From contig BCKZ01000020.1 of NCBI GenBank assembly GCA_001600815.1, positions 274,831 through 338,830 on the forward strand: a stretch of DNA of 64,000 nucleotides. Reading direction: 5' to 3'. A program made the translations under genes and the position numbers. The DNA comes from Alloascoidea hylecoeti. Taxonomy: Eukaryota. This document shows positions 1-64,000 of the stretch, piece after piece. Below the pieces are notes generated by a model. It did not search any database. It saw only the letters and a program-made list of their open reading frames with translations, and had not been told where the DNA came from. Positions within the stretch are counted from its first letter, which is position 1, and the number at the start of each line of letters is the position of its first letter.

Positions 1-108
1 AATCAAATATAAAATACAATAGAAATTAATTACATATATAGTCTATAAACTTATATAAGTAGCATTAAAAATACATTAGTTAAAGTAAAGTAGAATAAGG
101 TACATCAA

Positions 109-1821
109 TTATAAAGATAATGCCAACCAATTAGATAAACCTTCCTGTTGATTATTTATATCACTTTTCTTCTCTAATTGTTGGAAGCCAATTAATTGAT
201 CATGTATGATATGTTCGTGATCATTTTCAATAAATTTCCAGATTTTTTCGAAATAACTTTCAGAAATACAGTAAACATTGCCATTTGAATCTACACACCA
301 AGAGCCAATTAGTTTTGAATCGTAACCATATCTTGATGACTTATTATTATTTGATGGTTCAACATACGAAGAAATTGAATTATTATTGTTATTGATTAAT
401 ATAACAAACGGTTTATTTTTGGAAATATTATGATAAGTTACCATTATAAATTGTTCATCTGATGAAATTTTTGTTGAGATATAACGAGAAGATCTAAGTT
501 CTGGTTGCATTTCTTTTAAATTTACAATTTGATCATGATCTTTTTTATCTTCGGGTGAGTTATAAATGTTATAAACATTTTCTGGTGATGGAGTTAAATA
601 TTTCATTATTTCTCTAATTGATTTAATAACGATTGAGGAATTTGTAATGAAATAAATATGACTTGAACTTAAAACCATTGATGTTTTATTTCCCTCTTGG
701 TGATTTGATACGAAGTAATTAATTGGCAAATATCCAATTAGCTCACCTCTTAACCGTCTGTCGAGTACAATATTAGTACTAGTTGTTTTTGATTCCGTTG
801 TGGAACTTGAGCTATATTGTGATTTATAACCATTAATAAAAACATATTTTGTGTTTAAATTTAAAGATTGATGATATTTTGAATCTTTCAATAAATTAGT
901 TAGATCTTTTGACCAGAATTTATCACAGTAAGAAATTGGTGTTAAACTAAATGTAAAAACATCTAGACTGACTTTTGGTATATTAACTGATTCATCATTA
1001 TCCTCATTGAAAAGGTTGATAATATAGAGTTTATTATGATAAATTTTAATTAATTCTGCTGCACGGTTTATATCACTAATAATGACTTGATTTCGTGATG
1101 AGTTTTGATCGAATCTCCATAATTTATGGGTCTTAATACATCGAATGGATTTAATTATAACAGAACTATTATCAAAATAATAATTATAAGATGTATTTCT
1201 GATATATTTTATAACCATGCTATCAATAAAGATTGTTTCAAGATTTTCAAATTTATCATTTGGATTAATTAGTTCATGCCAAACCCTTATATCACTATCA
1301 TTTTGTTGTTGTGGAATATCCAATACTCTATAAATGAATTTATTGTTTAAATATTTTAAGCCACCGACGCTAACTAAGTTTTCATCATCATTTTGTATCA
1401 TTGAATAGCCAAAATCACCCTGTGATAAAACCAAATTATTTGGCATTTTAATAGTCTTTTTTATCTTATAATTATTCTTTGTTGTTGACCTTTTAGCTAT
1501 TTTATTATTTGTGCAATTGATTGGTTGCTTTTTAATTGAAATTTCCGGATTATTGATTAATATTGCTTCTTTTGATTTTTGTATTGAAATGTTATATCTA
1601 CTATTCCTTAAATTGTTTTCGACATTTTGATATTTTTTAGACTCTGATAAATATTTAATTAAAATATTATAATTTCTCTTATCGAAACGGTCAACATTAA
1701 GTGATTCAAAATTAATGATACTGTAGAGTTCCTTTGACGACCTCGATAGGTTGTAAATGTCCGCCACAGATGAAGTAAGATTGGCAATCTTTAGGATAAG
1801 TTCAGTTGGTAAAGACTCCAT
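109..1821 (-). CDS. F-box domain protein with unrecognised C-terminal region (570 aa)
   Basis: N-terminus MESLPTELILKIANLTSSVADIYNLSRSSKELYSII fits the F-box pattern LP.E...I...L...D...L...S+.; intact single-exon ORF. Confidence 0.75.
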   Translation of the reverse strand: MESLPTELILKIANLTSSVADIYNLSRSSKELYSIINFESLNVDRFDKRNYNILIKYLSESKKYQNVENNLRNSRYNISIQKSKEAILINNPEISIKKQPINCTNNKIAKRSTTKNNYKIKKTIKMPNNLVLSQGDFGYSMIQNDDENLVSVGGLKYLNNKFIYRVLDIPQQQNDSDIRVWHELINPNDKFENLETIFIDSMVIKYIRNTSYNYYFDNSSVIIKSIRCIKTHKLWRFDQNSSRNQVIISDINRAAELIKIYHNKLYIINLFNEDNDESVNIPKVSLDVFTFSLTPISYCDKFWSKDLTNLLKDSKYHQSLNLNTKYVFINGYKSQYSSSSTTESKTTSTNIVLDRRLRGELIGYLPINYFVSNHQEGNKTSMVLSSSHIYFITNSSIVIKSIREIMKYLTPSPENVYNIYNSPEDKKDHDQIVNLKEMQPELRSSRYISTKISSDEQFIMVTYHNISKNKPFVILINNNNNSISSYVEPSNNNKSSRYGYDSKLIGSWCVDSNGNVYCISESYFEKIWKFIENDHEHIIHDQLIGFQQLEKKSDINNQQEGLSNWLALSL

Positions 1822-2796
1822 TTTTTTATTTGCTTTATTTGCTTTATTAGTTATTTTTCATACAATATAATTTAATTGCGATTTTAATGTTCTTATATAT
1901 AGGTTTACCCCAGACTATATGAGAAGGAGAATATCGGAAACCGATGATGAATTCCGACGGAAGGAAAATATCGGACATTCTAAATAATAATTATATAAAA
2001 CAATAACAGCTGCTTATAACGTTGTGCACCTGAGTTTTTAAATTCGCGCACGTAAGCCCAAATAAAAAATCTTCTGCTGTGTTACAACTGCGTTTATTAA
2101 TATTAACCTATATCAATTACCATAAGCGGAACAATCAGGAACAACCTTGGAGTCCGAGGCATTTAATTTGTATATTCTGTATGAAAATTTTATACTTGAA
2201 AGAAAGGCGAAAACTCGGTAAATAATGAATATTGATAATTAGCCATATATAGAATATAAAACAACTCTCATGTTTATAATTTTTAATAAACACTAAATAT
2301 TTGAGATAATCAGGTGAAGATAAATTTTAGAGACAATGAATGTAAAGTCAACGCTGCATAAAGCAGTTAATTATTTTTCACCTCCTTCAAGCAGTTAAAG
2401 AAAGTTACATTAATGTTGTGAACATATCAGATATGTAAGCTATATCACACCACAATCCATATATCCTTTGCACTTGTATGATTATAACTCCAAACTCCGA
2501 AAATACTAAAAAATAGATATGAAAAGCAAGATCTCCAGATTTTCCCCATCTCTCCACATTTCCCCTGCTGAAATTGATATCCTATATGCATATTTATATA
2601 TGCCATTTTTGTATATTCATATTTTAATTGATCAACATCTAATTTATATGATCTATAGCTAGATAAAAACAAAAACATATATCTAAAAAATTCTAATTAT
2701 AAATGATGATTAACAAAAAGCAAATGTGTAACAATGATGCTATTAAAAACAAAATTTGAGTGATTTATATATAGGCTCTTATAATTATGTGGGGTT

Positions 2797-5700
2797 TTAT
2801 TGATATGGTCTCTCCTTCGTTTGAGATAAAGTCCGTGGCAGTTTTGGTTTAATATTATGATTTTGACCACCACTTTGAGACATTGATCGGGTGATAATTT
2901 GTTGAAATGATGATTTATGAGAGAGTATGACTCCATTGCTTGTAGATACAGTTGAAGATGTAGATGTGGATGCGGATATAGTTGGATTTTGCAATTGTGT
3001 TGAAGATGTGTTAACTGTGGACATGGAATTTAAAGATGTCGATGAATTTAAATTTAAAGAGTTAATTGATGATATTGAGGAACTTGTACTTTGTAACTGC
3101 GAATGTGAATGTGAAGAGGGGAAGTTAAATGGTTGTTGTATTTGTGGTGGACTCATCATCATCATCATCATTTGTTGTTGTTGTAATTGTAATTGGTTAG
3201 CATTATTCATTGAGGCATTATTTGATGTTGAAGAAGAATTATAATTTTCTAAATCCCGATATGATGATACTTCTAAACATGGTGGTATTTCTTTTGTGAC
3301 TCGTGTTAAACTTGTAATTTGTGGTCTTAATTGATATAAACTTGGCATATTAATAATTGAAGTTTTTAATGATAAGCAGATTGTAATAACAGCTTTTAAG
3401 AAATTATTAATATTTTCCCAAATTTTTCTTTTCAGTTTATTGTCAGTAATTACTTCTTGATGCTGATCTTGTAATGACTCAGCTTTAATTATTTGGTTTT
3501 GTAATATTTTTGAGATTTCAATGGCAGCTGAACAGTTTACAACTGAATCTTTAATTTTAGAGTCACGATTATCATTATAATTTTCATTTTCATTTACACC
3601 ATCAGTTATATTTGAATCATTTAAAGATTTTGCAAAATTTTCTAATAACTGATTAAAAACAGATTGTGCTGTATTGGTTGCTGTCTTTATGACCTCGTAT
3701 AGTCTTGAATCTGCAGTTAAATACTGTGATAAATCAGAAATACTATCATTATTCTTACTGTTATTCATGATTGATGATAACGAAGGAGATGGGAATGTCG
3801 CAACATGCAAATTTAATGGTGAGGGTATAAATTTCTTATGTCCATGGTTAGAAGGTGTATTTGAACTAGCATGATTATTATAACGATTTTGACTTTGAGT
3901 ATTATTATTATCAGGTGAAAGAACCATTGGGGATCTATTAATTGCTTGTGGGAATAAAGTGAACCATGCGTTATAAATTTCATTAGAAGAACCAAATAAT
4001 GCCATTAATAGCGTTCTTGTATATCTTACATCAGCGAATTTAGTAAAAGAATCGATATTGTCTTTGATTAGTGAAATGATTGATTTAAAAGTAAATATAC
4101 AATCTTTACAGGCATGAATTATTTGTTGAATTGACTTTTGTTCTTTCTCATTATCATCTATCGCTGATGTACTGGTGGTTTTAGTATTATCATGAATATG
4201 ATTATTATCTGAAGCTTCTATTACTTCCAGAACATCAACTAAATGATCCATTTGCATTTTACCATTATGAATTAATATTGCCATTCTAGATCCTAATTTT
4301 TTATCAGAGCAGAAATTATTATATTTCTTAATTGATGAACTAATCTGTGAAAATGAATAAATTAATTTTCTTGATACTTGTATATATCGAATTTCTTTCA
4401 TTGAATCTAAAGTAGAACTAGTTGTTATTGGTGTTGTTGAACTATTATTATCAATATTGTTTAAACTTGGGCTTGAAGATGATAATGAAGGAGAAGAAGG
4501 AAAAGAAGTTGGAGCATGAACAGCATGATTTTTCGCATTAAACGAAGGACTTAAAAGATAGTTGGCTATTATTGGTGAACTAGATTCAAATGCATGGTTA
4601 TTTTTTTCGTTACCATTACTATTATTAATAATAATATCACGGCCGCCTGAATTTGAAATTGGCGTTGATGAGTCTGAAATTGAAATATTATTTGAATTAT
4701 CAGCATTTATTTGATAGTCTCCAAAGTTAAAATCCGTTGAAGTTTCATCATTAATTTTCAATCGATTATGATTGTTTCTCCGATCGTTTCTGGCGGGAAT
4801 TCCATCATCATCGTTAAGTTTTAAAGTATCTTTTAAGTCGTATGTACTCAATACAGTAAGATCATAACTGTTGACTGCCTCATTGGGTATTGACTCAGAA
4901 TGCCTTACGATATCACTGGCTTTATTGTGCTGAATAACTTCTAGATTTAAAGAAGGTGCGGACTTTTGTTTTCTAATAACCTTGTTTTTGTCTGAAACAA
5001 ATGAAAACTCAATTGTGTTGTTGGTATCTGGAGGTTTAAGTTGTTCAGTTTTACTATTAAGGTTTAAAGTTGTATCTGAGCTTGGATTAACATTAGAGTT
5101 TGGATCTGAACAATCAGCATTATGAACATAAATGGAAACATTTTCATTTTTTGATAATAAATTTGAAGATGAAATTGAATCCCTATGTACTTTTATAGGA
5201 GTAGGTGGAGATATATTAATATCACTATTTGATCGAAATCTTTTAAAACTGGCTGATTTGGGGCTATTAACACCAATTAACTGTTGTAATCTTCCAATTT
5301 TTGATTCTTTTTCTTTTGATGATTGCAAATCTGAGTGAGATTTTCTAAATCTTAAATTATGACCATGTAAAAAAAGTGATGGTGGTGGTTTTAATATTGA
5401 TGAACTTGGTGTTGATAGGTTTGTATCATCAATATTATAATTGATATCATTAAATGTTTGAGTTTTTGGAGTTAAATTTAATAATTGACTATAATCACTT
5501 ACATCTCCATTATATTCTATAACGTTATATTTGATATCATTTTGTATTTGTGTTTGATTTTGAATCTGATTTTGATCGTTAATTGAACTTGAAACATTCT
5601 CCAATTTTTCATAGATCTCGGCTTCATGTTCAATTAAATAACTCTGTATTTTATTTATAAATCCATTAATATTAGAATTCTCAGTATAGGAAATTTGATT

Positions 5701-6348
5701 TAAAAAAGTTTCTGATGGTATTTTTAAAGGATTTTTATCAATTTCTAAAATTTGAAGTTGATTCAAATATCCAATAACAGGTGGTAAATATATGAAACAA
5801 TTTGATTTTAATGATAAAACTTTTAACGTTTTAGATAAAGTACCAGGGGATTTTGGTAATAAAGATAATTTATTATTACTGAGATCAAGAGCCTCTAAAG
5901 ATTTTAAAGAAAGAATCTAAATAAGATGAAATATAAATAGTTAGTATAATTATAAATTCTTTTGTACCGTAAATTGAGTTTTATATTATAGCCTTACTGA
6001 TTTAGGAAAAATTGATAAATTATTACCATGAAGATTTAAATATCTTAATTGTGATAATTGTCCAAAATTCTCAGGTAAATCTATCAATAAATTATTATGT
6101 AAATTCAAAGTTTTAAGTGAATAATTTGATAATAATTCAATTATATTTTTTGAAATTTTTTTTAAATCTTTTGAAGATAAGTTTATATCTGTTCTATTTG
6201 TTGTAAAGTAATTTTTTATAAATATAAATAAACCATCTGGATCCGGAGATCTATCTATTCCAATACTTGGACTTGTATTGGAAGATTGTAATGATAATTT
6301 TAAAGGAGACGGTGGCGGGCAGGGCGATTTTAAATGTGAAGCCATCAT
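2797..6348 (-). CDS. SOG2: Sog2-like LRR protein of the RAM network; exons 6348-5998 and 5916-2797 (~1156 aa)
   Basis: N-terminal LRRs (LKTLNLHNNLLIDLP, LRYLNLHGNNLSIFP, LEALDLSNNKLSLLP) join in frame across an 81-nt intron at 5997-5917 (GTAAGG...TACTAAC...TAG); the C-terminal part has the Sog2-type motif ADVRYTRTLLMALFGSSNEIYNAW. Confidence 0.85.
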
Positions 6349-6656
6349 GCTAATATTAATAGTCTCTGGCTGGTGATGAGGAGAAATAGAAATGTGGAAT
6401 TAAAAAATATGAGTTGAGACTTTATAACAGGATATTATTATAATTACTACATTTCTACAACAACTTTTTTGTTAGTTATATTTATATTTATAATTAAATA
6501 TTATATTACTATTATTATTACTATACTAATATTTTTTTGATTTTATGTTATTGTATTCTTCTTCTTCCTCCTTGAAATTAATTAATTATTTCCTTCCTCT
6601 AGTTTTTATTTCTTTCTTTCCGTATAACAAATTTAATCTAAATATGTTGAACCAAT

Positions 6657-7662
6657 TTACAAATCAGCATCATCTTCATCCGGTAATGGCAAAGCAGTAG
6701 CTTGTTCCATTTCTTGTTGATATTTGCTCATCAAAGCAGCATCAACTTGGACCTCTGGTGGAGCCAAAGCAGGAGAAGCAACAAAGACTAATTGAGGATT
6801 ACCAACCAATTTTCTTGCTAACCATAAAAATGGCTTTTCAAAATTGTAGTTTGATTTGGCGGAAATATCGTAATATTGTAAATTCTTCTTTCTGTGAAAT
6901 GTGATTGTTTTGGCTTTAACTTTTCTTTCCTTAACATCAACTTTGTTACCACATAAGACAATTGGGATATTTTCGCAAACACGGACCAAATCACGATGCC
7001 AGTTTGGAACATTCTTGTAAGTGATACGGGAAGTGACATCAAACATGATGATACCACATTGACCATTAATATAATAACCATCACGGAGACCACCGAACTT
7101 TTCTTGGCCTGCTGTATCCCAGACATCGAATTTGATTTGACCATAATCGGTATGGAAAGCCAATGGATGAACTTCAACACCAAGAGTGGCAATGTATTTT
7201 TTTTCAAATTCACCAGTTAAATGACGTTTAACAAAAGTAGTCTATAATATAAAATGAAATTGGTTAGTTTTATCATTTTTTAATTCCAAATTGAATGAAA
7301 AAAAAATTTAAGGTGTGAAAAAAACATGATAATAGGAGATATAGGAAAGACACTTGGCAGTAACCAACCGCCATAGCAAAATAGCAACTTAATTCCAGCA
7401 AAACCATCATCAATCAACCATTAACATAATCAATGAAGATGAAGAAGGAGAAGAAGAACTGAAGGTTTTGTGAAATATTCATTGATCATATGAGATCAAA
7501 CATTGCTCATTCCCGATCCAGATCCCAAAAAAAAAAAAATTACACACAAAAACAGAAAATCAATCAAAAAACAAAAAATACTAAGAAAAAAACACATACT
7601 TTACCAGTACCACCATCACCAACTAAAACAAGTTTAAAAGTAGGGACTTCTTGTTCAGACAT
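6657..7662 (-). CDS. GSP1: Ran GTPase; exons 7662-7600 and 7241-6657 (215 aa)
   Basis: [49 protein letters not shown] and acidic tail LPDEDDADL; 358-nt intron GTATGT...ACTAAC...TAG. Confidence 0.97.
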
Positions 7663-8519
7663 TGTAGTTTATTTTATCTTAAAAATTGAAGAAATATCAA
7701 AGATCTGATTTTTTAAAGAAAAGAGAAAAACATTTTTGGAAAATCAAAGAAAAAATAATATAATTTGAAGGGTGTACGGGTGTAGTTGCTCACGGCAACC
7801 ACGTTACGTAATGTTTACTAATTCACTATGTATTTATTCAATGAAACACACAATATATTTAAATTTTAAAATGATACCAAAGTTTTGCAAAAGATAAATA
7901 TAATAATAAAAGATAAAAAGATAAAAAATAAAAGATTTAAACTAAACATATTAAGAAGTATAAATATGTGTATTTCTTCCTCACTTTTTGTTTGTTTGTT
8001 TGTTAGTTTATAAATATAAATATAAATATAAATATAAAAAAGACTATAAAAAAGTGTGTGCAAAAAAAGAATATAATTAGCTTTTTTTATACCAATTTTT
8101 TCTTTCATTTAATTAACTAATATAATAAAATTTAAATTGAATTTTTCAAATTTTCAAAAAACAATATAAGAAAAAAAATTTAATAATATGATATGATTTA
8201 TTCATATCGATCAATATCATCAACAACATTAGACAACAAAACAAAATTAATAATAAATAATTAATAAGAAAAAAAAGATAAAAGATAAATAAAAAAAAGA
8301 GAGTATCGTGGACATTTATTTAATTAAGTTTTAGGATCGAGATTGAGATTGGGATTTTGAGATAGAGATTGAAACATGGGTTGTGTGTTTTCCATGTTCA
8401 TGATTATAATAATTTGATTTATATTGAAAAAAAAAAAATGATATAAAAAAACAAAGATAAAACAAAGAAATGATAAATGACAAAGATAAAAAACTATGAA
8501 ATAGAATTAATAATAATTA

Positions 8520-8524
<5 letters not shown>

Positions 8525-8563
<39 letters not shown>
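8525..8563 (+). repeat. (AAT)13 microsatellite within a longer degenerate AAT tract downstream of PBS2
   Basis: Read directly from the sequence. Confidence 0.9.
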
Positions 8564-8564
<1 letters not shown>

Positions 8565-8646
8565 GTAAAAGTAATAATAATAGTAATAATTGTAATAATA
8601 ATAAGTAAGTTAAGAATAATTAATCAATTAATTAACAATTGTGTAT

Positions 8647-10560
8647 TCATTCATCTAGATTTAAATTCTTTAAATTGTTTATAAGCTTTGAGTTTGATTT
8701 ATTTGACGATGATGATGATGATGATCTATGTCGATTTTCTTTATTTTCATTTATTGATCTAATAGAAGAACCTGATCCATTTCTTGATAAATTTCCATTG
8801 TTTGAATGCGATGAACCATTTCTTGATAAATTATTGGTACTTGAATGTGATGAACCATTTCTTGATAATCCTCCAATATTTGAATTTGAATTTGAATTTG
8901 AATTTGAATTTGAATTTGAATTTGATGAACCAGTTCTTGATAAATTATTAATATTTGAATTTGTTGAACTATTTCTTGATAAACTACCAGCACTTGATCT
9001 ATTTATTGAATTTGCATGTTTTAAAGAACCAGATTTTTCTAAAGCAATACGTTGCCTTTCTTGTTCTTTTTCTTTTTCTTCTCTTTCTTTATCTTCTAAT
9101 TTTTTTTTGATTTTTAATCTTTCAGCAACAAAACCAACCATATCAATATCTTTATCTCTATAATAAGTTAACCATTTACTTTCTAATAATTTATCATAAG
9201 TTGGTCTATCTTGTGGAGATTTATTTAAACATTTATTAACAAAATCTCTTGCTTCATTTGAAAATTTCCCTTCTGGTAATGAAGGAGGTTCACCATCAAC
9301 AATTGCACTTAATTGTGAGAAAATATTACCAAAAGTTTCTGGGGGATAAGGATAACAACCTTTTGCGCATTCTAATATTGATAAACCCAAAGACCAAATA
9401 TCAGATTGTACAGTATAAGTAATTGCATCATCAGGATTAATTGATTTAATTCTTTCAGGGGCCATATAAGATTGACAACCAATATTAGTTCTTGCCATTG
9501 AAGCAACCAAATTACCAGAAACACCAAAATCACATAATTTAACTTTACCAGTAGTTGAAATCAAAATATTAGTTGGTTTAACATCTCTATGAATAATCTC
9601 ATGATCTTTTTTTAAAACTTGTAAACCACAAACAACACTTTCAGTAATTCTTGCCAAGTAAGGCTCAGGAATACCATCTTGATAAATTTTATCTAAACTA
9701 CCACCATCCATATATTCCATACACATAAAAACAGCACCTTCAATGAAAAAAGCACCATAAAAATCAATAATATATTCAGATTGACAATTATGTAATATTT
9801 CCAATTCCATTAAGATTTGTCTAAATTTTGCTTCATCTAATTCCAGTCTAATTTCTTTCATTGCCATTATTACACCAGTTGGTTTATGTAAAACTTTCGA
9901 AACAGTTGCGTAGTTGCCTCTACCTAATTCAGGAGATAAGATGGTGAAATCTGATTGAGTAATTTTGAAGGAATGACCGGTTGAGGTGAAGTCAATACCA
10001 TGAGAATGAAGGGAAATTTTGCCAGCAAAATTAAGAGAACCAGATCTAATATCAACATATTTTGAATAATTTGCAAAAAGTCCTTGTAGAAGAGGTTTTT
10101 GTCGAGAATTTAAATTTGAATTTGAAGTTGAAACCTGGGAGGATTGAGCAGGAATTCTTTGGTTTCTGAGTTGAGCAGCCACATCATTTGAATGGTTCTG
10201 ATTTTGAGGGAAAATGGGAGAAGCCGAGGTTGACTGTGAAGAATCCACTATGGGCATCGCCAGGGTCATTCCACGTCGTTGGGACAGACTTTGTTTCTTC
10301 TGTTTGGGAGGGTCCCTGTGGGTATTGTTGGGGGTGTCTCCGGGTGAGTCCCTGAGGGAGTCCGTGGGACGAGTGGGATGGGAAGCCTTAGCAGGGGTGT
10401 CCCTGAGGTCCCTTAGGTCCCTTAGGTCCCTATGGTCTCGTGGATCTTTGTCCCTGTGTGGGTCCCTGGGCAGATCCGAACGACGCTGCTGGAACGCCAG
10501 CACTCTGGCCTGGACCTCGGCACTGAACCCGTTGAAGTAAATATCACGTGTGTCACCCAT
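8647..10560 (-). CDS. PBS2: HOG-pathway MAP kinase kinase (Pbs2/Wis1), ~637 aa from the ATG at 10560
   Basis: ELGRGNY, MAMKEIRLELDEAKFRQILMELEILH, HRDVKPTN, DFGVSGNLVASMARTNIGCQSYMAPERI; start placed at MGDTRD rather than the upstream non-ATG ORF start. Confidence 0.93.
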   Translation of the reverse strand: MGDTRDIYFNGFSAEVQARVLAFQQRRSDLPRDPHRDKDPRDHRDLRDLRDLRDTPAKASHPTRPTDSLRDSPGDTPNNTHRDPPKQKKQSLSQRRGMTLAMPIVDSSQSTSASPIFPQNQNHSNDVAAQLRNQRIPAQSSQVSTSNSNLNSRQKPLLQGLFANYSKYVDIRSGSLNFAGKISLHSHGIDFTSTGHSFKITQSDFTILSPELGRGNYATVSKVLHKPTGVIMAMKEIRLELDEAKFRQILMELEILHNCQSEYIIDFYGAFFIEGAVFMCMEYMDGGSLDKIYQDGIPEPYLARITESVVCGLQVLKKDHEIIHRDVKPTNILISTTGKVKLCDFGVSGNLVASMARTNIGCQSYMAPERIKSINPDDAITYTVQSDIWSLGLSILECAKGCYPYPPETFGNIFSQLSAIVDGEPPSLPEGKFSNEARDFVNKCLNKSPQDRPTYDKLLESKWLTYYRDKDIDMVGFVAERLKIKKKLEDKEREEKEKEQERQRIALEKSGSLKHANSINRSSAGSLSRNSSTNSNINNLSRTGSSNSNSNSNSNSNSNSNIGGLSRNGSSHSSTNNLSRNGSSHSNNGNLSRNGSGSSIRSINENKENRHRSSSSSSSNKSNSKLINNLKNLNLDE

Positions 10561-11616
10561 TGCCAAACTTGCCAAAACGTGGAAAATGAGGAAAAAACAG
10601 CAGAAGCGAAGTTTGAAAATGGTGGTGGGTGTGCGGGTGTTTAAGGCTGTCACCCCCATCAGGGTAACCAACCAGCAACGTCACATGATATGGTCTGATC
10701 ACACCCTCTGCTACTTTTATTCCAAAACATCTGTGGAGTTTTTAACGTTATCCTTTTCGGATCATCTATAGCTATGTAAATCTTATGAGGAGGTCCTAGG
10801 GATCAGTAGAATTTGACCTGTTTGTTGCAATCGATAACAACCCTACCATTAATACACAGCTCCACACCATCCATGAAAGCCAATAAAGTTGAAACCCCCC
10901 TACTTTCTGCTTAACTCTATTTTGGGAGCTAAAGAATCGATTTCTTCCATAAACATAAATGTAATTGGAGGGGTGGGACTCCATCAAAAACTGCTCTTAA
11001 CCCTGTTTCACTTTCGTCTATTATTTTGAGACGATCGGATACCAATTGCTAAAACATGAAGCATCAGTCTCATTTATAACCACCCGTAGTAACTTTGTTT
11101 TTCCTGTCCTAGGACTAGGAGGCCCATGTAATAAAACCTGACAGGGTGGAGAGATACTGAAATTAGTGAAATAATCTGCTGATTTCACCGGTAATTTAAT
11201 ATTTGTTGCTAATCTCTTGTTCTACTGAATTATAAGTCATATTCATGATCAATAGATTATATTTTAACTCATAATTATAAGAATATAATATGTCTTTTTC
11301 CAATAATAAGGTTTCTTTATTACTTTCAACTTCAGTACTAGTTTTATAGAAATAGAAACTTCAACTTAATCGGATTTTTTGTTTCCAATTATGCCACCTA
11401 AAACTAATACACCAAATCTTTTTGAAACTTTAATAGTATTAACATCTGGTCTATGATTTTTTAGAGGCCCAGCAGCTTCGAATTCATTGTCTTTGGTGGA
11501 TCTGATGACATAAGCATGACATAATGTCTGAGAGGCAATCATTATTTTACGGGCTTAATTTTTCCTTTTGATCTTTTGATCTTCCTTCCACTTAATTTCA
11601 AACACAAGAAATCAAA

Positions 11617-12163
11617 ATGTCGAGGGCTGTGTGGTATGTTGAGATCATATTTATATATTATCGGTAGTGTGAAACTAACAAAATGAATACTTCAAGGACA
11701 TACGTTTCTGCTGTTGTTTTCAACTGTATCAGTTTATTTGGACAGGTGTTTTTCACGGTCATGTATAGTGATTTGGAAAGTGGTAAGTTATCTTTTCATT
11801 ACCATATATTTTTTTTATATTTAAATGCTTATATTAACTCTTTTAAAAGACTTTATCAATCCTATTGATCTATGTAACAAATTAAATCAATTTATTTTAC
11901 CGGATGTTTTTCTACATGGCTTTTTAACATTAATCATGTTAATTAATGGATTTTGGTTTTCATTATTACTAAATTTACCGTTATTTGCCTATAATATTAA
12001 AAAATTAATTGATAAGAATTATTTATTAGATGCCACAGAGATTTTTAGAACATTGGGTAAACATAAAAGAGAAAGTTTTTTAAAGATTGCTTTTCATTTA
12101 GGTTTATTTTTCTTTTATTTATGGATGATGATTATGTCATTAATTGAATCTGAAGAAGAATAA
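11617..12163 (+). CDS. ERV14: Cornichon-family COPII cargo receptor; exons 11617-11633, 11697-11782, 11850-12163 (138 aa)
   Basis: Spliced product [47 protein letters not shown]...[11 protein letters not shown]; introns GTATGT..ACTAAC..AAG and GTAAGT..TATTAAC..AAG restore the frame. Confidence 0.93.
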
Positions 12164-12390
12164 ATAATTTATATTATATTATATTATTATTATATTTATA
12201 ATCTATGAAAAGAATAAAATTTGACAATTGTCTAATATGTATTTTTTTTGTACTGTACTGTAAAATTCCATACTGTACTTACCATAAGAAAACCAAACCT
12301 CCTTTTCTTTTTCTTTTTCTTTTTCTTTCCTCTTCTTTTTCTTCCTCCTCCTTTTTTGCTCCTATTTTTATCCATTTATATATCTTATAA

Positions 12391-14766
12391 ATGGTAAGAA
12401 CTCTAATGTCCTTGCAATTGGGCGGCAATCCCAACACCATCAACCAACTAAACCCACTCTTAATCGTTCCTTCCAATCCTAAACAGGTAACGTTAACCCT
12501 TCATTAAAAATCACAACTTACCCCATGTGATGCAATAAAAATATTAATTCTTCATTCTTTATTCATTTAATTCTAGTGTGCTAATAAAATTTCTTATAAA
12601 TCATCACAATTTGTTTATGATTCAGAATCTGATTGTAATAATACTCAAAATGATCATGATCATGATCATGATCAAGAAAGTCAAATTGTTGGTTGTTTAA
12701 TGGTTGAGTTTTTAAATGGTAATGATTCAAATGAAAATGAAAATGGAGATAGAAATAGAAAAAACAAAAAAAGTATATATTCTTTATAATTAAATATTAA
12801 TTATATCTATTTGATTATATTCTAATTCTTTTCTATAATTATAAAGTGATTGAAATAATTAAAGGTGAATTCTTAACTGCTGGAAGATCTTCTTCATGGT
12901 TAGTGTACAATGAAAATTAATATTACAATTAAAAATTGAGCAATTGTTAATTCTAATCATTATTTTGTTATTAATTATTTTAAAAATAGTGGGTTTCGTT
13001 TGTGTCATCCATCAATATCATCACAACATTTTGAAATTCATACCACTCAATTTGATACAACAAGTGAAGTTTTGGTTTATTGTACCGATAAAAGTTTAAA
13101 TGGAACATTTCATAATAATCGAATTATTGGAAAGAATAAATGTGTATTGTTAACAAATTCAGATACTTTGAGTAAGTTTTATTTTACCTACAATAACGTA
13201 TACCTAATTAACATATAAATTGTGGTATTATTTTTTATAATTGAAGGTGTTCCAAAATTTTTTAAAGCAAAATTTCATCAATATGATTTATCTGAATTAA
13301 ATTCTCAATTAATAAAACAAGAAATAAATTTAAAAATTAATTATAAAGAAGAAGAAATATTATTTTCAAAATATAAATTATCGAATCGACTTTTAGGTTT
13401 AGGTACTTTTGGTAAAGTTTTAATGGTAACTAATATTTTAACAAATGAACAATCAGCTTGTAAAATTATTGATTTAGGTATTGATCAAGAAGATTTGAGT
13501 TTAATTAAAGAAGAAAATGATTTACATTTAGAAGAAATAATTAATAATGATAATTCAATTCCAAAATCGGGAAAATTAAAAGCTATTGATGAAGCTTTAA
13601 TTTTAAGAAATTTATCTCATGTATGTTTATTGATCGATGAATCAATTAATAAGAAATATGGAATGAATATTAATCTTTAACCGTTTATAATTATAGCCCA
13701 ATATCATTTCTGTTTTTGATACTTTTAGAAAAGGAAAAAAACTGTATGTGCTTTTTATTTTTTATATTCATATTATTGGCTATGAAATTGAAATCTTAAC
13801 AAGTTATAAATAGTTACATTTTTGAAGATTTGTATGTAATATTATTTAAATCCAAACAATGGATACTACATGGAATGATATCATTTCAAACATGCTGTGC
13901 TTTCTTATTTTGTGTATCGGTGTTCATAATAATGCCATGATACTGCAATTGAGACTTAAATTGATATTGAAAATTTAACATCATAATACTATTTTAGGAT
14001 ATCTGGAGGAGATTTATTTAGTTATTTAACAAAAGGAAGTTGTTTAATTGCTTTAGAAGAAAGAGAAGCAATTGTTATTATTTATCAAATTTTAAAAGCG
14101 TTGGAATATTTACATGAAAAAAATATAGCTCATCGTGACTTAAAAGTGAGTTATCCATTAATTATTACTATAATTATAATCGGATAAATATTTAATATTA
14201 ACGTTGTATATTTTTAGCTCGATAATGTTTTATTGACATCTCAACATCCTGCTTCAAGGATTGTTTTAGCTGATTTCGGTATCGCGAAATTCCTTGAGAT
14301 TGATCAAGATAATAATAAGTTACAACATTGCAGCGGAAATAATAACAAGTTAAATAAATTACGTATGAATACAGTTGTTGGAACACCAGAATATTGTGCA
14401 CCAGAGGTTGGATTTGGTATTCCAAAATTGAAACGGAATGGATATAATTTAGCTTGTGATATGTGGAGTCTTGGAGTAATTACACATATTTTATTATCAG
14501 GGATTTCACCGTTTTATGCAAATGGCAAAGAATCTGAAATTGTTGAAAATGCCAAAATTGGAAACTTAGAATTTAATAAAATTCAGTGGGGAAAAGTTAG
14601 TAAAGATGCAAAAGATTTTGTTAAACAATTGATTGTTGTTAATCCTAATCTACGGATGAATGTCAAAGAAAGTTTGAATCATAAATGGATTAAAAACCAC
14701 AAAAAGGATTTGGAGGAGATTTACCAGGAGAACGTGTTGAAAAAGGAAAATTTAATAGCTGAGTAA
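12391..14766 (+). CDS. MEK1: Meiotic FHA-domain kinase; exons 12391-12486 (uncertain), 12577-12772, 12847-12898, 12990-13171, 13247-13620, 13697-13743, 13814-13831, 13998-14145, 14218-14766
   Basis: Eight GT-AG introns give a continuous frame: FHA motifs (TAGRSSSC, HPSISSQHF, DKSLNGTF), then kinase LGLGTFGKV, ACKII, HPNII, GGDLFSYL, HRDLKLDN, DFGIAK, RMNTVVGTPEYCAPEV. The first exon and start codon are the weakest part. Confidence 0.85.
12419..12428 (+). promoter_or_regulatory. URS1-like (Ume6) element at the 5' end of MEK1
   Basis: TGGGCGGCAA matches TSGGCGGCTA at 9/10 positions, in an AT-rich context at an early meiotic gene. Confidence 0.5.
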
Positions 14767-14926
14767 ATAAAGTAAGTAAATAAGCAAATTTTAGATGCGT
14801 GTCCATGTGTCTGCGCATGTACTTGCATAGACACGGGTGGTCCAAACACCCGTTCACCCGGTTGCTATTTAATGATTTTTTCAGGTTAAACCTTCTGCAT
14901 TTCACTCAACAAATCCAATTGCAACA

Positions 14927-16339
14927 ATGTCTTTTTCTTTCGACCAATTTCGCCACCAACGACAGGGCATTCCCCCTAGTAACAACTCCAATAACCAGCC
15001 GGGGTTCTACACCGTGTGGATGGGAGATCTGGAGCCTTGGGTCGACGAGCAAACTGTCAGGGCCATTTGGGGGCAGCTTGGCCAAACTGATTCCATCGCT
15101 CAGGTAAAAATCATCAAAGATAAAGTGACTGGCTCCAATGCTGGTTATTGCTTCATTGATTTTTTCAATCCGGAAAGTGCTCAAGAAGCTGTACAACTTC
15201 ATGGAACTCTCATTCCTGGAACTCATAAAATGTTCAAACTCAACTGGGCCACTCATAGCCATGCAAACAATAACAATGGCAATGGCATTGGAAATGGAAA
15301 TATCGGAGCTGGAATCCCTTCTGGGAACTTGAATCTTCATCCAACTTCTATTAATGACAGAAATGAATTTTCAGTTTTTGTCGGAGACTTGAGTCCCGAG
15401 GTTACCGATGCTATGTTATTTCAAGCGTTTTCTAAATATCCATCTACAAAATCTGGCAAAGTTATGGTTGATCCGAACTCAAATATGTCAAGAGGTTACG
15501 GATTTGTGCGCTTTGGAAATGACCATGACCAACAAAATGCTCTTATTGAAATGCAAGGTTTCATCATTGGAAATAGACCTATTAGAGTCTCTACTGCAAC
15601 TCCCAAAAATAACTTGAATAATAATATCACCACAAATGTTAATAAACAACATTCATCTTCACAATCTTTACCATCAAGTTATATTCAATCTCAATTACCT
15701 TTGAATAATCTTAATATTCAAAATCAACCTACTCTAACTCAATATACAGATCCAAATAATACAACGGTTTTTGTTGGTGGTTTAACCCCCTTAGTTACAA
15801 CGGCCGACTTGCATGCTCATTTTGCCTCTTTTGGTGAAATTGCATATGTCAAAATTCCTCCTGGTAAAGGGTGTGGTTTTGTCTCTTATACTACTCGTGA
15901 AGCTGCTGAACTCGCTATATTAGGAATGCAAGGCTATAACATTGCTGGTTCAAGGGTACGTCTTAGTTGGGGTAGAGCAAATGCAAGCTTATCTGGTAAT
16001 TATAGATCAACCCAACCCGTTCCCAATAATCTTTATGGCCAATCTTCTCAACAATTATTAAACAATTCAATAAGTTCTTTATTAGATTATAATAATAATG
16101 GTTCATTAAATCAAATACCAAGTACAATTGGTCAATCTAATTTATTAACCTCTTTGCATTCACATGATAAATTCCCATCTGCTTTGTTCAATAGTGATTT
16201 TATTCCTAGAAATCAAGAACCTAGCGAACCATTACCTGTTGGTAGATTAAATGAAATGTACATTGCTGCTAGAGAAGGAAGACTTGATCGTGTTGATGCT
16301 GAACAACAAGCTGGGTGGTTGGGAGTTTATGCTCAATAA
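14927..16339 (+). CDS. Triple-RRM RNA-binding protein of the Nam8/Ngr1/Csx1 family
   Basis: TVWMGDLEPW, GYCFIDF, FKLNWA, EFSVFVGDLSPEV, RGYGFVRF, DPNNTTVFVGGL, KIPPGKGCGFV, RVRLSWGR; NAM8 and NGR1 cannot be separated by eye. Confidence 0.9.
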   Translation: MSFSFDQFRHQRQGIPPSNNSNNQPGFYTVWMGDLEPWVDEQTVRAIWGQLGQTDSIAQVKIIKDKVTGSNAGYCFIDFFNPESAQEAVQLHGTLIPGTHKMFKLNWATHSHANNNNGNGIGNGNIGAGIPSGNLNLHPTSINDRNEFSVFVGDLSPEVTDAMLFQAFSKYPSTKSGKVMVDPNSNMSRGYGFVRFGNDHDQQNALIEMQGFIIGNRPIRVSTATPKNNLNNNITTNVNKQHSSSQSLPSSYIQSQLPLNNLNIQNQPTLTQYTDPNNTTVFVGGLTPLVTTADLHAHFASFGEIAYVKIPPGKGCGFVSYTTREAAELAILGMQGYNIAGSRVRLSWGRANASLSGNYRSTQPVPNNLYGQSSQQLLNNSISSLLDYNNNGSLNQIPSTIGQSNLLTSLHSHDKFPSALFNSDFIPRNQEPSEPLPVGRLNEMYIAAREGRLDRVDAEQQAGWLGVYAQ

Positions 16340-17869
16340 TTGTTCATTTCTTTGTTTCTTTTTTTCTTACTGGTTCAAGTTTCATTTATATATTATATCA
16401 TATTTGTTTTGTTTATTTTCTTTTTTCCTTTTGGTCTTATAACAATATAAATTGTTTATAAATTCATTAAAAATTATTCATTTAAATGCTATATGCTTTT
16501 TATTTTTTTGGTTCTTTTTGTTTTTTTTTACATTCTGTTTTTTTGGTTATTAATGGAGTTAATTTTATTACTGTTATACCATTATTTATCATTTATCACT
16601 TGCTTATTTCTTAAAAAAATATATATATATTATGTTGTTCTTTAAAGCGACACAAAACAAAACAAAATTGGTCTTGTTTTAACTTTACTTTCCTTTTTCA
16701 TATTTTATAGTTTCTAAAAAAGAAACGATTTGGATTTGAGCTCTTTCATTTATGTACCTAATTATTGTTTTATAACTTTTTCAATTATGTTTGATAATTG
16801 ATTGATCACTTATTCATTTTCGTTTTTTTTTTCTTTTTCTATCATTTAACATTGTTCCTTTCTGTTTTTTCTCTTTAATTTTATTCAGAGTTTCACACAT
16901 ATATTTCTTGGCAATTATTACTACTACTACTATTATAAATTTATTTATTTATTTATTTATTATCAACGGTACAAATGCTTATATTTTTTATGCTGTCGTT
17001 TTTTTTTTCTATTAATTATTGCATTTTTCTTTTAATTTGTTTATTTTTGTATATGAACAAAGGAAATAAAAAAGAGTTTGTTATTCTATCATATATATAA
17101 TTTATAAATTTGTTTGGTCTTCATATTCACATTCGTTTCATAATTGTTTTTTTTGTCGATTATATTCATTCATTAATCTTTTCTGATATATTTTTTTATT
17201 CAAATTTTATATGATTATTATTGTTTTATTGATTGTTTGATTATTTATAAGTTACTTATTTAACCTATTTACTTTTCTGATTTAATATTTGATATTTTAA
17301 AAATAACAAAAAGAAATTTGCTTTTCCTTTTTATATTTTCCTATTCATTAACTTATAAGATCTTATATAAATTTATAACAGTTGCAATTTTAAATTAAAT
17401 CTTTATTTTAAAAAAAAAATCTTTAAATTTGCAATAACAATTACAATATTAATTAATTTTTCTTTAAAACTTTCACTACTTTACTTGTTCTTAATTAACA
17501 TTAACATTAGTATGAAATTTGTAAATCAATTTATAATTATCTAGATCTCCTTCCAACTATAACTTTCACATCCATTTATAATTAAGGAACAAAACTTAAT
17601 AAAATTAGAGGCAGTTGTCTGAAATGTCACCATTGAAATTAAACAATAGTGAATCCTTTCGTTGCCCTTGCCAATATATCAACAATCAAACCAATTTCCA
17701 AGAAACTTCAAATCCAAAATTAAAAGAGTCAAAAATAATCAATTCAACAATGATAAATATATCTATAGAATCGTAACAACATTTCTAATGAAAAACAATT
17801 AGATATATATGCCGGTACAATTGTAAATTGAATTTGTAATCCTTTTTTTAACTTTTAGATAAAAGTGTA

Positions 17870-20435
17870 ATGCGCAATACTAATCTAGTCCTGCATCTAT
17901 CTAATTAAACTTGTTATTTTAGAGCATATATTTTTTACTTCATTAATTTAGAAATCAATACCACCGATCACATCATTAAAATTATTACCATCACCAGTAG
18001 AGGATATGAACAATCAACTAGAAGGATTTAATGATTTAGAGTCAACGATTGAAAGGGTAGCTACAGACCCTATTAAGTTACTTTCCAACGGAAATTTTAA
18101 ACATCATTTTCAAGGAATATATGGTTAATAATTCGTTATCTAAACTTCTCACCATTACTCGAGTGTCTCGAGGTTGGAGTCGTGAATATCATCACCTTTG
18201 AAAATCACTTTTAAGTCCATCAGATCGTAAAAGATACCTTCTCTGGTTAGCAACAGTAGTTGAAAGGAAAGGGATTAATTCAAATATATTTGGACCCATT
18301 CGCAAAGAATCCTCCTCCTTAAAAAATTTCATTGAGAATGGTTTAGGTTATATACTATTTTTTGAATATGGTAGAATCGCCAATAAGAGTATGCAAGAAT
18401 TTACATGAACCCATGAAATTCAGTCTTTTCCTACCACTAAAGTGCTTGATAACTATTATGATCATAATCTTAAGGGTAAGATTCCTCCCTCTTTAATCTT
18501 AAGCGAGGAAAATTATAGAGGATTAAATATTTGGACCTATAACTTCATAACTTTAGATTGTGGAGATTTTATTCTAAAGTATAATAATGTCACATCGGAA
18601 GCAATTATATATAGTTGACATTACATTTCAATTCTCTACCAGTTTTAATTTATTTGAAGAATTCGAATAATAAGAAATTCATAAAAAAAAGTAAAAAAAT
18701 AGACATGGTCAAGAATATGACTTCAACGATGGGTTCCACATGCCAAGAGACTGGAATTTGATCAACGTCAAATCAGTAGGGGAACATATAATAATACATC
18801 CCATATCAGTTTCAATTATCAAAGTTGAGATAATTGATGATACTCACGACCGGCTGGGAGAAGAGAGTAAAGAGGAGCAACTAAAAAGTCCAATTAATAT
18901 TAGTTCTATGAAAACTATAATATCTCCCTATATAGCTGACCTTAGAGAAGTTGCTCAGCTAATAAATTCCAATAATTGATTCTATATTAGATTTAGATAC
19001 TCAAATAATAACGTTATACCATTCCAATAAGAAATTTGAACACGTCGGTTTCAAATTTATGGAGATACGTAACGAAGAATGGATGGGAACCATAGTTCAG
19101 TATACTTGTTACATGCCCGCAACACCTTATAAATTACAAGACAGAAAACTTTGAATTTGAATCATATTTTAAGAAGGAGATCGGCCGTAATCAAAAAGTG
19201 TACCTATAAATGAGATTAGAAGGTTGGAGCACTATGGAATGAACAGACTATCTAAGAAATCGGAATACGCTAATGGGATTAATATGATATTTTACATCTC
19301 CCAACAGGAAATATTACCACATCCCTATGTGACTTAACATCTTCTCTATGTAACCTGAGTATGAAGATTGAAGATGTTATAATTGAAAAACGCGACAATT
19401 ACGATGAAGAATCAACAAATATATTCCTAGCAATGATCGTGATTATCCCACAAAATTTTATCCCAGGAGACACGGATGATGAAGAGGATCCTTACTATTT
19501 CTGTAGAAGAGTTTTTCAAACTAAATACTCGAACACTAAAGGCATCAACTCCAGTGGATATTCCCATGTTATGTATATCTTCATCCCTTCCCTTGATTAT
19601 AATTATAAACCAACTTATTGTTGATGATAATGGATCGAAAAACGTTTTTATGTCTGGGTGTCTATACATCAAAATCTTACAAAATACCAATTATGAATTA
19701 TCAACTTCAGTCTTGTCTACCAGATATGATAATGATGATAAAGAAAAACCAAGAAATGCTCTCAAAATATATAATGTAAAGCTTTTCAAATTGTCCGATA
19801 ATAAAAAAAATAATGAGTATTTAGGATTTATACTCTTCTGTGCCCAAGTTGGTTTGTTTTTATTCAATATCCATACGCTCCACTCATAAAAGTTCGAAGT
19901 TCTACTTTCTACACTCTTTCAACATTAAACAATTGTATTTGCGACACATCAATATTATTGGGATAACTTTAATGAGTATAAGATCTATAAAATGACTACT
20001 GGTGAGTTGTTAGGAAAGTTCAGATTGGAATAAGTTAAATATTCAAATAATTTTGAATATCTTACTTTTGTGAAAGATGTACATGTTTATAGAGATATGT
20101 TTTATGAAGTTTCGCTGGGAATGCCAAAAGAGATATAAGACTTAAATTCACTTGATTCCCTCACATTTCAGAATGAAGAGTTGCGAAATCTAAGAAAAAT
20201 AGAATATTTGAAGGTTATTGCCTTTGGACATGATGTTGCTTTGGAAAAGATCTTAAAATCATAATAGAATGGGGAATCAAAGTGAAAAGAATTTCAACAA
20301 AGAAATATATATGAAATTGTAATTTGAAGATCTGAAATTTAGATATACTTTTTTTTTAAATCAACGAGATTGTAATTATCTCTAAAAGTTGAATGAAGAT
20401 GTAGTGTATTAATTAGTTCAGTATACTATAGTGTG
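17870..20435 (+). pseudogene. Decayed F-box gene, copy A of a dispersed duplicated unit
   Basis: ATG at 18006, then a frameshifted F-box DPIK/YFPTEILNIIFKEYMVNNSLSKLLTITRVSRGW; many stops and frameshifts; co-linear with the reverse complement of 60590-62585. Confidence 0.75.
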
Positions 20436-20575
20436 TAAACATAATCGACAACGCGAAATATAATTATGATTGCAAATGTTTAAACATCCCACCACCTTTA
20501 CATTTCTACCGATAATCTTTTAAAGTCTGTGTGAGGGTATTATTAATGAAAAGTTCTATATAACATACATTATTA

Positions 20576-22471
20576 ATGGAAGAAGAAAAAGAGTCTAAAT
20601 TTACAGGTGCTGAATTCCATAAACTCTCAAACCCTCAAAAATCACATTCAACACCATTAGCAATTATTGCACATATTGATATAAACGCTTTTTTCGCACA
20701 AGTAGAACAAATCAGATTAGGTTTAACAAGAAATGATCCAGTTGTTTGTGTTCAATGGTCATCATTAATTGCCGTTTCTTATGCAGCTAGAAAATATGGT
20801 ATAAACAGAATGGATAATCTTGAAACTGCAAAACTAAAATGTCCAAATTTAATTGCTGCTCATACTGCTGTTTTTAAAAAGAATGAATCTTTTTGGACTT
20901 ATACTGATTATAAACCAAGTCCTTTTAATCATAAAGTTTCTTTAGATCCTTATAGAAGAGAAAGTAGGAAAATTATGAGGGTTTTTAAAAATTACTGTGA
21001 TGAAGTTGAAAAGGCAAGTGTTGATGAATGTTTTTTAAATTTAGGACCATTGGTTTATAATCAAGCTATTAAAGAATTCCCTTATTTAAAAGATGTTAAA
21101 AATGATGATGATGAGTATTTACCACCGATACCGAAGATTAATGAAATTAAAGATAAACCGTGGTTTAACGCGAAGGGGAGTGTTGTTATCGGTAATACGG
21201 ATGAAATATTAAATTTAAAAGAGGATAAAGATAGCACTAAAACACGGCATTGTGAGAATTATTCAATTTATGATTGGGACGATATATTCATCTTTATGGG
21301 TGCTTTAATAGTTTACAAAATTCGTCAAGATGTCGAATCAAGTTTAGGATATACAACATCAGCAGGAATCTCAAAAACCAAAACAATTTCAAAATTAGCA
21401 TGTGGTGAAAATAAACCAGATAATCAAACAATTGTTAGATCATCTTCAATTAATAACTTCTTACAAATTTATAATTTTACAGATTTTTGGAGCATGGGCG
21501 GTAAAACTGGAGAAATTATTCAAAAGAAACTTAATATTCCAATTAATATTGGAGAAAATTCTTCAAAAAATATAAATGATATATTAAAATTTAATTTAAA
21601 AGATTTACAAAGTTTATTAGGCGATAAATTACTTGGAACAAAATTATATAATTTAATTAGAGGCCAAGAATATTCGGAATTAAAAACGAGACTTGATATA
21701 AAATCGATGATTTCTGTTAAACGATTTAGAGGTAATTCGGTTAATTGTTTTGAAGAAGCAATAAAATGGATACGAGTATTTGCTGCAGATCTATTCCAAA
21801 GAATAGTTGAATTAGACGAGGAACTAGGAGAACCTCGAAGACCACGAACAGTATCAGTACATCATAAAGGATTAAGTAAAAAAGGTATATCACGTCAGTG
21901 TGCTTTACCTGTAGTTGATATAAAGAACTTACAAGAAACAATTTATGAGTGTGGCTGTAAGTTACTTAAACAAATGGAAGAAAATTGGAGTTCAAGTGAA
22001 AATATGTATCCAATCACTAATGGATCTCTCCATATCTCCAACTTTGAAACCATTAATTCTAACAACAAATTCCAATCAATTGATAGTTTTGTAAAAGTTA
22101 CTACTATTAATCAGGAAGAAGTTGCAAAGTCAAGAACAACCAAAATACAAGAAGAAAATGATCCACAAGTTAATAGCAGTTTATATGTTAGTGATGCTGA
22201 ACTAGAATGTTCAAAATGTTCAAAATTATTTAAAACACGAGATGAATTAGCTGAACATGCCGATTGGCATATTGCATTTGATCTTTCTCAGGAAATAAAT
22301 GGAACATCTATAATAGAGACTCAATATATTCCAAGACAATCCCAAAAATATAAACATAAAACTTCTAGCCCAGGTCATGGCCATGGCCCGATATCAGAAA
22401 GACACAATGGTAAAAAGAAACAAAAACTAGATAAAGGTCAAATGACTCTAAATATGTTCAAAAAACAATAA
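20576..22471 (+). CDS. RAD30: DNA polymerase eta (Y family)
   Basis: HIDINAFFAQVEQ, LIAVSYAARKYGI, KVSLDPYRRESRKI, EKASVDE; C-terminal UBZ (CSKC...EHADWHIA) and PIP-like QMTLNMF. Confidence 0.95.
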   Translation: MEEEKESKFTGAEFHKLSNPQKSHSTPLAIIAHIDINAFFAQVEQIRLGLTRNDPVVCVQWSSLIAVSYAARKYGINRMDNLETAKLKCPNLIAAHTAVFKKNESFWTYTDYKPSPFNHKVSLDPYRRESRKIMRVFKNYCDEVEKASVDECFLNLGPLVYNQAIKEFPYLKDVKNDDDEYLPPIPKINEIKDKPWFNAKGSVVIGNTDEILNLKEDKDSTKTRHCENYSIYDWDDIFIFMGALIVYKIRQDVESSLGYTTSAGISKTKTISKLACGENKPDNQTIVRSSSINNFLQIYNFTDFWSMGGKTGEIIQKKLNIPINIGENSSKNINDILKFNLKDLQSLLGDKLLGTKLYNLIRGQEYSELKTRLDIKSMISVKRFRGNSVNCFEEAIKWIRVFAADLFQRIVELDEELGEPRRPRTVSVHHKGLSKKGISRQCALPVVDIKNLQETIYECGCKLLKQMEENWSSSENMYPITNGSLHISNFETINSNNKFQSIDSFVKVTTINQEEVAKSRTTKIQEENDPQVNSSLYVSDAELECSKCSKLFKTRDELAEHADWHIAFDLSQEINGTSIIETQYIPRQSQKYKHKTSSPGHGHGPISERHNGKKKQKLDKGQMTLNMFKKQ

Positions 22472-22915
22472 ATAACTTTACATTAATAAGATTTTTAATA
22501 TTAATTGTAGAGAATTTAAAGAAATCCACAGTCATTATATTTAATTTTAATTAATCCGAGTAATACTATATATGATCAGTCATTAACACTCCAGTCATCA
22601 AATTCATTTTAATTTCACTTGAAGCCCTCCCCAGCATCATAATAAACATGTTTAGTAATAATTGGTTCATATCCAAATGTAAATTGGAACCAACTAAGCG
22701 AATTAAAGTATCCGCATAAACATGGATTCTCTCAATTGCTGAAATAGACAGACAGCTTAAATATAATATTGCAACTTCAACTGTGCAGTTAAATATAAAG
22801 AAATATGTCAACAGCTCTTCTGAAAAAACACCTCTCCGAACAAAAGGGCCTAAAACACTTTCTGAAAGGGTAAAAATGAGTTTTTTTTTACAGACAATTA
22901 ACTTCTAAAAATTAA

Positions 22916-22996
22916 CGACACCAGCAGGACTCGAACCTGCGCGGGAAATCCCAAAAGATTTCTAATCTTTCGCCTTAACCGCTCGGCCATAGTGCC
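22916..22996 (-). tRNA. tRNA-Ser(AGA)
   Basis: GGCACTATGGCCGAGCGGTTAAGGCG-AAAGA-TT-AGA-AA-TCTTT, long variable arm, GCAGGTTCGAGTCCTGC-TGGTGTCG; a T5 run follows. Confidence 0.97.
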
Positions 22997-23499
22997 AAAT
23001 TCATATTGGTCTCTAAGTGTAATACAGTTACCCGGATCATACATACATTCTATGACTTATTGCGTGTCATGAGAAAGTAAAATAAATGCTATAAAAATAA
23101 AAATAAAATGAAAATTATTTACTTTCAAGGTGGTCTAGGTAAAGGAGAAGAAGAAGAGAAGAAGAGAAGAAAGAGAAGAGACAAAAAAAAGAATCAAAGA
23201 AGTAGAAGAAGTTATACTTAATGAGTGATTTCCTCAATTTAATGGTTTCTAGTTAAGTTTTAAATAATTTAGATATTTTGATTGGAATTATATGTAAAGT
23301 TAAAAATAGTGAATAGGGTTTCCTCCCAATTGACCTATAAGGTTAAGAAAAGAAAAAATCTCATTTCTAATATTAATGATCCTCCAAGTGACCAGTTGGA
23401 TTCGAAACCATCGAATGTCTCCGATGCCTCTATGTCTATAGATTATATACATGTAAGTACAAAATGAAAATTTAAGCGGCTGCCACTCCACGGATCATA

Positions 23500-23870
23500 A
23501 AGCCAATGATATCCTAATTCATAAGGTCCGAATATTTTGAAAGATGCTTAGAAAATACATCTTTCTTCATTTATATACCGTGTAAAAGGCTCATAATAAT
23601 TCCTGCCTTGTGATAAAATTCTTGGGGAGATTCCAGATGTGCTTAATTAGATCCAGGTCCGGTGAAAATGGTGGCCACTCCAAAACATCTATCTTCTTCG
23701 AACGAACCCAATTCTTTACGATTCCAGCTTTATGGATAAATGTGCTATCCTGCATGAATATACAATACCCTCATCTTGCTCATCGAATGTCTCTTCCAGA
23801 AGTTGTATGTAAGAACGTACGCTGGAAACCTTTTTTCTGCTATATCCCGCTCAGATCTATCTCTAAATGA
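23500..23870 (-). mobile_element. Tc1/mariner (DD34E-type) transposase relic 1
   Basis: Minus-strand translation RSYIQLLEETFDEQDEGIV/FMQDSTFIHKAGIVKNWVRSKKIDVLEWPPFSPDLDLIKHIWNL; 34 residues lie between D (23749-23747) and the E position, now AAG (23644-23642). Confidence 0.85.
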
Positions 23871-24620
23871 TATCTTTTTGTTCCTTTGCTTCTTCTAAAT
23901 CAGAAAATAGTTTAACATGCCGAACGTATTCCAGGGTTACGATCCTCAGAATTTGATTTAATGCCCTTTCAGACTTAAATCTGGCTGATCTAATAGATGT
24001 ACTTGATTCAACCATTTTATTTATTTCCGTTTTTAGATTAATTAAGTTAGTAATATGAGTTATAACAAATTTTGATGGATTCAGAGTTGTACGTGGTTAT
24101 TTAGCAAACGATTTATTTATAAAGCTTTTGATTGAGTCATTCTTTAAGACTTAAAGAGTAAATTTGATTAGATATTTTGAACGTTTGTCATAAAAATTTA
24201 ATTGAACAATATAAGAAAAACGGTATAGATCGGTCATCTTTAATTATATTACTTATTGTGAATATCAATGGGATGGCCAAATCTATGTGCATAGCTATAG
24301 TGTACTTACATATATATAAGGATACAATTCCAAAAATAAAAAATACAAAAAGTTAATTTTAATAAAACAAAACAAACAAATAAAACATCGGGAGGCTCAT
24401 TAATGCTAAATTAAGCCCCATAATAAAATTTTATTACAATTCGAGGAATCAAAAAAAAAAGGTTTCGTTATTGTAGTAAGTTGTAAGAATTTAAAACATA
24501 ATAGAATAATATAGGCGAACAATATTATTTTTAAAGATCCAATAAAAAACATAAAGAAAATAAAAAATAAATAATAAATAATATAAAAATTAGACTCAAG
24601 TTTTCAGTTTCGGTCTTTCA

Positions 24621-26162
24621 TCATTTCAAAACAGGAGAAACGCCAAAAGGGATAAATTTCTGTATTGGGGTCGCAGAAGAATCGGGATTTTGAAAAATTG
24701 AAAGAAGATTAGAAAGCGATCTTGGGGCCATTGAATTATCAAAATTGTGATTTCGATTATTGGGAACTTGAGGCTGATGTTTAACTTGAGGTTGAGGTTG
24801 AACTTGAGGTTGAGGTTGAACTTGAACTTGAGGTTGAGGTTGGTTTTGACTCTCATCAAGTTCATTAGTAATGCTCATATCCTGGAATAGATTTGAAATG
24901 TTTGCATTCCCATTAGTACTATAATTTGAATCACCCCCTTGTGTATTACATTGTATAGTGTAATCAGCATATGTATTTCTATGCATATTAGCAAATGGAT
25001 ATCTATGATCAACAAATGTATTCATATTAGAAAAAGAATTTCTATTAGTAAATGTATTTTTATTCGTATTGCCAGATGGGGAATCAAGAAACGGAAAATG
25101 TACATTATAATTCGAAGCATGATCATTAGGAAACGAATATGAACGAGTCATAGAAGCATTCGCGTTCAACTGTGGAAGCAAATTCGAAGCATGATCATTA
25201 GGAAACGAATATGAACGAGCCGAAGAACTAGAAAACTGTGAGGGAAAATTCGGAGAACCAACAAACTGTGAGTGTGAATTTGAAGAACCAGAATGATTAA
25301 CATTAAGAACATTATAATTATTATCTCTAGATTGAGATTTTTTGCTTGGTGGAGTTTGTATTTGGTTTTCTATTCGGTTTATGAATTGATAATCCAATCC
25401 GCCAGGAATAATACAAAACCAAATCCTCGTCTTATAAGCTTTATACAAAACATTAATTAGGTTTTGAAACTTAACTCTACTTGAACATTTATAGTAGAAG
25501 GTTATTTTCTTTCCATCCCATTGATAATCACAATAAACAATATTCATTAAAGTTGACCGATTCATATCGTTTCTTTTATATTGTTTAATTAATTTCTTAC
25601 GACAATCGTTTAAAATATCTCTTTCTTTCTTTTCTTTAAGTACAATTTTATTTGTGTCTTCACAATCTGCCAATTGAATGATTTCTTTTGGTTCAGAAAG
25701 GCCAAAATTCTTTCGTTGCCGAGCACCACTTGCGATGAGAGCATTTTGCTCAACATGGTGTTGTTGATATTTAAGATAGCGGATGTAATCATCTTCAACG
25801 TTGCAGCGGATAACTTTTCCAATGTCCTCCCCTTTACCAAGATTCACGATAACGATGTCGTTCTCATTAAGATTAATATAATTTTCCGCCGTAATGCCGC
25901 AGACTTCGATCCTTCCGGCTTTAAATGCCACAAGGTACAAACGGTGGAATCTCTCGCGGTTCAGTTGGGGTAGCATGTGGAGGATGGAGTAATCTATCGC
26001 TAGGTTTTCTGTGGCCACTGCATGGTATGGGTTTACAGGGTGAGAAAAGTAGGAACTGACAGTCTCATAAGCATTCTTTTGTTCAAGAGAGGAAGATACA
26101 TGCATGTTGTTGTACCAGTACTGTCCATGATGGTGGGCATTGTGATCCACACCGGAAAACAT
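24621..26162 (-). CDS. PSP1-domain protein (start uncertain; first in-frame ATG at 26162)
   Basis: LYLVAFKAGRIEV and YCDYQWDGKKITFYY...RVKFQNLINVLYKAYKTRIW match the PSP1 C-terminal domain as recalled, in divergent form. Confidence 0.8.
   Translation of the reverse strand: MFSGVDHNAHHHGQYWYNNMHVSSSLEQKNAYETVSSYFSHPVNPYHAVATENLAIDYSILHMLPQLNRERFHRLYLVAFKAGRIEVCGITAENYINLNENDIVIVNLGKGEDIGKVIRCNVEDDYIRYLKYQQHHVEQNALIASGARQRKNFGLSEPKEIIQLADCEDTNKIVLKEKKERDILNDCRKKLIKQYKRNDMNRSTLMNIVYCDYQWDGKKITFYYKCSSRVKFQNLINVLYKAYKTRIWFCIIPGGLDYQFINRIENQIQTPPSKKSQSRDNNYNVLNVNHSGSSNSHSQFVGSPNFPSQFSSSSARSYSFPNDHASNLLPQLNANASMTRSYSFPNDHASNYNVHFPFLDSPSGNTNKNTFTNRNSFSNMNTFVDHRYPFANMHRNTYADYTIQCNTQGGDSNYSTNGNANISNLFQDMSITNELDESQNQPQPQVQVQPQPQVQPQPQVKHQPQVPNNRNHNFDNSMAPRSLSNLLSIFQNPDSSATPIQKFIPFGVSPVLK
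25109..25219 (-). repeat. Exact 39-bp direct repeat (25109-25147, 25181-25219) inside the PSP1-domain CDS
   Basis: aattcgaagcatgatcattaggaaacgaatatgaacgag occurs twice with a 72-bp period and encodes RSYSFPNDHASN twice. Confidence 0.95.
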
Positions 26163-26277
26163 GCTAGGACTGATTGATCTAAGTACAATCCGGCAAGAAT
26201 CAGAGTTTTTATAGCTTTTCAATCTTACTCACTTACATTTTTTGGTATAACTTATATTAAAATTTAGAATTGCTAAG

Positions 26278-27843
26278 TTAGCAATAAAAAAGCATCCGCC
26301 CTGCATATTCGTACATCATCCCTGCAGTATCTGCAACGGGTATACTTGCCCTGTTACCCGCATGTAAGTCGCACACCTCCAGTAAATCTGCAGCAACTGC
26401 GCACATTTGCCCGTCTGTTTTGTACTGACGAGTCTGTACAAGCACACTCCACCCGCACACTGCAATCCGGAAACCATGGGATCCGTATGCAGGTTCTACC
26501 GACCCTCTCCCTCGCCATATCCTCCTCCACGTGCCGACAGGCACACATCCGGCTTTAGGGCTTAGTCGGCGGTCAGCAGTCACACAGCCCTCCAATTGCT
26601 CAAGCCCAGTTAAAAAACCCTCCAGTTCCATAATATGAATCTCTAACTCCTTTTGCGAAGTATAACTCCCCTTTACAACGAATCCTCCGCTCAAATACAC
26701 CTCGCTGATATATCTCCTCATCTCCTGGTACTTCGCATACTTATTTGTTAAAGCATTGACTAGCCAGTGCATTCCTAAATACCCTCCACTTCTGCTATCG
26801 ATAACACACGAATAAAATCTAGAGTTATGATGATCTATCGTATCTAAAACCTCAATAGGTACAATTAAAACTTCTGATGTCATTTGTAAACTTTGCTTTG
26901 CGTATAACCCTGGCAGAAAATTAAACTTTTTCTTCCCGATCATTTGAGTCCTTATCCTTAATTTTGTTTCCCAATTCAACTTTGAATTTCGATCATAATT
27001 TTTTATTATTATTTCATTGCCTTCTTCTAATACCTGTATAATGACAAGATTATTTTTATGAACAATACAATAATCTTTAAAATTTATTTCAAATTGTTCA
27101 ACATTAAAATTATTTATTTTCCATGTGTTTTCAATTTTTTTATTAAATACAATATCTTTATAGTCATTTAAAGCATTGTCTGATATAGTATTGTCATCAA
27201 AAATAATTGCTTTTATAATCTTTTCTTCATGATCAATTGTTAGTGTTTCTGACATAATACCATTTTTCATTCCAATTGGTATGATTATTTGTCCATATTT
27301 ATGTACATCATTATCAATAGTGGAATCATCTTTTGATATCATAGTAAGTTTCCAGGATACTCTTTCTATTTCAAGAGTATAATTTGATTTTTCTTTTAAA
27401 TCTTTTATTTCCATTAATAAATTTCTTTTATCATCTTCGAATTCATCATCATATCCAATTGATAATTCATCCAATATATTAAAACGACATTTCAATTCTT
27501 TAAAAATAAACTCTTCTACATATCCCATATCTTCATAATTATAATTATAATAATCACAATTATTATCCTTTTTATGAGTTTCATGTGCAACAAGTAATTG
27601 AAACTTTTCAATATTTTTATTAATTTCTTTATATTCTTTTTTTAACTTATTACCTGAAATATTATTACAATTGAAATTAAGATTCTGGTTATAATTTAAA
27701 AATGATTTCAAATTTATATTCAATGGGTTATAATGTTGAAATGTCAACTTACAACAAAAACAAAAATTAAATGAATCTTTTAATGAAAGATAATTATTAA
27801 TTAATTGTAATAGGATATCCTCCGGAAGGTCGTATATTTTCAT
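26278..27843 (-). CDS. F-box domain protein (521 aa)
   Basis: N-terminus MKIYDLPEDILLQLINNYLSLKDSFNFCFCCKLTF is F-box-like; the rest is unrecognised. Confidence 0.7.
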   Translation of the reverse strand: MKIYDLPEDILLQLINNYLSLKDSFNFCFCCKLTFQHYNPLNINLKSFLNYNQNLNFNCNNISGNKLKKEYKEINKNIEKFQLLVAHETHKKDNNCDYYNYNYEDMGYVEEFIFKELKCRFNILDELSIGYDDEFEDDKRNLLMEIKDLKEKSNYTLEIERVSWKLTMISKDDSTIDNDVHKYGQIIIPIGMKNGIMSETLTIDHEEKIIKAIIFDDNTISDNALNDYKDIVFNKKIENTWKINNFNVEQFEINFKDYCIVHKNNLVIIQVLEEGNEIIIKNYDRNSKLNWETKLRIRTQMIGKKKFNFLPGLYAKQSLQMTSEVLIVPIEVLDTIDHHNSRFYSCVIDSRSGGYLGMHWLVNALTNKYAKYQEMRRYISEVYLSGGFVVKGSYTSQKELEIHIMELEGFLTGLEQLEGCVTADRRLSPKAGCVPVGTWRRIWRGRGSVEPAYGSHGFRIAVCGWSVLVQTRQYKTDGQMCAVAADLLEVCDLHAGNRASIPVADTAGMMYEYAGRMLFYC

Positions 27844-28381
27844 CGTTCTAGATATCTTTCTTGTAATTGTTAATTGAAATTTGTATGGTGATTACTGTTA
27901 AGGTTTATAATGATTGAACAAAGAAATTTAAAGAGATATTGCAAGGTATTTATACTAATGTCATCATCTTACAATTGCATATATAAATGTATCATTTATG
28001 CAATTATATATCTCACTTTTAAAAATGTTGCCATAGTTTCGATCGAAAGTTTCACATTATTTGCAATTGTAATGTGGCTATCAAATAGGCTCTATACTTT
28101 TAACCTCTATAGCTATAAAAGACATAAGCAGGCGTTATCGATATCTATTATCTATGAAAATGATTAAAAATATTAATACTAGTGTGTGCACGTGTATAAG
28201 TTATATGATATCAATGTATATTTAACCGCTCAATTATAAATTAAAGGAATAACGTTGCCGTTACCGTTACAATGAAATATATCATGACAGGGTAACTTAC
28301 ATACAAATACAACCCGGTTCAAAGTTGGGCTTTCTTATAGAGTCCTCCCTAGGAAAACACGTACATGGATCATTTTCGGTA

Positions 28382-28492
28382 CCCAAATGACCTTCTATAA
28401 ATGAGAGGAATCAAAAGAACAGAAAAATCTGGTCTGAAGATAGATCTGTGTTGTCTCTGGACGTTTGGGATGATATTATACTCTATAATCAA
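28382..28492 (+). mobile_element. Tc1/mariner transposase relic 2 (segment before the first catalytic D)
   Basis: PK*PSINERNQKNRKIWSEDRSVLSLDVWDDIILYNQ has the same K-x-P, R-x-x-W, W-x11-W spacing as the Tc1 KKP...RLEW...W..VIFSDE segment. Confidence 0.5.
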
Positions 28493-30348
28493 CTGCGTTA
28501 TATGCGCTATTTTGAGAACCATTTAAGGCCTTCAACTTCTTCAAGACCCGAAAGAGAAGTGCAGCTTTGAGAATTAACCCGGCGGTCTAAGTTACCCCAC
28601 CATATATCTTTATAAACTAACTTTACATATAGTTCAATTCTAACGTTAACTCAATCACAAAAACTAAATATTTTCAGATTCCTTTATTTGGAATATACAG
28701 CAGGTGTTTGGGTTTCATACGAAAACAGATTATGAAAGTAATTTCGGTAGAAATTGGGAAATGGAGTCATTGATCAATAAAATCTTAATTTTATAGATTT
28801 ATATGATTGTTATATCGATTATCTAACAAAAAGATCAATTAATCTTCTCCGTAACATAATTAAGCAAACTTGAAATAATATTGAGAAAAATTGCTTTATT
28901 ATTGCAAGCTTAATTATACCAACTTCTGTATGGGTGGAGTTGTGTCATTTAGAAAGTTCCAGCTGTTAAACACCTAAATGTGACAAGATAATATATTCCG
29001 TGAAGTTTAATAAAATATTTCACAAAATAGTTTAGCCGCGTGCGCATTTTCTTTCTTTGCTTTTAGATAGAAACATTTAGCATTAAAGTATAACCTATAA
29101 ATTTTTTTTAGGGTAATTAACTAGTTAGAATCATGCGATGTATTGCGAATTTGAATTTGAATTATCTTCGGACGAGCTCAATTAAGTAGGCAGTTTGCTA
29201 TAAGCACAGTATTAAGTAAAAAAAAAAGAAAAGATATATACCACAGGTGATTCCTCACAGCAATATTCTACTACCCGCAGGAGATTCATACAATAATTAT
29301 ATGCAAACATACAATAGTAGTCATAAGTTGCGACATGAAAAATGTGATGATTTGAGTTTTGGAGAGCATGCGCAATCAATTAATGGAATAATAATATAAC
29401 CGGGTAATCTTGAATTGCTGCCTTTTTTTTTGACTATACATATGCATACATAGTACATACTATTAAAGTATATAAAAAATTGGATATAGCGCTCCAAAAG
29501 AAACCCAACTTTTTAATAAGATGATTTGAAGGATTATGCTAAGCGAGACTGCGTAATTGTAATTCTAACAAAACAATTCAACCAACTAAGTGTTGAATGC
29601 TTGAACGGTTGGTTTGCTATATTTAATACTCACTATCTGAGAATAATAGGTAAAAGAAGAAACATTATCGATATCCTTCACTCGGTATCAGCGTGCCCAA
29701 CTATGGGTGACCAATGAATATCCTCTGTAAGCTTAAACACTACACTGGGTCTTTTTTGATTGTCACCCAATAGCTACCAGCTACAGGCAAACTGTGGCTT
29801 TTCTTACCTGTAGCTAAGACTGTTGCCTTGGATGGCCTATCTGAAAAACTTATCTATATTTATATATCCTACACAAATAGAATATTCAGTGATTTGTTAT
29901 AATGTTGCCATTTCCTTTTGGGAGTGGTATCCAAAAAAGTTTAGCAACTTTACTCCAGATCCAGCTGTAAATAAATCTTAGAAGAAGTTTATGAGTTTAT
30001 AATTAATATTATATGATATATATTAAATACCGAGCAAATGAAACAAAATATAAAAATACCAAAACGATGGCTATATAGTTTATGATTAATGACCTTTAAA
30101 TTTTTTATCAATATATATAAAAGAAAATAATAATAATGAATAACTAACAAACGCATAAACATGTGCACTAAAAATCGTCCTGGTATTGTCTCCTTTAAGG
30201 CCAGGCATATAACCCCCATTTTAAAAAATATTAAGTTAAATAAAACGATATATGCAAATCGTTATATATATTAAGGTCTGAAATTAGAACCTTTTTGCAT
30301 ATCTTATACCTCTGTTCTTCAAAAAGAAAAAAAAAAAACAAATTGATA

Positions 30349-31993
30349 TTATGAATAATGCTTATCTATACCAGCAGAAACAATCATACCTAATAACAGT
30401 AACCACTTTTCATCATTTGTTTTTTGATCTGGTTGTAATTTCCAAATTGTGACCCATCCTAATTTATCATCGCTTGGTTCATCATCAGGAGGATCTCTTA
30501 TAATCAAACCATCTCCTGGTTTATAAAAATTAACAGTTTCTGGACCAATTGGAGATGAGTCAAGACAATGAGAAGTTGTGCGATTTAGACTTCCGTTATT
30601 ATTATTAATATTCCAACTATTGTCAAGGGCAAATTCATTTGATTTTCTAAAACCCATAAGGATTGAATTATGTTTTGTTTTTTTATTCTTATTATCTGGT
30701 GAGCTGGTTGTTTTCCCAGTTAACGCACCACCGAGTAAACTTAAACTTGAAAAAGAAGAATGACGTGTATGTTTTGGATTATGATTAACATTTGAATTTG
30801 AATTTGAATTTGAATTTGAATTTGAGTTTGAATTTAAATTTAAATTTGAAAAATTTGTAATTGAAGTTGAAAACCGTTTATTATTATTTTGTTTTTTTTC
30901 AAGTTTGATATAATCTTCATCATCATCTTGTTCATTTTTATTATTTTGAGAATGAATAATTGACCATCTTTTAAAACTTTTTTGTAATTTTTTTCTTAAT
31001 TTAACATCTTTATTTCTATACATTGCTTTAATTGCACCACGTTTTAATAAATCAATTGGATCAGTTTCATCACTTGATGATATATTATTTGATTTAAAAT
31101 TCATATGTTCATTTGAAAGTTCAAATTCAGGATCATAAAAATAGATATTTGATTTTTGAATAAATTTAATAGAGTATGAATATTGATTATTATTACTATT
31201 AAGATTATATTGTTGTATTGGCATTGGTCGTGGTATATTTCCTAAAATCCAACCTTTTTTATTAAAATCTGGAATTGCAATTTTTGGAATTGATGAAGAT
31301 TTTGAAGAAGAGTTTGATAATTCCATTGCATAAGTTTTAAAAGTTGTTTGTCTTGATATATAATCATGATTTGTTTTAAGTTTTGAATTTGAGGAATTTG
31401 ATTGTGGTGTTACTTCAAAATCAAATAAATCACCTTGAATTTTCTTTTCAATATGATCATTACTATTAATATTTTCTTTTGAATTTGAACTTGAATTTGA
31501 TAAATAGACTTCTAATGTCCATCTTCCTTTCCCATCATCACCATAATGTTTTGTAATACGCATCACTTCATTCCCACCTTCATCCATCCATTTCATTTCC
31601 AAAACTCCATTCCTAACACTAAAATCATTACCATTATAATTATTTCTACTTTTCATTCCATTAATAATCTGTATATAGTATGATGGGCCAGTTGGACAAT
31701 ACAGATGTTTTGCACTAGGATTTGTACTTAGGAAAAGATCTTTCCCAAGTTTCATTATATGATATTTCCAAAATGATGGTAATGATGCTGAATTTAAAGA
31801 TTTAAATGTAGATAAGGAAGACATTGGCGTTGTTACTCTTGAAGATCTCGTAGTTGAATATTGTTGAGATATTTCATGATCACGGTCTATTGTATAATCT
31901 CTTGAACTTGAACTTGGTTCTAGAGCCAATGGTGCTAATCTACCTTCACGGACTGTATGGCCATAGTTTTGTTGTACTATCTGAGATCTACGC

Positions 31994-32057
<64 letters not shown>

Positions 32058-32997
32058 GCGGCTGCTGCTGATAATGTAATATCGACTGATTTGATGAATG
32101 TGTCCGCACTGGAGCGGGATGATATTTTCCATGAACAGGTTTCTCATCCACTGAAGGCATGGGAGATGCAGAATTTGAGCGTGAATGGACTGAAGAAACA
32201 GCAGAAGTCTTCCTATATGAAGAGATATGACGTATTGGTTGAGATATAGGTTTTGAGTCAACTGATGAAAACGGATCTGCAGGTGCAGATAATAAATTAC
32301 CACGGCCAGTTGTTGCGATTGATGTCGACACTCTATGGGCTTTAAAAGATTCTTGAGATTGAGAATTCATAGGCGGTAAAGGTGGGAGATTTTTAGCATG
32401 TTCATTATTTGGTCTTGGTCTTGGTCGTGTTGGCATTGGTGGTGATGATTGTTGATTATTGGATATATGCACAGGTATAGATCGATTATCTATATTTAGA
32501 TTTCTCAGTTCTGAGATTGGAACAGTCCTCTTGTAAACTTGCGGCGATGGCTTGTGATTATTTTTGCCACTATTATTTTCATTATTCTGGCTATTCTGGC
32601 CATTCTGAGGTGTCAAAGGTCTTGAAGCAGGACGAATAGGGGTAGGGCGGTAGAGGATTGTCCGGTCATTAAGTTCAATATTGCCGACAACCGGGGAGTC
32701 GTCACGATCAGAATCGCTATCCGGAGGAGGAGGTTTCTTAACAGGCTTGTGTATTGGTATCACCAACTCTTCCTTTGTGTTAATCTTCTTAATCAGTGGC
32801 TCTTCTTCAATTTCACTGTCACTCCAACTACTCTCCCAGGACCCATGCCTCTGAAGTTGTTGATGTTGGCCGCCCCCTCCAATATATACATTTGCATTTG
32901 ATGGCCGGTATTCGTTCCGAGCCATCTCTAATGGTCTGCTCCTTTGCCCTGTTCCATGTTCCATGCCACGTGTTGGATATGGTTGAATGCTAGACAT
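30349..32997 (-). CDS. Uncharacterised protein (882 aa): Pro-rich N-terminus, polyQ tract, apparently globular C-terminal region
   Basis: Long intact ORF with structured-looking blocks LPSFWKYHIMKLGKDLFLSTNP and DDKLGWVTIW. Confidence 0.8.
31993..32058 (-). repeat. (CAA)n tract encoding 22 Gln
   Basis: Read directly; in frame in the 882-aa ORF. Confidence 0.9.
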
Positions 32998-33914
32998 GGG
33001 ATCTGTGTTAATTTGAGCGGTGTTATAGGATTTGGGTCTTCAGAAGATTGACTTGAATACTTTTTAAATTTGAATTTTTGAGAAGTTGAAAAGTCTGCAA
33101 TTAACGAGAGTTGAGCTTTGAATGCTCTTTTAGAATGTTTTTTCTCTGAAAAGTTGATATTGTTATATAGAATAGTTAAAGTTGATAGGTGTAGCTAATA
33201 AAAGGTTATATAATAGCTATAACCATGTAATATTATGATTACTTTGTTATGTCAAAAACAAGTAGGCTTACTTGCATTTATCCAATACAAATATTAATAT
33301 AAAATGAATATTAATAATAATAAAAAAATGTATGAAATATCAACTGATCTCCCTCCTCTTTTAAATTTATAAGTTGAAAAGTTGAAAGTTGAACGGGAAT
33401 GAAAAATGTAAGCATAACCTAAAAATTACTTTTTGCGTCTACGCTACGAACTCAACTCAATATGAATACTTTCTTACATATTATTACGATGGTCGTGTAT
33501 AAATACGGCCAAGCGGAGTGTTTATGAGTATTCACATCTTAGACAATAAACTCACCTATCTTAATTATGTCTCTAAATCAATATAAAACAATTAATTCAA
33601 TATTTAATTAGATTGAGGAAATATAGAAATAGCTATATTGGATGTTACTTAAATTTCATAATTTTCAGATTCTCAGCCAAATATTCACCTTTAATTTAAT
33701 CTCTAGATCTAGCTGATAAACAAAACATTTCTACGGTTTACGACTGAAATAACGAACATGTAATAATCACAATGTCAAATTTGATTATTTTAATGAGCTA
33801 CTGTTATAGTCAACTGGAGAATCAATGGAATGTAATAGTACCCATGCAATAATATATTATTATATCTATTTTCTTGTTGAAAATGTTCATTCAATTGGAA
33901 ATATGTAAACCATT

Positions 33915-34506
33915 TTATAATTTATAATCAACTTCAGCAGTGAAATCTTCACGGGTCTATAAAGTTAAAAAAGTTAGTAACTAAAATCTCTTAATGTATT
34001 TAGATCTAGATGTATTGAGCATTGCAACTTACCTTAAATAAATCCTTGGTTTCTTCTGATCCACCAAGTTCTTTCCATAATCCACCATATGGGTAGTTCC
34101 TTGGAACAGCAGGCTTTTCCAATTTATAGAATGTGATAATTGAAGTAGCAAATAGACCAAGTGAACCAAAGAAAATAGCCATCCAAGTTAAAGCTGTTTT
34201 ATCACTAACAAAGTCAAAATGATCCGTTGACCACATATTAAGCATATCATCTTCAGCATGTAATGGTTCATTAAAATTACGTCTCATCTGAGGATCATCA
34301 TAATTACCGTATGGTGTTCGATGTTGTGCCAATTCATACTTTCCCTTTACATAGTTTTCTGGCCAGATGATATCCTTTGGTTCAGTAAATTTCGTTCTAA
34401 TCTGCGAAATAATTGGCGTAATCATTGTTGTCGATGGTTTAATGTTCCGCAAACCCGAGGCCATTAGGCCTGTTCTGACACCTAAAGTTGCTGTCTTGTT
34501 GAACAT
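33915..34506 (-). CDS. Mitochondrial complex I accessory subunit NDUFB8/ASHI; exons 34506-34033 and 33956-33915 (171 aa)
   Basis: Presequence-like N-terminus, QHRTPYGNYDDPQMRRNFNEPLH, one TM helix, PAVPRNYPYGGLWKELGG; intron GTAAGT..TACTAAC..TAG. Confidence 0.88.
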
Positions 34507-34576
34507 TATTAAACAAAGTGGTGAAGGTCCTTCCAAAAAAAGATGTTGAAGTGTGTAAAACAGAAAACAGCCCTTC

Positions 34577-34636
34577 TGATTGGCGCTTCTCCAGCTACCA
34601 ATATTACTAGCAGCTTATATAATACATTCACGTGAC
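34577..34636. promoter_or_regulatory. CCAAT box (CCAATCA, minus strand) and Cbf1-type GTCACGTGA in the divergent NDUFB8/SWR1 promoter
   Basis: tgattgg at 34577-34583 and tcacgtgac at 34628-34636; CCAAT boxes are typical of respiratory genes. Confidence 0.45.
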
Positions 34637-34924
34637 CCAAATATAGGCTAAAATCTCCTTTTTCTTCGCCACATTGCAACACTCCCAAAATCTTCCAAGA
34701 ACAGGCCGATTGACTCTATTTTCTGCGTTATCTCGACAACCAGACCAGACACACAAAAACGAATACGTTTACGTGATTCCTCTCACAATTCAAAATAAGC
34801 CCATCTGTTTATATCCTTGGAATACCCCCGTTTACTGATTTTCTGCCGTGTTTCATAATTTTGGTGGGATTTTGAGTGTGGGTTTTCTAAGAAATTAGCA
34901 AGGCAGTGAAAGAAGAAAATATCG

Positions 34925-37900
34925 ATGGTATTCAAAACAAATGGTCGGAATGTTCGACGGAGGGACTATGATGATGATATCAGTAAGTTATTTAATATAT
35001 CCTTTTTTTATTATACTTTTAAAACTAACGATAATATTCTAAAGATGAACCTTCGTTGAAAAAGCAAAAGAAAAGGTCGATTGCTGATGATGACGACTCG
35101 GTACAAATAAATGTTGATAATCGAAACACCAATGGACACAGAATACATAAACGACGGCGTAGTAATGTTGTGGATTATTCTCTTTCTTCAAGATCTAAGA
35201 ATCATAATAATTCACAGCCTTCAACTTCTAAAACAAATACAACAATCGCGTCGTCATCTTCCGAAATTTTGGAAAATACAAATAATTTATCTATAGAAGA
35301 CAAAAGGAAACTTGCAATTGAATCTACAATTAATGAAATGGCTGAATTAACGGAAAACTATGATGATAAAGTAAGACAATTGTTTTATTTGGAAAAATTT
35401 GTATCTCTCGCGTTTTATGATCCAGAAGTGGAGAAGTTAAATAATTCTGAAGTTTTTCAACAGGTATGTAAATTATTATCATTATCAATATGTTTTCATT
35501 CATTCGTTCATTCCTAACATAATTTTTTTTTTAGTATTATGAAAAATATGATCTTTGGAATAAAGTTGAAGAAGGTGGTGGGTCTCGGCATTCTCGAAAT
35601 ACGCGTGGCCATACTGATGAGATTAAAAGATTAGTTATTGAAGCACGACATCAAAGAGAATTGGATGCCGAACGAAAAACTATATCAATTGCTTCTAAGG
35701 GGAAAAGACAAATTGGATATGACTCAAAATCTATTAAGACATTAAAACCAAAGGGTCATCATCGTAGAGGAAGAATAAAGAAATCTCGGCTTTCTAAATT
35801 GAAAGACTCAACTGTTCAATCAGAAATAGATGAAAATGATAAAGATAAAGTAGTAATAAAAAATGAAACTGATATTTCTATAATACACACTCCTAGCGAT
35901 GATGAATCTGACATAAACTTACTATCTCGTGATTACTCAATTGTTAAAAAAATTAAAATAAATTTCAAACTACCACCACCAGCAATAACTCATCCAAACC
36001 ATATACCAAAAAAAGAATACGGTTCTTTAGATACATATTTATCATCATTCAAATCTCTTGATGAAGATTATCCAATTCAAGAATACAATCATTATATATC
36101 AGATCAAGTTAAACTACTACAAAAAATCAATGAAGCTAAAAAAGATGGTATATTATCTGAAGATGGCCCTAAAAGAAAAGAATTACCCTTTATTGATTCA
36201 ATAAAATCTCAAACTCACCAAGATCATTTAATTACACATGCAATACATTTTTCAAAACTTATGTCCGATGAAAGAAGATTTCACATGTCTCAATGTAGAA
36301 AAATTAGTGGAATGATTCTTGCACATTTTAAAAAACAAATGGGTGCAGCTGATAGAGCTAAAAAAGAAAATGAAAGAAGAGTACGACAATTGGCAAGAAA
36401 TACTGTTAATCATGTTAAAAAGAGATGGCAAAAGGCAGAAAAAGCATATAAAATAATTCTTCAACAACAACAAGATGAAGCAAGGAAAATTGCTGGTAAA
36501 AAACATCTTAGTGAAATTTTAAAAAAATCTAGTGATTTACTTACATCTCAAAGACAATCAATTTCTACTAGAGATCTTGAAGATACAAGCGATGAAGCGA
36601 ATTTTGATGAAAATGATGATGATGATGTATCAATCGAGGAACTACGAAAAAAATATGCTGCACTTGAAGATTTCAAAATCGGTTCCGACAAGAATAACAA
36701 TGTTGAGGACAATGAATCTATAAATGATTTGACTTCTGATTCATCTTTGGCGGACAGTGATGATGAAAGTTTAATTGATAGTGACGATGAAGACGACGAT
36801 CAACTAAATATAGAAGAAGATAAAGAAGAAACGGGAAATAATTTTAATAAAGAATCACAACTCAACTTAAATACCGGGATCGAACAACATGATAGTGTAC
36901 TAGATGAATCTGATGAGGATATTCTTTCGGATACTGATTCTTCAATGACCGATGATGATTCTAGTGATGATGATGAAGACGACAACGATGGCGAACAAAT
37001 AGAACATCGTTCTGCCCTAGCAGATTTGTTTTCTTCAAACCCTAAAGATATGGAGGATGAAACAGAATATTCCTCTGAATCTGAAGATGTTGGTGAGAAA
37101 GAACCAGAACTAGAACCATCACGATCAAGCAGTCCTGATGTTTTAGAAGATAATGAGAAAGATCAATCTGAGCCCACACCTTCTTCTAGTCCTGAAGATG
37201 AAAAAGATTCCACAGGTATAAAGGAAATTACAATCGAAGAACAGCCAAGTAAAGGCTTTTCTGATACGCCCCAAGTCTCTGATGTTCCTGATGTATTACC
37301 TTTATTACGTGGTACACTTCGAGAATATCAAAAACAAGGTGTAGACTGGCTTGTAAGTCTATTTCATAATAGGACAAATGGAATTTTAGCAGATGAAATG
37401 GGTTTGGGTAAAACAATACAAACAATTGCTTTGCTTTCTTATTTAGCATCCGAAAGGCATATATGGGGACCACACTTAATTGTGGTTCCTACATCTGTAA
37501 TGTTAAACTGGGAAATGGAGTTTAAAAGATTTGCTCCTGGATTTAAAGTGTTGACATATTATGGAAGTCCCGCCCAACGTAAAGAAAAGAGAAGAGGTTG
37601 GAATAAAGAAGATTCTTGGCACATTTGCATAACGTCATATCAATTGGTAGTACAAGATCATCAAGCATTTAGGAGGAAAAGGTGGAATTATATGGTACTT
37701 GATGAAGCTCATAATATCAAAAATTTTCATTCTCGTAGATGGCAATCATTATTAAATTTCAATACTGAACATCGATTATTACTTACCGGAACACCCCTTC
37801 AAAATAACATTGCTGAATTATGGTCTTTATTATATTTCTTAATGCCATCTACAAAAGCTGTCCAATCAATGCCAGAAGGATTTGCAAATCTTCAGGATTT

Positions 37901-39878
37901 CCAACAGTGGTTTGGTAAACCAATCGATAATATAGTTGAAATTACATCATCTGGAGGAAACAGTATAAATGAAGAAGCTAAGAATACAGTAAACAAATTA
38001 CATCAAGTTTTGCGTCCATTTTTATTACGTCGACTCAAAGCAGATGTTGAAAAACAAATGCCTGCGAAATATGAGCATATTATTTACTGTAGATTATCTA
38101 AAAGACAAAGATATTTATATGATGATTTCATGTCACGAGCTCAAACCAAAGAAACGTTAGCATCTGGGAATTTTCTAAGCATTATAAATTGTTTAATGCA
38201 ACTTAGGAAAGTTTGCAATCATCCTGATTTATTTGAAGTTAGACCAATTAACACAAGTTTTGGAATTGAACATTCGGTAGTTAGTGATTTTACAACTAAA
38301 GCATTGTTGGTAAAGAAGCAATTTTTACAAGATCATGATGATAAAGAAATTGATTTGAAAGTGCTTAACCTTATACCAGCTTTAAATGAATCTATGAGTA
38401 TGAAAGAATATATTACAGTATCAAAGATTAAAGCCGATAAACAACTATATCAAGAATGTTTGAAACTGGATGGATTAATTGCTAAACCTGTGGCACCAAA
38501 TTTTTCTTCATTAGAGGAATTTCAAAAATATCAACAATATGAAACAAATAAGCACGACCTAGAACTCATTCGACATAAACTATACATCAATAGTTTTAGA
38601 TCGGTCAAGAGGCCAATGTATGGTACAGATACTGTTTCATTTTTAACAATAAAGAAGACAAATCCTTACTCAAATGATAGTGTCTATGATTGGAGCAGAA
38701 CAAAGACATATGATTCTATGGTACTGGACGTAAATGAAAGACATGATATGATGAAGGATTCAATTGAAAAGTTTGCTTTTGTTACACCAGCCGCTGTAAC
38801 ATTAGATATGCCTTCTTTAACATTAGGATCTAGTATTCCCGAAGAAGAATTAATGCCTCTTAAGGTTAATTATAAAGATCCATTCCATCAAGCACAAGTA
38901 AAGTTATCGATAGCGATGCCTGATAAACATTTATTACAATTTGACTGTGGTAAACTTCAAAAATTAGCCTCTTTGTTATTACAACTTAAAGCTGGTGGTC
39001 ACCGTGCTTTAATCTTCACTCAAATGACTAAAGTTCTCGATATATTAGAACAGTTTCTAAATATTCATGGATATCTTTATCTTAGATTAGATGGTGCAAC
39101 AAAGATTGAAGATCGTCAAATTTCAACTGAACGTTTCAATAACGATCCCAGAATTACTTGTTTTATTCTTTCAACACGATCAGGAGGTCTAGGTATTAAT
39201 CTAACAGGAGCTGACACTGTTATTTTTTATGACTCTGATTGGAATCCTGCTATGGATAAACAATGTCAAGATAGATGTCATCGAATTGGGCAAACAAGAG
39301 ATGTTCATATATATCGTTTTGTATCGGAACATACAATTGAATCAAATATCTTAAGGAAAGCTAATCAGAAAAGAATGCTGGATAATGTTGTTATCCAAGA
39401 TGGTGATTTCACTACAGATTATTTTACAAGATTATCAGTTTCTGATCTTTTAGGTTCAGATATAATTGAGAGTGATGATAAACTATTGTTACAAGATGGT
39501 AATAACAAGGGCGGTAATATAGAGAAAGTCCTCGCTGAGGCAGAAGATGTGGACGACGCAGCCGCTGCTAGAGTGGCGATGAAAGAGGTTGCACTGGATG
39601 TTGAAGACTTTGATGAGTCGAATTCTGTTCATCCGAGTCGGTCTGAAACACCTGGACTTGGATTAGCAAATGGTGAATCGTCCACTCCACAAGCTTCTTC
39701 ACCACAGAGTTCGTTGTTATTACGAAGTGATGCTACTCCTGATCAAGAAGGAATGATGATAAATGAAGAACAAGAACAGGAGCAGGAACAAGAACGGGAA
39801 GAAGATGAGGATGATAATATTGGTGACATCGAGGAATACATGATTCGCTTCATAAGAGATGGTTACTATTGGGATTAA
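34925..39878 (+). CDS. SWR1: Swr1 Snf2-family ATPase; exons 34925-34982, 35045-35463, 35535-39878 (~1606 aa)
   Basis: HSA-like region, acidic linker, GILADEMGLGKTIQTI, LDEAHNIKN, split ATPase, LLQFDCGKLQ, QCQDRCHRIGQTRDVHIYR; two frame-restoring introns. Confidence 0.95.
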
Positions 39879-40484
39879 TTATAATTCTGTTTTATAGCTA
39901 TATTACTCCTGGTAACTTTGTACAATAAATTATATAAAAAGAATTATTTTCACAGCAAGTATAAATATCTAATTATGCCTCCATCGTTTTAACCCAATTT
40001 ACTGTTAGTGAAAATGAAGTTTAGCAAAGCTTTATACCATATATTCGCAGAGTATCTTTTTTGTTTTTGTATTTCCATTAATAATTTGTATCTTCTAGAG
40101 TATCGGAAAAATTTTCCAGGTCTTCTCATTAATATTGCCATTTAAATTTAAATTTGCATGTCAATAACTTTTCGACCGCGTAGCGTTTTTATATTAACTC
40201 TAGATCTTCAATTGTGATTGTAGTATGTTTCGAAAACATAGTTATAATGATAAATAAGTTGGCTCGCTAAATGTTTCAGCTTCAATTGATACATTTACTG
40301 AAAAATGAAAAGTGCTACATGCGTTCGGCTTTGGTCTCGGCCTTATCAGAGCAAAAGTTATCGCCCATGTGTAGTATGTATCCCTTACATACGCTCTACA
40401 ACAATATGACGTTAACACAGGAAGTCTAAATATTAATCTTCATCAACTAATCTCCATTTCTTACCCTTCCCACCTTCCCTACTA

Positions 40485-41597
40485 ATGCCTTCACCGATAT
40501 TTTCATCCAGACCCTCTCCTGGCTTTTCGCTACATGCCGTCGCAAATGGCGTCTTACTCTCCGTTCAAGGAATATACAAAACGATACAAAATCCACTGCT
40601 GCGAAATGATGAGCACTATGTTCTATTAAACCAAACAATAAAGCAATCTTTTATTTCACAAATAACAGTATGGGTTCCAGTATTTGTTCTCAAATCTTTA
40701 GTAGGATCCCTGATTAGTTTTTATAATGATGATGTTAACAAGTTGAATACAGCACTGGAGACTATTATTTTCATTCAAGATACAGTATTGAATCCATCTT
40801 TATTTTTTATAACTTCAGCAACTTATTTTAATCCAGATTTCAATGGTTTATTCTTAACCTCTATTCAATTCTTGGATAATACCTCGGAAGTTACACATGG
40901 AAGTGGAAAGTCTAACCGCTACTACCCGGGCTTAGTAAGGCGCGAGAAATCAAAGCCACAAACTAGTTCTGATATTCGATTTGCTTCAAGAATCTTAAAA
41001 AAAGTAGGATTACAAAAAATAAATGATGGAGGTTTATACTCTGCCTTTTTAATCCGATATTTACAAAGAGCTGGTTTATCATTAGCCGTTCTCTTGATTT
41101 CTTACACCCCAATAATAGGAAAATTTCTCATTTCTTCCATTCTTTTCAGTAACATAAATGGAATAATAGGTACAACAGCTTCAGTTCCGGTATTTCTAGC
41201 AAGTTTATTAGTTCCAAGTAGTTGGGTCGTTATTTTAATAACTACTTTATGGTGTTCTGAATCTTTAGTAGAAGAAATTTTCAACCTTTATTTTTCTCGT
41301 GTTCCTTTTTCAAGAGATGAAAAACGACAGTGGGTTAAAGCAAGAGAAGGGATATTATATGGATTTGGTTTAACGTTTTTACTTCTACTTAAGATTCCTT
41401 TTATTGGTGTAGTTGTTTATGGTATAGCAGAATCTACTTCTGGTTATATTATAACCAAGATTACAGAACCAGTACCTATTTTGGCAAAAGACTTAGTACT
41501 TTGGATACCACAAGAGATATTATGGATCAATAAACCTAGGGAATTCACAGAACCCGAAGAGACCTTTGTGGATGCTTCTAATTGGTCTGATAACTAA
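40485..41597 (+). CDS. Lds1/Lds2/Rrt8-like (EI24-family) membrane protein
   Basis: Multi-TM pattern and the recalled family motif YFSRVPFSRDEKRQWVKAREGILYGFG...KIPFIGVVVYGIAE. Confidence 0.7.
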   Translation: MPSPIFSSRPSPGFSLHAVANGVLLSVQGIYKTIQNPLLRNDEHYVLLNQTIKQSFISQITVWVPVFVLKSLVGSLISFYNDDVNKLNTALETIIFIQDTVLNPSLFFITSATYFNPDFNGLFLTSIQFLDNTSEVTHGSGKSNRYYPGLVRREKSKPQTSSDIRFASRILKKVGLQKINDGGLYSAFLIRYLQRAGLSLAVLLISYTPIIGKFLISSILFSNINGIIGTTASVPVFLASLLVPSSWVVILITTLWCSESLVEEIFNLYFSRVPFSRDEKRQWVKAREGILYGFGLTFLLLLKIPFIGVVVYGIAESTSGYIITKITEPVPILAKDLVLWIPQEILWINKPREFTEPEETFVDASNWSDN

Positions 41598-42040
41598 TGA
41601 TCTCTTCAACTTTTGATTACCACGCGGTCATGACCATCAAGTACACAATTCCAAGCTTGGTCATGTTCGCTTTGAATTTATATTATTATACTATATATAA
41701 TGGGTTAATTATGACTATCATATGCATTGCTCTTGAAATTGTGATCATGAATATAGTGTCATCTTTTTTTTTTTGGTTGATACACACATAAAAATGAAAT
41801 ATCCAGCTGTTTTCGTCATATTTCTTGGTATTTTTTTATTAATAGCTTAGATTTAGAGAAGTAGAAAATAGATATATTATATACACATTAAATAAAGAAG
41901 CTAGAGAGGATAATAATATTATTAAGGTCCATTTGTTCAATAGTGGAGTGAGCCATACTCCCAAAAAATCTTCTCACGTTGTTTTCATTGAAACCTTATT
42001 CCAAAAAGACCAAAACACAAAACCCCATAAAGATTCAAAA

Positions 42041-42161
42041 AGATTACAGCACCACAGTTTCACGTATGGTCTCCCACTACATTACTCGGTGTGGCTCTTA
42101 GCAGCTTAACTACTGTTGATCGGACGGGGAACGGTGCTTTCTGCTAGATATGGCCGTAACC
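42041..42161 (-). rRNA. 5S rRNA gene, dispersed copy
   Basis: Reverse complement GGTTACGGCCATATCTAGCAGAAAGCACCGTTCCCCGTCCGATCAACAGTAGTTAAGCTGCTAAGAGCC...GGTGCTGTAATCT is co-linear with yeast 5S (121 nt), with compensatory changes and an oligo-T terminator. Confidence 0.96.
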
Positions 42162-42821
42162 GACATATTTAGTTTTGTCGTGAGGAAGTTTAGGGGTTCC
42201 AGTAACCACGGAGTCTGTCTGAGACGATGACGAGAGCGCTACGAAATTAGAAAAAGCAAGAACAAGTAATGAATATGTAACTAGAAGATAAGCTGACAGC
42301 TGATGACTGTATATCGATATCAGGGGAATTGGGAGTTTATCCATATAATAACAACATGCCAATCAGGGTAACTTTCATACAAAGATGAAAATGGACCCTC
42401 TGCTCAGATAATATGAAAGATGAATTTGGAAGGAAATAAGAGTGAAATCTTTGCAACTAATTGCTTCTTCTCAGTTTCATTTCAAGATAAATGTTTCATA
42501 TCATTCTTACTTACGTGATAATTTTTGACTTTGTCCTTTAAAAGTGCGTAATTTAATCGATATATATTTTCTAGCCTAACGAGTTCCCAATATTTATATC
42601 CTTAGGTTTTAGTTCTAGCTATCTCAAACGAAGGGTAGTGTGGTAAAGACCTTGAATCTTTAAATTGTCAATTGCAATAGAAATACTACTTACATATAAT
42701 TAAGTATAACTCATAATTTTTAGGAACACAAACACAAAAACAATATTCCAAGCCAATTATACAACTGCAGCTCGTAATTTTCAATTGCTATCAATATATA
42801 TTAATATTTATATGAATTTAA

Positions 42822-43760
42822 ATGGATCCAATAAGTATTGGCTTCCTAGTTCTTGATGTTGGTTTAAACGCTTTCATGACAGCTTCAAGACGTTTAGAAA
42901 ATCAACATGCTCGGCAAATACAACAATTAAAAAAACATAACTCCTCAATATCCTATAACACAGATAAAAAGAAATTTATTATCGATCCGTGTATTAGTAT
43001 TAAATCAGGTTGCCTTATAATTAACTATATCAAAATTCTTGATGGTCAAGGTAAATTAATATTTTCACTACAGAGGAGGTTAACTAAATCCAAAATTAAA
43101 CTATCACGATTACAATTAAAGTCACAGGGTTATAAGTATAATGATAGATGGTATTTATACGATAAGAAGAATTTAAATGTTGCTATTATATTTATAAAAT
43201 CTCCGATTGTTCACATATTTTTCAACAAGAAATTCAATTTACCTACTTATATTTCTTCAACAAGAACAAGGATTAAAGATAATCAAAAATTTCAAGTATT
43301 TTGTGAATATGGAAAACCGTTCTGTTCGTTAGAACATGGTTATTTTAAATGGACAGAGGATTTATATTTAGAAAAGGTTAATGAGAAAGAAACAAATATT
43401 CTATGTTTGGGTAAACTAATTAAAAAAGATCAAGTTCAACATTCACATCAATCTCAAAATTCAAACTCATATGAATTTTATTATGATGATAATGAAATTG
43501 ATTTAAAAGTTATTATAGCTACTTCACTTGTTTCTTTTTTTAATCAATGGGAAATGAATTGTAAGGTTAAATCTGTTAATGTCTACCCTGGTCGTAAAAA
43601 TAGGCATAGTTATGATAATAGAAGCAAGCGGGTGAAGATTATTTATGCAGTTAAAATAATATTAAGAGATGGAATACTCTTCATTAAGAAAAATTTCTGG
43701 TTCAACAGAAATAGGAATTCAAAACCTACGATATCGGCGATTAACATAAATCGGAATTAA
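42822..43760 (+). CDS. Uncharacterised protein (312 aa), possibly tubby/LURP-one-like
   Basis: Intact ATG ORF; beta-rich pattern ending in the helix IDLKVIIATSLVSFFNQW; family assignment tentative. Confidence 0.6.
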   Translation: MDPISIGFLVLDVGLNAFMTASRRLENQHARQIQQLKKHNSSISYNTDKKKFIIDPCISIKSGCLIINYIKILDGQGKLIFSLQRRLTKSKIKLSRLQLKSQGYKYNDRWYLYDKKNLNVAIIFIKSPIVHIFFNKKFNLPTYISSTRTRIKDNQKFQVFCEYGKPFCSLEHGYFKWTEDLYLEKVNEKETNILCLGKLIKKDQVQHSHQSQNSNSYEFYYDDNEIDLKVIIATSLVSFFNQWEMNCKVKSVNVYPGRKNRHSYDNRSKRVKIIYAVKIILRDGILFIKKNFWFNRNRNSKPTISAININRN

Positions 43761-44163
43761 TTATTATATTCAGTTAAATTTAGATTTTAACATTTTCCTC
43801 ACTAATCGAAATTTTGCAAAACCAGAGGTCCTGTAGATATAAGAGGTATCAGATCATCTTATTGGAGTTATGATGAACGAAGAGGATGGGATCCTAAACG
43901 CTGTCGATGTTTACACATGACATAAAAAATAATTTATATAAGATTAATAAATTTATTAACCTTTGATTGTGGAAACAATTAAAAAGTATGGTCAAATGCA
44001 ATTATATAATGTGCACCTACTCTCATTATATATACTATAAATCAAATGAATCATTAATATTAATATTACCTCCCTTATCGTTTTTTATCATTATATCCTT
44101 AAATGTATTCCATCCTTTCTTTTCTTCTATCATTCTAATCTTAGCTGTAGGTATCAAAGTAAT

Positions 44164-45784
44164 TTAGGGTATAACCAACCATTTCTGTGCCTGGAAGAAT
44201 TCATAAATTTTGGCAGTTTTATTGACATCGATTTTAATTAATTCTCTAGCTGTTCTTTTTCTTAAGATTCCACCAGTTCTTAATAATTCTCTAAATAATG
44301 TTTCTTTAATAGCAAGGTACGGTTTTGGATAAAGACGTAATTGAGAACAAAGTTGCTGTTCTTCAGGACTTAATAAATCAACATCAGCGGCGTGTGATAT
44401 ATCAATGGGAGTAGCTTTCTTTGAATTATTATTTTTAAAATCGTTTCCATTTGTGAATGGATATGGTGACAAAGGTCTTGGCGATCTTCCATTAACTTTA
44501 AAAGAAGTTGCCATTGAATTTGCTGTATGTCTTGCAGGACCAGAAGATGATAAAGGAGCATTACCCATACTAAATCTAGCTAACATATTAAGTCTATTTG
44601 CTTTGTCCTTTTTAAATTTTGCAGCAACTTGAAATGATGTTATACCGTTACGACGATAATCTTGTAATTCTGCTATTTGTCTCCTACATTGATATTCAGT
44701 TAATAAACCTCCAGCAAACTCTTCAAAATCAGCGGGAGTCATTAACCTAGCAAATGGTTTCATTCTATTGAATAAATCTTTTTCTTCTTTGCTTCTTTTT
44801 TTTTCAGAAGATATATTCCTTCGATATTCTAATAAATGATGTGTTAACATTGTTCTTTTCCTTTCAGCTCTTGAAGTCAAACGTGAATTATAAATATGCA
44901 AGACAGTAAGTTTTAAATTGATATCTTGCTCATTATCCTCTGGTTCAAATATCATATCTTGAACTACTATATCAGCTTCATTTTCATACTCTGTGTCAAA
45001 CTCTAAACGCCCAGGCATATAACCTTGAACTTCATGACAACTAGGAACGGAAGCAATTGTCTTGTCCTTAGGTAGAGGCATTGGAGCATTCCTTCTAGCT
45101 TCCAGTCGAGCCTTTTGTCTCCTTGTAAATTCTGGTACAGAAATGTGACTGAAATCTCTTTTTAAATCAGGTAAAGGATAGTCGGGACTATCAATATACA
45201 CTTTCAAATAATGATCTCTAGTTTCTTCTTTTGATCTTCCCCCTATGTTTTCGGCAATATCTTGCCAATTACCCAAACCGTAGGCCTCAGCACCTTCAAT
45301 TAAAGACAATTCCTCATCAGCTCCCCAATCCTCTGAGAAAATAGGATATGAATGCTTCTCCACAATGTGGTAGTCATGCCAAGGTTTGTGGGTCCCACTG
45401 GAGGATCCTTCAGTAAAACATTTGACACAAAGATCATATTCCACGCACTCCGCACAGCGGATTCTTACCATGTGTGTGCAATCGCAAGCACAAACATCGC
45501 AATGAAACCTGAATGATAGAAGAAGTTAGTAAACAATTAAAATACACACTCATCACCAATTGCAAATGATTGACTAACTAGGAAAGAGATGCCCATAATA
45601 CGTTACTATGGCAACACATACAAAGTAGGTTTTCGTGGCATGTATGTTTGGAACCCAGCCAATCACAAGCAGACACAGCTATCTGCCCCCTTTTTTGTAT
45701 AGAGATGTGGCGAAAAAAGACATACTTTACTCCTGGCTCTGTGTTTAAAGCCGGTCCAGCGTTTTTACGGTGAATAACAGTCAT
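44164..45784 (-). CDS. ADA2: SAGA/ADA adaptor Ada2; exons 45784-45726 and 45508-44164 (467 aa)
   Basis: ZZ finger KFHCDVCACDCT...YDLCVKCF, SANT DWGADEEL...GLGNWQDIA, GYMPGRLEF, SWIRM; 217-nt intron GTATGT..TACTAAC..CAG. Confidence 0.95.
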
Positions 45785-46090
45785 TCTTGGCACTGAAAAT
45801 CGTAGTTTTTTCAGTCTGGCAACACACAGCCGAAATTTGGCTTTGTTTATTTTTGCTGGAACCTTCAGGAAAAAATGGTCATTTGCTGCAAATTTACATA
45901 AACAGCTCAGCACGTGACGGACGCCTTTCGCGTACAAATGCATGCTTATGTAATTTACGTAGTTTCCTATTTGGGATTTGCAAGTCACAGCCTGAGGTGT
46001 GTAATTATCAGTCCGGCTCACAATGATAATATCATACTCCAATTTTAATCATCAAACTCCAAATATCAAATATCAGCATATTAATTCAAA

Positions 46091-46713
46091 ATGGTACGTT
46101 AATGAAATATTTCCATCAGGGAGAGTTTTGTTCATGGATATATCGATAAAATGTAGTAGCTCAACACAATATCCTATAGAATACTAGTTGATCTATTAAA
46201 CGATAAAATAAGAAGATTTGGCAATCGAAATCATTTATACGACATTCCATGAATCAAAACTCATATCAAATAGCCGGATGATTCTAACATATATTATAGG
46301 GTCGTGTTAGAACTAAGACAGTCAAGCGTGCCTCAAAGGTCCTCATTGAGCGTTACTACCCGAAACTCACTCTCGACTTCGAGACAAACAAAAGATTAGC
46401 TGATGAAATTGCTGATATTCAGTCAAAACGTTTACGTAACAAAATTGCTGGTTATACAACCCATTTAATGAAACGTATTCAAAAAGGTCCAGTCCGTGGT
46501 ATTTCTTTCAAATTACAAGAAGAGGAAAGAGAAAGAAAGGATCAATACGTTCCAGATGTTTCTGCTTTGGACTTGAGTAAAACTGATGGTACTTTAGATG
46601 TTGATAACGAAACTGCTGCTTTAGTTAAGAGCTTAGGTTTCAAATTACCTTTAAATCTTGTCCCTGTTAGTGCAAACAGAACCCCACGATACAGAAATAA
46701 CAATAGAAACTAA
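46091..46713 (+). CDS. RPS17: 40S ribosomal protein S17 (eS17); exons 46091-46093 and 46300-46713
   Basis: ATG|GTACGT...TTCTAAC...TAG|GGT gives [28 protein letters not shown]...[19 protein letters not shown]. Confidence 0.97.
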
Positions 46714-47269
46714 ATATATTTAATGGTATTATAATATATTCTATTTCTTCCCTTTATATGACTCTTTCAAATGAATGATAGTATTATATATAGTATAATT
46801 AAAATGGTGATTGCCCAAGATTGTGTCAATATAATTATTTAACTAAAGTAGCTCTATGCTAACTTACAAATTAAACTGAAATTATATTAAAGGGTTTATA
46901 TCAAATGTAGATGTAAATAATGATTGTGGTTAGTATGTCGGTATTAATAGAAATTTGATGTACCATATGCTTAAGATTAACCATCATTCTATACAATGGA
47001 ATTAACACTTAATTAATATACCGTACAGTATAAACCGTCTTTTCTTTTAATTAAACTTCCTTTTTGTATATTGAATATATCGAAACTTTAATATTATTAA
47101 TATTAACCATTCGAAACATTAACGACTAGCAAAAGCGACATATCATGGTCTAACAAGAGAACTATAGAAATCCGACGAAAAGCGCGTGATATTTCAGGGA
47201 AAGACTAGTTCAGAGTTGGTATATCATAGAAGTATTATAACGATTAGTAATACCTTTTATTCAATTGAG

Positions 47270-47583
47270 TTTTGAATGTGGTATTTTTCAACTACAATGT
47301 ATCAATCCATAATAAATCAAATGGAACAGCTACGTTACCATAAGAGCTCCCCAAACCCAAATTCCATTAAGAAACGTTTGGGACAGGCTCACAATTGACT
47401 CGAAAAACAAGCACTCAGAGTTAGTTACATTGAAAGGTGGTTTCAAGAACTGTCTTCCAGAAGTACGTATTATCATGGTTCTGTGATCAGCTAGATTAAT
47501 TTTGGCTAATTCATCGCATCCAAGCCAAAGCAAAGCAACTAGAACAAGTTATCGCAGCAAGAGGAGTGCATGTCGGCTGCTAG
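47270..47583 (+). mobile_element. Tc1/mariner transposase relic 3 (C-terminal part, heavily decayed)
   Basis: Frameshifted blocks in the correct order: VFFNYNVSIH (~IFMQDNASIH), SPNPNSIK/NVWDRL (~SPDLNPIENVW), HSELVTLKGG, LEQVIAARGVHVGC* (~L.AVI.ARG..T.Y*). Confidence 0.6.
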
Positions 47584-48863
47584 AATTGTACCTAGCGATA
47601 CTTAAATAGATTAGGGAACGTTATTATATTTTATTTAGTAATATTTCCTTGGGAATTGATCGTAATCAAGATTTTATGTTTATATTCTTCAATGAAAAAC
47701 AACGTTTCACCGTAACAAGACTTTATTATTCATGACTTCGAGGCTTGGGATCATATATATGAAATACTTTCTGGGAATTAAGTTTTGATATGATGAATCT
47801 GATAATCCAAGATAAAAATGTTAACGACCGATTTCATATTAATACTTCCAAAAATCTGCCAACACCTCATATATAAAAATGAAGCCGTTGTTTTGATTTT
47901 TGAAGAGTCTCCAATTAAAGATCTCATTGGTCACATTGATAAAATTATCATGATCAAAGTATCTGGCTAAGAGATAGGGCAATAATTCCTTGATGTCCAA
48001 CATCGTGTGGAATTTGGAAACAAATTTTGCAGGGGGATGCAATTGCTAGCTAGCGCTTAAAACATTCTCTTAGGATCCGGACTGTAGGAATAGATTTATA
48101 AACATGACTGTGCTCTCCAACTACTATTATTGACTTTTTGTCGTAGAGAGATAGCACTTATTAAAATGAATAGAGCTGATTGTGTATGACAGCATTATAT
48201 GTACGTGTATGTGTTACAATATAAAAAGGATAATGAAATTACACAAAGTTATAATGATATATTCCACTCTATCAAAATTCTTGATGTAAATTAATATTTT
48301 CATTTCAAAAGAGGTTAATCAAATTGAAAAAGAATTAACATTCGAACCAATTACAATTACAGAAATTACAGGTACATGTATAGGGAGAATTTAAACGTTT
48401 TAATGAAATCTCAAAATATTCATTTATATTGAGTGAAAGATTAAATTTATAATCAAACAATATTATGTAGGGTATAGTGTATTTCCGCTTTCGGCAATGT
48501 GGCAATATTTAATTTTTCTTTTATCGGCTGGTATAAAAGCAAGTACCGACAAACGACATCATTATTTTCATGAGAATCTATGCTAATAAATAATGGCAAT
48601 TGGCTTCCAAATATTTTTTTAATATATTTCAAGGATATTACTACTTCTTGGAAATATCGCGATAGCTACTGTACTATGCATAAACCATATCATTATCATT
48701 CAAGGTATTTTTGTATTGGTTTTTTTTAATTGATTTTGGATGACATTAATAAATTTAAAAGGAGCAAAATTAAAATTAAAATTGCAATTAATATTGTGAA
48801 TTAGTTTTTACATGTATATAGCGAATGAAATATATATGAATTCAAAAAAATGGAATGAATTCT

Positions 48864-49952
48864 TTAGTTCTTGAAAGCTTTATCGAATCCAGTGAGTGTA
48901 AATCTATACTTCACATCACTCTTGTCACAACGAGTGAGAGCTTCTGAACATGATTCTTCACTAATCTGAAGAGTTTCAACCCAAGGCTTAATACCAGTTT
49001 TAGCAGCCAATTTCAACATTTCTAAAGCTTCCGCCCTACTTCCCAAAGCAGAACTTCCAATAAAGGAACCGTTTCTTAGTAGAGTAGCTGGAGAAACAGT
49101 GAAGGTTTCATCTGCGGATGGCAAACCGACGGAAACAAACTTTGCGTGAATTTTAAGTGTTGCAACAAAAGCATTAATATCTAAGTCTGACAAGCTTGAG
49201 GCACAATTCAATAAAAAATCAAATCTATCATGATGATTGTTAGACCACCCATCCTCATTAGTTGCTATAAATCCATCAACTCCCATTTTCTTAGCATCAG
49301 CTTCCTTTGAGCGAGTTCTTGAGATAGCATAAACTTCAGCGCCAAAGGCTTTTGCAAACATGATTGCCAAATGTCCAAGTCCACCGATACCTACAATTCC
49401 AACTGTTGTTCCCTTTTTAACATTATTTCTATACAATGGAGAGAACACAGTTAAACCAGCACACATCAATGGAGCAGCATAAATTGATTCAATTTCATCA
49501 GGAATTTGGAAAGCAAAATGTTCATGAACACGGATATGAGAAGCATAACCTCCTTGAGAGACATAATTGTGTTTGGAGTAAACACCATCATAAGTAGTAA
49601 CAGAATTTGAGCAGTACATTTCATTGTTGGATTTGCATCTTGAACATTCAAGACAAGATAAAGCCTGAGCACCAACACCAACCCGATCTCCAACTTTTAC
49701 TCCAGTATCACATTTAGGTCCAACACGAATAACTTTACCAATGATTTCATGTCCAACTACCAGAGGGTAGTGGGGTGTTCCCCAATTGCTTTTAACTGTA
49801 TGACAATCAGATCCGCAAACACCGCAACATTCAATTTCAATATCAATATCATTGTCATCGAATGGTTTAGGAGCATATGAAGTTCTTTTTGGTTTGTTCC
49901 ATTCTGCTTTTGAATGAACAGCAAAACCTTCAATTTGTTCTGGAAATGTCAT
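48864..49952 (-). CDS. NADPH-dependent cinnamyl-type medium-chain alcohol dehydrogenase (Adh6/Adh7-like)
   Basis: CGVCGSD, GHEIIG, CLECSRCKSNNEMYC, APLMCAGLTVFSPL, GIGGLGH, DVKYRFTL. Confidence 0.93.
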   Translation of the reverse strand: MTFPEQIEGFAVHSKAEWNKPKRTSYAPKPFDDNDIDIEIECCGVCGSDCHTVKSNWGTPHYPLVVGHEIIGKVIRVGPKCDTGVKVGDRVGVGAQALSCLECSRCKSNNEMYCSNSVTTYDGVYSKHNYVSQGGYASHIRVHEHFAFQIPDEIESIYAAPLMCAGLTVFSPLYRNNVKKGTTVGIVGIGGLGHLAIMFAKAFGAEVYAISRTRSKEADAKKMGVDGFIATNEDGWSNNHHDRFDFLLNCASSLSDLDINAFVATLKIHAKFVSVGLPSADETFTVSPATLLRNGSFIGSSALGSRAEALEMLKLAAKTGIKPWVETLQISEESCSEALTRCDKSDVKYRFTLTGFDKAFKN

Positions 49953-51199
49953 TGTTATTTAAATAAATTAAGTAAATAAAGCAAAGATTGTAAATTGTAA
50001 TTGAGTAAAATTTTTTTGTGAAAATCAGGACCTCATGATTTAAATAAAGTTTATGTCGTAACTTGTATATCATCAATTTTTAATTACTCATCAGCTATTT
50101 TAGACTGTTCTATTAAAATTTAATATTATGTGTATATATGTAACATTATTAAGCTAATAACAGGGTTAGCCCGGATGGGATTAATTGCTTCATTAATATT
50201 ATGATATTCGTATCACTATTAAAGTTACGAGAATATAGTCACATTTAATAATGGAAAAGTATTAGTAAATTAGTACCCACCAAATGAATATTAATTATAA
50301 GACGGATAACGCTTCAATGTACCATGCTATAATTTTTATATTCATATTTAGAGGTTGATTGGATGAGCATTGCAATTGAGCTGTAAAGATAAAAATTTAA
50401 GTCAATTAAAATAATAAATTCTGAGATGAGATTCATGCGCTATTATGTTTATTATGCTTGTACATGTAGAAACCTTAAAAAAGTTGTTAAAGCAACCAAG
50501 GGTCCATGATACTAAATAAACTTATTAAATCAAAACATATGTAGATCCATATTTCATGTATTTTTCAACCACTGTGTACCTTATTTATAATTTATATATC
50601 AACTGCAAATAAATTACAATTGCAATAAATTTTGTTCTAGATATAAAAATCCTTAGGCTTAATTATAGTTTCAGATATAGGCGTTATACTTATCTATATA
50701 TAACATATTATACAGATGCCGATATATTTTAATATATAATTAACGTTTTATTAATAATCTTTTGAACTTTATAAATGTACCTATACGTATTATGTAGTAA
50801 TGAACACAAAGCAAACCCATAATTAGGGTACATCCATCTCCTAGCTATATAAGCTTATAGCTCTGACCTTTTTTTAATCAATCCGCCTAAAGTTACCCTC
50901 ACTTAATTAATTGGTGGTCCCTTAAATTTATATCTTACCATCATTAGGCAGAGATATTTTATTACATAGTTACATGTATATGGTATATATTTTGAGAATT
51001 CTTAGTGTGGTTTCTAGAAGTTTAAATGATAAATGCAGTCGTAGAAAATCAGGTCTGGGGAGCGAGCGTGCGTTTTTTTTAGACATTCCTCTAGAAATCC
51101 CATCTTTTTAAATATTCCATAGAATAACTTCTGAAATTCCGTAAAGCAAGATTCCAGGTAATTCTACTTCTAGAATCTAGCTGCAACCAACTCAACTAG

Positions 51200-51980
51200 G
51201 AAGATTGAGATATATAATCGGAGTAAACATGGCTTCTCAATTTCTGAAATAGAGCAGCATAATACTACACCTTCAACTATGCAATTTACTATAAAGAAAT
51301 ACACCAACAACTTTTCTGGAATAATACCCCCTTGAATAAAAGAGCCTGAAACATACTCTGAAATACTAGTGATTGTGAGGATTTTGAACGCTTTCCCCTT
51401 GGATGCGTTTGTTGAGCAAGCCTGGCTTTAAAGTTCAACAATAGAACTAAGAACGCTTCTGTAAAAAGATGAATATGGAATATCTTCAGCATTTAAAAGG
51501 TCTTACCTAAATTAAGATTGTAGATATTCCATGACATTTGGGATGGTGTTATATACGATGTATTATATAGTGGTGAATGTTTGGTTGTTACGGGATCCGG
51601 ATCTAGAAAAGTATATGCTCCACAACAGTCATACCAAGCCTTTGAATCAAAAAAATATTTATATACTACAGGGAAGTCTAAGTTTATGGACTATAATTTG
51701 GAAATGAAACCATGCTTCACTGTGTAGATTCCTAATAGGAGAAGAAAAACCCTCACGTTCCTACATGGAACTTCCGGAAGAGGCCTTTGAATGGATCCCC
51801 GAGAGTCTTATATTCAAACAGGATAACACACATATTCATAGAGCCGAAATTGGAATTAATTGGTTTCAAAATATTGGGACCTTGTGGATCAGGATCATTG
51901 ATAATTTGACTCTATGCCTCGTGGGGTAGGATGGTAGCAGTTTATGGTGTTAAGGATGTCAACACTACTAAAATCCAAAT
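51200..51980 (+). mobile_element. Tc1/mariner transposase relic 4 (longest; 5' limit approximate)
   Basis: DVLYSGECLVVTGSGSRKVY (SDE changed to SGE at 51572), RSYMELPEEAFEWIPESLIFKQDNTHIHRAEIGINW (D at 51822), then WDLVDQD, DSMPR, AVYGVK; the WPP-SPDLN block is deleted. Confidence 0.8.
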
Positions 51981-52499
51981 GTCATTTTATATTGTTTAAT
52001 AGAATCTAGTAGCTATGGAAGACTATTAAGCACATTTTAAGATCTTGTCGAGTATTTGGTGGCTTCTATTAGGTCATAAAAGGCTACTCTCAACCAAGAA
52101 TGACGTTTATTTTTATATTAATCAGAAGCGAATAGATGATAATGTAAATAATTCGCGATATCGAAGAAGAATTTTTCGTTTCTTCTTCTACATGTAAATA
52201 TAGATTCTTCAGATATTAAATATAAATAATAATAATTATAATAACCCTCTAGATAAACATCATTTAAGATTATTGAAACCTTAATCGTTTTTGACGATTC
52301 GGAGATATTACTTTTGTTTTGTTGCTCTTACCTTCTATAAGTACTGTGAGTATATGGTGCGTATACTTGATAAGGTAATTTATAATTATGCACAGACCTA
52401 AAAATGACAACTATTCTTTTTTTCTGGAAATGTAGATGGCTCAGTTTAAGTATATTTATACCCTTCAATTTTTTCATCCTATACTTTATCATATTTAAA

Positions 52500-54139
52500 A
52501 TGGCTCAACTGAACGATCTTCCACACGAAGTTATCCAGATAATTATTGATCACTTATCATTTTCCGTTTCTTTGCGCTTTCGTGAAACTTTTATCGATTA
52601 TTTTCATCTTGTTGAACTGGCTTTTTCTACTTTAAAAGTCGATGAGATTGCTTTAATATTTCAATCATCTCAAAATATGTCAGTTTATATTAAGAGATAA
52701 ATTTCAAATTATCAAATATAATTTATATTCAAAACAACAAGAAAACCTTAACATTTAATATCCTTGATACATATAGTATACAATCCAAACCTATTATGTA
52801 TAGGTATCCTATTTGTGTCCAATATGTAGACAATATAATTGATCCTCGTGACCATACCCAAACTGAGTTTGATGATTACTCCATAGATGAGTATAAAACC
52901 AATATTCAGTCAACACCTGAAGACGAAGAAGATGAGAAGCTGCTATAAATCAGTCATATTACTCGCAATATTAGTATTGATGCTAATGTCAATATTTTCT
53001 CATTTGGGAAAAGTTTCTCGTGTTTTGATTATCAAATATATGGTGATGAGTTTAAATCGAATGGAACAGTGCCATTTCCTCGTCAAAATAAATCATCCGT
53101 CAAAATTTCAACTGCACCAAATAATTTGCCACATGCAGTAAAAGAAGTTGGAAAATGGAATATACCAATTGCAGCAAAAACATGTCTTGGCGAGTCAACG
53201 GCCGCGGAAGTGAATAATATACTAAAAGATAATATTAATGGTTTTAGTGCTTCACATGGAAAGTATCTCATTAATCTGAAATTGGAATATAATACAGATC
53301 ATTGTTGCTCTCACTATGTAGAAGAAGTTGAGGACTCGTTTTCATATTTACCAGTAAGTCATACTTTTACTTGTTATAATAATCAATTAGAAGGTAGTAC
53401 AATAAATTCAAAAATAATGTGGAAGATAAAACTTAACTCCAAGACAAATAATATAAATGTATTTATGAGTGTCAAAAATGACCTTCAAATCAAATTCTTA
53501 AATGATCGATATGTGATGATTCCGATCAACATTTTAATTGCAATGAAGGGTTCTCTGAACTCACGCTCAAATTCCAATTCTCCACATGATAATGAAAATC
53601 TATATTGGTATATCATTAATTTATCTTTTGGTTGCTTTAATATGCAGAAAAATCGTTTTGGTTCAATTTTAAATATAGACTCAGAAATTAAAAAGAACAT
53701 TTATCGGGCTGGCCAGATCTATGTTGATGGTCCTGATGTATTTACAACTGTTTCTGATTACTTACATACTCCAAATGAAGAACGGACTCATGCGAATATA
53801 GATTCAGATGGATATATCAAACCGTTTTTACACAAGGTGCTTATGATGCCTCTAAATTCATTTTTACTAGCATCTCAAATTGGTAAATGTGATGAGCTTT
53901 TAATAAATAATATTTCTTCAGAACTTAAACACAAAATTGGTCTTCACAGTTTTAATAATTATAATGAAAGCTATATTCGAAATCCTTCTAGAAAAAAAAT
54001 TTTGAGATTAAGAAAATTCCAACAGAGCAAATTAAATGGAAATCAGTTTTTTAAAATGTCGATCGGTTATGGGGTAAGAACACAACTAGTACCTCCAACA
54101 TTTCATGGCGAGATTCCTATGTTTCATTACAATTCATGA
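52500..54139 (+). pseudogene. Disrupted F-box gene
   Basis: MAQLNDLPHEVIQIIIDHLSF (F-box) from ATG 52500 stops at 52698-52700; coding-like sequence resumes in another frame, has an in-frame TAA at 52946-52948, then runs open to 54139. Confidence 0.7.
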
Positions 54140-56831
54140 TTTAGGCTTTGTATAGATTATAAAAACTTTTGGAATAATAAGATCATAATTCTAGCTGATT
54201 ATTCTGTCTATAAGGATGAAAGTGCTGAACTACATAATAGCTATTCAATAGTTTATATGTTATGATCTTGAAACAGATAGACAACAATATATAAAACAAA
54301 ATTTTTAGAGAGTCCAAACAAAAAATAAAATTAATATGATATGGATCTTATGTTGAATTATTAATTTAAATATTATATAGTTAAGAAATTTCCTTATAGT
54401 TTTTAGACATAAGATTACTCACTTCTCCCAAGTTCTTCTAATGATTTCCTTTCATTTTAATTTTTAATTTTTCGTCTTTTGATTTCTTTTTCAATATAAA
54501 GCTAACTCATTGTTGTCCAATAATTAATACGTTATCTCTTGGTATACTTATAAAGCTTTTTAGATATAAGTTATATTAATATCAAAAATTCGAACATTTG
54601 CTTCCTTTAAATTAATGTTAGGTATGTAGCTATAGCTATAACCACGAAGTAGTCATACTACGAGAATTGTAGAATATCCAATGAGCTCACGAAGCCTCGT
54701 GTAAAAATCCAAAAAAAAAGTCATTATGTGATTCCCATTATAGAACTTCACTGAACAAATTACTATTCACCAAGTGAAACACTCAAATCTTAGACTGTGT
54801 TAATATATTCATTGATTCAGAGTCACATTTACCATACACCCAATTAGTTATCCAAGTTTTCAATTGAAATGAAATAATTTTCTACTTCCAATATTCATTG
54901 AACTATTTTGTTCCTTCTCCTCCTTGAGCTTCACCAATTCTTGCATAGTTTCATTTAGTTGTTTAATATAAATCTCTAAGCTCATTGTTGTGTAAGCGAT
55001 TTAATGTGTTATAGGAAAATTATTAATCTATTCTCAGTTATCTTATTATAAGTGGAAATCATCTACTCTATATATATGTAATTTATTCTACCCCTCAAAA
55101 ATAATGTAAATCTTCTAAGTCATGATGTTTCAAGCTAGTAAACCCAATAAACTATTTTCATTCTTATACTTATACTTATACTTATAACTATGAATCAAGG
55201 TGAATTATAATGCTACTATAGCCTATATATATAACTATCTATATGTATTATATTATTTACTTGCGAATGTAATTGAATCTAATTAAATAACAATGCAGTC
55301 AAACAAAAGCTTAGTCTATTATAAAAGAGGGAATGTCTCTTCTTATATAGATTAGATAATTAACTTTTTACTAAAAAGAGGTGGTTGGTAACATTAGAAT
55401 GAGGAGGTAGATAATACCAGTACTCGATGGTTTAAAAGTTTTGATATACTCAGTCCAATATTACGAAGTTGAAAAAATATTTTATCAACGATTTTATAAT
55501 TTAATCCAACTTTTAGAGTGAAATTATTAGAACTTCCTTTTATTGTATTATATGTAGTTAAGTCAACCAATAGTCTCAAAATCACAAGCATAGCAAGTTG
55601 TAATGTGAATTCTCCATCATATATTCAATATATATTAATTGAAATCTTTAGCTTTTTTGATCCTTTTTGTTTAACAGCTCATTTACTTTATTGTTAATGA
55701 GATGTTGATATCGATATCTACCAATATCACTTTTAGCTGCAACTGCAGTACTGTCACTGGATGATTTCGGAAACTAAATGAATGATATCATGATTGGTAA
55801 CGTGTACAGTCTTATAAAATTGCAACAACACTGAATAAATTAGTGGCTTCTTCCCATATTATATTAACATGACAATCAGCTACTAATCTATGGCTAGTTA
55901 TATTCATTTCAATATCATGCCATTTAGAGCTTCCATACGTTCAGAGCATCTAGGAACCGATAATTTACAGTTAATAGCATTTGGCAAAACAGGTGGAATC
56001 CCCTCTAGTTTTCAGTGTTTCTATCAACATTAGGAGTGCATTCTTTAATTCCCACGAATATTGCAGTATGACAAGGGAGTATCATTAAACTAAGAAGTTT
56101 AAATGCTAATGAAGAGGGGTTCTACTAAGCTACAGCATTTTATTTTACTAGACCAAATCATTCTTGTTGTAAATATTTTATTTTAATATTATTCTGGAAT
56201 ACACATTTTAATGAAGCTGTAGGAATCAATAAACAATTATCTTTCTTTATCTTCTTATTTATAATTGAGCCATTTTAATGGTTATAGATTCGGTTGTTTG
56301 AGGCCCCATTCTTAATTAGCTCCCCATATTGAAATTGTGGTTGTATGCATAATAAAACTGCGTATAAAGAACTCCAAATATTAGTATTATCTACTCATTA
56401 ATTAATCATAGTTTTCAAAAATATTTTTCTATAAGTGAAAATATGTGGTCTACTTGTTTCGATGAATAACAAATTTAAATTCAGGATCTCTTAATATATC
56501 CTCAACATATAAGACTATATATATATAAGGTTATAACACCTACGTGAGGCTCTAATACTTACATAAGGTTCATATACAACAGACTCCATCCTGTTCTTGA
56601 TGATTTTGAACAACGTTGAACGTAGTAAAATCTTGAATTTAAGGCTATATATCCCTATACGGAATACGCACAATTTTAAGTAGTGTTGCGCATAAATGTG
56701 CTGCTACCCCGGATTTCTCAGCACGTGTGTGCGATTTTATATTTTTGGTTTTGAGATTCTTTTCTTTCCTTCTTTTAAATTTGGATATTTATTGATCTTC
56801 TCACCTTCTTTTTTTATTAATATTAAGCAAA

Positions 56832-58763
56832 ATGACTAAATATAATACAGACGACCAGAAATGGCAGGCTCTACTGGACAGAGACCCCGACGCTGAGGGT
56901 CAATTTGTGTACGGAGTCACCTCCACTTTTATAGTGTGTCGCCCCATTTGTCCTAGCAGACTGGGCCTCAAAAGAAATGTTGTGTTTTTTAACACAATAA
57001 ACGAAGCTATTTCAAATGGTTACCGACCATGCAAAAGGTGTAAGCCAGATGATGAAACATGGAACAAACAAAGGCAGGTTGTTATGGACAGTTGTGAAAT
57101 TATACAAGATACGGTTGAAAGAGGGGGAAAAAAAATTTGCCTTGAAGACCTTAGTAAAAAAGTTGGGCTATCGAAATGGCATTTTCTTAGGGTATTTAAA
57201 AATTATACCCAACTGACACCCAGAGAATACTATTCCCAGCTTAAATCAGGAGATATAAGTAAGATCATATCATTTCCTAAAATTGTCACCAAAAAAACTC
57301 TTCAACTAAGGAAAGAAAAGAAAGAAAATCAACGAAAAGCTTTACAGGAAACCATCACCCCAACAAGTTCATCAGACAGGAAACTGACGGAAAAAGAAGT
57401 GTGTGAAGGAGGTTGTGATGTCTCTCCCAATAATGATAGTTTCACGAGCGAAAATTCAACAAAACAACATTTAATCAAAGCCCCCAACTTAGCGAACACA
57501 TGTCTCAATAATAATAATATAAATTCCGATGCCGAGGATTATCAAAACATATTAAATGAATTTATGGAATTCCCCCAGGAACTAATGTATTCCGACCTTT
57601 CTCAGAATCAATCGAAACAAAATAATGAATTCGCCAATAAAGCATGCCATCCCGCAATGTCTCCAGCAAGTTTAAATATCGGCTTAACATTGCCGACTCC
57701 AACATCACCCTCAAGTACTACAAATAATCATCCAACCATGGGTGCTAAAGAAATTGATATTTTTAATCTAGATGATCATACTCATCCACAGCCAAAGAAA
57801 GTGAAATTAAATGATGCAACTTCTGTTCCGATTAATAGAAATCATCATCAACCACAAAGACCGGAATTTCATCATAAATATCGACACTCATCAACTTCGG
57901 TACCTTTAAATGTAATGAGTCCCTTTTTACAACCACACTCTAATTATTTCTCTCCCTATTTGACTCCATCTTATAATGTTCCAGAATCTCCAGACCTTCT
58001 CCCAAATCTCAAAGTTGAAGGATTTCAACCACAATTACAATATATATCACCACTAGCTGAACCTATTGATGTAGAGCATGGTCTCTCGCCCTTAGGGTTT
58101 CCAACTCCTTTAAACTTGAATGATACACGGAAAAAATCAATTCACAATCCATCAGCTTCAATTAATCGATATTCTCAAATTTCAAGTCGTTTGTCATCGC
58201 ATGGTATTAATATTGGGAGTACTTTTACTTCCGGATCCAGAGTCCCTAAATTTCCCCTTAGTGTAGGCTCAAGTTTACATGACTTAACTTCCGATCTTGA
58301 TTTACCTTATAACCAGCAAGGTGGTTTGAAAAATTCGTCTGATTATGAATTATCACCCCAGTCTGTTACAAAGAGACCGATTTCAGAAACTACTTATCTA
58401 CAGAATGATATTGTTTCACAAATGTATACGAAAATGTCTCCAACTCAAATGTCTTTTCCACAATCACAATTTGATATACTACCAGAGTCTAATTTCAATG
58501 TTTCTTCGGAACAACAAGGTAGCAATTCAAATACTGAGTCTCCTATGACCTTACAAGCAAAACAAATGATTAAAAAAGAATCATTGAAGAGTATCAATGA
58601 AAATGAAATAGCTTTTACGATGAATTTAAATATGGGCGGGGAAAACTTAAGCTGTAATGAAATTCAGAATAAACAATTTCCACAAACGGCGGGAGATTCG
58701 GAAGAACAAGATAATTTATTGGAATATTTCCCAGAGTTACAGGCATTCCAATTTCAACAGTAA
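56832..58763 (+). CDS. Ada-type Zn-binding (methylphosphotriester methyltransferase) domain + AraC-type HTH + long low-complexity tail (643 aa)
   Basis: C36-RPI-C40 and GYRP-C67-KR-C70 have the same spacing as E. coli Ada C38/C42/C69/C72; HTH LEDLSKKVGLSKWHFLRVFKNYTQLTPREY; no PCHR motif. Confidence 0.9.
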   Translation: MTKYNTDDQKWQALLDRDPDAEGQFVYGVTSTFIVCRPICPSRLGLKRNVVFFNTINEAISNGYRPCKRCKPDDETWNKQRQVVMDSCEIIQDTVERGGKKICLEDLSKKVGLSKWHFLRVFKNYTQLTPREYYSQLKSGDISKIISFPKIVTKKTLQLRKEKKENQRKALQETITPTSSSDRKLTEKEVCEGGCDVSPNNDSFTSENSTKQHLIKAPNLANTCLNNNNINSDAEDYQNILNEFMEFPQELMYSDLSQNQSKQNNEFANKACHPAMSPASLNIGLTLPTPTSPSSTTNNHPTMGAKEIDIFNLDDHTHPQPKKVKLNDATSVPINRNHHQPQRPEFHHKYRHSSTSVPLNVMSPFLQPHSNYFSPYLTPSYNVPESPDLLPNLKVEGFQPQLQYISPLAEPIDVEHGLSPLGFPTPLNLNDTRKKSIHNPSASINRYSQISSRLSSHGINIGSTFTSGSRVPKFPLSVGSSLHDLTSDLDLPYNQQGGLKNSSDYELSPQSVTKRPISETTYLQNDIVSQMYTKMSPTQMSFPQSQFDILPESNFNVSSEQQGSNSNTESPMTLQAKQMIKKESLKSINENEIAFTMNLNMGGENLSCNEIQNKQFPQTAGDSEEQDNLLEYFPELQAFQFQQ

Positions 58764-60589
58764 TTAATTAAATTCGAGGGTGATGACATTAAATTTATAA
58801 AGTTTTCTTTTTCAACATTTGCATTTAATTTTTAGATTTTTAAACCTTCCTATAAATATAATTAGCCTTACAATTAATATCTTGTGATATATTATAAAGG
58901 CGGTTTCTGAAATGTTTTTAACGATGATGATGTTTTTTCTTTCTTTTTTCTGTCTTATTTTTTTAAATGAACAATATCACTACAATTTTATGTTTATGGC
59001 TAACTAAAAGAGTTTAATATCTTGCAATATATGATATAAATTTACACTTTCTTCTTTTATCTTATTATAAACGATTTATTTTTTATTTTTATTTTGTTTA
59101 ATCTATTGTATTTTTGCTTGCTGAATTATTTTGGTGCGTTTTCAGGTATAAAAAGTACAAGTATTTGATTTTTAAATTTTATATTTATTTTTTTGTTGGA
59201 TACACTTAAGCTTATGACTTACTTATTTATTCTTTGTTCCATCTAACTTTACGAAACTTAACTATTATTAGGAATATTACTAAAAAATAACTGGCATGGA
59301 AACAGTTATTCCAGTACGATTTTATATTAATAGTGTATTTTTGTATATTCAATAATAATCTCAGTTAAACCTTTTGTTGGATTTTTATAATTAATCATTT
59401 TAGAAACAAATTTGCAAGTTTGCGTAATGGAACAGGTAAATGACCAAATTAGATCTGGACTAGGTCTGCGTGTGAACCGATCATCAACAATAATTTAGAG
59501 AGGGGTCGATAAGTGACCCGATATTTTGTGCTTGAGCTGGGATATGCGATACATAAATGTGCATCTCGTAACGCCTATATATTCCTTTTTGAATCAATAT
59601 CTTAGGTTTCCCATGCCATACACATCCACAACAATAGGTATAAAGCTTATAGTCAATGCCCCAAATATAACAGAAATTCTACTACGAACTCTTATAAGAG
59701 TCATATAACATAGCTATAGACTATACAAAGCTTGGAGCATATTATTCGGCTAGCTAAGATAAAGGGAATCAATCAATCTTATAATCAAGACGAAAACCAA
59801 ATGTTTCTAACATATTTCTCAAAAAGTTTGGCTTTAATATTAATTTCCAATACAACTGTATTTAAGAGTAAAAGAGTAAATTACAATACATTCTGAAGGA
59901 ACGATTGAAATCTTCTAGTAATAATTAAGGAATATAACTAGTTAGTGAATATGTCTCCAAGTACCAAACAATTCATGTACATGTAACGTTGATGAGAAGT
60001 TTAATGAAGTCAATTGCAATAAAGAATAATGAGAAATTCAATAATAATATGGTGAAAAAGTGGCTGAAACGCACTGTTAGAATAAGAAAAATATATAATC
60101 ATAAGTGACTTCCTATTTATATAACATTTCGGTTGAATAAGAAGAATCAATAATATTTTTTCTGTGTGAGAGCTTTGTCTTTTTATTTTGGGATGTAAAC
60201 TGTATTTATCTAGGCTATTTAATGGCTTATCCTCATCTTTAAGAATAACGATCTGTTGGTGATATATTCTTACGAACATTTGATATTACCGCATAATCAT
60301 CAAGAAAAGAATGTTTACTCGTTCCAGTGTTTGACCTGAGGTTGAGGAAGCATTAGTCAGCCTCAAAATAAGTTTGAAGCCTTGAACAAAGGAAGCAAAT
60401 ACCGGATTGATTGTTTTCAACATAATTGAAATATTTCAAGGAATCCCATTGATCAACTCTCTACAAGGTGGAGACAATGCATTGGCAATTTCAATGACAA
60501 TGGTAACTAATAGAAGTAAGAAATAGGCTCTACTACCCGTTATATTGTTTCTGTTTTTTTTTCCAGACAAGAATTTTTTTATTCTCACA

Positions 60590-62585
60590 AACTATAATTA
60601 TATACTGAATTAATTAATACATTACAGTTTCATTCAACTCTTAGAGACCTGTTGTATAATAATTGCATATATTCGTTGATTCTGTGAGAGTGCGCCATAC
60701 ATCTACATTTTAGATCCAACTTTAAACTACATTTTCATATATAATTGTAAATCTAATTCACTTAGATTCTCAACCCTATTTTCATTTTAAGATATTTTCC
60801 ATAACATCATATCCAAGATCAAAAACTTTCAAAGATTCTGTGACTCTCTGATTTTGCCCCTTCATGAGCGCCAAGTGAACTTAAATTTTGTGTCTCTTTG
60901 GCAATCCTTGCGAAACTTCCTAAACCATATCTTTATGAACGTGTACATCGTTCACATAAGTAAGATCTATCTTCAGAGCCTAGGCATATTGAATAATAAC
61001 AAACCAACTTGGTTACAGATGAGTATAAATCCTAAATACTCATTGTTTTGACAAATCTATCATTATCGGACAATACGAAAAGCTTTCCATTATATATTGC
61101 AAGAACTTTTTCTGGGAATTCAAGTTTATCATACCTATACAAGGTTGAAGTATATTGTTGATAATCGGTATTTTGGGAGATTTTGATGAATGGATTCGTG
61201 TTCAGAGGCATAAAAAAGCTTTTTTGATTTATTATCATTAACAATACTATAATTTGATATATATTTATATTCAGGTGGAATACAGATAACATAGGAATTT
61301 CTGCTGGAGTTGATGCCTTTAGTGTTTCCGTATTTAGCTTCAAGACAACTCTTCTATGGCCATAGCAAGGAACTGTCCTTAAATTTTTTGAGAAAACCAT
61401 TGGGATCCGGAGAACCGTTGGGAATATGACATTCATTGCTAGGAATATATTTGTTGATTCTTCATCGTAATTGTCGCGTTCTTCAATTATAACATCAATA
61501 ATCTTCAATAGTCTCCTTATATAGAAAGGATATCTAATCACATAGAGATTTGGTTATTTTTCCTGTTGGGAGATGTAAAATATCATATTTACTCCCATAA
61601 AAGATTACATATTCTGATTTCTTAGATAGCCAGCGCATGCCTATTCCGAAGGTCTCCCACATCTTAGACCGATCCATAAGTTCGTGCCTTTCCATTACCG
61701 CCCTTTTTATTTTTTAAGCAGGATCCACACTCAGATTCTTGTAATGAAGTTAATCTATAAGGGGTTGCGGGCATGTAACAAGTGTAACTTTCGTGATGAA
61801 TTGATTAGAATGAATGTTCAGCTCCTCATACTTCCCTGAGATCAGGTAAATAAAGAGATATTAATGATTTCATAAAACTAATATTCATTGGACTTTTGAG
61901 TTGATCCTTTTTACTTTCCATTTGCAGTCGGTTATGAGTGTCATTGATTATGAGTTCGGGGAAACATTACCTTTAAGATTATGATCATAATAGTTATCAA
62001 ACACCTTTATGGTCCGAAGAGTCCGAATTTCCGAAGGTTCTGTAAATTCTTGCATAGTCTTATTGGCACTTATATTATATTATAAAAAATAATTTATAAC
62101 CTGAACCATTTTAAAGATTTTTTGATGAGAAACCTTTGCGAATGGATGCACATTTTCTTGAATTACTCTCTTTCCTTTTCCTTTCAATTATAGTTGTTAA
62201 CTATAGTAAGTATCTTTTACGATCTGATGGACTTAATAGAATTCTCTAAAGGTTATGACATTCATTATTCCAACCTTGAGAGACTCTTATAATGGTGAAA
62301 AATTCAAATAACGAATTATGAACCATATAATTCTTGAAAATGATGTTTAAATTTTCCGTTGGAAAGTATTTAACAGGGTCTACCCTTTCGCTTGTTGACT
62401 CTAAATCATTAGATCTTCTTGTTGATTGTTCATATCGTCTACTAGTGATGATTGTTTTAATTATGTGATCAGTGCTACAGTATTGACAGTATTGTCTTGT
62501 ATAAAAATAATATATAACTTTATAACTTTATATTATACTCTACAACTACCAGATTTGATAGATGCATAATCAGACTTGCGCATAT
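60590..62585 (-). pseudogene. Decayed F-box gene, copy B (inverted paralogue of 17870-20435)
   Basis: Shared blocks such as IIE.RDNYDEESTNIFLAM and TLKASTP; F-box DPVKYFPTE/NIIFKNYMVH near 62380-62310; carries different deletions from copy A. Confidence 0.75.
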
Positions 62586-62723
62586 TATTTATGTACTGTA
62601 ACTATAATTTTAAAGAGCAGATATAAAAACAAATTTAGAAATATAAAAATCAGAAATCAGAAGTAGAAATTCGAAATTTAACTAAAAGAAAGAAAGAAAA
62701 GCAAAAACAATAAGCAATATATA

Positions 62724-64000
62724 TTAATTGGCACTATTCAATCTTTCAGTACCAACATAAGTCCAACCACCAAATTGTTGTTGTACACTTTCACTTAAAT
62801 AATCTTCAACAACAGAATCCATTGGTAATTCATTTGTAAATTCTGAATCAAAATTAGAAGTATCCATTTGTCCAGATACTGGTGGTTTATATGGAGGGGC
62901 ATAGCCTTTATTATATAATCTTTTCCAATCAATTTTTTTAAAAAATAAATGTTGTTTAATTTCTTTTGCGCCATTATTACCAAGTCTTTTCATTGGGTCT
63001 CTATTTAATAAACCAGAAATAATTGATTTTGAATCACGATCTAAAAAATCTGGAAAAATTAAAGGATCTTTTAAAATTTTCCGATACATAACATTATGAT
63101 TTTCATCATAATATGGAGGTAAACCAGTTAACATTTCATAAAGTAAAATACCTAAAGTCCACCAATCAACTACTTTTGTATAAGGTTGACTCATTAATAA
63201 TTCAGGAGCTAAATATTCAGGAGTTCCACAAAAAGTACTTGTTGTATCCCCATCTTTCATATCTAATTTACATAGACCAAAATCACATAGAGCAATATGA
63301 CCAGTATAATCTAATAAGATATTTTCAGGTTTTAAATCTCTATAAATGATATCATAATGATGTAAACATTCTAAAGCAATTAATAATTCAGCAATATAAA
63401 ATCTTGAACGATTTAAATCAAATTTTCCTTCTCTTTGTAAATGATGAAATAATTCACCACCATTTGTAAAAGCTAAAACAAGATATAATTTTTCAGGTGA
63501 TTGAAAAGTAAATTTCATTGGTACAATAAAAGGATTATTAATTTTTGTTAGAACATTTCTTTCAGCTAAAGTATGAGTTACCTCAGATCTTGAAACAATA
63601 TGAGATTTTCTAATAATTTTTAAAGCATAAATTTGTTGAGTATTTTTTTTTTTGACTTGCATTACTTTACCAAAAGAACCTTTACCAATAACTTTTAATA
63701 AATCAAAATCATCAATTGATAAAGATTTTAATTTATTTGGTTTATAATCAATTGTTATATTAAATTGAAATTGAGAATTTGAATCAAGTGATTTCCATTT
63801 ATGATTCAATAATCTTAAAGAATTTGAGGAATTTGAAGAAGATAATTTTGGATCAATAATTGTTGTACCTAATAAAATATCACCTCTTTGTATAAATTTT
63901 GTATGTATATTTTGATCAATTTTTGAATTTGTAGTTGAATTATCATTTTCATTTGAATTTGAAGAGACCGCTGGAGTTGGTTGGGTTGTAATAATACTTG
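62724..64000 (-). CDS. YPK1: Ypk1/Ypk2-type AGC kinase; 5' end lies beyond the window
   Basis: LSIDDFDLLKVIGKGSFGKVMQV, SEVTHTLAER, TFCGTPEYLAPE, DSVVEDYLSESVQQQFGGWTY; the frame stays open to the window edge. Confidence 0.93.
   Translation of the reverse strand, partial: SIITTQPTPAVSSNSNENDNSTTNSKIDQNIHTKFIQRGDILLGTTIIDPKLSSSNSSNSLRLLNHKWKSLDSNSQFQFNITIDYKPNKLKSLSIDDFDLLKVIGKGSFGKVMQVKKKNTQQIYALKIIRKSHIVSRSEVTHTLAERNVLTKINNPFIVPMKFTFQSPEKLYLVLAFTNGGELFHHLQREGKFDLNRSRFYIAELLIALECLHHYDIIYRDLKPENILLDYTGHIALCDFGLCKLDMKDGDTTSTFCGTPEYLAPELLMSQPYTKVVDWWTLGILLYEMLTGLPPYYDENHNVMYRKILKDPLIFPDFLDRDSKSIISGLLNRDPMKRLGNNGAKEIKQHLFFKKIDWKRLYNKGYAPPYKPPVSGQMDTSNFDSEFTNELPMDSVVEDYLSESVQQQFGGWTYVGTERLNSAN

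What the first reader, a model, noticed from the sequence alone, without database searches (positions are those of the whole stretch)
56832..58763. Ada-type alkylation sensor fused to a long eukaryote-style tail: candidate adaptive-response transcription factor in a yeast
Seen: residues ~1-140 keep all four Ada Zn-ligand Cys, including the methyl-acceptor equivalent C36, plus the AraC-type HTH. No PCHR alkyltransferase or AlkA domain follows. Instead there are ~500 aa rich in S/P/Q/N, with an NLS-like PQPKKVKL, many SP/TP sites and an acidic-hydrophobic end (DSEEQDNLLEYFPELQAF). Known: methylation of E. coli Ada Cys38 turns it into an activator; Aspergillus has an Ada-like adaptive response; S. 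cerevisiae lacks one. Inference: the bacterial switch may have been rewired into a Pol II activator.
Basis: partly seen in the sequence, partly recalled or inferred. Interest (0 to 1): 0.75.

Follow-up and report, generated by a model that had tools for sequence, protein, structure and literature searches.

The report
Yeast Ada-type alkylation-sensing transcription factor
This is a real yeast gene of a known fungal family of DNA-damage sensors borrowed from bacteria; it stands out only for an unusually long floppy tail and for sitting in a genome where the repair enzyme it normally switches on was not found.

Summary
The gene is real: 643 aa, Ada zinc domain (C36/C40/C67/C70), one AraC-type helix-turn-helix, all five DNA-reading residues of E. 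coli N-Ada kept or conservatively changed, no PCHR or AlkA domain, and a coding-like tail of about 500 aa. It is a budding-yeast member of the fungal stand-alone methylphosphotriester (MPT) regulators. Their Aspergillus fumigatus member is already shown to drive an MNNG adaptive response, and the same paper lists MPT in Candida albicans and Debaryomyces hansenii. So the 'rewiring' is old and family-wide: 23 of 29 yeast-clade members end in an acidic-hydrophobic segment. What is particular here is length (508 aa against a median of 117; another clade reaches 1,050-1,135) and context: five searches found no PCHR alkyltransferase in G000, only an ATL, so the canonical target seems to be missing. 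The tail has no detectable homologue, narrowly fails a published activation-domain predictor, and has no RNA support. An Ada-box-like promoter site is at chance level. Side findings: a second, divergent pan-yeast Ada-derived family (two copies in G000), and a relic of the alkyltransferase's first half in 18 fungal-clade proteins. Ordinary member, moderate interest.

The parts
56832..58763 (+). Gene for a 643-aa fungal MPT/Ada-type regulator (P0001)
56856..57050 (+). Ada zinc domain, residues 9-73; C36 (56937-56939) is the equivalent of methyl-acceptor C38; C40, C67, C70 the other ligands; R43 and R69 the equivalents of A-box readers R45 and R71
57141..57230 (+). Single AraC-type helix-turn-helix, residues 104-133; W116, H117, R120 match B-box readers F114, H115, R118
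57276..57353 (+). Yeast-clade motif P-x-[IV]-x-T-K-[KR] and a predicted basic helix (149-174); T153 invariant, P149 and K154 at least 90% conserved in 30 aligned proteins; candidate extra DNA contact or nuclear signal (inference)
57357..58760 (+). Low-complexity tail, residues 176-643: 39% S/P/Q/N, 15 SP/TP sites, coding-like, no homologue found
57480..57638 (+). First acidic-hydrophobic patch (217-269; best 39-aa tiles net charge -7, 7-9 W/F/Y/L): candidate activation segment, below the published threshold
57786..57809 (+). PQPKKVKL (319-326); fits the recalled K-[KR]-x-[KR] NLS consensus; not seen conserved
58620..58757 (+). C-terminal acidic-hydrophobic patch (597-642; net charge -7, 7-9 W/F/Y/L) with an L-x-x-[LY]-F-P-[ED]-L end motif: candidate activation segment, below the published threshold
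56686..56699 (-). Ada-box-like site about 135 bp upstream (GCAA box with a one-mismatch A box six bases away); candidate only, not above chance

Best explanation
It is the budding-yeast orthologue of the fungal stand-alone MPT regulator, a bacterial Ada N-terminal half acquired long ago by ascomycetes. Shown by sequence and model: a zinc-thiolate site and one HTH with the N-Ada fold and its DNA-reading residues. [quoted passage not shown] Inferred: having lost C-Ada, the part that contacts bacterial RNA polymerase, it activates through short acidic-hydrophobic patches in a disordered tail (about 217-269 and 597-642), as most of its relatives appear to. The extra 300-400 residues are a lineage-specific low-complexity expansion, possibly phospho-regulated, not a new domain. 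Its targets are probably itself plus alkylation-tolerance genes other than AGT (ATL, MAG1-like or AlkB-like genes are the candidates present); no target is shown.
For: Domains and fold. All four Cys in 31 of 31 yeast-clade proteins; R43 29 of 31, R69 30, W116 30, H117 29, R120 30 (roles from PMC4437013). P0001 lies in a clade of 29 yeast-type proteins (support 0.95) inside a fungal-type clade (0.91) on a 108-column tree; named members are from Hyphopichia, Martiniozyma, [Candida] boidinii, Lachancea and Nadsonia. Nearest Atlas clusters are 241-260-aa ascomycete proteins. AfMPT repairs MPT and is required for induction of itself and AGT (PMC3439912). Acidic-hydrophobic last 40 residues in 23 of 29 yeast-clade and 45 of 101 other non-bacterial relatives, against 1 of 68 bacterial proteins and 3 of 15 other window proteins. 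The published predictor (equation 3) fires in 17 of 30 yeast-clade tails and 6 of 68 bacterial ones. The AfMPT reverse primer reads as an acidic-aromatic end too.
Against: P0001's own tail passes none of the three predictor equations (best charge -7; -8 or -9 needed), and equation 3 also fires in 5 of 15 unrelated window proteins. My looser end test was set after seeing the sequences, and the bacterial control ends in a folded enzyme. The tail has no homologue among 5,772 candidates of 353-1,126 aa. Five yeast-clade proteins other than the partial P0022 have tails of 60 aa or less. No AGT gene was found in G000. No Ada box stands out in the ATL, AlkB-like or own promoter, or in four homologue promoters. 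AfMPT itself was not among the fetched proteins, so orthology to it rests on the paper's description.
Confidence: 0.62

Rival explanations
1. The sensor chemistry is kept but the regulon has moved: with AGT gone, the factor uses alkylation (or another electrophile, thiol or metal signal at the zinc site) to control stress or metabolic genes, and the long phospho-site-rich tail integrates kinase signals.
For: No AGT found in G000; the only PF01035 match is a PWWR ATL closest to S. pombe Atl1. SP/TP sites exceed chance. A long basidiomycete Ada-type protein, SaraC (54.9 kDa), was reported to raise secondary-metabolism genes when overexpressed (PMC9769804). A. fumigatus ada is listed as 1.2-2-fold up under itraconazole (PMC8227032).
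Against: Every A-box and B-box reading residue is unchanged from orthologues. ATL, MAG1-like and two AlkB-like genes are present as possible repair targets. The genome may be incomplete and the searches score only the best candidates. A scan for genome-wide Ada-box-like words gave no coherent gene set.
Confidence: 0.2
2. It is only a suicide MPT repair protein or a weak autoregulator; the long tail is tolerated, nearly neutral expansion and does not activate.
For: Tail length runs from 39 to 508 aa in the clade with no shared sequence; the tail fails the published predictor; 6 of 29 yeast-clade ends fail even the loose test.
Against: HTH base-reading residues and the post-HTH basic helix are conserved, which repair alone would not need. 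Acidic-hydrophobic ends recur across the clade despite no sequence similarity. AfMPT is needed for induction.
Confidence: 0.12
3. The long tail is partly a prediction artefact: an intron or read-through inflates a shorter protein.
For: Orthologues are much shorter. A relaxed scan finds 4 weak donor-branch-acceptor candidates, one in frame (57399-57605, 207 nt). This genome does use a non-standard donor in the ATL intron.
Against: 468 codons without a stop (chance about 1e-14), gene-like codon scores in all three thirds, many stops in the other frames; no strict branch-point word in the region; the frame ends in the family-typical acidic end; a sister clade has 1,050-1,135-aa tails.
Confidence: 0.05

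Closest known systems
Aspergillus fumigatus MPT (Afmpt, AFUA_5G06350; PMC3439912)
   Same: Stand-alone Ada N-terminal module with the four Cys and an HTH, no AGT domain; ascomycete family that the paper also lists in C. albicans and D. hansenii.
   Different: Yeast clade with a P-x-[IV]-x-T-K-[KR] helix; tail about four times the clade median; no AGT gene found in the genome, whereas the paper takes MPT plus AGT as the requirement for the response. The parts of the paper read do not assign an activation domain.
E. coli Ada, N-terminal domain (PDB 1u8b, 1zgw, 1wpk)
   Same: Same fold, zinc ligands, methyl acceptor and A/B-box residues.
   Different: No second HTH and no C-Ada19 (PCHR, RNA-polymerase contact); NCBIfam PRK15435 scores 118.9 against a cut-off of 345.
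Bacillus subtilis AdaA type (split Ada)
   Same: MPT and regulator separate from the O6 alkyltransferase (as described in PMC3439912).
   Different: AdaA-like protein P0132 covers HTH_18 positions 4-79; P0001 covers only 1-31 and has a eukaryotic tail.
Stereum hirsutum SaraC (PMC9769804)
   Same: [quoted passage not shown]
   Different: Basidiomycete clade; reported as a demethylase and secondary-metabolism regulator, not tested for an MNNG response in the sections read.

Membership tests
Fungal stand-alone MPT regulators (AfMPT type) | Ada zinc domain with four Cys including the C38-equivalent acceptor | tested here: met
Fungal stand-alone MPT regulators (AfMPT type) | HTH after the zinc domain | tested here: met
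   Pfam score under cut-off but aligned to N-Ada and modelled at pLDDT above 90
Fungal stand-alone MPT regulators (AfMPT type) | No AGT (PCHR) domain in the same chain | tested here: met
Fungal stand-alone MPT regulators (AfMPT type) | Falls in the fungal MPT clade | tested here: met
   (support 0.91-0.95, 108 columns; AfMPT itself not in the set)
Fungal stand-alone MPT regulators (AfMPT type) | Methyl transfer from methylphosphotriesters | not testable with these tools
   needs the in vitro assay of PMC3439912
A. fumigatus-type adaptive response (MPT induces AGT) | An AGT gene with PCHR in the same genome | tested here: not met
   only a PWWR ATL; assembly may be incomplete
A. fumigatus-type adaptive response (MPT induces AGT) | Ada A/B boxes in own and target promoters | tested here: inconclusive
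   one-mismatch site upstream, at chance level; none exact in ATL or AlkB-like promoters, one at -18 of a MAG1-like gene
A. fumigatus-type adaptive response (MPT induces AGT) | MNNG-induced resistance that depends on the gene | not testable with these tools
   bench test
E. coli-type bifunctional Ada (PRK15435) | Second HTH and C-terminal PCHR alkyltransferase | tested here: not met
Ada-AlkA fusions | AlkA_N and HhH-GPD domains after the HTH | tested here: not met
Acidic activation domain (Kotha and Staller predictor, PMC10550315) | 39-aa tile with charge -8 to -13 and W+F+L of 6 or more (or the stricter equations 1, 2) | tested here: not met
   best tiles -7 at 217-269 and 597-642; predictor built on human factors and tuned for few false positives
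Divergent yeast Ada-derived paralogue family (P0020/P0021 type) | 95-156-aa insertion between zinc domain and HTH, loss of the R71 equivalent | tested here: not met
   P0001's clade has a 22-30-aa spacer and keeps R69

The most novel reading that the evidence does not exclude
Fungi turned a full-length bacterial Ada, not a stand-alone AdaA, into a Pol II factor by letting its repair half decay into an acidic disordered activation tail (18 fungal-clade proteins still carry a relic of that half). In this yeast, which appears to have lost AGT, the covalent methyl-cysteine switch now drives a different regulon through a 500-aa kinase-tuned tail, while a second yeast-wide paralogue keeps the zinc site but reads different DNA.
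Probability: 0.2. Interest if true: 0.65.

Novelty: new member of a known kind. Interest (0 to 1): 0.33.

Why it matters
How a bacterial Ada module activates RNA polymerase II was not addressed in the papers read. A yeast member with two candidate activation patches and no AGT partner makes two questions directly testable in ordinary yeast assays: which part of a fungal MPT activates, and what it controls when its known target is absent. The gene alone is not surprising to a specialist, since the family, its regulatory role in Aspergillus and its presence in yeasts were published in 2012.

Tried and rejected
RNA support: no RNA holder listed; three metatranscriptome contig sets laid at 80% likeness gave only 18-40-base low-complexity scraps. 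No evidence either way on expression or splicing. Full-length single-sequence AlphaFold model: mean pLDDT 36.5, low even over the folded core, so not used as evidence of disorder. Ada box by motif search: AAT-N6-GCAA (boxes, spacing recalled) 22 window matches against 19.7 expected; a recalled 14-base E. coli ada promoter word at 3 mismatches, 20 against 18.7. A post hoc WT-N5-CGCA count is highest in this promoter (2, against 0-1 in 18 other window genes) but is absent from the ATL promoter by the related patterns; a weak hint only. Genome-wide Ada-box-like words: 53 against 32 reversed controls, but the spacer is not specific (10 matches at two bases, 10 at five), and of 11 stretches inspected three are copies of one repeat and several lie inside coding frames; rejected as a regulon. 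Orthologue promoters: the metagenome scan returned mostly bacterial Ada (57 of 63 complete frames with PCHR); one yeast-type and three filamentous-type promoters showed no shared box. Gene cluster: no alkylation-repair neighbour among 19 window frames scanned; the ADA2-like gene at 44164-45471 is a SAGA subunit, a clash of names. Alternative CUG code: CTG at L44 and L128 aligns with conserved or common Leu, so the standard code was kept. Recent transfer from bacteria: rejected, best relatives are yeast proteins. Earlier scan notes: nothing on this gene or family; two bacterial sigma-factor notes do not bear on it.

Full report
Window 56832-58763 (+) is a single open frame of 643 aa on contig C20 of G000, a 24.8-Mb eukaryotic assembly in 136 contigs. 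Its neighbours are ordinary yeast genes such as an alcohol dehydrogenase, a SNF2 helicase, a Y-family polymerase and protein kinases; none of the 19 frames scanned is an alkylation-repair partner. Residues 9-73 match Ada_Zn_binding (E 4e-29). Residues 104-133 match HTH_AraC weakly (21.9 bits, cut-off 26.6), and HTH_18 only over positions 1-31 of 80, so there is one HTH. The alignment to solved E. coli N-Ada pairs C36/C40/C67/C70 with C38/C42/C69/C72. A review of Ada (PMC4437013, passages) names R45 and R71 as A-box readers and F114, H115 and R118 as B-box readers; here they are R43, R69, W116, H117 and R120. A model of residues 1-175 built on 30 sequences has mean pLDDT 94, and its four significant fold matches are all N-Ada, best 1u8b at E 6e-13.

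The tail is real coding sequence as far as sequence can show. Residues 176-643 score 0.187 on a codon model trained on window genes (11 genes, leave-one-out, -0.008 to 0.232; 720 intergenic windows -0.19 +/- 0.10), and the other five frames hold 24-48 stops. It is 39% S/P/Q/N with 15 SP/TP sites against 7.9 +/- 2.4 by shuffling. A relaxed intron scan leaves 4 weak candidates, one in frame and 207 nt long, which only RNA can exclude. A search with the tail alone found no protein but itself among 5,772 candidates of 353-1,126 aa; shorter and longer proteins were not searched.

The family is large and the architecture is common. A full phmmer scan with residues 1-160 gave 5,869 hits at E 0.001; of the best 150, 147 lack PCHR. 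I grouped 31 proteins by a shared post-HTH motif, P-x-[IV]-x-T-K-[KR]. On a 108-column tree of 197 sequences (4 dropped for lack of an HTH match), 29 of them, with P0001, form one clade (support 0.95); the other two join an 11-member clade, all under a node at 0.92. The members that carry names are from Hyphopichia burtonii, Martiniozyma asiatica, [Candida] boidinii, Lachancea dasiensis and Nadsonia fulvescens; 30 proteins were looked up and most are unnamed. All four Cys are kept in 31 of 31. Tails measured from about residue 135 run from 23 (an annotated partial) to 233 aa, median 117; P0001's 508 is the longest, but three proteins of the sister clade have 1,051-1,135. The nearest ESM Atlas clusters are 241-260-aa ascomycete proteins.

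This family is known. O'Hanlon and colleagues (PMC3439912; abstract, sections 13, 16, 23, 24, supplements 2 and 4 read; the promoter figure is a picture and was not seen; supplement 3 not read) showed that A. fumigatus MPT is a stand-alone Ada N-terminal protein, repairs methylphosphotriesters, and is required for MNNG induction of itself and of AGT. Their Table S1 lists MPT in Candida albicans and Debaryomyces hansenii and not in S. cerevisiae. A 54.9-kDa basidiomycete member, SaraC, is also described (PMC9769804; abstract and sections 5, 6). AraC-type HTH is on a list of typical fungal DNA-binding domains (PMC5415576, passages). Ten literature searches listed no functional study of a yeast MPT or of the activation region of any fungal MPT; the library lacks most subscription papers.

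How it most likely works. Shown: fold, ligands, DNA-reading residues. From established Ada chemistry: methylation of the acceptor Cys relieves repulsion between the zinc thiolates and DNA and allows site-specific binding. The same review says C-Ada is what contacts RNA polymerase; this protein has none, so any activation needs another surface. The last 40 residues are net acidic by 5 or more with 7 or more W/F/Y/L in 23 of 29 yeast-clade proteins with tails of 40 aa or more, 45 of 101 other non-bacterial relatives, 1 of 68 bacterial proteins and 3 of 15 other window proteins. I set those thresholds after seeing the sequences. A published predictor (PMC10550315, passages) fires in 17 of 30 yeast-clade tails, 61 of 101 others and 6 of 68 bacterial ones, but also in 5 of 15 unrelated window proteins, and not in P0001, whose two best patches (217-269, 597-642) reach -7 where -8 is needed. 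An end motif L-x-x-[LY]-F-P-[ED]-L occurs near the end of 7 of 150 proteins including P0001 (0.02 expected by shuffling), but it was picked by eye and five of the seven are one clade. So an activation role for short acidic patches is a fair inference for the family and only moderately supported for this protein; the bulk of the tail and PQPKKVKL are not conserved.

The more telling peculiarity is the genome. PF01035 finds one gene in G000, a 129-aa two-exon protein with PWWR in place of PCHR whose best solved match is S. pombe Atl1. TIGR00589 and PF02870 find nothing, a full bacterial Ada finds only the three zinc-domain genes (it also missed the ATL, so its reach is limited), and the 4 matches to a PCHR codon pattern are not in alkyltransferase frames. 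ATLs mark lesions for excision repair and do not transfer methyl groups (PMC10779285, passages). A survey of 1,154 yeasts reports MGT1 missing in under 10% of background strains (PMC12629084, passages). The assembly may be incomplete, but on present evidence the known target is absent, and the O'Hanlon criterion of MPT plus AGT is not met. MAG1-like, OGG1-like, NTG-like and two AlkB-like genes are present (names from my reading of the sequences). No regulon could be read from promoters.

Two side results. First, G000 has two more PF02805 genes (590 and 555 aa), a duplicated pair, belonging to a separate family with 215 hits that include Candida albicans, Komagataella, Ogataea, Metschnikowia and Scheffersomyces proteins. 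They keep the four Cys and a near-invariant HTH in 24 of 24 aligned, have a 95-156-aa insertion between the domains, retain the R71 equivalent in 1 of 120, and also carry long tails (median 256 aa). Second, a profile of the C-terminal part of 55 bacterial Ada proteins scores 8 bits or more on 23 of 103 non-yeast-clade tails, 0 of 30 yeast-clade, 0 of 120 paralogue tails and 0 of 1,265 shuffles. Eighteen of the 23 lie inside the fungal-type clade and match the first, non-catalytic half of the alkyltransferase, after a low-complexity linker. They are unnamed, so fungal by tree position only. This suggests descent from a full-length Ada, against the Firmicutes AdaA origin proposed in PMC3439912; my tree did not sample Firmicutes properly, so this is a lead.

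Verdict: observation confirmed; interpretation partly supported. A new member of a known fungal family, with an outlying tail length and an apparently missing partner. Interest 0.33.

Noticed in passing
L004:5400-7172 (+), G000 C10; L005:2715-4382 (-), G000 C8: Two paralogues (P0020, 590 aa; P0021, 555 aa; about 76% DNA identity over 3.2 kb with flanks) of a second, yeast-wide Ada-derived family: four Cys and HTH invariant, 95-156-aa conserved insertion, A-box arginine R71 lost, long acidic tails. No study of it appeared in the literature searches.
   Followed up: partly
P0079, P0117, P0112, P0067, P0071, P0108, P0088, P0164, P0087 and nine others: Fungal-clade MPT proteins that keep a relic of the non-catalytic first half of the Ada alkyltransferase at their C-terminus, hinting that fungal MPT came from full-length Ada.
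   Followed up: partly
L007:1342-1803 (+), G000 C6: The only alkyltransferase-family gene found in G000 is an ATL (PWWR) with a 72-nt intron that has a GTTTGT donor; it is head-to-head with an RPN11-like gene (RPN11 by my reading).
   Followed up: yes
P0054, P0060, P0072: Sister-clade Ada-type proteins of 1,198-1,282 aa with only the zinc domain recognised by Pfam and 1,050-1,135-aa low-complexity tails; unnamed.
   Followed up: partly
L012:3998-4540 (+): A yeast-type MPT of only 180 aa (46-aa tail, no acidic end) whose 3' end overlaps an opposite-strand gene; shows that some orthologues do without a long tail.
   Followed up: partly
L102, L103, L107 (G000 C4, C10, C22): Three near-identical copies of a repeat lying at or beside kinase-like or lineage-specific frames; they inflate motif counts.
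   Followed up: no
window 53417-54139 (+), 61032-61436 (-), 42822-43760 (+), 26278-27843 (-), 19476-19889 (+): Frames with no Pfam match at E 0.01; 26278-27843 and 109-1821 begin like F-box proteins.
   Followed up: no
L092:742-2259 (+), G000 C48: AlkB-family gene with a long N-terminal extension and a Cys-rich C-terminal end, resembling CUE and GRF-finger AlkB homologues by my reading.
   Followed up: no
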